Below are positions 1 through 28,217 of a DNA stretch of 28,217 nt, in pieces; the stretch's first letter is position 1; each line of letters starts with the position of its first letter. The position numbers were made by a program, and so were the translations under genes. The stretch is from a virus (lineage: Duplodnaviria; Heunggongvirae; Uroviricota; Caudoviricetes): IMG/VR virus record IMGVR_UViG_2802429224_000009, one strand, 5' to 3'. The notes under the pieces are model-generated. The model was not told the origin of the DNA and made no database searches. It worked only from the letters and a program-made list of their open reading frames with translations.

Positions 1-1005
1 TTAATCCCCCGTGGACACTGCGTGGACACTCACGCCACCTTTCAGCGGATTAAGGGCCACCGCATCCTGCAGGTAATCCGGTGCAAAATGTGCATATGCC
101 ATTGTTTGCTGAATGGTTGCGTGGCCAAGAATCTTCTGAAGCGCAATAATGTTTCCTCCGTTCATCACAAAATGGCTGGCGAACGTATGCCGCAGCACAT
201 GTGCAGCCTGGCCTTTTGGTAAATCGGGCTTAACTCTTTTCAGCGCCAAGCAGAATTCCCGGTACTTCACCTCAAACAAGCCGCCTGTTTCTCTGGTTTT
301 GATCGCCTCACAAACTGCCTGCGAAATTGGCACTGTTCTCTTTCGGCCATTTTTGGTTTCAAGAAACGTCACTCGGTTATGAACTATCTGTTCACCACGG
401 AGCTTACAGGCTTCACTCCAGCGCGCTCCTGTGCTTAAACACAAAAGAGCAACACGCCAGTAATCGCCCTCCAATGTATCGAGCAATAACGCAACTTCCT
501 TCTGTGACAGGAACGCCATTTCTCGTGGAGATACATAAAGAATAGAAATTCCCCTTACCGGATGTTCTGCATCCCAAAGACCTATTTTTTTCAGCACGGT
601 AAACATTCCGGATAACCGATTCATGTACCTGTTAGCAGATGACGGTTTCAATCCATCAGCTATCTTTTGAGAACGCCACGCGATAATTTTCAGCTTATCA
701 AGATCCACAGCCTGCATATCAGCGCCAAGCTCATTGATTATGTTGCGCAGTTGTTTTCGGTCTTCTTCCGCCTTACGCCTGTGTTGACCGTGATACATCC
801 ACCACAACTCAAGCAAATCATTTAGCGTTCGGCGATCACGGTAGCCCTGTATATATTCCCGCTTTTCAGCGTTCGCCATGATGTAGCGTTCAGTGGCCAC
901 CGCTACCGATTTTTTGTCAAATACCTTACGCACGCGCTTTCCCTTGCGTCCGTTCGGCCTGATGTCCAGCAAATAACGACCATCTTCGAGCTTCTTAATT
1001 GACAT
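1..1005 (-). CDS. int: Phage tyrosine integrase (P2 Int-like site-specific recombinase)
   Basis: Track ORF 1..1020(-); likely start is the ATG at 1005 (MSIKKLEDGRY...) preceded by GGAGGG, TAA stop at 1-3. C-terminal region carries the tyrosine-recombinase signature (ARWSE...HVLRHTFASHF...LGH...Y). Sits downstream of the repressor on the same strand, as in P2. Confidence 0.9.
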   Translation of the reverse strand: MSIKKLEDGRYLLDIRPNGRKGKRVRKVFDKKSVAVATERYIMANAEKREYIQGYRDRRTLNDLLELWWMYHGQHRRKAEEDRKQLRNIINELGADMQAVDLDKLKIIAWRSQKIADGLKPSSANRYMNRLSGMFTVLKKIGLWDAEHPVRGISILYVSPREMAFLSQKEVALLLDTLEGDYWRVALLCLSTGARWSEACKLRGEQIVHNRVTFLETKNGRKRTVPISQAVCEAIKTRETGGLFEVKYREFCLALKRVKPDLPKGQAAHVLRHTFASHFVMNGGNIIALQKILGHATIQQTMAYAHFAPDYLQDAVALNPLKGGVSVHAVSTGD

Positions 1006-1101
1006 TGCGAAGCCCTCCAATGAACCGCTCTACAATTTCTCCAGCCTCTTTCCAGCAATAATCAGACCAGACAAAGAGCAGGTCTAACCAGTTTTCTGGC
1101 C

Positions 1102-1422
1102 TTAGCGGGGTGATTTTTGGTTTGTTTCGGTTGAAACCTGATCGCCCTCCGAATCGAAGAAGCCATCAAGAGAGAGAGGCGGAGCAATCTGCCCCGTCGC
1201 AGCATTAGTTTGATTAAACATCACCCAATCCGAATACTTCCGAAAACGAGGATGATTCAAAATCAGGAGTAGCGTTTCTCCAGGTATCATTCTTCCCAAT
1301 ATTTCATAATTTTTGAGATTGTTTTGAGATACCCCTGTCACCTCTTCCATCTCTCTACGTGACAATCCCTCTGCCTCTCGAATCAGGCGAAGTTTTTCTC
1401 CAAGGCTTGATTTATGGATCAT
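1102..1422 (-). CDS. C: Immunity repressor, P2 C-like (HTH)
   Basis: Track ORF 1102..1440(-) with a GTG at 1440; the ATG at 1422 (MIHKSSLGEKLRLI...) fits the P2 C N-terminus spacing better. HTH segment LSRREMEEVTGVSQNNLKNYE; C-terminal KYSDWVMFNQ..TGQIAPPL resembles P2 C (KYTLWFMTNQIAPESGQIAPAL) from memory. Divergent from cox. Confidence 0.8.
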   Translation of the reverse strand: MIHKSSLGEKLRLIREAEGLSRREMEEVTGVSQNNLKNYEILGRMIPGETLLLILNHPRFRKYSDWVMFNQTNAATGQIAPPLSLDGFFDSEGDQVSTETNQKSPR

Positions 1423-1537
1423 ATGTGATCTAAACTCCACGATATTGGGTTACATGTAATACAAAACATTCAAATAGCCAAAATAAGCCTATATAAGCCA
1501 TTTTGGGCCATTTGGACGAATTAAGGAGATTACCACA
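1423..1537. promoter_or_regulatory. Lysogeny/lysis switch region between divergent C and cox (candidate Pe/Pc promoters and operators)
   Basis: Seen directly: perfect 10-bp palindrome TTACATGTAA (1450-1459); 10-bp-phased direct repeats ATAGCC (1474-1479), ATAAGCC (1483-1489) and ATAAGCC (1493-1499), the last two overlapping a -10-like TATATAAG; -35-like TTCAAA at 1468-1473; AAGGAG RBS at 1523-1528. Direct-repeat operators are the known P2 C binding mode. Confidence 0.55.
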
Positions 1538-1825
1538 ATGAGCGAATCAGAGCTTGAGGGGTTCATTCAGGTAGCACCATATCCACTTGAAGCGGTGCCA
1601 TATCAACTATTTGCCAAGATGATTGGTCGCAAAGAATCAACCGTCAGAACCATGATTGACGCTGCAAAGTTACCAACGATTGACTTTGTGAAACCAGGTT
1701 CAGTGAAGACGCGAGCATCAGAAAACTGGGTATATCTGCCAGCATTTAACGCAGGTATGCGCAAAGCGTTTTTTGATCAGCCGAAAGAACGCCGCGATGC
1801 ATGGTTGTTGTGGCTGGGGCTTTAA
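1538..1825 (+). CDS. cox: Cox-like excisionase / early transcriptional regulator
   Basis: 95 aa, strong RBS. Translation ...PYQLFAKMIGRKESTVRTMIDAAKLPTIDFVKPG...NWVYLPAFNAG...PKERRDAWLLWLGL closely parallels P2 Cox as recalled (...PYQEFAKLIGKSTGAVRRMIDKGKLPVID...YWVYLPAWNNG...PKEIRDGWLMWLGL). Confidence 0.85.
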   Translation: MSESELEGFIQVAPYPLEAVPYQLFAKMIGRKESTVRTMIDAAKLPTIDFVKPGSVKTRASENWVYLPAFNAGMRKAFFDQPKERRDAWLLWLGL

Positions 1826-1831
1826 TCATAA

Positions 1832-2038
1832 ATGACCAGCAATATCACCAGCGCCATTTTGGACCTTGTATTCCTAGAAGTGGGTGTAATAGCGATTTAT
1901 CTGCTTAGCAAGCTAACAGGACAAAAAGAACGCTTTATTGTTCTCAACGTTCATTACCTCGCCGCTTATGCCAGAGGTCTTTTTCCGATCACCATTGGTG
2001 CGCTGCTCATGGCGTTTGTTATTTGGCTCATCGGGTAG
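1832..2038 (+). CDS. Small hypothetical membrane protein (two predicted TM helices)
   Basis: 68-aa ORF immediately after cox; two hydrophobic stretches (ILDLVFLEVGVIAIYLL, LFPITIGALLMAFVIWLIG). Weak RBS. Confidence 0.35.
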   Translation: MTSNITSAILDLVFLEVGVIAIYLLSKLTGQKERFIVLNVHYLAAYARGLFPITIGALLMAFVIWLIG

Positions 2039-2049
2039 AGGCACGAAAA

Positions 2050-2508
2050 ATGAATAAGCAACAGCGAAATGGCAAGCCCCATAACACGGGATTTCGTCGC
2101 AATTACTTTGAAAATGGGTGTTATGCCGGGGAAGTAAATCGGCACGGAGTTTTTGACATGAAGCAACAGCGCAATTCTTCACAGCAACGCTTCCGCAACG
2201 GGGCGGAACGCCACGCTAACCGTTTCGCTACCAGTGCATCGCGTAGCAACTCTCGCTACAGCCTGAGCGAAACACACGCAACACCGGATGGCCACGCTGT
2301 AAAACAAATCGGCGAGCATGCCTGGCTGATTGAGAAAGCTGGAATCGTGGTCCACAAATGCCCACGCAATCCGTTTACCGGAAACCGCATTTTTGCATTG
2401 AGCTGCGGCGACAATCACTTCGGGCAGGATTTCACATTATACGAAGCGCTTCGCACGGTTGATCGTCTGCTTCGCGGGCAAAGTTTTATTAAACAGGCTG
2501 ATTTATAA
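2050..2508 (+). CDS. Hypothetical early protein (152 aa)
   Basis: Track ORF 2023..2508; internal ATG at 2050 (MNKQQRNGKP...) with GTAGAGG 8 nt upstream. N-terminal half rich in N/Q/R, C-terminal half more globular. No family recognised. Confidence 0.45.
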   Translation: MNKQQRNGKPHNTGFRRNYFENGCYAGEVNRHGVFDMKQQRNSSQQRFRNGAERHANRFATSASRSNSRYSLSETHATPDGHAVKQIGEHAWLIEKAGIVVHKCPRNPFTGNRIFALSCGDNHFGQDFTLYEALRTVDRLLRGQSFIKQADL

Positions 2509-2531
2509 CAGGTGCTTTATGACCAAAGAGC

Positions 2532-2798
2532 ATGCACAAGGTGTATTTATCCGTTTTATTGATTTTCGCGGTGAACTGTTATTACGCGCATCAGCCATTG
2601 ACGGAGTTGTTCCATCCGAAAAAAAACGCAGCTACTTACGTTTATCTGAACGGTACGCGCCTGACTGTGGAGCTTCCGTACCAGACCGTACGAGAAATCA
2701 TTAGCGAAGCTGAAAAGGCACGTCAGGTTAATGGCGATGAACCCTATATCGAAATTATTTGTATGGATTCAGAAGCTGAAATTCAGAAAGCAGATTAA
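2532..2798 (+). CDS. Hypothetical protein (frame uncertain)
   Basis: 88-aa ORF ending 12 nt before the RBS/ATG of the next gene (operon-like packing). An overlapping alternative frame (ATG 2519..2704, 61 aa) cannot be excluded; start unverified. Confidence 0.3.
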   Translation: MHKVYLSVLLIFAVNCYYAHQPLTELFHPKKNAATYVYLNGTRLTVELPYQTVREIISEAEKARQVNGDEPYIEIICMDSEAEIQKAD

Positions 2799-2809
2799 AG
2801 GGCATTGCG

Positions 2810-3052
2810 ATGGGCAAAGAATATAAAACTCTCATTAATAAAGCACTTGAACGATTTTATTTTCGCTTAAGTGCATCAGGCGCTCATGCTGAACGTGCAG
2901 CCCGTGACTCATTGACCAGGGCAATCCGGAGTTTGTATGACGTCGCTTTTTACGCTGATGATCTGGATGCACTTAACGAACTTTCCGAGCTGATCTGTGC
3001 CGCAGAATGCGGGGAACATATTGAACCGTATAAGCTGGGGAATATCGCATGA
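2810..3052 (+). CDS. Hypothetical protein (80 aa)
   Basis: ATG at 2810; stop TGA overlaps the ATG of the next small ORF (ATGA at 3049-3052), suggesting translational coupling. Confidence 0.45.
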   Translation: MGKEYKTLINKALERFYFRLSASGAHAERAARDSLTRAIRSLYDVAFYADDLDALNELSELICAAECGEHIEPYKLGNIA

Positions 3053-3162
3053 GTATATTTATCTCATGGCTTGTTCTGATTATTTCGGTGGCCTGCGCCA
3101 TTGGGATTATGCGAATTATTCATTCAGTAAAAAAGATTGAACGCTTTTTCACTGACGAATAA
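3049..3162 (+). CDS. Small single-pass membrane peptide (37 aa)
   Basis: Not in the ORF track (below length cut-off). My translation: MSIFISWLVLIISVACAIGIMRIIHSVKKIERFFTDE; hydrophobic core then basic tail; start overlaps the upstream stop. Confidence 0.35.
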   Translation: MSIFISWLVLIISVACAIGIMRIIHSVKKIERFFTDE

Positions 3163-3254
3163 CAGCTTAAACAAAACACCAGATTAAATAAGAAAACGTG
3201 AAAACAATCCGCACTCGCGGAGGTATTCGCACACACAAATAACGAGGATACAAA

Positions 3255-3668
3255 ATGAACGCTAAAGATACAGTCACCATCACCAAACTGAAAAAAATAT
3301 CAGAAATGGAAGATGCATTAGCCAGGCAGGCACTGAGAGAAGGACTTATTCCCTTTTATGTTCGTTCAATGGCTATAGCAGAAGTCACCGCAAGTGCTGC
3401 TGGACTTATTGAAAGCCTGAACAACGAAATCAGCACTCTCAAAGCTCAATTAGCCGGCACCAACACTTCTTCCCCCAGCATTGGGAAACGGGTCTTTATC
3501 ATCAACAACCCACAACAGGAATACATCATCCTGGCAGACCTGCAGGGGAGCTACATGATTGCTGCGGTTCCGGCAAATGAGAGCGAACCGCTGAGTGATG
3601 TACACATCATCAGACGCGACCGGATTGCGTTCATCGACACAGCAACCTCTTCCCCATTTAACGCATAA
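3255..3668 (+). CDS. Hypothetical protein (137 aa)
   Basis: ATG at 3255 with AGGA-containing RBS (aacgaggatacaaaATG); follows a ~90-bp non-coding gap, so possibly the first gene of a sub-operon. N-terminal region looks helical/coiled-coil. Confidence 0.5.
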   Translation: MNAKDTVTITKLKKISEMEDALARQALREGLIPFYVRSMAIAEVTASAAGLIESLNNEISTLKAQLAGTNTSSPSIGKRVFIINNPQQEYIILADLQGSYMIAAVPANESEPLSDVHIIRRDRIAFIDTATSSPFNA

Positions 3669-3696
3669 CCCCATGAAAAACCAAAGGAGCACAGCG

Positions 3697-3897
3697 ATGA
3701 TCAAATCATTATTAACCGCACATTTCACATCGCGCGGCGTTGAATACGACGTGGAAGACAGCCTGATCGATCACGACAGAACAGCTCCTTCCCGCAGCGA
3801 GCCGGGTGTTCATCACATCTGGCTTAAGAACGGGGAGCATTACGTGGCTACTAACGTGATGTATGTGCAGGTCCTGCGCAAAAAAGCAGGTAACTGA
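3697..3897 (+). CDS. Hypothetical protein (66 aa)
   Basis: Track ORF 3595..3897; the ATG at 3697 (MIKSLLTAHF...) has AAAGGAG 6 nt upstream and lies after the upstream stop. Confidence 0.4.
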   Translation: MIKSLLTAHFTSRGVEYDVEDSLIDHDRTAPSRSEPGVHHIWLKNGEHYVATNVMYVQVLRKKAGN

Positions 3898-3922
3898 TGA
3901 CTCAGGTACAGGAGCCACGCAG

Positions 3923-4168
3923 ATGACCATTCTGGACTACATCGCCGCCAATCCGGGTTGTAGCGGTGGAGAAATCGCCGCAGCACTGAATACCTCAACC
4001 ACAGCCATTAATGCGGAGTTACGCCGACTCTGGCGCAGCGGTTCAGTCATAAGAAAAGAGCGCAAAACAGGCGGTCGCTTTTCTTACCAGATAAACCCGA
4101 TGCCGTTCGGGTGCGGCAATCCACTTACCAACATGTTTAACCAGCTACTGAAGGAAGCCAGAGCATGA
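3923..4168 (+). CDS. Winged-helix DNA-binding protein (MarR/PadR-like fold, 81 aa)
   Basis: ATG at 3923 with AGGAG RBS; MTILDYIAANPGCSGGEIAAALNTSTTAINAELRRLWRSGSVIRKERKTGGRFSYQI is a typical wHTH layout (recognition helix, then basic wing). Stop overlaps next ATG (ATGA at 4165-4168). Confidence 0.55.
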   Translation: MTILDYIAANPGCSGGEIAAALNTSTTAINAELRRLWRSGSVIRKERKTGGRFSYQINPMPFGCGNPLTNMFNQLLKEARA

Positions 4169-4461
4169 GCGCCATCAACCACCAGGAACTACGCGAACTG
4201 GCAACTGACTTGCAACGAATGGCAACGCATCAAAAATTACTGGCGTTTCGCGCAATGCTCTCGCCGTCTGCTGTGCTGGCCCTACTGGATGAACTGGAGC
4301 ACGCCGGAACCACAGCTCCCGCCATTCGCCTGACGCTCCGCCATGAGATCGAGGATTTTTGCGCAACGCTGGAGTCATTGGGCGAACCCCAGACACCGGA
4401 AGACATGCAGCGCGAGTTACTGCAGCGCATCAACAAGGTTTTTGATTTCTTTCTCAACTAA
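4165..4461 (+). CDS. Hypothetical helical protein (98 aa), translationally coupled to the wHTH gene
   Basis: ATG at 4165 overlapping the upstream stop; acidic, predicted helical; no family recognised. Confidence 0.5.
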   Translation: MSAINHQELRELATDLQRMATHQKLLAFRAMLSPSAVLALLDELEHAGTTAPAIRLTLRHEIEDFCATLESLGEPQTPEDMQRELLQRINKVFDFFLN

Positions 4462-4475
4462 GCGGGAACCACAAC

Positions 4476-4688
4476 ATGAACAAGAAGACATGGCTTCGCG
4501 CCTATGCATGGGCGCTGGTATGCGTCCTCGTTTCTCTCATTCTGTATGTGGGGCTACTCCCCAGAATGATTTCATCAGACAGCTCCTTCCTGGTATTGCT
4601 GGGCATTTTTGTCGCCTTGCTGTACCCGGCGGGCGTTGTCCGCTTTTTCAGTAACTACATCAAAGCAATTATGGAAACCAAACAATGA
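4476..4688 (+). CDS. Small inner-membrane protein (70 aa, two TM helices), partner of the SPFH lipoprotein
   Basis: Hydrophobic segments YAWALVCVLVSLILYVGLL and FLVLLGIFVALLYPAGVV; stop TGA overlaps the ATG of the SPFH gene (ATGA at 4685-4688). Confidence 0.5.
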   Translation: MNKKTWLRAYAWALVCVLVSLILYVGLLPRMISSDSSFLVLLGIFVALLYPAGVVRFFSNYIKAIMETKQ

Positions 4689-5509
4689 AAAAACTATTAC
4701 CACTCATCCCTCTCCTGATGACCACACTTCTGGTTGGCTGTGACCGCGTGGAGCCGGGCAATGTAGGCATCAAAGTCAACAAGCTGGGCGACGACAAAGG
4801 CGTCGGCGAAGTAGTTGGCGTTGGCCGCTACTGGACAGGCTGGAATACAGAGGTTTACATCTTCCCGACCTTCAAACAAATGAAGACTTACGATGAGCCG
4901 TTCAGCTTCCAGATGAGTGACGGCACAACCATCGGCTATCACATCGGCGTGGCTTACAAGGTTGATCCATCCAAAGTTACCACAGTGTTTCAGACCTACC
5001 GCAAAGGCGTGGATGACATTACTGACACTGACCTGCGCCAGAAGATCGCCGATGCACTCAACCGACTGGCCAGCAAAATGACCACCGATAAGTTTATCGA
5101 CGGTGGCAAGTCTGAACTGCTGGATTCAGCACTTAAAGACATTCAGTCAGAAATGACACCTATCGGCATTCAGGTAATGAGCCTCTCTTATGTCGGTAAA
5201 CCGGAATATCCGCCAACCGTTATCGACAGCATTAACGCCAAAGTCACGGCAAACCAGAAAACCCTGCAACGCGAGCAGGAAGTCAAGCAACGCGAAGCAG
5301 AAGCCAACATGCTGCGCGCAGAAGCTGCCGGACAGGCCGATGCCATTCGCACAAAAGCCCAGGCTGAAGCCGACGCCATTCGTTTACGCGGTGAAGCTCT
5401 GCGCCAGAATCCCGGCGTTATGGAGCTGGAAGCGATTAACAAATGGAACGGCACGCTACCGCAATACATGACCAGTAATACCGCTGTTCCGTTTGTTCCG
5501 GTGAAGTAA
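4685..5509 (+). CDS. SPFH/band-7 (prohibitin/stomatin-like) domain lipoprotein
   Basis: 274 aa. N-terminal lipoprotein signal peptide with lipobox LLVGC (MKKLLPLIPLLMTTLLVGC); central SPFH-like core; C-terminal Ala/Glu/Arg-rich coiled coil (REAEANMLRAEAAGQADAIRTKAQAEADAIRLRGEA) typical of the family. Confidence 0.8.
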   Translation: MKKLLPLIPLLMTTLLVGCDRVEPGNVGIKVNKLGDDKGVGEVVGVGRYWTGWNTEVYIFPTFKQMKTYDEPFSFQMSDGTTIGYHIGVAYKVDPSKVTTVFQTYRKGVDDITDTDLRQKIADALNRLASKMTTDKFIDGGKSELLDSALKDIQSEMTPIGIQVMSLSYVGKPEYPPTVIDSINAKVTANQKTLQREQEVKQREAEANMLRAEAAGQADAIRTKAQAEADAIRLRGEALRQNPGVMELEAINKWNGTLPQYMTSNTAVPFVPVK

Positions 5510-5515
5510 TTCAAC

Positions 5516-5539
5516 CCGGCCAGTGAAACCGCTGGCCGG
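5516..5539 (+). terminator. Stem-loop after the SPFH gene (terminator-like, no U-tract)
   Basis: Perfect 8-bp inverted repeat CCGGCCAG (5516-5523) / CTGGCCGG (5532-5539) with an 8-nt loop, 7 nt after the stop; followed by A-rich rather than T-rich sequence. Confidence 0.3.
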
Positions 5540-5576
5540 AAATATAACGAATAAACAAAAAGCCAGAGGACAGAAC

Positions 5577-5723
5577 ATGCACAAAGCCTTTGAACGATGG
5601 ATGCGCCAGCGTTACGGCAATCGCTATGACCTGACAAGGGATGTTGATGGCTACTACTGCCGCGAAATTGTGAAACGAATGTTTGAAGTGTGGTGCCACG
5701 CTCGCGGCCTGTACGCCGTGTAA
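5577..5723 (+). CDS. Small hypothetical protein (48 aa)
   Basis: ATG at 5577 (MHKAFERWMRQRYGNRYDLT...) with GAGGA about 8 nt upstream; short, so coding status uncertain. Confidence 0.3.
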   Translation: MHKAFERWMRQRYGNRYDLTRDVDGYYCREIVKRMFEVWCHARGLYAV

Positions 5724-5862
5724 TCCGTGTCACTGCCAGAAGGTTAACCCATGTATACACAAAAAAACCGCTTGCCATGCCGTAATCAGTCAGGTTACAT
5801 TTCCGCTGCACCTCATAAAACGGGTGCCGGGATTGCAACCCCCGCTGACAACTACAGCGCAC

Positions 5863-5883
5863 AACCGCGCCAGCGGTTTTTTT
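5863..5883 (+). terminator. Candidate Rho-independent terminator
   Basis: AACCGC (5863-5868) / GCGGTT (5873-5878) stem with GCCA loop, followed by a T-run through 5883. Confidence 0.4.
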
Positions 5884-5923
5884 GTGCGTACCGTATCGCC
5901 ACGTCTTTTTCGCACACGAATTA

Positions 5924-6001
5924 TGGTGGGGCGTATGGGGCCGACTTCGGTCGGGCCGGTTTCTGTAGTTGCCGGTGGTTGCAACCCCATACGCCTCGCC
6001 A
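5924..6001. repeat. Long-range inverted repeat (about 17 bp arms) enclosing a UUCG-tetraloop hairpin; candidate structured RNA or DNA cruciform
   Basis: 5924-5940 pairs with 5985-6001 (core 11 bp GGCGTATGGGG / CCCCATACGCC perfect, extended with G-U pairs); interior holds CCGAC-TTCG-GTCGG (5941-5954). Confidence 0.45.
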
Positions 6002-6061
6002 CCCAGAATTGCAACCTCTGGATGGTGAGTTTTCAAAACTTGCAACTACAGAGGCCACATC

Positions 6062-6292
6062 ATGGCAAACCGCAAACAACAGCGCGCATACGCTGCGCGT
6101 CGTCACATCCAGACTGAAATCAACCGCAGACTTTCCCGCGCATCACGCGTCGCGCAAATCATGCACATCAATATGCTGCATGAGCACAGCCACGCACTAT
6201 CAAACATTTATTCCGCCTCTGTTTTCAGCTATCTGGCGGATGATCTGCACGAGCTTCAACAGCTCATCCAGCAGCAAAACAAACTCCATTAA
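6062..6292 (+). CDS. Hypothetical basic protein (76 aa)
   Basis: ATG at 6062 with AGAGG RBS; arginine-rich N-terminus (MANRKQQRAYAARRHIQTEINRRLSR). Confidence 0.45.
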   Translation: MANRKQQRAYAARRHIQTEINRRLSRASRVAQIMHINMLHEHSHALSNIYSASVFSYLADDLHELQQLIQQQNKLH

Positions 6293-6364
6293 TTCCTGTT
6301 CCGGGCCTTTCCTGCACCTTGCGGCGGGAGGCCTTCGCACATCTGTAGTAAAGAGAATTGCAGC

Positions 6365-6754
6365 ATGATTGACCGTCACGACTTCGTAAAATGGGTGCGC
6401 ACACAGGACACCCGTCTGGCCCCAAAACTTCAGGCAATGTTTGATTTTTATCTCCGTGCCCGCGCCAGCCGGGCACGCACCACAAAACCGGAGAACGCAG
6501 ACACCCTTTATTTCACCGTGGACGACTGTTACCGCGTAGCCTTCACGCCACAAGGTCTGGCCCTGTACACCCTGACACCACACGGCGACTCCCTGCTGGC
6601 GTATTACAACTCCCCGGCCTCCGTATTTGCGGCAATGCTGGCGCATCGTACCGCTGGCGGGTGTGCCTCGCTGAGTGAATACACCACTGAATTTAACCGC
6701 CTTTCCGTCATCTTCTCGCAGGAGTGGCAGCGCGTGACGGGATACCAGCCATGA
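6365..6754 (+). CDS. Hypothetical protein (129 aa) translationally coupled to gene A
   Basis: Stop TGA at 6752-6754 overlaps the ATG of the replication gene at 6751. Confidence 0.5.
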   Translation: MIDRHDFVKWVRTQDTRLAPKLQAMFDFYLRARASRARTTKPENADTLYFTVDDCYRVAFTPQGLALYTLTPHGDSLLAYYNSPASVFAAMLAHRTAGGCASLSEYTTEFNRLSVIFSQEWQRVTGYQP

Positions 6755-9591
6755 GTGAGTTTGCATGGAGCTGGAATGAACCGCAGCCAGCTATTGATCC
6801 GGACGACTTCGCGAACTTCAGCCGGTTGCCAAAAACCGGACTGCAACGCGCCATTCGTTACTACTATGAGGCGGACAAAAAGGCTCAGGAAGAACAGGAT
6901 GCGAAGGAAGAAGCCTTTTTCGCACAATCCGCCATGGGTAAAAAACTCATGGCATCCCTTGAGGAAGCCGGGCAACGCGAAAAACTGATAAAAAACATCA
7001 TCAGTAAGCGCCAGGAAATAAAGCAAGACCCGGTGGCCTGCGCCTTTGCCGAACTGAAGGCACTTCCCGTTTATCTGCGAGACCCCCTGAGCCGCCGCCT
7101 CTCTTTTTTACGTAAGAAGCAGGAATCTGACCGCCAGAAAGGAAAAAACGCCAGGCTGGCAGAACGCTATGCACAAGGAACCCTGCTCAAAATATTCAAA
7201 CGTCTGAAACGCACTGACGGACGCTGGCTGACACCGTGTTATTGCTCCCTTGCCGGACGCGAACGCCTGGACGATTTGCTTTACCTGCCGCAGCTCAACA
7301 AACACCAGATACAGACGCTGGCCACCATGACGGCGGCGATGTTCAGCAGCACTTTTGAAACACTCTGCGATAACTTTGGCGCGACTGATGGCGAGCTGAC
7401 CATGAAAATTGCGCTGAAGGCGTATCAGATGCTGGCCCGCATGGCGTTACATCTGCACACCATGCCGCCGCATTACGAAGCACTGAGAACGGACAAAGAC
7501 CGGAAGAACGCACCGAATACGGAGCTGCTGCCGGGTGCCATCCTTCGCCTGACCTGTGCGGAATGGTGGAAACACAAACTGTGGCTTTTACGTTGCGAGT
7601 GGCGGGAAGAACAACTCCGTGCCGCCTGTCTGGTTTCCAGAAAAACATCACCCTATCTGAGCCAGGACGCGTTAAGCGAGTTTCGCGCACAGCGCGAGAA
7701 AACACGCGATTTTCTGAAAAGTTTCATGCTGGAAAATGAAGACGGGTTCACGATTGATCTCGAGACAGTGTATTACGCGGGAGTAAGTAACCCGGTTCAC
7801 CGTAAGGCAGAAATGATGGCCACCATGAAGGGGCTGGAACTTCTGGCCGAAGCCCGTGGTGACAAAGCGGTGTTTCTGACTGTCACCTGCCCGTCAAAAT
7901 ACCACGCAACAACGGAGAACGGTCATCCGAACCCCAAATGGAACGGGGCCACCATGCGCGACTCCAGCGATTACCTGGTTAACACGTTTTTTGCGGCGGT
8001 CCGCAAAAAACTGAACCGCGACGGCCTGCGCTGGTATGGCATCCGCACGGTGGAGCCTCACCATGACGGCACCGTGCACTGGCATATGATGGTCTTTGCT
8101 CATCCGGAAGAAATCGACAGCATCGTGGCCATCACCCGCGATATTGCCATTCAGGAAGATCGTCACGAACTGGGCGATGATATTACTCCGCGCTTTAAGG
8201 CGGAGTATGTCGACGGCTCAAAAGGCACACCAACCAGCTATATCGCGACCTACATCGGAAAAAACCTGGACAGCCGCGCCGTAGATGGCATCGACCCGAA
8301 AACGGGCAAGCCACGCGTTGACCACGAAACCGGAAAATCAATGGCCGAGAGCGTGGAGCGCGCCATTGGCTGGGCGCGTCTTCACCGGGTCCGCCAGTTC
8401 CAGTTCTTTGGCATCCCCTCCCGTCAGGTATGGCGTGAACTCCGCCGCCTTGCCAGCCAGATGGCACGCAACCCGGAAGGCCCGCAACGGCTGAAGGATG
8501 ATGCAATGGATGCGGTACTCGCTGCCGCTGATGCCGGGTGTTTTGCCTCCTACATTGAAAAACAGGGCGGCGTACTTGTTCCACGTAAAGACTACCTGAT
8601 TCGCACCGCCTACGACCTCGCAGATGAGCTGAACGATTACGGCGAACAGAGCGTACAGATTTACGGGATCTGGTCACCACTCATCGGGGAATCCTCCCGT
8701 GTGTGCACGCATCCGGATAACTGGAAGCTGGTAAGACGCAAACCGGAAGCGGAAGACAGCGCCCGCGAAAATGGTTTTGACCTTCAGGGCGGCCCTGCCG
8801 CCCCTTGGACTCGTGGCAATAACTGTCCCCGTGTACAGGAAACGAACAACAACGGGACAGAACAGCCGGAAGAACGGCCAGCACTGTGGCCGCAGCTCCC
8901 TGACGGCGTTGAAGTGAATGAATGGATGCGCTCACTGAAACGGCACGAACGCCGGGCGCTGATGCGTTCGCTGCGTGACAAACAGGCCAAAAACAGCAGT
9001 GCTGAAATGCAGAACTGGACACAGAGCCGCAAACAGCCACAGCCTTTGCCTGATAACCACGAGTTACTCGCTAAAGAATGGCGGGAGTCTGCTGAATCTC
9101 TCGGCCTGCATATCGGTGAACAGCAGATGCAGCACCTGTTACGGGGCGGCAGTCTGTACGTTGACGGCAGCATCATTGCACCGCAGGGATTTGAAATTGT
9201 ACGCAAACCGGATACCCGCCCGGACAGCCGAATCACGCAGCTCTGGCAACGCCTGAGCCGTAACCACGGCGTAAGCAGCACGGAGATCCGCCATAACCCG
9301 GTCGCCAGCTATCTGGAACAACTAGGGGCATCAGACCCTGAAGCCGCCGCACACCTGGCATCCACACTTCAGCAGGACCAGAACACCATGAAAACCCCCG
9401 TTACCGTGCTTTCTGACATGCTGCGCGCCATCCGTGACGCAGAGCATGCACAAAGAATCAGTGAAACCACTGAACGCGCCCGCCGCAAAGCAGACCTGCT
9501 GCGGGGTGGCCTGACCAGCGGAAACAAAAAACAGACAGAAACGGGATTCACAAATCCCGTAAATGAGCAAAAAACGCGCCGCGATATATGA
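6751..9591 (+). CDS. A: Rolling-circle replication initiation endonuclease, P2 gpA family
   Basis: Track ORF 6724..9591; probable start is the ATG at 6751 (MSEFAWSWNEPQ...). Carries the HUH-type motif (HDGTVHWHMMVF) and paired catalytic tyrosines (TSYIATYIGKN) characteristic of gpA-family initiators. At 946 aa it is longer than P2 gpA as I recall it. Confidence 0.9.
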   Translation: MSEFAWSWNEPQPAIDPDDFANFSRLPKTGLQRAIRYYYEADKKAQEEQDAKEEAFFAQSAMGKKLMASLEEAGQREKLIKNIISKRQEIKQDPVACAFAELKALPVYLRDPLSRRLSFLRKKQESDRQKGKNARLAERYAQGTLLKIFKRLKRTDGRWLTPCYCSLAGRERLDDLLYLPQLNKHQIQTLATMTAAMFSSTFETLCDNFGATDGELTMKIALKAYQMLARMALHLHTMPPHYEALRTDKDRKNAPNTELLPGAILRLTCAEWWKHKLWLLRCEWREEQLRAACLVSRKTSPYLSQDALSEFRAQREKTRDFLKSFMLENEDGFTIDLETVYYAGVSNPVHRKAEMMATMKGLELLAEARGDKAVFLTVTCPSKYHATTENGHPNPKWNGATMRDSSDYLVNTFFAAVRKKLNRDGLRWYGIRTVEPHHDGTVHWHMMVFAHPEEIDSIVAITRDIAIQEDRHELGDDITPRFKAEYVDGSKGTPTSYIATYIGKNLDSRAVDGIDPKTGKPRVDHETGKSMAESVERAIGWARLHRVRQFQFFGIPSRQVWRELRRLASQMARNPEGPQRLKDDAMDAVLAAADAGCFASYIEKQGGVLVPRKDYLIRTAYDLADELNDYGEQSVQIYGIWSPLIGESSRVCTHPDNWKLVRRKPEAEDSARENGFDLQGGPAAPWTRGNNCPRVQETNNNGTEQPEERPALWPQLPDGVEVNEWMRSLKRHERRALMRSLRDKQAKNSSAEMQNWTQSRKQPQPLPDNHELLAKEWRESAESLGLHIGEQQMQHLLRGGSLYVDGSIIAPQGFEIVRKPDTRPDSRITQLWQRLSRNHGVSSTEIRHNPVASYLEQLGASDPEAAAHLASTLQQDQNTMKTPVTVLSDMLRAIRDAEHAQRISETTERARRKADLLRGGLTSGNKKQTETGFTNPVNEQKTRRDI

Positions 9592-9636
9592 AGCGCGCAC
9601 AAAACAGGCGAAAACGGGATTTAAAAATCCTGTAAC
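9528..9636. promoter_or_regulatory. Two about 35-bp imperfect direct repeats, each with a hyphenated palindrome ACGGGATT-N4-AATCC(C/T)GT; candidate parC-like centromere/operator or replication nick site
   Basis: Copy 1 at 9528-9562 (inside the 3' end of A), copy 2 at 9601-9635 (intergenic, about 30 bp before the parM RBS). Palindromes 9541-9560 and 9614-9633. Confidence 0.4.
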
Positions 9637-9667
9637 CGATTAATTAATCAACATAAGGAAAAGCGAC

Positions 9668-10627
9668 ATGAAAATTTGTATCGACGACGGCTCCACCAAC
9701 ATCAAGCTGGCATGGACTGAGAACGGCGAACGCCGCAACGCCATCAGCCCGAACAGCTTCAAGTCGGAATGGTCTGCGCCGTTCGGTGGCACGCAGCCCG
9801 CGAACTACATGCTTGATGGCGTGCGCTATGGTTTTGATCCGGTCAGCGATCGCTTTGTCCAGACGACCGACACGCAATACCAGTACAGCGATGTGAATGT
9901 CATTGCCATTCATCATGCGCTGGTCAAATCAGGCATCACGCCACAGGAGGTGGATGTGGTTGTCACCCTGCCACTGAGCGAGTATTTCGACACAAACGCA
10001 CAGCCGGACATGACCAACATCAACCGCAAAAAAGCGAACGTTATGCGCCCGGTGGAGTACCAGAACGGCGAGGCATTCACTATCCGTAACGTGCGGGTTA
10101 TGCCTGAATCCATTCCGGCTGGCTTTAAAGCACTGGCTGACATGAGTCCGTTTGAATCCCTGCTGATTGTGGATTTGGGCGGAACCACGCTGGATGTGGC
10201 AAAGGTTCAGGGGCAACTGGCAGGTATCAGCCAGGTGTTTTGCGATCCACACGTAGGCGTTTCCCTGATGGCCGATGCCGTACTGTCGGTGATGGCCACC
10301 AACGGTATGCGCACCAGTCACCACATCGCCAATACCATTATCGAACATCGCCACGATGAAGCCTGGCTGCGCCAGCACATCCACAATGACGCGCATTACG
10401 CCAGCCTGATGGCGGTTATTCGTGAAAAGGAAGAAACACTGAAACAACGCGTGATCCGCGCGCTGGCGGGTTTTTCGGGTTACGGGCGGGTGATGGTTGT
10501 CGGTGGAGGGGCGGAGATTGTGGCACCCGCTATCCGCGAAGCCTGCGGAGTTAATGCGACTTTCATCGCGGACGGGGTGCCACAGTTTGCTCTGGTTAAT
10601 GGGCTGTACGCAATGGACAAGGAGTAA
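9668..10627 (+). CDS. parM: Actin-like segregation ATPase, ParM/StbA family (type II partition)
   Basis: 319 aa, AAGGAA RBS. N-terminus MKICIDDGSTNIKLAW closely matches R1 ParM as recalled (MLVFIDDGSTNIKLQW); phosphate-2 motif IVDLGGTTLDV; C-terminal VMVVGGGAEI...LVNGLYA also ParM-like. Confidence 0.9.
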   Translation: MKICIDDGSTNIKLAWTENGERRNAISPNSFKSEWSAPFGGTQPANYMLDGVRYGFDPVSDRFVQTTDTQYQYSDVNVIAIHHALVKSGITPQEVDVVVTLPLSEYFDTNAQPDMTNINRKKANVMRPVEYQNGEAFTIRNVRVMPESIPAGFKALADMSPFESLLIVDLGGTTLDVAKVQGQLAGISQVFCDPHVGVSLMADAVLSVMATNGMRTSHHIANTIIEHRHDEAWLRQHIHNDAHYASLMAVIREKEETLKQRVIRALAGFSGYGRVMVVGGGAEIVAPAIREACGVNATFIADGVPQFALVNGLYAMDKE

Positions 10628-10631
10628 ATCA

Positions 10632-10946
10632 ATGACGACACCAACCAGACGGATAAGTTTCTATCTGAAGCCCGCCGTCGTCAAGAGCGAACGGGAGGCG
10701 TGCAGTTACCTCGACAGCCTGCCAGCCTCCGAACGCAGCCGCGCACAACGCGCGGCTTTTCTGGCCGGACTGGCTCTTATAAAACGCACCCCCGCGTTGG
10801 CGTATTCGCTGGCAGAATGGTCAGAAGACGAAATACGGATGCCATCGCTGCCAGTACAGCCTGAAAAACCGGCACAACCAGCAACAAAGAACGACAGCGC
10901 CACACAACTGATGAAGGACAATATCCGCGCACTCTTTCCCGAATAA
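10632..10946 (+). CDS. parR: ParR/StbB-like centromere-binding adaptor (ribbon-helix-helix)
   Basis: ATG at 10632, 4 nt after the parM stop. RRISFYLKPAVVKSEREACSYLDSLPASERSRAQRAAFLAGLAL parallels R1 ParR (RTIAFKLNPDVNQTDKIVCDTLDSIPQGERSRLNRAALTAGLAL) from memory. The track ORF 10497..10946 is an artefactual upstream extension overlapping parM. Confidence 0.8.
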   Translation: MTTPTRRISFYLKPAVVKSEREACSYLDSLPASERSRAQRAAFLAGLALIKRTPALAYSLAEWSEDEIRMPSLPVQPEKPAQPATKNDSATQLMKDNIRALFPE

Positions 10947-11033
10947 CCCCATCGGGGCAATATCGCCCGCTTGCAGGAGAGTCCGGACGAAGCCAGAATA
11001 ACGGCAAACAGTAACTCAGAAGAGGATAACATC

Positions 11034-11537
11034 GTGAGTCACTTTAACGATTTATGTCAGATCAACAAGGATGCAGAAGAGAAGCATACCGAAGCAGCGA
11101 AAATTCTGCGGGAGAGCGCAGCAGAGTTGATTGATTTTTATGAAGAATGGCTGGGGCTTCCATCCCTGTACTGGGAAGATAATGACGGCAACTCGCATCG
11201 CTATGTAGACACAGGCCAGCCATGCAAAACAGCGGAAGACTTCCGCCCGTTCCCACTCCACAGAATGCCATCTTCTCGGGACAATGTTTTTCGTATGGCT
11301 GTGCGAACGTGGGTTGGTTCATCTGACAACAGTTACCCGGTAAGCGTGGTTATTGCGCTTGAACTGCATTCGGTAGATACAGAAAGGGTATCCCTGAAAG
11401 TTCAGGTAGAAGACGATGGCCCTGTTCGCGTATTGCTTAATAAACCCAGCGCAGAAGCCTGGGGAGAGGTGGTCAAGAGCATGAAAAAACACATTGCCAG
11501 TCACCTGAAAAGCCGCGCTCCATCCGCGCTCCGTTAA
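11034..11537 (+). CDS. Hypothetical acidic protein (about 167 aa from GTG 11034; track ORF begins at TTG 10971)
   Basis: GTG at 11034 has AGAGGA about 7 nt upstream; ORF ends at 11537 directly before a strong hairpin. No family recognised. Confidence 0.5.
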   Translation: MSHFNDLCQINKDAEEKHTEAAKILRESAAELIDFYEEWLGLPSLYWEDNDGNSHRYVDTGQPCKTAEDFRPFPLHRMPSSRDNVFRMAVRTWVGSSDNSYPVSVVIALELHSVDTERVSLKVQVEDDGPVRVLLNKPSAEAWGEVVKSMKKHIASHLKSRAPSALR

Positions 11538-11553
11538 ACAGGGCTGGTGAGTC

Positions 11554-11576
11554 GGGGCATAAATCCTTTATGCCCC
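11554..11576. terminator. Perfect 10-bp stem / 3-nt loop hairpin (GGGGCATAAA-TCC-TTTATGCCCC), terminator-like, no U-tract
   Basis: Seen directly at 11554-11576, 17 nt after the stop of the preceding ORF, at the boundary between the early (+) and late (-) gene blocks. Confidence 0.4.
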
Positions 11577-11812
11577 GGCGAAGCAGCAGACAAGCGAAGC
11601 GCGTCAGTCACCGTAGTAGGGAAAATAACTTTATTGTTGAGCTTAAATTTATCAAGCGTTATCTTTCGCCTGTAAACTGCATTGTAAGGTTTTGGGGATT
11701 CAGAGGCGGCTCCCCCAAAAAAGTTGATACCGCCTAGTTGGTCACTTCGTCGTCAGACTGGGACTCCAGCCACGCCAGCTGAGAGGTTGGCACAAACCTC
11801 CAGCTATCCCCG

Positions 11813-12070
11813 TTACCCCGCCTGCAACAGTTCCAGTGCCATCTGTTTTTCTTCCGGGCGCATCCGTTCAATCAACAGCTTTAACACGCCATTCTCCAGC
11901 CCGCTGGGCACCAGTGTGTGCGAGTAGGTCAGGTTCATCACCCAGGTGTGCCCACACTCGAGACGGGTGCAACGGTAATAAACATCTGCAAAGCGATCAT
12001 CTTTCCAGAAGGTCTTCTCAATCACTGCGCGTTCACCACAGCAAAAACATCGCGCTTTTTGTCTGCGCAT
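11813..12070 (-). CDS. ogr: Ogr/Delta-family zinc-finger late-gene transcription activator
   Basis: Track ORF 11813..12139(-); internal ATG at 12070 (MRRQKARCFCCGER...) with GGAGGTGG RBS. Cys spacing C-X2-C-X22-C-X4-C (C8, C11, C34, C39 of the 85-aa product) equals the Ogr zinc-finger spacing. Confidence 0.8.
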   Translation of the reverse strand: MRRQKARCFCCGERAVIEKTFWKDDRFADVYYRCTRLECGHTWVMNLTYSHTLVPSGLENGVLKLLIERMRPEEKQMALELLQAG

Positions 12071-12135
12071 TTTCCACCTCCCAGAGCAGCGTTTTCCTGC
12101 AGCTGATTTTACCTGCTCTTTTCGCATGTCGCACA

Positions 12136-13170
12136 TCACTCCGGGGGCTCATCAAATTCAAGAATAAATTTCACCTCCCCCAGTCGCCTGATATCCGGGT
12201 CACTGTTGATTCCCTCCATAATCAGGCGGCGCATCGGAATAACCTCATCCCTGTAATATGCCTCGCGGGATTTCAGTGGGTCACCAAGCCCGGCCGTATT
12301 TGCGGGAATGATGCCGGCAAGTCCGGGTGGGAAACGGTGCGCAACGAGCTGATCCTGGGCACTGATGGTTTTTATATTCAGGAACTCATCTTTTGTACCT
12401 GAATCCCCGATAGGGATCACCTTAACGCCTTCTTTGTCTCCGCCCGGTATATTGATAAACATGGATTTAAAGTTGCCCGCCCCTTTTGACGCCTCTATCT
12501 TTTTACGGAATTCCGCCTCGAGCTCGGGATCCATGTCCGGGTCAGTGGAATACAGGATATAACCAAGATGTGCGCCGTTCTTGTAATACTTGCGGCGAAA
12601 GCGGGTGGCATCCACATTCAGCATGGCGGATTCCATCCCGTGAATATAATCCGGGACACCGTAAACCTGCTGTTGCGGGTCATAAATGGCCACGAACACC
12701 ACTTCGCCTGGCGGGTAAACGAGATCTTCCAGTGCCGCCTGCACAATCACCGTGCCACCCTCGTTGTTACGCCGCAGGTACAGAGAAGGTAACGTATGCA
12801 GGCGCACCACCCGACCGAAGCCATTGCGCACTTTAAGCAACCCCATATCCCCGAATATCAGCAGATTGGTTACTGCTGCCGCCATGGCGGCGTGTGTCAT
12901 ACCACCACCACCCCGAAAACCCTGCATGATCATATTGACGCGCGCACGCAATACCGCGCCGTGATACGGTGCGATATTGGACAACATGGCGAGATCCATG
13001 CGCTCAATGGGCGGCGTGTACCAGCCGTTATAGCCATCCCAGAGCGAGCCGTAATAACAGCCCCATGCAGCGACCGGTTCCGGGTCACCAAATTCAATAA
13101 ACGTCATTTTGCTGGCTGTTTTTTTTGCCACGCCATCGTGTAACACGGGGTATTTTTTCTTTTTACTCAT
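12136..13170 (-). CDS. Q: Portal vertex protein (P2 gpQ-like)
   Basis: 344 aa, same length class as P2 gpQ; immediately downstream of and overlapping the large terminase gene on the same strand. Confidence 0.85.
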   Translation of the reverse strand: MSKKKKYPVLHDGVAKKTASKMTFIEFGDPEPVAAWGCYYGSLWDGYNGWYTPPIERMDLAMLSNIAPYHGAVLRARVNMIMQGFRGGGGMTHAAMAAAVTNLLIFGDMGLLKVRNGFGRVVRLHTLPSLYLRRNNEGGTVIVQAALEDLVYPPGEVVFVAIYDPQQQVYGVPDYIHGMESAMLNVDATRFRRKYYKNGAHLGYILYSTDPDMDPELEAEFRKKIEASKGAGNFKSMFINIPGGDKEGVKVIPIGDSGTKDEFLNIKTISAQDQLVAHRFPPGLAGIIPANTAGLGDPLKSREAYYRDEVIPMRRLIMEGINSDPDIRRLGEVKFILEFDEPPE

Positions 13171-14950
13171 CTGACAGGATCCATGTTGATTTGCGCTTGT
13201 GCTTATAGTTCAGGGGTTCATTACTTGCGGCATGAGCTATGGCAAAGAAGATGTCAGCGTGCCCGGTTTCTTCGCTACGTTCGGCGGTGAAAGTGACTTT
13301 ATTGCCGCTGTTGGTGGATTCCTGACGAATGGCCAGGAACGATGCCGGAATATCCGTGGCTTCTTCATCCCACTCAATACGGTTGGCGTAAATCAGATCC
13401 AGCATCTTCATCACCAGGCGGTTTTTGGATTCCACGCTGTAATGAATGGCCACTGTTTCACGGCGGGCAAATCCCTGAACCAGCTCAAAGACACCGTAGC
13501 CAAGACCGGTGACGTCAATGCCGATAAATGTCATGTTATAGCGCGCCTTAATGCTGCGGATACGCTCTGCCATAAACTGGAATGACATGCTGCGCCAGTG
13601 GTGTTTTTCCAGCACGCGGAATCGTTCTGCCGCAACCAGCGGCGGTGCCAGCACAACAAATGTGGCGTTATCGCCGGAGCGCGCAGGGTCAAAGCCACCC
13701 CAAACCTCACGGTTACCAAATGGCATGGACTCTTCCGGGTGAAAATCCTCCCACGTACTGACATCAACACCACAACGCACAAGATCATCGAATTTAAAGA
13801 CGCTCTCTTTGTCATCCACAAACACACACATAAACAGCATATTGAACGCTGTTTCGTTGTATCGCTCGCGCAGTTCGTTGATGTCAGCAAGGTTAAAGCC
13901 GCCGGCAATGGCATCTTCCAGCGTAACCACATAGCGCCACTGACCATCCGGACATTCACGCCCACCATCGCGCAGCTCATCAAAGGACGGAAACTCAACC
14001 CCTTTTCGTTTCGGATCGCCTTTGCGCCATTCATCGCCAGACCAGAACGGGTAACCCTGGTGTGTTTTGGATGACGGCGTGGAGAAATAGGTAATGCGCC
14101 AGTGTTTATGGGTGGCCATCCCTGATGCCACTTCATTGAGACGGCGAAAACCGGGGATCCACAGGTATTCATCAATATACAGGTGGCCGCTGTTTGACTG
14201 CGCTGTGTTACTGTTGGTCGCCAGAAAATACAGTTCAGCCAGATTACTTAACTTAACCGGATTGCCTTTAATGGGAATGCCAAACTCTGTTTGTGCAATT
14301 TTTACAATATAAGTACGGAACACTTCGGCCTGACGTTTTGATGCCGATAAAAATATCTGTGTGTCGCCGGTTAATACTGCATCTTCAAATGCCTCAAACG
14401 CGAAGTAATACGTCGCCCCAATCTGGCGGGATTTAAGCAGGTTGCGTACACGGCGGAATTTGTTTTCACGCAGATGCAACTGATAAGCAAACAACTTTTT
14501 CGTAAACGGCTCAAAACTTTCAGCAGTCAGTCCGGAAACGTCATTAGTTTTGCGGGGACGCTCTTTCTTACCTGCACCTTTTTCTCCGCGTTCTTCTTTT
14601 CCATAACGGCCAGGCTGGGGGATGTCCACTCCCATTCGCGCAATCTCAGCCATTCGTTCCGTGTGCTTGTTTCTGACCGACATTAGTTTGACGTGATGAC
14701 CAATCAGGCGGTCGAGTTCATCGTGTTCTTCCGGCGTTTTATGGTCACGCTCCGCCAGTACAGCGAGACGCCGGGCGATAACATCCTCCACACCTTCCGT
14801 ATTGAGCTGCGTGTACCACTCAAACTTTGTCGCCCAGTAATAAACAATTCGCGGGCTGTTCAGTCCGAGTTTCTTTTGTATTTCTTTTGGTGTGTGCCTT
14901 TTCAGATAGAGCGATTTTGCAGCAGCAATCACCTCATCAGAATACGCCAT
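13163..14950 (-). CDS. P: Terminase large (ATPase) subunit (P2 gpP-like)
   Basis: 595 aa; ATG at 14950 with AGGTGAGG RBS; divergent from the scaffold/capsid operon as in P2. Confidence 0.85.
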   Translation of the reverse strand: MAYSDEVIAAAKSLYLKRHTPKEIQKKLGLNSPRIVYYWATKFEWYTQLNTEGVEDVIARRLAVLAERDHKTPEEHDELDRLIGHHVKLMSVRNKHTERMAEIARMGVDIPQPGRYGKEERGEKGAGKKERPRKTNDVSGLTAESFEPFTKKLFAYQLHLRENKFRRVRNLLKSRQIGATYYFAFEAFEDAVLTGDTQIFLSASKRQAEVFRTYIVKIAQTEFGIPIKGNPVKLSNLAELYFLATNSNTAQSNSGHLYIDEYLWIPGFRRLNEVASGMATHKHWRITYFSTPSSKTHQGYPFWSGDEWRKGDPKRKGVEFPSFDELRDGGRECPDGQWRYVVTLEDAIAGGFNLADINELRERYNETAFNMLFMCVFVDDKESVFKFDDLVRCGVDVSTWEDFHPEESMPFGNREVWGGFDPARSGDNATFVVLAPPLVAAERFRVLEKHHWRSMSFQFMAERIRSIKARYNMTFIGIDVTGLGYGVFELVQGFARRETVAIHYSVESKNRLVMKMLDLIYANRIEWDEEATDIPASFLAIRQESTNSGNKVTFTAERSEETGHADIFFAIAHAASNEPLNYKHKRKSTWILSDE

Positions 14951-15144
14951 AAATAAACCTCACCTGCTGATGCAATTTTAATTTATGCATTTTCAGCAAA
15001 GGCTTTTTTAAAAACGAATATCGCTTTTCGGTATTTTTCGGATATATGCGCATATCCGAAAGTACCGGAAATTAATCAGATGACGACGTTTTCATTTCTC
15101 CGTTAAATAACGCCAGTTTAATTTTTATCAGCGGATTAATTCAG
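14951..15144. promoter_or_regulatory. Divergent late-promoter region between P (-) and O (+)
   Basis: AT-rich 194-bp intergenic region. Inverted repeat gctgaTGCA...TGCAttttcagc (about 14964-14998); perfect 12-bp palindrome ATATGCGCATAT (15044-15055); direct TTTTCGG repeats (15025-15041). Confidence 0.5.
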
Positions 15145-16041
15145 ATGACGAAGCAGAAAACAGACTGGGTTGTGGTTGCCACATCAGGCCCCACCATCGA
15201 CGGTCGGGAAATTGAACCGAAGTGGCTGACGGATGCCGCCGAGGTTTACAACCCGGACGAGCGAGCCGCCATGCTCTGGCCATATCACGCCGATTCCGGA
15301 TGGCGTGCCTTCACCAATAACTACGGCATTGTTGATGCCCTGAAAGTCGAAAAATTTGGTGAAAAGGTGCAGCTTAAAGCACGCCTGATCCCAAATCGCT
15401 TCCTGATTGAAGCCAATAAGGCCGGGCAGAAACTTTTTACCTCCATTGAAGTGCGGGAAAACTATCTGGGCACGGGCAAATTCTTTGTGTCCGGTATCGC
15501 CGTGACGGATACCCCAGCCAGCATTAACACTACACGCCTGCAGTTTTCCATGGGGGAAGCCATCCATATGGGCAACGCAGAGGCGCTGAATTTTACGCTG
15601 CAGCCTGATGATGAGCAGGCCAAACGCAACTTCTTCTCCCGCTTCTTCTCATCTGACAATCACCAACAGGGAATTTACCAAGCCATGAACGAAGAACAGT
15701 TCAGCCAGTTAATGGGTGCCATTAATAAAACCAGTGAACGCCTGGACGAGCTGGAAAAAAACGTCGCGCAGTTCAGCGCGAAGGATGCCTCGAAAGATAC
15801 CGGTGATAACAAGCCGGAAGGCAGCACCGGCGTTCAGGGGCAGGACAACGCAGAACAGAACAACAAGGACGACAAAACCTTCACGCTGACCACCGAGCAG
15901 GGCGAAAAGCTGTTCTCCACAGTGAACGCCATCGCGGAGAAGGTTACCAGTATGGAAACCGCATTTGCTGAACTCAGCAAGGACGCCACGAAGCTGCCGG
16001 GCAACAATCCGGCCGGTGGCGAAACTTTTAACCTGGTGTAA
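15145..16041 (+). CDS. O: Capsid scaffolding protein (P2 gpO-like)
   Basis: 298 aa; segment GKFFVSGIAVTDTPAS matches P2 gpO (GKCYLVGLAVTDDPAS as recalled); acidic coiled-coil C-terminal half. Confidence 0.85.
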   Translation: MTKQKTDWVVVATSGPTIDGREIEPKWLTDAAEVYNPDERAAMLWPYHADSGWRAFTNNYGIVDALKVEKFGEKVQLKARLIPNRFLIEANKAGQKLFTSIEVRENYLGTGKFFVSGIAVTDTPASINTTRLQFSMGEAIHMGNAEALNFTLQPDDEQAKRNFFSRFFSSDNHQQGIYQAMNEEQFSQLMGAINKTSERLDELEKNVAQFSAKDASKDTGDNKPEGSTGVQGQDNAEQNNKDDKTFTLTTEQGEKLFSTVNAIAEKVTSMETAFAELSKDATKLPGNNPAGGETFNLV

Positions 16042-16055
16042 CCGGAGAGAACGCA

Positions 16056-17069
16056 ATGAACATGACACCAGAAGCACAAAAGCTGGTTAATCAGTACATC
16101 AGCGAACTGCAAAAAACATTCAGTGACTGCGGGAAATCAAGCGATCGTTTCTTTTCGCTGACCGAGCCACGCAGTATTGCTCTGCGTAAAGCCCTGCTGG
16201 AAAGCACGGAGTTTCTGAGTTTCATCACCTGCATGGACGTTCCGCACCCGCAGGGGCAGGTCGTCGCCGTGGGCGAATCCACACTGCGCACCGGTCGCGT
16301 GAAAAGCGGTCGTTTCGCTAAAGGTTCGGGCATCAAAGGCAACGAATTTAAACTCGTTGAAACTGATTCCTGCTGCGTGATCACCTGGGAACAACTCGCC
16401 ATCTGGGCGAATGCCGGCAGCCCGCAGGAATTTTTCAACCTGATGAACTCCGCCGCCGTCACCAACTTTGCGCTGGATATGCTGCTCATTGGCTTTAACG
16501 GTAAAACAGCAGCGGAAAACTCTGACCCGGAAAGTCACCCGAACGGCGAAGACGTCAACATCGGCTGGCATGAAATCGCCAAAAAGTGGGGAGAACAGCC
16601 CGGCAATACCTCCCGTATTCTGACAGACGCCGTTACCCTGGGCGAAGGCGGCGATTATGTCGGTCTTGATGCCATGGCCTCAGACCTGATCCGCACTTAC
16701 ATCCCGGCACAGTATCACAACGACCCACGACTTACCGTACTGGTCGGCGCAGACCTTGTGGCTGCTGAAGAACTACGCCTCTACAACAAAGAGGATAAGC
16801 CTACCGAAAAAGTGGCCGCACAGTTGCTGACAAAGAACATTGCAGGCCGCAAGGCCATCATTCCGCCGTTTATGCCGGGCAAACGTATGGTGGTGACCAT
16901 GCTGCCAAACCTGCAGATCCTGACGCTGAAAGGCTCCCGCCGCCGCAAGGCAGAAGATGTGGGCGATCGCAAACAGTTCGAAAACTCATACTGGCGTTAC
17001 GAGGGGTACGCCCTGGGCGATCCGGATTTATATGCTGCCGTAGATGAGTCTGCGGTCACCATCGCCTGA
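16056..17069 (+). CDS. N: Major capsid protein (P2 gpN-like)
   Basis: 337 aa; ...LLIGFNGKTAAENSD...GEGGDYVGLDAMASDLI...HNDPRLTVLVGADL... parallels P2 gpN (...FIMAGFNGVKRAETSD...GKGGDYASLDALVMDAT...QEDPDLVVIVGRQL...) from memory. Confidence 0.85.
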   Translation: MNMTPEAQKLVNQYISELQKTFSDCGKSSDRFFSLTEPRSIALRKALLESTEFLSFITCMDVPHPQGQVVAVGESTLRTGRVKSGRFAKGSGIKGNEFKLVETDSCCVITWEQLAIWANAGSPQEFFNLMNSAAVTNFALDMLLIGFNGKTAAENSDPESHPNGEDVNIGWHEIAKKWGEQPGNTSRILTDAVTLGEGGDYVGLDAMASDLIRTYIPAQYHNDPRLTVLVGADLVAAEELRLYNKEDKPTEKVAAQLLTKNIAGRKAIIPPFMPGKRMVVTMLPNLQILTLKGSRRRKAEDVGDRKQFENSYWRYEGYALGDPDLYAAVDESAVTIA

Positions 17070-17086
17070 TAAACGGAGCGCACGGT

Positions 17087-17797
17087 ATGCCAACGCCAAT
17101 GCAGCGACAACGTGCCCGACAGATGGATGAGCGCCGTGCGGCGCTCATGACCAGAACGGACGGGAGCGCCATCAGCACAGAGAGTCAGCACATTAAGCTG
17201 CTGGCACTGGATAACGACATCAGACAACTGCACAACATGGAGCTGCTGTCTGACAAGCTGGAATTCAAACGGAACACGCTGCTGCCCCGCTGGCTGCCAC
17301 ACGCACAGGCTTATCTGGAGGGGGAACGCGTCTATCAGAATCCCATTCTGGTGTACTGCATCATCTGGCTGTTCGATACCGGGCAGTTTGAGATGGCGCT
17401 GCGGTGGGCTGACATTGCCATTGAGCAGGGGCAAAAGACGCCGGAGAACTTCAAAAGCGAGCTGCCAACGTTTGTGGCCCATTTCATTCTTGAATGGGCA
17501 GAAACCGAAGCTGAACGTGGGAACAGTATCGCGCCATATTTTCAGCAGGTGTTTGAAAAAATCCGTGACAAATGGCGCGTGAATGAACGCCTTGCTGCCC
17601 GCTACTGGCGCTTTGCAGGCGTCCTGCTGCTGCGCGGCGATGACGGTAAACCGCTGGCCAGTGCAATTAACGATCCGGAGAGACTGCAACAGGCCGACCA
17701 GTGTCTGGAACGGGCTGCCTGGCTGCATCCAAAAATTCAGGTGAAAACCCTGCGCCAGCGCATTGCCGCAAGACTGCGCGCGTTGCAGGGCACGTAA
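17087..17797 (+). CDS. M: Terminase small / endonuclease subunit (P2 gpM-like)
   Basis: 236 aa, position after the capsid gene as in P2; GGAG RBS. Confidence 0.75.
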   Translation: MPTPMQRQRARQMDERRAALMTRTDGSAISTESQHIKLLALDNDIRQLHNMELLSDKLEFKRNTLLPRWLPHAQAYLEGERVYQNPILVYCIIWLFDTGQFEMALRWADIAIEQGQKTPENFKSELPTFVAHFILEWAETEAERGNSIAPYFQQVFEKIRDKWRVNERLAARYWRFAGVLLLRGDDGKPLASAINDPERLQQADQCLERAAWLHPKIQVKTLRQRIAARLRALQGT

Positions 17798-17895
17798 ACG
17801 ACTCCCAACAACCGGGCGGGCGCGGTGGAGGTGTGCCGGCAAAAGCCATCAGCACACTGCGGAAACCGGTCAGCCCGCCTTTCCCCGGAGTGAGC

Positions 17896-18390
17896 ATGTT
17901 TGACGGGAAAAGCATTCACTATCAGCAGGCCATTATTCAGAACGATGGATTCTGGCCGGATATTGATGCCGGCGATTTTGAAAAGAGCCGCAGCATCCCC
18001 GCCGTCACGTCACACGAAACGGTGCTGACGGCACTGCTTTGCGCGGTAACAGAGATTAACACTGAACTGGCTGCACGCCGTGAATACTGGCAGGAACAGG
18101 GCCACATCCGGGCCGCCGATATTCCGGGTTACACCGTGTTGCAACCAGAGCCGCGCAATACGGATGCACAACCTGAACGGATGCAGAACCACATTACAGC
18201 ACTGTACACCAAGGCTGTGTATGCCCGCGCAAAGGCCGATCTTTTGCCGGAATCTGCCAGCGTGGGGCGGCGCGAGGCGCAGCCATCATCAGAAGCCAGC
18301 GAAAGCCGCCGGACGTTGCTGGCTGAAGCGGCCATGGCGGTGCGGGCGCTGCTGGGCCGACCGCGTGCATCCATCGCGCTGATTGATTAA
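17896..18390 (+). CDS. L: Head completion/stabilisation protein (P2 gpL-like)
   Basis: Track ORF 17701..18390; ATG at 17896 (MFDGKSIHYQQ...) has GGAG 6 nt upstream. Motif GFWPDIDAG...EINTELAARRE resembles P2 gpL (FFFPDIDPK...ETNAELYEYRE) from memory. Confidence 0.7.
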   Translation: MFDGKSIHYQQAIIQNDGFWPDIDAGDFEKSRSIPAVTSHETVLTALLCAVTEINTELAARREYWQEQGHIRAADIPGYTVLQPEPRNTDAQPERMQNHITALYTKAVYARAKADLLPESASVGRREAQPSSEASESRRTLLAEAAMAVRALLGRPRASIALID

Positions 18391-18399
18391 GGAAATGGT

Positions 18400-18873
18400 A
18401 TGACGCAACTCGCCAGCCTGACGGCATTCATTGAAAACAATCTGCCGGCACGCGCACGCATTCCGTTCACCAGTGACATGGACGACATCACGCTCGTTCC
18501 GTTTACGAAGTCGCTGGGGCACGGGCAGTTATGTACGCAGGTCCGAAAATATACGGCTTTTCTGCGATGGGACGCATGGCCCTATCGTCAGCTCAATCCG
18601 GATTTGGTGTTTTCTCTGGTTGAAGCCTGGCTGGCAGACAACGGCGGCGACCTGCGCCAGCGCCTGGCACCGGATGCGCCAGCCGTTGACGTCGAAGTGG
18701 ATGATGAAAATGAAGTGGCATGGCTGGAAATCAGTCTGCCGCTGGTTGATCCCATCACCCTGGTTGAGGACGAAAACGGCCCCATCCCCAGAGGCGGGAA
18801 ACGTTACCAGCTGGAAAAGCCTGAAATCTGGGTGGCTCAGGCGCATCAGCTTCACTGTCAGGTGATGCCATGA
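18400..18873 (+). CDS. Putative head-tail joining / tail completion protein (157 aa)
   Basis: Position between head completion and tail sheath; stop overlaps next start (ATGA). Function assigned by synteny only. Confidence 0.35.
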   Translation: MTQLASLTAFIENNLPARARIPFTSDMDDITLVPFTKSLGHGQLCTQVRKYTAFLRWDAWPYRQLNPDLVFSLVEAWLADNGGDLRQRLAPDAPAVDVEVDDENEVAWLEISLPLVDPITLVEDENGPIPRGGKRYQLEKPEIWVAQAHQLHCQVMP

Positions 18874-19583
18874 CGCGCCCAGTGATTAACGAGTCACAAC
18901 TCCGGCAGGTTCGTCGCGCCATCAGAGAGGCAGAACTTCCGCCGGCAAAGGCCAGAAAGCTGCTGGTTCGCATTGCGAAATACGGCCTGATACCGGCTGC
19001 ACGACGCAATGTGAAAGCACAGCGAACACCGGAGGGGGCAGCCTGGGCACCACGAAAAAGACCGGATAAAGCCAGCGGCAGGTATAAAAACAAAATGCTG
19101 CTGGGACTGCCGAAACTGCTGGCCATCAGGGTTGACGGCAGCGGGAAAAGTGTCCGCCTTTTCTTCAAAAAAGGGGCTTACAACACCGGCTCTCATGGTG
19201 GGGCGGTCGCGTGGGTGCAACAGCACGGCGCAACCATCAAAGGCCGCGCCACAAAGCGCCGGGACAGCGAAGCCATGCGCACCCGTCCCGCCACACGACG
19301 GCAGGCAGAACGCCTTCTTTCTCTGGGCTTTCGCGCCCCCGTCGGCGCAGTCAGCAAAAAGACCGGGCGCAGGGGGCGCAGAAAACCTTCCCTGAAATGG
19401 ATTATGGAAAACATGAGTATGGCGCAGGCCGGACTGGTGATCAGCATTCTGAAAGGCGAGCAGAAAAAACGTGTATGGGAAATCAAAATCCCCTCCCGCG
19501 CATTTCTGGGAGCCAGCGATGCTGAATTTGCCCGCATTCTGGAAGCGCAGCTGCGTAGCCTGCATTACGGCGGCACGAGATAA
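18870..19583 (+). CDS. Putative virion morphogenesis / tail completion protein (237 aa), basic C-terminus
   Basis: Translationally coupled to the previous gene; lies directly before the sheath gene; assignment by position. Confidence 0.35.
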   Translation: MTRPVINESQLRQVRRAIREAELPPAKARKLLVRIAKYGLIPAARRNVKAQRTPEGAAWAPRKRPDKASGRYKNKMLLGLPKLLAIRVDGSGKSVRLFFKKGAYNTGSHGGAVAWVQQHGATIKGRATKRRDSEAMRTRPATRRQAERLLSLGFRAPVGAVSKKTGRRGRRKPSLKWIMENMSMAQAGLVISILKGEQKKRVWEIKIPSRAFLGASDAEFARILEAQLRSLHYGGTR

Positions 19584-19602
19584 CAAAATCAGGAGACAAA
19601 CC

Positions 19603-20751
19603 ATGACATGGCCATCTGTCACGATTGAACAGTACAACACATTCAGCAGTTCACCGGACGGCGTGGAAAATACGCTGCTGTTTGTGGGCAATGCACAAAA
19701 CAACAAAGGTGAGGTTCTGCCGGTTAATGCCAACAGCGATCTGGATGAGCTACTGGGAAAGAACGCCAGCCCGCTGAAGAACTTCCTTCAGTCTGCACTG
19801 ACCAATGCCGGACAGAATGCCTTTTTCTATGTTGCCGTTCTGCCGGAAGCCGGCAAAGGCAAAGAAGCAACGCCAGCCTGCCAGGTATGGCAGAACGCCA
19901 TACTGGCGGCTCAGGAAACTGTTTCAGTTGAAGGCGTGGTGATCACCGAGCCGGTCAGCACGAAGGATGACATCAACGCCATACAGGCGTTACGTCAGAC
20001 CATCATCAATAAATATCAGCGCCGCATCTGGTTCATCCTGACCATCGCCGCCAACGACAACAGTAAAACCTGGGCGGAATACGTTGCCGAACTGACCGCA
20101 CTACAGAAAGGCATTGCAGCCCCGCAGGTCATGCTGGTTCCGGAGATTTTTGGATTTGAACCGGGCGTTCTTGCCGGTCGCCTGTGTAACAGCGCCGTCA
20201 CCATTGCTGACAGTCCGGCACGTGTGGCAACCGGGCCCCTGTCCGCACTGAAAACCACAGAACGCCCGAAAGACAGCACAGGGCAGGCAATTGATCTCGA
20301 CACTCTGCAGGCGCTGGCAACCGCCCGCTACAGCGTGCCCATGTGGTATGCCGACTATGACGGCCTTTACTGGGCTGACGGTGTAACACTTGAGGTGGAA
20401 GGCGGGGACTACAACGTCATTGAGCATGTCCGCATTGCTGATAAGGTGGCGCGCCGCGTGCGGCTGATGGCCATCCCCAAGATTGCCGACCGCTCGCTGA
20501 ACAGCACGCCGGGCAGCATTGCCGCACATGAAACGCTGTTTGCCCGCCCACTGCGTGCCATGGCGAAATCCATGCAAATTAACGGCATCACGTTTCCGGG
20601 CGAAGTGAAATCGCCCCGGAAAGGCGACGTGGTTATCACCTGGCAGGACGAAAAGACGGTCAGCATCAGCATTGTCGTCCGCCCTTACGCCTGCCCTAAA
20701 ACCATCAAAGTGGGCATTCAGCTGGATAAATCTCTGGAGGAAAACGCATGA
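19603..20751 (+). CDS. Putative contractile tail sheath protein (382 aa)
   Basis: Track ORF 19471..20751; ATG at 19603 with AGGAG RBS. Size and position (first of sheath, tube, chaperone, tape-measure order) support the call; not verified by motif. Confidence 0.5.
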   Translation: MTWPSVTIEQYNTFSSSPDGVENTLLFVGNAQNNKGEVLPVNANSDLDELLGKNASPLKNFLQSALTNAGQNAFFYVAVLPEAGKGKEATPACQVWQNAILAAQETVSVEGVVITEPVSTKDDINAIQALRQTIINKYQRRIWFILTIAANDNSKTWAEYVAELTALQKGIAAPQVMLVPEIFGFEPGVLAGRLCNSAVTIADSPARVATGPLSALKTTERPKDSTGQAIDLDTLQALATARYSVPMWYADYDGLYWADGVTLEVEGGDYNVIEHVRIADKVARRVRLMAIPKIADRSLNSTPGSIAAHETLFARPLRAMAKSMQINGITFPGEVKSPRKGDVVITWQDEKTVSISIVVRPYACPKTIKVGIQLDKSLEENA

Positions 20752-21203
20752 CGACCCGCATTAACGGCATGGCGTTTGACACTTTTATCGGTGGAACGGA
20801 TATCCATGTGAAAAGCATCTCACTGGACATCAGCGATGAAAGCGCCGTTGCCAAAACCCGTGGCATCCCTGACGGCAAACTGCGCGGCCCTGTCAGTGCC
20901 GAAGGTGAAATCGAAATGAGTACCCGCAGCTTTAACCAGCTCGGGGAAGTGGCTGCTCAGGAGGGATCGTGGCGTGACCTGCCGCCAATGGATTTTGTGT
21001 TTTACGCCAACACGGGAACCGAAGAAATCCGCGTTGAAGCCTTCGGTTGTGAGCTGATGCTTTCCGGCCTGTTAAGCATTGACACCGAGAGCGCAGATCT
21101 GACCACGCACAAAATCAAGTACGTGGTGGCAAGCCCTGACTTTGTGCGTATCAACGGCGTGCCCGTTCTCTCAGAGAACGACGTGCGCGGACTGATGGGG
21201 TGA
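20748..21203 (+). CDS. Putative tail tube protein (151 aa)
   Basis: Start overlaps sheath stop (ATGA); size and synteny typical of a myophage tube protein. Confidence 0.5.
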   Translation: MTTRINGMAFDTFIGGTDIHVKSISLDISDESAVAKTRGIPDGKLRGPVSAEGEIEMSTRSFNQLGEVAAQEGSWRDLPPMDFVFYANTGTEEIRVEAFGCELMLSGLLSIDTESADLTTHKIKYVVASPDFVRINGVPVLSENDVRGLMG

Positions 21204-21206
21204 ACC

Positions 21207-21503
21207 ATGCAGGAGCATGAGCGCACCATTATCACTCTGGGTATTCTGGGCGGAATCGCTGCCGCAAGTCGGGTGCTGGCTGGCGCAGAGCCGATTACGT
21301 TGCGGTTGTTTGTGGGCCGAACCCTGCTGGGGAGCGCGCTGGGTGTTTCTGCCGCTGCCCTGCTGGTTCGCTACCCGAACCTTGACCCACTGGCCATTGC
21401 CGGCGCAGGCACCGCAATGGGCGTTGCCGGTTACCAGATTGTTGAAATCTTCCTGCGTCATATGCGCCGGAAGCTGGGCGAGAAAGAGAACAAAGAGGAG
21501 TAA
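21207..21503 (+). CDS. Holin-like small membrane protein (98 aa)
   Basis: Two to three hydrophobic helices (IITLGILGGIAAASRVLAG; LLGSALGVSAAALLV; AIAGAGTAMGVAGYQIV) followed by a highly charged C-terminal tail (RRKLGEKENKEE), a classic holin layout. Confidence 0.45.
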   Translation: MQEHERTIITLGILGGIAAASRVLAGAEPITLRLFVGRTLLGSALGVSAAALLVRYPNLDPLAIAGAGTAMGVAGYQIVEIFLRHMRRKLGEKENKEE

Positions 21504-21508
21504 CAGCA

Positions 21509-21610
21509 ATGCTGTCCCGCAGGGAACAAAAAGCTGCCGCCATTGCCTGGAAAATTATCCGGGCACTGTGGTACTGGCTGCGCAAACCTCAGCAACCTCA
21601 TAAGGAGTAA
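21509..21610 (+). CDS. Small basic peptide (33 aa), possible lysis accessory peptide
   Basis: Not in track. ATG at 21509 with AAGAGGAG RBS; my translation MLSRREQKAAAIAWKIIRALWYWLRKPQQPHKE; ends 2 nt before the peptidase ATG. Confidence 0.3.
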   Translation: MLSRREQKAAAIAWKIIRALWYWLRKPQQPHKE

Positions 21611-21612
21611 AA

Positions 21613-21954
21613 ATGAAACTCTCCGATAAGCAACAACAATTTACCGTCATGATCGGAAAACTCATCCAGTTTGCCCATCAGCGCGGTTATGGCCTGACGT
21701 TCGGTGAGGCGTACCGCACGCCAGAACAGGCAAAACTCAACGCACAAAAGGGATCCGGCATTGCCAACAGCCTGCACTGCCAGCGGCTGGCCGTGGATTT
21801 TAATCTGTTTATTAACGGTGAATATCAGACCCGCACAGAGGCCTACCGTGAGCTGGGCGAGTACTGGGAATCCCTTGGTGGCGCATGGGGCGGTCGTTTT
21901 AAAAACCGACCGGATGGCAATCATTTCAGCCTTGAGCACGACGGCGTGCGCTGA
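21613..21954 (+). CDS. Peptidase M15-family cell-wall hydrolase (putative endolysin)
   Basis: 113 aa; zinc-ligand pattern of the M15/VanY-like fold (SLHCQRLAVDFNLF ... DGNHFSLEH); AAGGAG RBS. Confidence 0.6.
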   Translation: MKLSDKQQQFTVMIGKLIQFAHQRGYGLTFGEAYRTPEQAKLNAQKGSGIANSLHCQRLAVDFNLFINGEYQTRTEAYRELGEYWESLGGAWGGRFKNRPDGNHFSLEHDGVR

Positions 21955-22018
21955 TTTTACGCTTAATAAGCCTTCCTGCAGGCTTATTAAGCCCTCTTAT
22001 TCTTGACTTTAAAAGGAA

Positions 22019-22312
22019 ATGATGATGAACGATAAAAACACACAGACTACCGCAGAGAACACCATCACTTTACAGGTCGGCGAGCATGAACTGACGTTTA
22101 TCCCGACCGTAAAAGCCTACAACGACCTGCAGAACGACTTCATGCCGGATAACAAAATCGCGCCGCTGAAAAACTACCTGCGCCGTATCGTGATTAAAGA
22201 GCACCGCGATCTGCTGAACCAGTTGCTGGAAAAACCAGGAATGCCGGCCAGCCTGGCAACAGCCGTGAATAACGAGTTTGTGCCGGAAGTGGAAATCACC
22301 GTAAAAAAATAA
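22019..22312 (+). CDS. Tail assembly chaperone (gpE / lambda gpG analogue), with -1 frameshift extension to 22500
   Basis: 97-aa ORF directly upstream of the tape measure gene. Slippery heptamer A_AAA_AAA at 22303-22309 followed by an open -1 frame of 63 codons ending TAA at 22498-22500, overlapping the tape-measure ATG. Confidence 0.7.
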   Translation: MMMNDKNTQTTAENTITLQVGEHELTFIPTVKAYNDLQNDFMPDNKIAPLKNYLRRIVIKEHRDLLNQLLEKPGMPASLATAVNNEFVPEVEITVKK

Positions 22313-22499
22313 AAAGCCATCTGGGGGCCATTGATCGCAATGACCTGACCCGGATGCTGATTCTGCGCCGCCACTGGCTGCCCGGCGAGGATGACTCGCC
22401 GCAGTCACTGGCTGCCGCCGTCTGGCTGGATAACCACTACTGGGAAAATATGAGCATCGCCGTCAATAACGGCATTATCCGTGCTTTTAAGGGATCGTA

Positions 22500-24596
22500 A
22501 TGTCACAACAGCGCCTTGAATTACTTCTTGAACTGACAGATCGCCTGACAAGGCCGTTGCGTGCAGCCGGGCGACAGGTTCAGGGATTTGCTGCAACAAG
22601 TCGGGGAGCCTTTCGGGACATTGCTACCGGAGGCGCTGCGCTCTGGGGAGTGGGTGCAGCCATTCAGGGGGCACTGATGCCAGCCATTGAAATGGACAGG
22701 GCGCTCGGTGAGGTGAAATCACTGGGCGTCGCAGAGTCCGGATTGCGTAAACTCAGCCGCGCCGCCGTTGATTTCACTATGGAATACGGCGGGGCTGCGC
22801 AGGATTTTGTGCGTGCTTCTTACGACATCCAGTCAGCCATTGCCGGGTTAACTGACGATGAGCTGTCCCGCTTCACCACCGCATCAGCAACGGTGGCAGC
22901 AGCAACCAAATCCAGCAGCCAGACCATTACCGCCTACATGGGCACCATGTACGGCATCTTTAAAGACCAGGCTGATGCCATGGGAAAAAGTAAATGGGTG
23001 GAGCAGGTCGCCGGGCAAACCGCCACCGCCGTGCAAATGTTTAAAACAACCGGCGATAACATGTCAGCGGCGTTCACCACGCTGGGGGCTAGTGCAAAAG
23101 CGGCCGGTATTGATGCGGCTGAACAGTTCGCCGTGCTGGGACAACTACAGGCCACCATGAGTGGCAGCGAGGCCGGGACAAAATACAAGGCATTTCTTGC
23201 CGCAGTAGGTAGCGCCCAGAAAAAGCTGGGGCTTAATTTCGTGAATAAAGACGGCACCATGAAAAGTGTTGTCGAGATCATGAAACTTATCAGGGGTAAA
23301 TTTGGTGATCTGTCAAAAGTGGCTGATTCCGATTTGCTAAAAAGCGCCTTTGGCTCCGATGAAGCTGTGGCCATGATTAAATTACTCAATGCGGACATTG
23401 GCGGACTTGAAAAGAATATCGCCACGCTGGGCAATATCAAAGGTATGGATAAGGCTGTCGAAATGGCGCAGGCCATGGCTGATCCATGGGAACAGGCCGC
23501 TGCAATTATTAACGGCATTCGCATCGAAATTGGCACGCAGTTGTTGCCTGTTCTGTACCCGTTTATCCAGAAAAGCAACGAAGGCGGTAAATCCTTTGTT
23601 GCCTGGTTACGCCTGTATCCAAACATCACTCGCGCAATCGGCTTATTAAGCGCGGCACTTATTGGTGTTGCGGCGGTTGGCGCAACGGTCAATGTCGTAA
23701 TGGGGGTTGCGAAATTTATCTGGGTGGGATTACGCATGGTCTGGATGGCCGTCATCGCCCCACTGAAATTAATCGTTTTTCTGTATCGCACAATGAGAGT
23801 GGTTATGCTTGCGTTCTGTGCTGCCGCTCGCATGGTAAGAGCAATATATCTGGCAATAAACATCGCCATGGGAGTGATGAATATTCGCGCCAGAGCACAA
23901 CTGCTATTGATGGGCCTACAACGTGCCGGAATGCTCCTGCAGGCAGCAGCATTATCAGCCGTCTCTGTTGCCATGGGGATTTATTCCGCAGTCACCAGCG
24001 GAGCCGCAATTGCAACACAGTTACTTTTCAGCCCCATCACATTAATCATCCTGGCACTGGCTGCGCTGGGTGTGGGCATTTATTTCCTGATCACCCGCTG
24101 GGATGAAATCAAAGCTGCACTGATGGATACCGCTGCATTTCAGTGGGTTGCCGGCATCATTAACAGCATGGGGGCGTGGTTCGGCAATGCATGGAGTGCA
24201 ATCAGGGATGGCTGGAATGCACTGGTTAACTATTTTTCCACCCATTCACCACTGGATGCCCTGAAGGATCTCGCCGGCGGCATACTGAAGATTTTCAGTA
24301 ATCTCTGGGAACTGGTGAAACAGTCCTTCAGTGATTCATGGGGCTGGATTGTGGACAAACTCAACATGATCCCCGGCGTTAACATCGGCACATCAGAAAG
24401 CACAGGAAGTGGCGAAGGCTCCGTATTAACCGGCGGTAAAGCCATCAGCGCGGGGCCGGGTGGCATTGCGGCAGAAATGCAGAACAACAGCGAAAACCAG
24501 ACCACAATCGACAACTCCCGTCGTGTGGTCAACGTCAATGTGCAGGATCCATCCCCTGCCCGTCTTAACGAGTGGATGGAGCTGCATGCATACTGA
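22500..24596 (+). CDS. Tail tape measure protein
   Basis: 698 aa; helical Ala/Gly-rich N-terminal half, then multiple hydrophobic transmembrane-like segments (residues about 370-530), typical of tape measure proteins; directly follows the chaperone frameshift. Confidence 0.85.
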   Translation: MSQQRLELLLELTDRLTRPLRAAGRQVQGFAATSRGAFRDIATGGAALWGVGAAIQGALMPAIEMDRALGEVKSLGVAESGLRKLSRAAVDFTMEYGGAAQDFVRASYDIQSAIAGLTDDELSRFTTASATVAAATKSSSQTITAYMGTMYGIFKDQADAMGKSKWVEQVAGQTATAVQMFKTTGDNMSAAFTTLGASAKAAGIDAAEQFAVLGQLQATMSGSEAGTKYKAFLAAVGSAQKKLGLNFVNKDGTMKSVVEIMKLIRGKFGDLSKVADSDLLKSAFGSDEAVAMIKLLNADIGGLEKNIATLGNIKGMDKAVEMAQAMADPWEQAAAIINGIRIEIGTQLLPVLYPFIQKSNEGGKSFVAWLRLYPNITRAIGLLSAALIGVAAVGATVNVVMGVAKFIWVGLRMVWMAVIAPLKLIVFLYRTMRVVMLAFCAAARMVRAIYLAINIAMGVMNIRARAQLLLMGLQRAGMLLQAAALSAVSVAMGIYSAVTSGAAIATQLLFSPITLIILALAALGVGIYFLITRWDEIKAALMDTAAFQWVAGIINSMGAWFGNAWSAIRDGWNALVNYFSTHSPLDALKDLAGGILKIFSNLWELVKQSFSDSWGWIVDKLNMIPGVNIGTSESTGSGEGSVLTGGKAISAGPGGIAAEMQNNSENQTTIDNSRRVVNVNVQDPSPARLNEWMELHAY

Positions 24597-24936
24597 TAAA
24601 CCGCTTTACATTGATTTGCTCATCACCGGCCGCAATCTCACGCTGAACAGCGCCAGTGAGCCGGTGTTATGCAACAACAGGGAAAGTATTGCCCAGGACT
24701 GCCAGCACGCCATCATTGAGAGCGGACTGGCAACGCGCCTGCTGGCTGAAAAAAGCCCGACGCTTCGTGCCGACATCATGATGCAGATGACACTGCTGAT
24801 TGAAGATGATGAGCGCATCACACCTGGCACGGTCAGTGTGACAGAAGAAACCCTGCTTTCTGGTCGCCTGCTGATTAGCGCCCACACCGAAGATTTTTTT
24901 GAACCCCTGACTTTTACGGTATCTCTTGATGATTAA
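24586..24936 (+). CDS. Putative baseplate protein, gpW/gp25-like (116 aa)
   Basis: Track ORF 24460..24936; ATG at 24586 (MHTDKPLYIDL...) overlaps the tape-measure stop. Size and position before a J-like gene fit; assignment tentative. Confidence 0.45.
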   Translation: MHTDKPLYIDLLITGRNLTLNSASEPVLCNNRESIAQDCQHAIIESGLATRLLAEKSPTLRADIMMQMTLLIEDDERITPGTVSVTEETLLSGRLLISAHTEDFFEPLTFTVSLDD

Positions 24937-26113
24937 CGGCAAACCTACCGCAGATTACGAGCGCATTCTGGCTGATAATGGCATGCCGGTAACCGAAGAA
25001 CAGGCTCGCGCTGAATTTGAAGCCATTGTCAAAGACGAAGGGCTTATCACCAACACTTCCCGCATGTCGCCGTTCTGGCGACTGATTACAGCTATCACCA
25101 CAAGACCCGTGATGTGGCTGAAAGATGCGCTGGTTAATGTGGTGATGAAAAACCTGTTTCTGGCTGATGCCAGCGGTGTATTCGTTGATGTTTTTGCCTG
25201 GGCGGTAAACCTGCAACGCAAGGCCGCCACGCACGCAGCCGGCGTGATTCGTTTCACCAAAAACGACATTGATCGCGCAGTTACCGTGTCGGCCGGTACG
25301 CAGATTCAGACAGAACGCATTAACGGCGTGATTTATACGCTGACCGTTGTCAGGGATACCGTTATTCCGGCAGGAACACTCAGCATGAACATCGATGTTT
25401 CTGCGGAACAGGCCGGAGCCGGCTTTAACCTTGCGCCGGGATATTACCGCATCCTTCCGGTGGCGATTGATGGTATTGCCGGCGTTGAGAACGATGAAAA
25501 CTGGCTGACCACACCGGGTGCCAACGAAGAAAGCGATGACGAGTTGCGTGATCGTGTTCGCAATCAGTTTAATCTTGCCGGCGCTTATCACACTGATGCA
25601 GTTTACCGGGGATTAATTGCCGGCGTTGCCGGCATCAGTGCCGACCGCATCTATTTTCTGCATGACGCACCACGCGGCCCCGGCACAGCAAATGCTTACA
25701 TTCTGCTGGATACCGGCATCGCATCCGAACCGTTCGTTGATGCAGTAAACGCATTCATTAACGATGAAGGTCATCACGGACACGGTGATGATCTGCGCTG
25801 TTTTTCCATGCCTGAAACACGCCACACCCTGACCGTGACACTCTGGTTATATGCAACGCTGAACCTCAGCGATGAGGAAATTCAGACGTTATTGCGCAAT
25901 GTGGAAAATCTGGTTCGCTGTGCATTTCGAGAAAACAGCGATTATGACGTTCAGAAAACATGGCCGTATAGCCGTTTCAGCATGTCCAGACTGGGCGAAG
26001 AGATCCACCAGGTATTTCCACAGGTGGAGTCGGTTACATTTTCTCTTCCGGATATTCTCAGTGATCTGGCTGTTCCTCGTCTGGAATCCCTTACTGTGGA
26101 GGTGAGCGCGTGA
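24929..26113 (+). CDS. Baseplate J-like protein (394 aa)
   Basis: ATG at 24929 (track begins at TTG 24926); order W-J-I-H as in P2; general resemblance to baseplate J family. Confidence 0.55.
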   Translation: MINGKPTADYERILADNGMPVTEEQARAEFEAIVKDEGLITNTSRMSPFWRLITAITTRPVMWLKDALVNVVMKNLFLADASGVFVDVFAWAVNLQRKAATHAAGVIRFTKNDIDRAVTVSAGTQIQTERINGVIYTLTVVRDTVIPAGTLSMNIDVSAEQAGAGFNLAPGYYRILPVAIDGIAGVENDENWLTTPGANEESDDELRDRVRNQFNLAGAYHTDAVYRGLIAGVAGISADRIYFLHDAPRGPGTANAYILLDTGIASEPFVDAVNAFINDEGHHGHGDDLRCFSMPETRHTLTVTLWLYATLNLSDEEIQTLLRNVENLVRCAFRENSDYDVQKTWPYSRFSMSRLGEEIHQVFPQVESVTFSLPDILSDLAVPRLESLTVEVSA

Positions 26114-26745
26114 AACTTCCGGAGATCCCTGAATTCCCGCTCCCCACCTGGATGAATAAAGGCGAGCCGTTAACGCTGGCACATTCATCGCATCGCTACT
26201 GGGAAAAGGTATACAGCTGGCTGACGTGGCCACTACAGCAGATTGATGTCGACACCTGCGCAGAGCCTTTACTTAACCTGCTGGCTTATCAGCGCAATAT
26301 CACCCGATTTAAAGGTGAGCCGGTTTCGTTATTTCGCTTAAGAGTGAAACACGCGTTTATTAACGCTCAGGACTCTGGCGAACGCGCCGGCTTCGAACGC
26401 ATCTTTAAGCGTCTTGGCGTGGGAGACGTTAAAACACTGGAACGGCAACTGCAGCATGACTGGGACGTTATTTTACTGCGCATTAATGACACCCAGTTAA
26501 GTGAAAACAACGCGCTGATGATGCAGCTCGTGCGCCAGTATGGTCGTACCTGCAGGCGCTATTTCTTTCAGGTAATCAATACAACCACTGCCCGGCTGAC
26601 AGCCGGCACATTCGATGGCCATTACAGGTATCACACAGCAGAAGCAACGGTGAGAAAGGACACCATCTGGTTAACCGCTTCGCTACAGGCAGGACATTAC
26701 GGCCTGTCCGTGGAACATTACACATTACAGGCAGATGAAGCATGA
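26110..26745 (+). CDS. Tail protein I-like (P2 gpI family)
   Basis: GTG start at 26110 overlapping the J stop, GGAGGTG RBS; lies directly upstream of the tail fibre gene; loose pattern similarity to P2 gpI. Confidence 0.55.
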   Translation: MKLPEIPEFPLPTWMNKGEPLTLAHSSHRYWEKVYSWLTWPLQQIDVDTCAEPLLNLLAYQRNITRFKGEPVSLFRLRVKHAFINAQDSGERAGFERIFKRLGVGDVKTLERQLQHDWDVILLRINDTQLSENNALMMQLVRQYGRTCRRYFFQVINTTTARLTAGTFDGHYRYHTAEATVRKDTIWLTASLQAGHYGLSVEHYTLQADEA

Positions 26746-28217
26746 GCACGATTATTACTGAACAGTACGAACACTGGTGCGCAAATCAAATCATCAGTGG
26801 AAAACCTGCGCGCCCGGATACATTTGTTTTTGCATATATTCCGGGACAGGATGAATCCGCAGAGATCCCCCGCGATGAGATACTCCCTGATGAATCCATG
26901 ATTCAGTATCGTGCGCCGGTCACCCAGTACGGCCTCCTGTCGCCGAACGCGACCGCGTTTTCCATCATTCTGGACACGACAGTCGGCGACTTCGAATACA
27001 ACTGGATCGGTCTGCTGAACGAAGAAAGCGGCGTGCTCTGCATGATTGCACACACACCTCGTCAGCAAAAAATTAAAACAGCGAACGGCGTGCAGGGAAA
27101 CAACCTGATCCGCACATTTTCCATGGAGTTTGACGGCGCAGCCGCAGCAATGCATATCGATGTCAGCGCTGATGTCTGGCAGATTGATTTCACTGCACGC
27201 CTTGCAGGAATGGATGAGGCCCGCCGGCTGCTGGCGTTTGATCACTACGGTGAAGCCGCTTTTCTGGGGGATGGTTTTCAGGTCAGCTATCAGGACGGTA
27301 CCGCCACTGTTGCCGCCGGCGTGGGCTATGTGGGAGGTCTGCGCGTCAGTCTGCGCGAACCTTACAGCCTGCCGGCTGCGGTCGGGGATACCCTCTGGAT
27401 TGATGCAAGCTGGCAGGGATTTGTTACCGGCGAATGGAATACCGTTTTTACGTTCTGCGCCCGCCAGGAACATGCGTCCTATACAGACGGTAACGGCTTC
27501 CGACACTTTGTCGCGCCACTTGCAAAACTGACAGCAGATGGCCCACAGGACCTGCGCCCGGAGACACCCGACGAGGAACAAAGCAATGCACTGGCAGAGC
27601 ACGAAAAATCCCGCCATCATCCGGACGCAACACTGAAGGAGAAAGGCTTTGCGCAGTACAGCAACTCCACCGACAGCGACGCAGAAGACCGCGCCGCCAC
27701 ATCAAAAGCAGTAAAAGCCGCAATGGATAAGGCAAAAGGCGCTGTTGAGCGCGACGGTGATACCATGACCGGGGAACTAAAAATCCGTGGTGTTAATGCG
27801 CTGAGGATTTTCAACGAAGCCTTTGGCCTGATTTTTCGTCGTTCGGAAGAGTGTCTTCATCTTATCCCTACCAGTGAAGGTCAGGGCGAGAGTGGTGATA
27901 TTGGTCCTCTCCGTCCGTTCACCATTAACCTGCGGACGGGTGAGATATCCATGTCGCATAAAGTGTCCGTTGGCGGCGGTTCTCAGGTCAATGGTGCGCT
28001 GGGTATCGGCGTTCAGAACGCGCTGGGTGGAAACTCAATTGCTTTCGGGGATAACGATACCGGGCTGAAACAGAATGGCGACGGCATTCTGGATGTTTAT
28101 GCGAATGGACAGCATGTATTTCGTTTCCAGAATGGTGTGGCAATAGCGTTAAAAAATATTCAGGCCGGAAATGCTAAAAAATTCACGTTATCCAGCGCCA
28201 ACAACTCCACGAAAAAC
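26742..28217 (+). CDS. H: Tail fibre protein (P2 gpH-like), 3'-truncated by the window edge
   Basis: ATG at 26742 overlapping upstream stop. Segments AEHEKSRHHPDATLKEKGFAQYSNSTDS...SKAVKAAMD and NALGGNSIAFGDNDTGLKQNGDGILDVYANGQHVFRFQNGVAIALKNIQAGNAKKFTLSSANNSTKN match P2 gpH almost residue for residue as recalled. Confidence 0.85.
   Translation, partial: MSTIITEQYEHWCANQIISGKPARPDTFVFAYIPGQDESAEIPRDEILPDESMIQYRAPVTQYGLLSPNATAFSIILDTTVGDFEYNWIGLLNEESGVLCMIAHTPRQQKIKTANGVQGNNLIRTFSMEFDGAAAAMHIDVSADVWQIDFTARLAGMDEARRLLAFDHYGEAAFLGDGFQVSYQDGTATVAAGVGYVGGLRVSLREPYSLPAAVGDTLWIDASWQGFVTGEWNTVFTFCARQEHASYTDGNGFRHFVAPLAKLTADGPQDLRPETPDEEQSNALAEHEKSRHHPDATLKEKGFAQYSNSTDSDAEDRAATSKAVKAAMDKAKGAVERDGDTMTGELKIRGVNALRIFNEAFGLIFRRSEECLHLIPTSEGQGESGDIGPLRPFTINLRTGEISMSHKVSVGGGSQVNGALGIGVQNALGGNSIAFGDNDTGLKQNGDGILDVYANGQHVFRFQNGVAIALKNIQAGNAKKFTLSSANNSTKN

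Follow-up and report, generated by a model that had tools for sequence, protein, structure and literature searches.

An HP1-position lysis cassette without recognisable spanins, and a small cationic peptide as its candidate third lysis factor

We analysed a 28,217-nucleotide stretch of tailed-phage DNA (the window) in which genes for a predicted holin, a 33-aa peptide and a predicted M15 peptidoglycan peptidase separate the tail tube gene from that of the tail assembly chaperone. We propose that this locus is a lysis cassette in the position used by HP1-like phages and that the peptide is probably its third lysis factor, a joint reading to which we assign a probability of roughly 55%. That the locus is the canonical host-lysis cassette of the prophage we regard as very likely; that the small peptide disrupts the outer membrane is a tentative proposal, which in our judgement falls somewhat short of even odds. 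The genes are recognisable and stand where their family typically has them, spanin genes are absent, and the peptide gene is restricted to one clade and evolves under coding constraint. No spanin can be recognised in around 13-15% of the phages that infect Gram-negative bacteria (PMC6139136; bioRxiv 10.1101/515445). How such phages breach the outer membrane was still called an open question in 2026, and gp28 of phage phiKT is the only characterised disruptin (PMC12819732).

Gene content and position of the cassette

All three ORFs of the cassette were found on the plus strand (Table 1), and their description as a lysis-like module in a preliminary description of this DNA is borne out by family matches of the first and the third. 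The Pfam profile PF04550 (Phage_holin_3_2) recognises the 98-aa protein with 97.7 bits (cut-off 25) over profile positions 1-85 of 86, and the protein also falls in the holin family PHROG 175 at 1.2e-32. In tblastn comparisons, it is 43% identical to P2 gpY over 81 aa and 47% identical to the holin of ESSI2_ev015. Its hydropathy peaks at residues ~7-25, 33-54 and 59-83, followed by a charged C-terminal tail, RHMRRKLGEKENKEE. We predict from these matches that it is a holin of the P2 gpY family, and the holin-like membrane protein with a charged C-terminus that had been described before stands.

Table 1. Features of the cassette and its flanks
Feature	Position	Strand	Remarks
Tail tube gene, HP1 Orf24 family	20748..21203	+	Upstream cassette boundary; PF10772 1.1e-49; PHROG 1182 'tail protein'
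Predicted holin, P2 gpY family, 98 aa	21207..21503	+	ATG start
Small ORF, 33 aa	21509..21610	+	ATG start; AGGAG 8 nt upstream
Predicted M15 endolysin, 113 aa	21613..21954	+	ATG start; AAGGAG upstream
Stem-loop in endolysin-chaperone spacer	21961..21992	+	13-bp stem, 6-nt loop
Tail assembly chaperone	22019..22312	+	Downstream cassette boundary; PF10963 1.6e-26

The 113-aa protein, whose start lies 109 nt downstream of the holin gene, matches PF13539 (Peptidase_M15_4) at 44.1 bits (cut-off 25), which upholds its earlier placement in the M15 family, as well as the PHROG endolysin families 1768, 465 and 2649. Residues R35, H55, D62, H104, E108 and H109 are invariant across the M15 proteins of the window, ESSI2_ev015 and SI7, and some of them may be the His/Asp/His metal ligands of LAS enzymes. 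A sequence search against PDB chains gave no match. The protein comprises a single LAS-type zinc peptidase domain with no signal or SAR sequence and no hydrophobic N-terminus, and its maximum 19-residue hydropathy is 0.71; therefore, it has no membrane segment. Its features are those expected of the standard endolysin of the HP1-like group, predicted to be cytoplasmic, and not of a tail lysin.

In the HP1-like branch of the Peduoviridae, the order tail tube, holin, endolysin, Rz/Rz1 spanin, chaperone and tape measure is the norm. We found the tube-holin-endolysin-spanin-chaperone order in HP1, phiO18P, ESSI2_ev015 and SI7, where the tail tube gene precedes the holin gene as it does in the window, and in 58 loci of species-representative genomes and 37 viral contigs (~95 related loci). 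Holin and endolysin genes of the window lie in the same tube-chaperone slot and follow one another in the same order as in these HP1-type cassettes (HP1 hol-lys-orf25; ESSI-2/ESSI2_ev015, SI7 and phiO18P). The suggestion that the lysis module had been relocated, or was otherwise unusual, is thus not sustained: with four phages and ~95 loci sharing the arrangement, we rejected position as a novelty, the slot departs only from that of P2 itself, and the finding as originally put is ordinary.

On the P2 gene map, the cassette (Y, K, lysA, lysB and lysC) follows the head-completion gene and precedes the tail-completion gene R; P2 uses another endolysin (K), together with LysA and the spanins LysB and LysC. 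The window shares with P2 the PF04550 holin family and the head/tail-completion genes L, R and S, but has neither the P2 placement nor K, LysA, LysB or LysC. Its gpL homologue (head completion, 17896-18390) directly precedes the gpR and gpS homologues, with nothing between; the P2 lysis position is therefore empty, as had been noted.

Missing spanins and an additional small gene

Spanins could not be detected in the window or in L001, a complete prophage that is near-identical to it. We found no Rz homologue in the window. A six-frame lipobox scan of the window and L001, which detected Rz1 in relatives as a positive control, and hydropathy profiles of every protein annotated in L001 yielded no credible spanin, whether a lipobox lipoprotein and/or a transmembrane protein with a periplasmic coiled coil. 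The earlier remark that no spanin is visible nearby can accordingly be extended to a complete prophage. Three ORFs were considered and rejected. The sole lipoprotein found in the scans, a 274-aa SPFH protein (4685-5509), is encoded in the early region, and its lipid-modified Cys is followed by Asp; an antisense TTG ORF (10706-10960) is contained within a plus-strand gene and lacks a ribosome-binding site; and a +1-frame ORF within the M15 gene (21704-22006, 'LPTAC') proved on reading to have no signal peptide.

The organization around the endolysin gene differs from that of HP1-type phages, in which overlapped Rz/Rz1 genes directly follow the endolysin. HP1, ESSI-2, PhiO18P and K139 are listed among the phages with two-component spanins (Kongari et al. 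2018, PMC6139136). The distance between the endolysin stop and the point where the chaperone match begins is 64 nt in the window, a spacer with a hairpin in place of Rz/Rz1. In spanin-bearing relatives it is mostly 475-587 nt, with two Yersinia loci at ~940 nt; in the relatives, the Rz1 stop overlaps the chaperone start. A second difference lies between holin and endolysin. These genes overlap by 3-14 nt or are separated by at most 5 nt in all 95 spanin-bearing loci, none of which carries the small gene, whereas the 33-aa gene separates them in the window.

Spanin absence and the small ORF between holin and endolysin are two traits that mark one monophyletic clade, which has members in E. coli, E. 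albertii, Yersinia and metagenome contigs. Holin, M15 and tube+chaperone trees all recover it as monophyletic, and its deepest branches (L117, L086 and L084) carry the small gene; L175, which was found later and left out of the trees, carries it too. The co-occurrence of the small gene with spanin loss goes back to essentially one evolutionary event. Spanin-less members of the same clade that do not have the small gene are L089 and L090, in which holin and M15 genes overlap, and the Edwardsiella locus L174, which has a GH108 endolysin. The gene is likewise absent from L033, an unrelated spanin-less relative. Therefore, either the gene can be dispensed with or the outer membrane is breached by some other factor, and because three clade members do without it, we rate its proposed role at less than an even chance. 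That a missing spanin and an extra 33-aa ORF set the clade apart from its relatives had escaped the preliminary description.

The small ORF is a real gene under coding constraint. It is intact in 22 of the 23 close relatives compared (22 viral contigs and E. albertii L006) and truncated in one, with a pN/pS of 0.30 (binomial P = 0.0035 versus neutrality) as against 0.04-0.11 for the neighbouring genes. Between the window and L088, its dN/dS is 0.29. The frame is open in 7 lineages at dS values of ~0.6 to >2, with positional counterparts in L084, L086, L087, L088, L117 and L175 despite saturated dS, and its rate of evolution exceeds that of the neighbouring genes 3-7 times. It encodes 33 aa in the window and 35 aa in most E. 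coli copies, and in the 35-aa form its stop overlaps the M15 start as ATGA. Its start overlaps or just follows the holin stop, and its 3' end carries the endolysin ribosome-binding site. The ORF has never been annotated in RefSeq; the exact 33-aa peptide falls in a 50-variant cluster, of which the 15 members listed alone occur on >800 contigs.

The peptide is basic, as first described, with a net charge of +6 in the window. Across lineages, the products of the small gene are 28-41 aa long, carry net charges of +6 to +9 and 1-4 Trp, and are mostly amphipathic. AlphaFold2 predicts a helix over residues 4-24 of the window peptide (pLDDT 75-89). Its hydrophobic moment over 14 residues is 0.63, a value reached by 8% of shuffles, and five of the six other peptides have moments of 0.58-0.78, matched by 0.6-7% of shuffles; amphipathicity is moderate overall, and the L117 peptide does not rise above shuffles. 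Searches of Pfam and PHROGs assigned the peptide to no family, the best match, to the 'WRW' ATP-synthase subunit f, falling short of the cut-off with 14.9 bits, and tblastn against 50,697 phage records with E up to 10 found nothing. At the level of the whole cassette, no isolated phage in INPHARED (deposited GenBank phage genomes) carries it, and productive lysis by the clade is therefore undocumented. Megablast of the region against deposited phages returned just two short partial matches, which covered 6% and 1% of the query and lay in tape-measure-like sequence.

Proposed role of the peptide and alternative readings

We propose that the ancestor of the clade lost the overlapped Rz/Rz1 genes 3' of the endolysin and gained a small gene between holin and endolysin, the product of which would be made together with both proteins through translational coupling. 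Late in infection, the gpY-family holin would accumulate in the inner membrane and open holes at a set time, and the cytoplasmic, signal-less M15 peptidase would exit through these holes and cut peptidoglycan cross-links. The peptide would most likely be the third lysis factor, leaving via the holin holes and destabilising the outer membrane like phiKT gp28. We infer all of these activities from the genes and their arrangement, above all the role of the peptide at the outer membrane. Lambda-type two-component spanins occupy the third cassette position in all close relatives, and the small peptide may fill the same step. Unlike them, the window has neither a transmembrane i-spanin nor a lipobox o-spanin, and a 33-aa helix could not span the periplasm.

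The comparison with phiKT (gp28 'disruptin', Holt et al., bioRxiv 10.1101/515445) supplies both likenesses and differences. Like the window clade, phiKT is spanin-less. Its gp28 has 56 aa, a charge of +7, a predicted helix and no signal sequence, and is encoded between the endolysin and a PF04550 holin; the peptides of the window clade carry +6 to +9. The phiKT holin gp29 shares not only this Pfam family but also detectable homology with the window holin (pairwise E 1e-11). Further, the window peptide has the features by which a disruptin is recognised in sequence: it is shorter than 80 aa, has a charge of at least +4, no signal sequence and a predicted amphipathic helix, and is encoded in the lysis cassette of a spanin-less phage. 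In contrast, gp28 and the clade peptides have no sequence similarity, and gp28 matches PHROG 35982 at 1.7e-42 while none of the seven peptides does. The clade peptides are rich in Trp and, at 28-41 aa, shorter than gp28; the genes stand in reverse order, phiKT is a virulent podovirus whereas the window phage is a temperate myovirus, and the small gene is absent from some members of the clade. Apart from a near-identical protein in the close relative PGT2, gp28 itself has no homologues, and the experimental criteria for a disruptin are complementation of a spanin defect, association with the outer membrane and antimicrobial activity of the synthetic peptide (bioRxiv 10.1101/515445). It is possible, though somewhat less likely than not, that these cationic Trp-rich peptides form a second disruptin family, unrelated to gp28, which replaced Rz/Rz1 in one HP1-like Enterobacterales clade.

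The peptide hypothesis lends itself to a direct test by the established lambda Rz/Rz1 complementation assay, and within E. coli the clade offers a clean comparison: close relatives that share the endolysin have retained Rz/Rz1, the clade has lost them and acquired a conserved gene for a cationic peptide within the cassette, and a few members have neither. If the hypothesis is true, the outer-membrane lysis step would have been swapped in nature, along a path that can be followed in the phylogeny. Its confirmation would mean that disruptins arise repeatedly, provide sequence features for finding more of them and add a short natural peptide active on the outer membrane; its refutation would leave the clade as phages that persist without a dedicated outer-membrane lysis factor.

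Translational coupling and a fast rate of change could also belong to an accessory lysis regulator, which would time the holin in an antiholin-like manner, perhaps via the charged cytoplasmic tail of the holin, or tune translation of the endolysin. The clade would then have no dedicated outer-membrane factor, and cells would rupture through shear or osmotic stress after wall loss. We consider this unlikely. It agrees with a start at the holin stop and a 3' end bearing the endolysin ribosome-binding site, with the dispensability of the gene in L089, L090 and L174, themselves spanin-less, and with evolution that outpaces the neighbouring genes, as accessory lysis regulators often evolve fast; lambda spanin mutants, moreover, still lyse in shaken cultures without divalent cations. 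However, known antiholins are membrane proteins or holin isoforms and not soluble peptides of ~30 aa, and a pure translational coupler has no need of charge, Trp and amphipathicity kept across lineages whose peptides cannot be aligned. A regulator also leaves unexplained why the gene is confined to spanin-less loci.

The coding constraint bears on a second alternative, that spanins were merely deleted in a decaying prophage and that the 33-aa ORF is a chance frame without function. In its favour are the missing RefSeq annotation and family match, the want of an isolated phage with the cassette and, in L001, a tail-fibre region interrupted by a pseudogene fragment. Yet the spanin-less state is old, being common to lineages with holins 55-84% identical and saturated dS, and every neighbouring gene is under strong purifying selection (dN/dS 0.02-0.2). 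A random frame of 33 codons is open with a probability of ~0.2 per lineage, whereas this one is open in all 7 divergent lineages and comes with Shine-Dalgarno sequences, overlapping start and stop codons and the low pN/pS given above, which together make decay very improbable.

Least probable is the alternative of the preliminary description, which we rejected, that the M15 protein is a tail lysin of the virion with a membrane partner; it would act during infection, and the true lysis cassette would lie elsewhere. The genes do lie inside a tail operon, M15 domains occur in some phage tail proteins and PHROG 1768 is a profile of 1577 positions. The protein, however, consists of nothing but a catalytic domain of 113 aa, has no tail-associated domain and shares 77-80% identity with the proteins annotated as endolysins in ESSI2_ev015 and SI7, and the membrane protein beside it is a bona fide holin of the gpY family. 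In the spanin-bearing relatives, the M15 gene begins within the end of the holin gene or almost directly after it, and Rz/Rz1 comes next; non-homologous muralytic enzymes (lysozymes) hold the endolysin slot in HP1, phiO18P and Edwardsiella L174; and a search through the rest of the complete prophage L001 showed no second holin or endolysin among its annotated genes.

The spacer hairpin

The spacer that stands in place of Rz/Rz1 is occupied by a hairpin, which was picked up by a terminator-like scan. A sigma-70 promoter scan of the spacer found no promoter, and no P2-type late-promoter dyad (TGT-N12-ACA) was seen on reading it. The hairpin has a minimum free energy of -20.7 kcal/mol (z = -3.5 versus shuffles), and compensatory changes occur at 4 of its stem pairs across 7 clade members. 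By its predicted fold and these substitutions, it is a conserved, terminator-like element.

Composition and position of the lysis cassette

The three ORFs that the preliminary description had claimed in the tail-assembly operon, coding for a holin-like protein, a small peptide and an M15 peptidase, were all found on the + strand where it had placed them. The holin-like protein matches Pfam PF04550 (Phage_holin_3_2) with 97.7 bits (cut-off 25) as well as PHROG 175 'holin', shares 43% identity with P2 gpY and 47% with the ESSI2_ev015 holin (tblastn), and displays in its hydropathy profile three hydrophobic segments ahead of a charged tail. The peptidase scores 44.1 bits against PF13539 (Peptidase_M15_4) and also matches several PHROG endolysin families, and its putative metal-binding residues (His and Asp) do not vary among the window, ESSI2_ev015 and SI7 proteins. 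Its hydropathy profile contains no hydrophobic segment, so the protein should stay cytoplasmic until the holin releases it. For the small ORF, neither Pfam nor PHROGs gave a match. Upstream of the cassette lie the genes for tail sheath (DUF2586, PHROG 907) and tube (HP1 Orf24 family), and downstream those for the tail assembly chaperone (PF10963), a DUF6890 protein and the tape measure. The DUF6890 ORF (48 aa, window 22354-22500) is conserved family-wide and may be the extension that frameshifting adds to the chaperone, comparable to P2 E/E', but is annotated as a gene of its own.

Features of the cassette and the adjoining spacer
Feature	Coordinates	Strand	Length	Remarks
Holin ORF	21207-21503	+	98 aa	
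Small ORF	21509-21610	+	33 aa	AGGAG 8 nt 5' of ATG
M15 peptidase ORF	21613-21954	+	113 aa	AAGGAG 5' of ATG
Stem-loop	21961-21992			13-bp stem directly after the M15 stop; spacer 21955-22018

As described earlier, the position at which P2 carries its lysis genes is empty: the head-completion gene gpL is directly followed by gpR and gpS homologues. The annotations of HP1, ESSI2_ev015, SI7 and phiO18P give the order tube, holin, endolysin, Rz-like spanin, chaperone, tape measure. Using an M15-anchored search of one genome per bacterial species, we found this HP1-type order in 58 of the 78 loci returned, from many Enterobacterales genera, and it also occurs in 37 further viral contigs. The proposed relocation of the lysis module therefore holds relative to P2 only; HP1-type phages share the position. 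The other proposal, a virion-associated tail lysin, is unsupported. Unrelated muralytic enzymes occupy the same slot (lysozymes of different types in HP1 and phiO18P, and a GH108 enzyme in an Edwardsiella prophage), which fits an endolysin slot rather than a tail component, and the proteins annotated as endolysins in ESSI2_ev015 and SI7 share 77-80% identity with the M15 protein. As first reported, the arrangement is thus an ordinary, family-typical lysis cassette. We conclude with high confidence that it is the canonical lysis cassette of this phage, in which the gpY-type holin would release the cytoplasmic M15 endolysin.

Absence of spanins and the spanin-less clade

In all spanin-bearing loci, the holin and endolysin genes overlap by 3-14 nt or are separated by at most 5 nt, and the endolysin stop lies 475-587 nt (most loci) or ~940 nt (two Yersinia loci) from the start of the chaperone match. 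In this interval lie the genes for an i-spanin with an N-terminal membrane segment and for an overlapped lipoprotein o-spanin; the o-spanin stop and the chaperone start overlap. Kongari et al. place ESSI-2, HP1, PhiO18P and K139 among the two-component-spanin phages (PMC6139136). In the window, the holin-to-endolysin gap is 109 nt and contains the small ORF, and the endolysin-to-chaperone gap is 64 nt and contains only a hairpin. A six-frame lipobox scan, which does recover Rz1 in relatives, gave no spanin candidate either in the window or anywhere in the near-identical prophage of E. coli MB07081 (L001), bearing out the earlier remark that no spanin is visible nearby and extending it to a complete prophage. 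That remark thereby points to a real variant that can be tested.

The sole lipoprotein found is a 274-aa SPFH/Band 7 protein of the early region (window 4685-5509; PF01145 at 1e-30). Its lipobox LLVGC is followed by Asp, suggesting inner-membrane retention, and its gene overlaps that of a 70-aa protein with two hydrophobic segments (window 4476-4688). Given its early location, its length and the Asp after the lipobox, we rejected the lipoprotein as a spanin; the pair looks like cargo.

In neighbour-joining trees of holin, M15 and tube plus chaperone, built from a subset of loci, the window and L084, L086, L087, L088, L089, L090 and the Yersinia-type L117 each time form one clade apart from all spanin-bearing relatives. 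Further loci were reached via holin homologues 55-89% identical to that of the window; L175 and Edwardsiella L174, found afterwards, are putative members, assigned by 66-67% holin similarity to L117 and common gene order. No spanin is present in the clade loci (window, L084, L086-L090, L117, L174, L175).

A small ORF lies between holin and M15 in seven divergent lineages (window, MLSRREQKAAAIAWKIIRALWYWLRKPQQPHKE; L088, MKLTDRQQKRAAIAWKILRTLWRWLCKPQKTSKDKNETL; L087, MTPSEKQKLTAIIWRVICAAWRHLSKRRGKK; L084, MNTTDRQWRVIATLWRYGQALWRLWKKLRNSNRRE; L086, (VTGKKASPGILSG)MRQFAVKVWQLLRSLQKLRNSMNGKTRP; L117, MNKHQLHRLLRLAYWLWQCISKNRKKGGF; L175, MTSPQQRKARITALFRFIGWIWRVLQGSAPNQQPKKDRK), and its start and stop codons typically overlap those of the adjoining genes. 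Since the deepest branches (L117, L086 and L084) carry it, the clade ancestor probably had it already. L089 and L090, nested in the crown group, lack the gene, and their holin and M15 genes overlap. In L174 (3001-4177; Edwardsiella tarda CP196228), a 183-aa GH108 + PG_binding_3 endolysin replaces M15, a swap within the same slot, and neither the small gene nor a spanin is present.

The spacer hairpin (MFE -20.7 kcal/mol, z = -3.5) occupies the place of the relatives' Rz/Rz1. It is kept in seven clade members, with compensatory changes at four stem positions, is followed by a conserved CTCTTCTTCTTGAC motif, and is missing in the members with 30-50-nt spacers (L117, L174 and L175). Its possible functions are attenuation or termination, RNA stabilisation and the binding of a protein to the palindrome.

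On an unrelated branch, a 2.8-kb MAG contig (L033, 1040-1994) has overlapping holin and M15 genes and a 72-nt AT-rich spacer before the chaperone, an independent loss of Rz/Rz1 with no small ORF. Its Bacillales label is probably a binning error, because the sequence is of Enterobacterales phage type.

The small gene and its peptide

Several lines of evidence say that the small ORF is a gene. The exact window peptide is present in the protein collection, within a cluster of 50 variants, of which the 15 listed members alone are carried by >800 contigs. Most variants are 35 aa long with an ATGA overlap with the M15 start, and the window form is a minority allele with TAA for CAA two codons before the usual stop. 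Across clade lineages with synonymous divergence of ~0.6 to >2, an ORF of 28-41 codons is still found at the same place. For window-L088, the one reliably alignable pair, dN/dS is 0.29 (neighbours, 0.02-0.09); among E. coli-type haplotypes, 12 synonymous and 13 non-synonymous changes give a pN/pS of 0.30 (neighbours, 0.04-0.11; binomial P = 0.0035 against neutrality). The gene is therefore constrained, yet evolves faster than its neighbours. RefSeq annotation omits it in 41/41 complete E. coli genomes carrying it, and other gene callers have deposited it as 'hypothetical protein'. Two viral contigs carry a 27-aa truncation (L108) and an in-frame one-codon deletion (L099).

All peptide versions have a net charge of +6 to +9 and 1-4 Trp, and none has a signal sequence. 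For the window peptide, AlphaFold2 run on the single sequence places a helix at residues 4-24 (pLDDT 75-89 there). On a helical wheel, I, L, W and A form a wide hydrophobic face and Lys/Arg a narrow one. Over 14 residues, the best hydrophobic moment lies at 0.58-0.78 in six peptides, a value reached by 0.6-8% of shuffles, and at 0.47 in the L117 peptide, not above shuffles.

[quoted passage not shown] Whether other spanin-less phages use such peptides was still called an open question in 2026 (PMC12819732). The phiKT and window systems are alike in holin family, in spanin absence and in encoding a small cationic peptide beside the holin: gene 28 is flanked by endolysin gene 27 and holin gene 29, and the phiKT holin is a PF04550 member (37.9 bits) homologous to that of the window (28% identity over 86 aa, pairwise E 1e-11). 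In contrast, gp28 has no detectable sequence similarity to the seven clade peptides, none of which matches PHROG 35982, as gp28 does.

We tentatively propose, at a probability of about 0.4, that the small peptide has replaced Rz/Rz1 as a disruptin-like third component, because its gene is confined to the spanin-less clade, lies within the lysis cassette and keeps its physicochemical character across unalignable lineages. Against this role, three members of the clade lack the peptide as well as a spanin, the association of the gene with spanin loss amounts to one evolutionary event, and none of the isolated phages among the genomes deposited in GenBank (INPHARED) carries this cassette. The chief rival, that the peptide is accessory or regulatory and the clade has no dedicated outer-membrane factor, we regard as somewhat less likely.

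Source prophage and its relatives

The cassette region is 99.9% identical to the MB07081 prophage and is present in 41-42 of 5,426 complete E. coli genomes. L001 spans that whole prophage, from the integrase to a Com/methyltransferase module adjoining raiA and bamD. The nearest deposited phages, with a sheath identity of only ~55%, are ESSI2_ev239, ESSI2_ev015, Cronobacter ESSI-2, Salmonella SI7 and SW3, and Yersinia vB_YenM_324; phiO18P, HP1, HP2 and F108 are farther off. Within this integrated, P2/HP1-like prophage, a ParM-type actin-like segregation protein (window 9668-10627; PF06406 + PF21523) is encoded 3' of the replication endonuclease gene, and the next ORF (about 10720-11035) is a 'plasmid partitioning/stability' gene. 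[quoted passage not shown]
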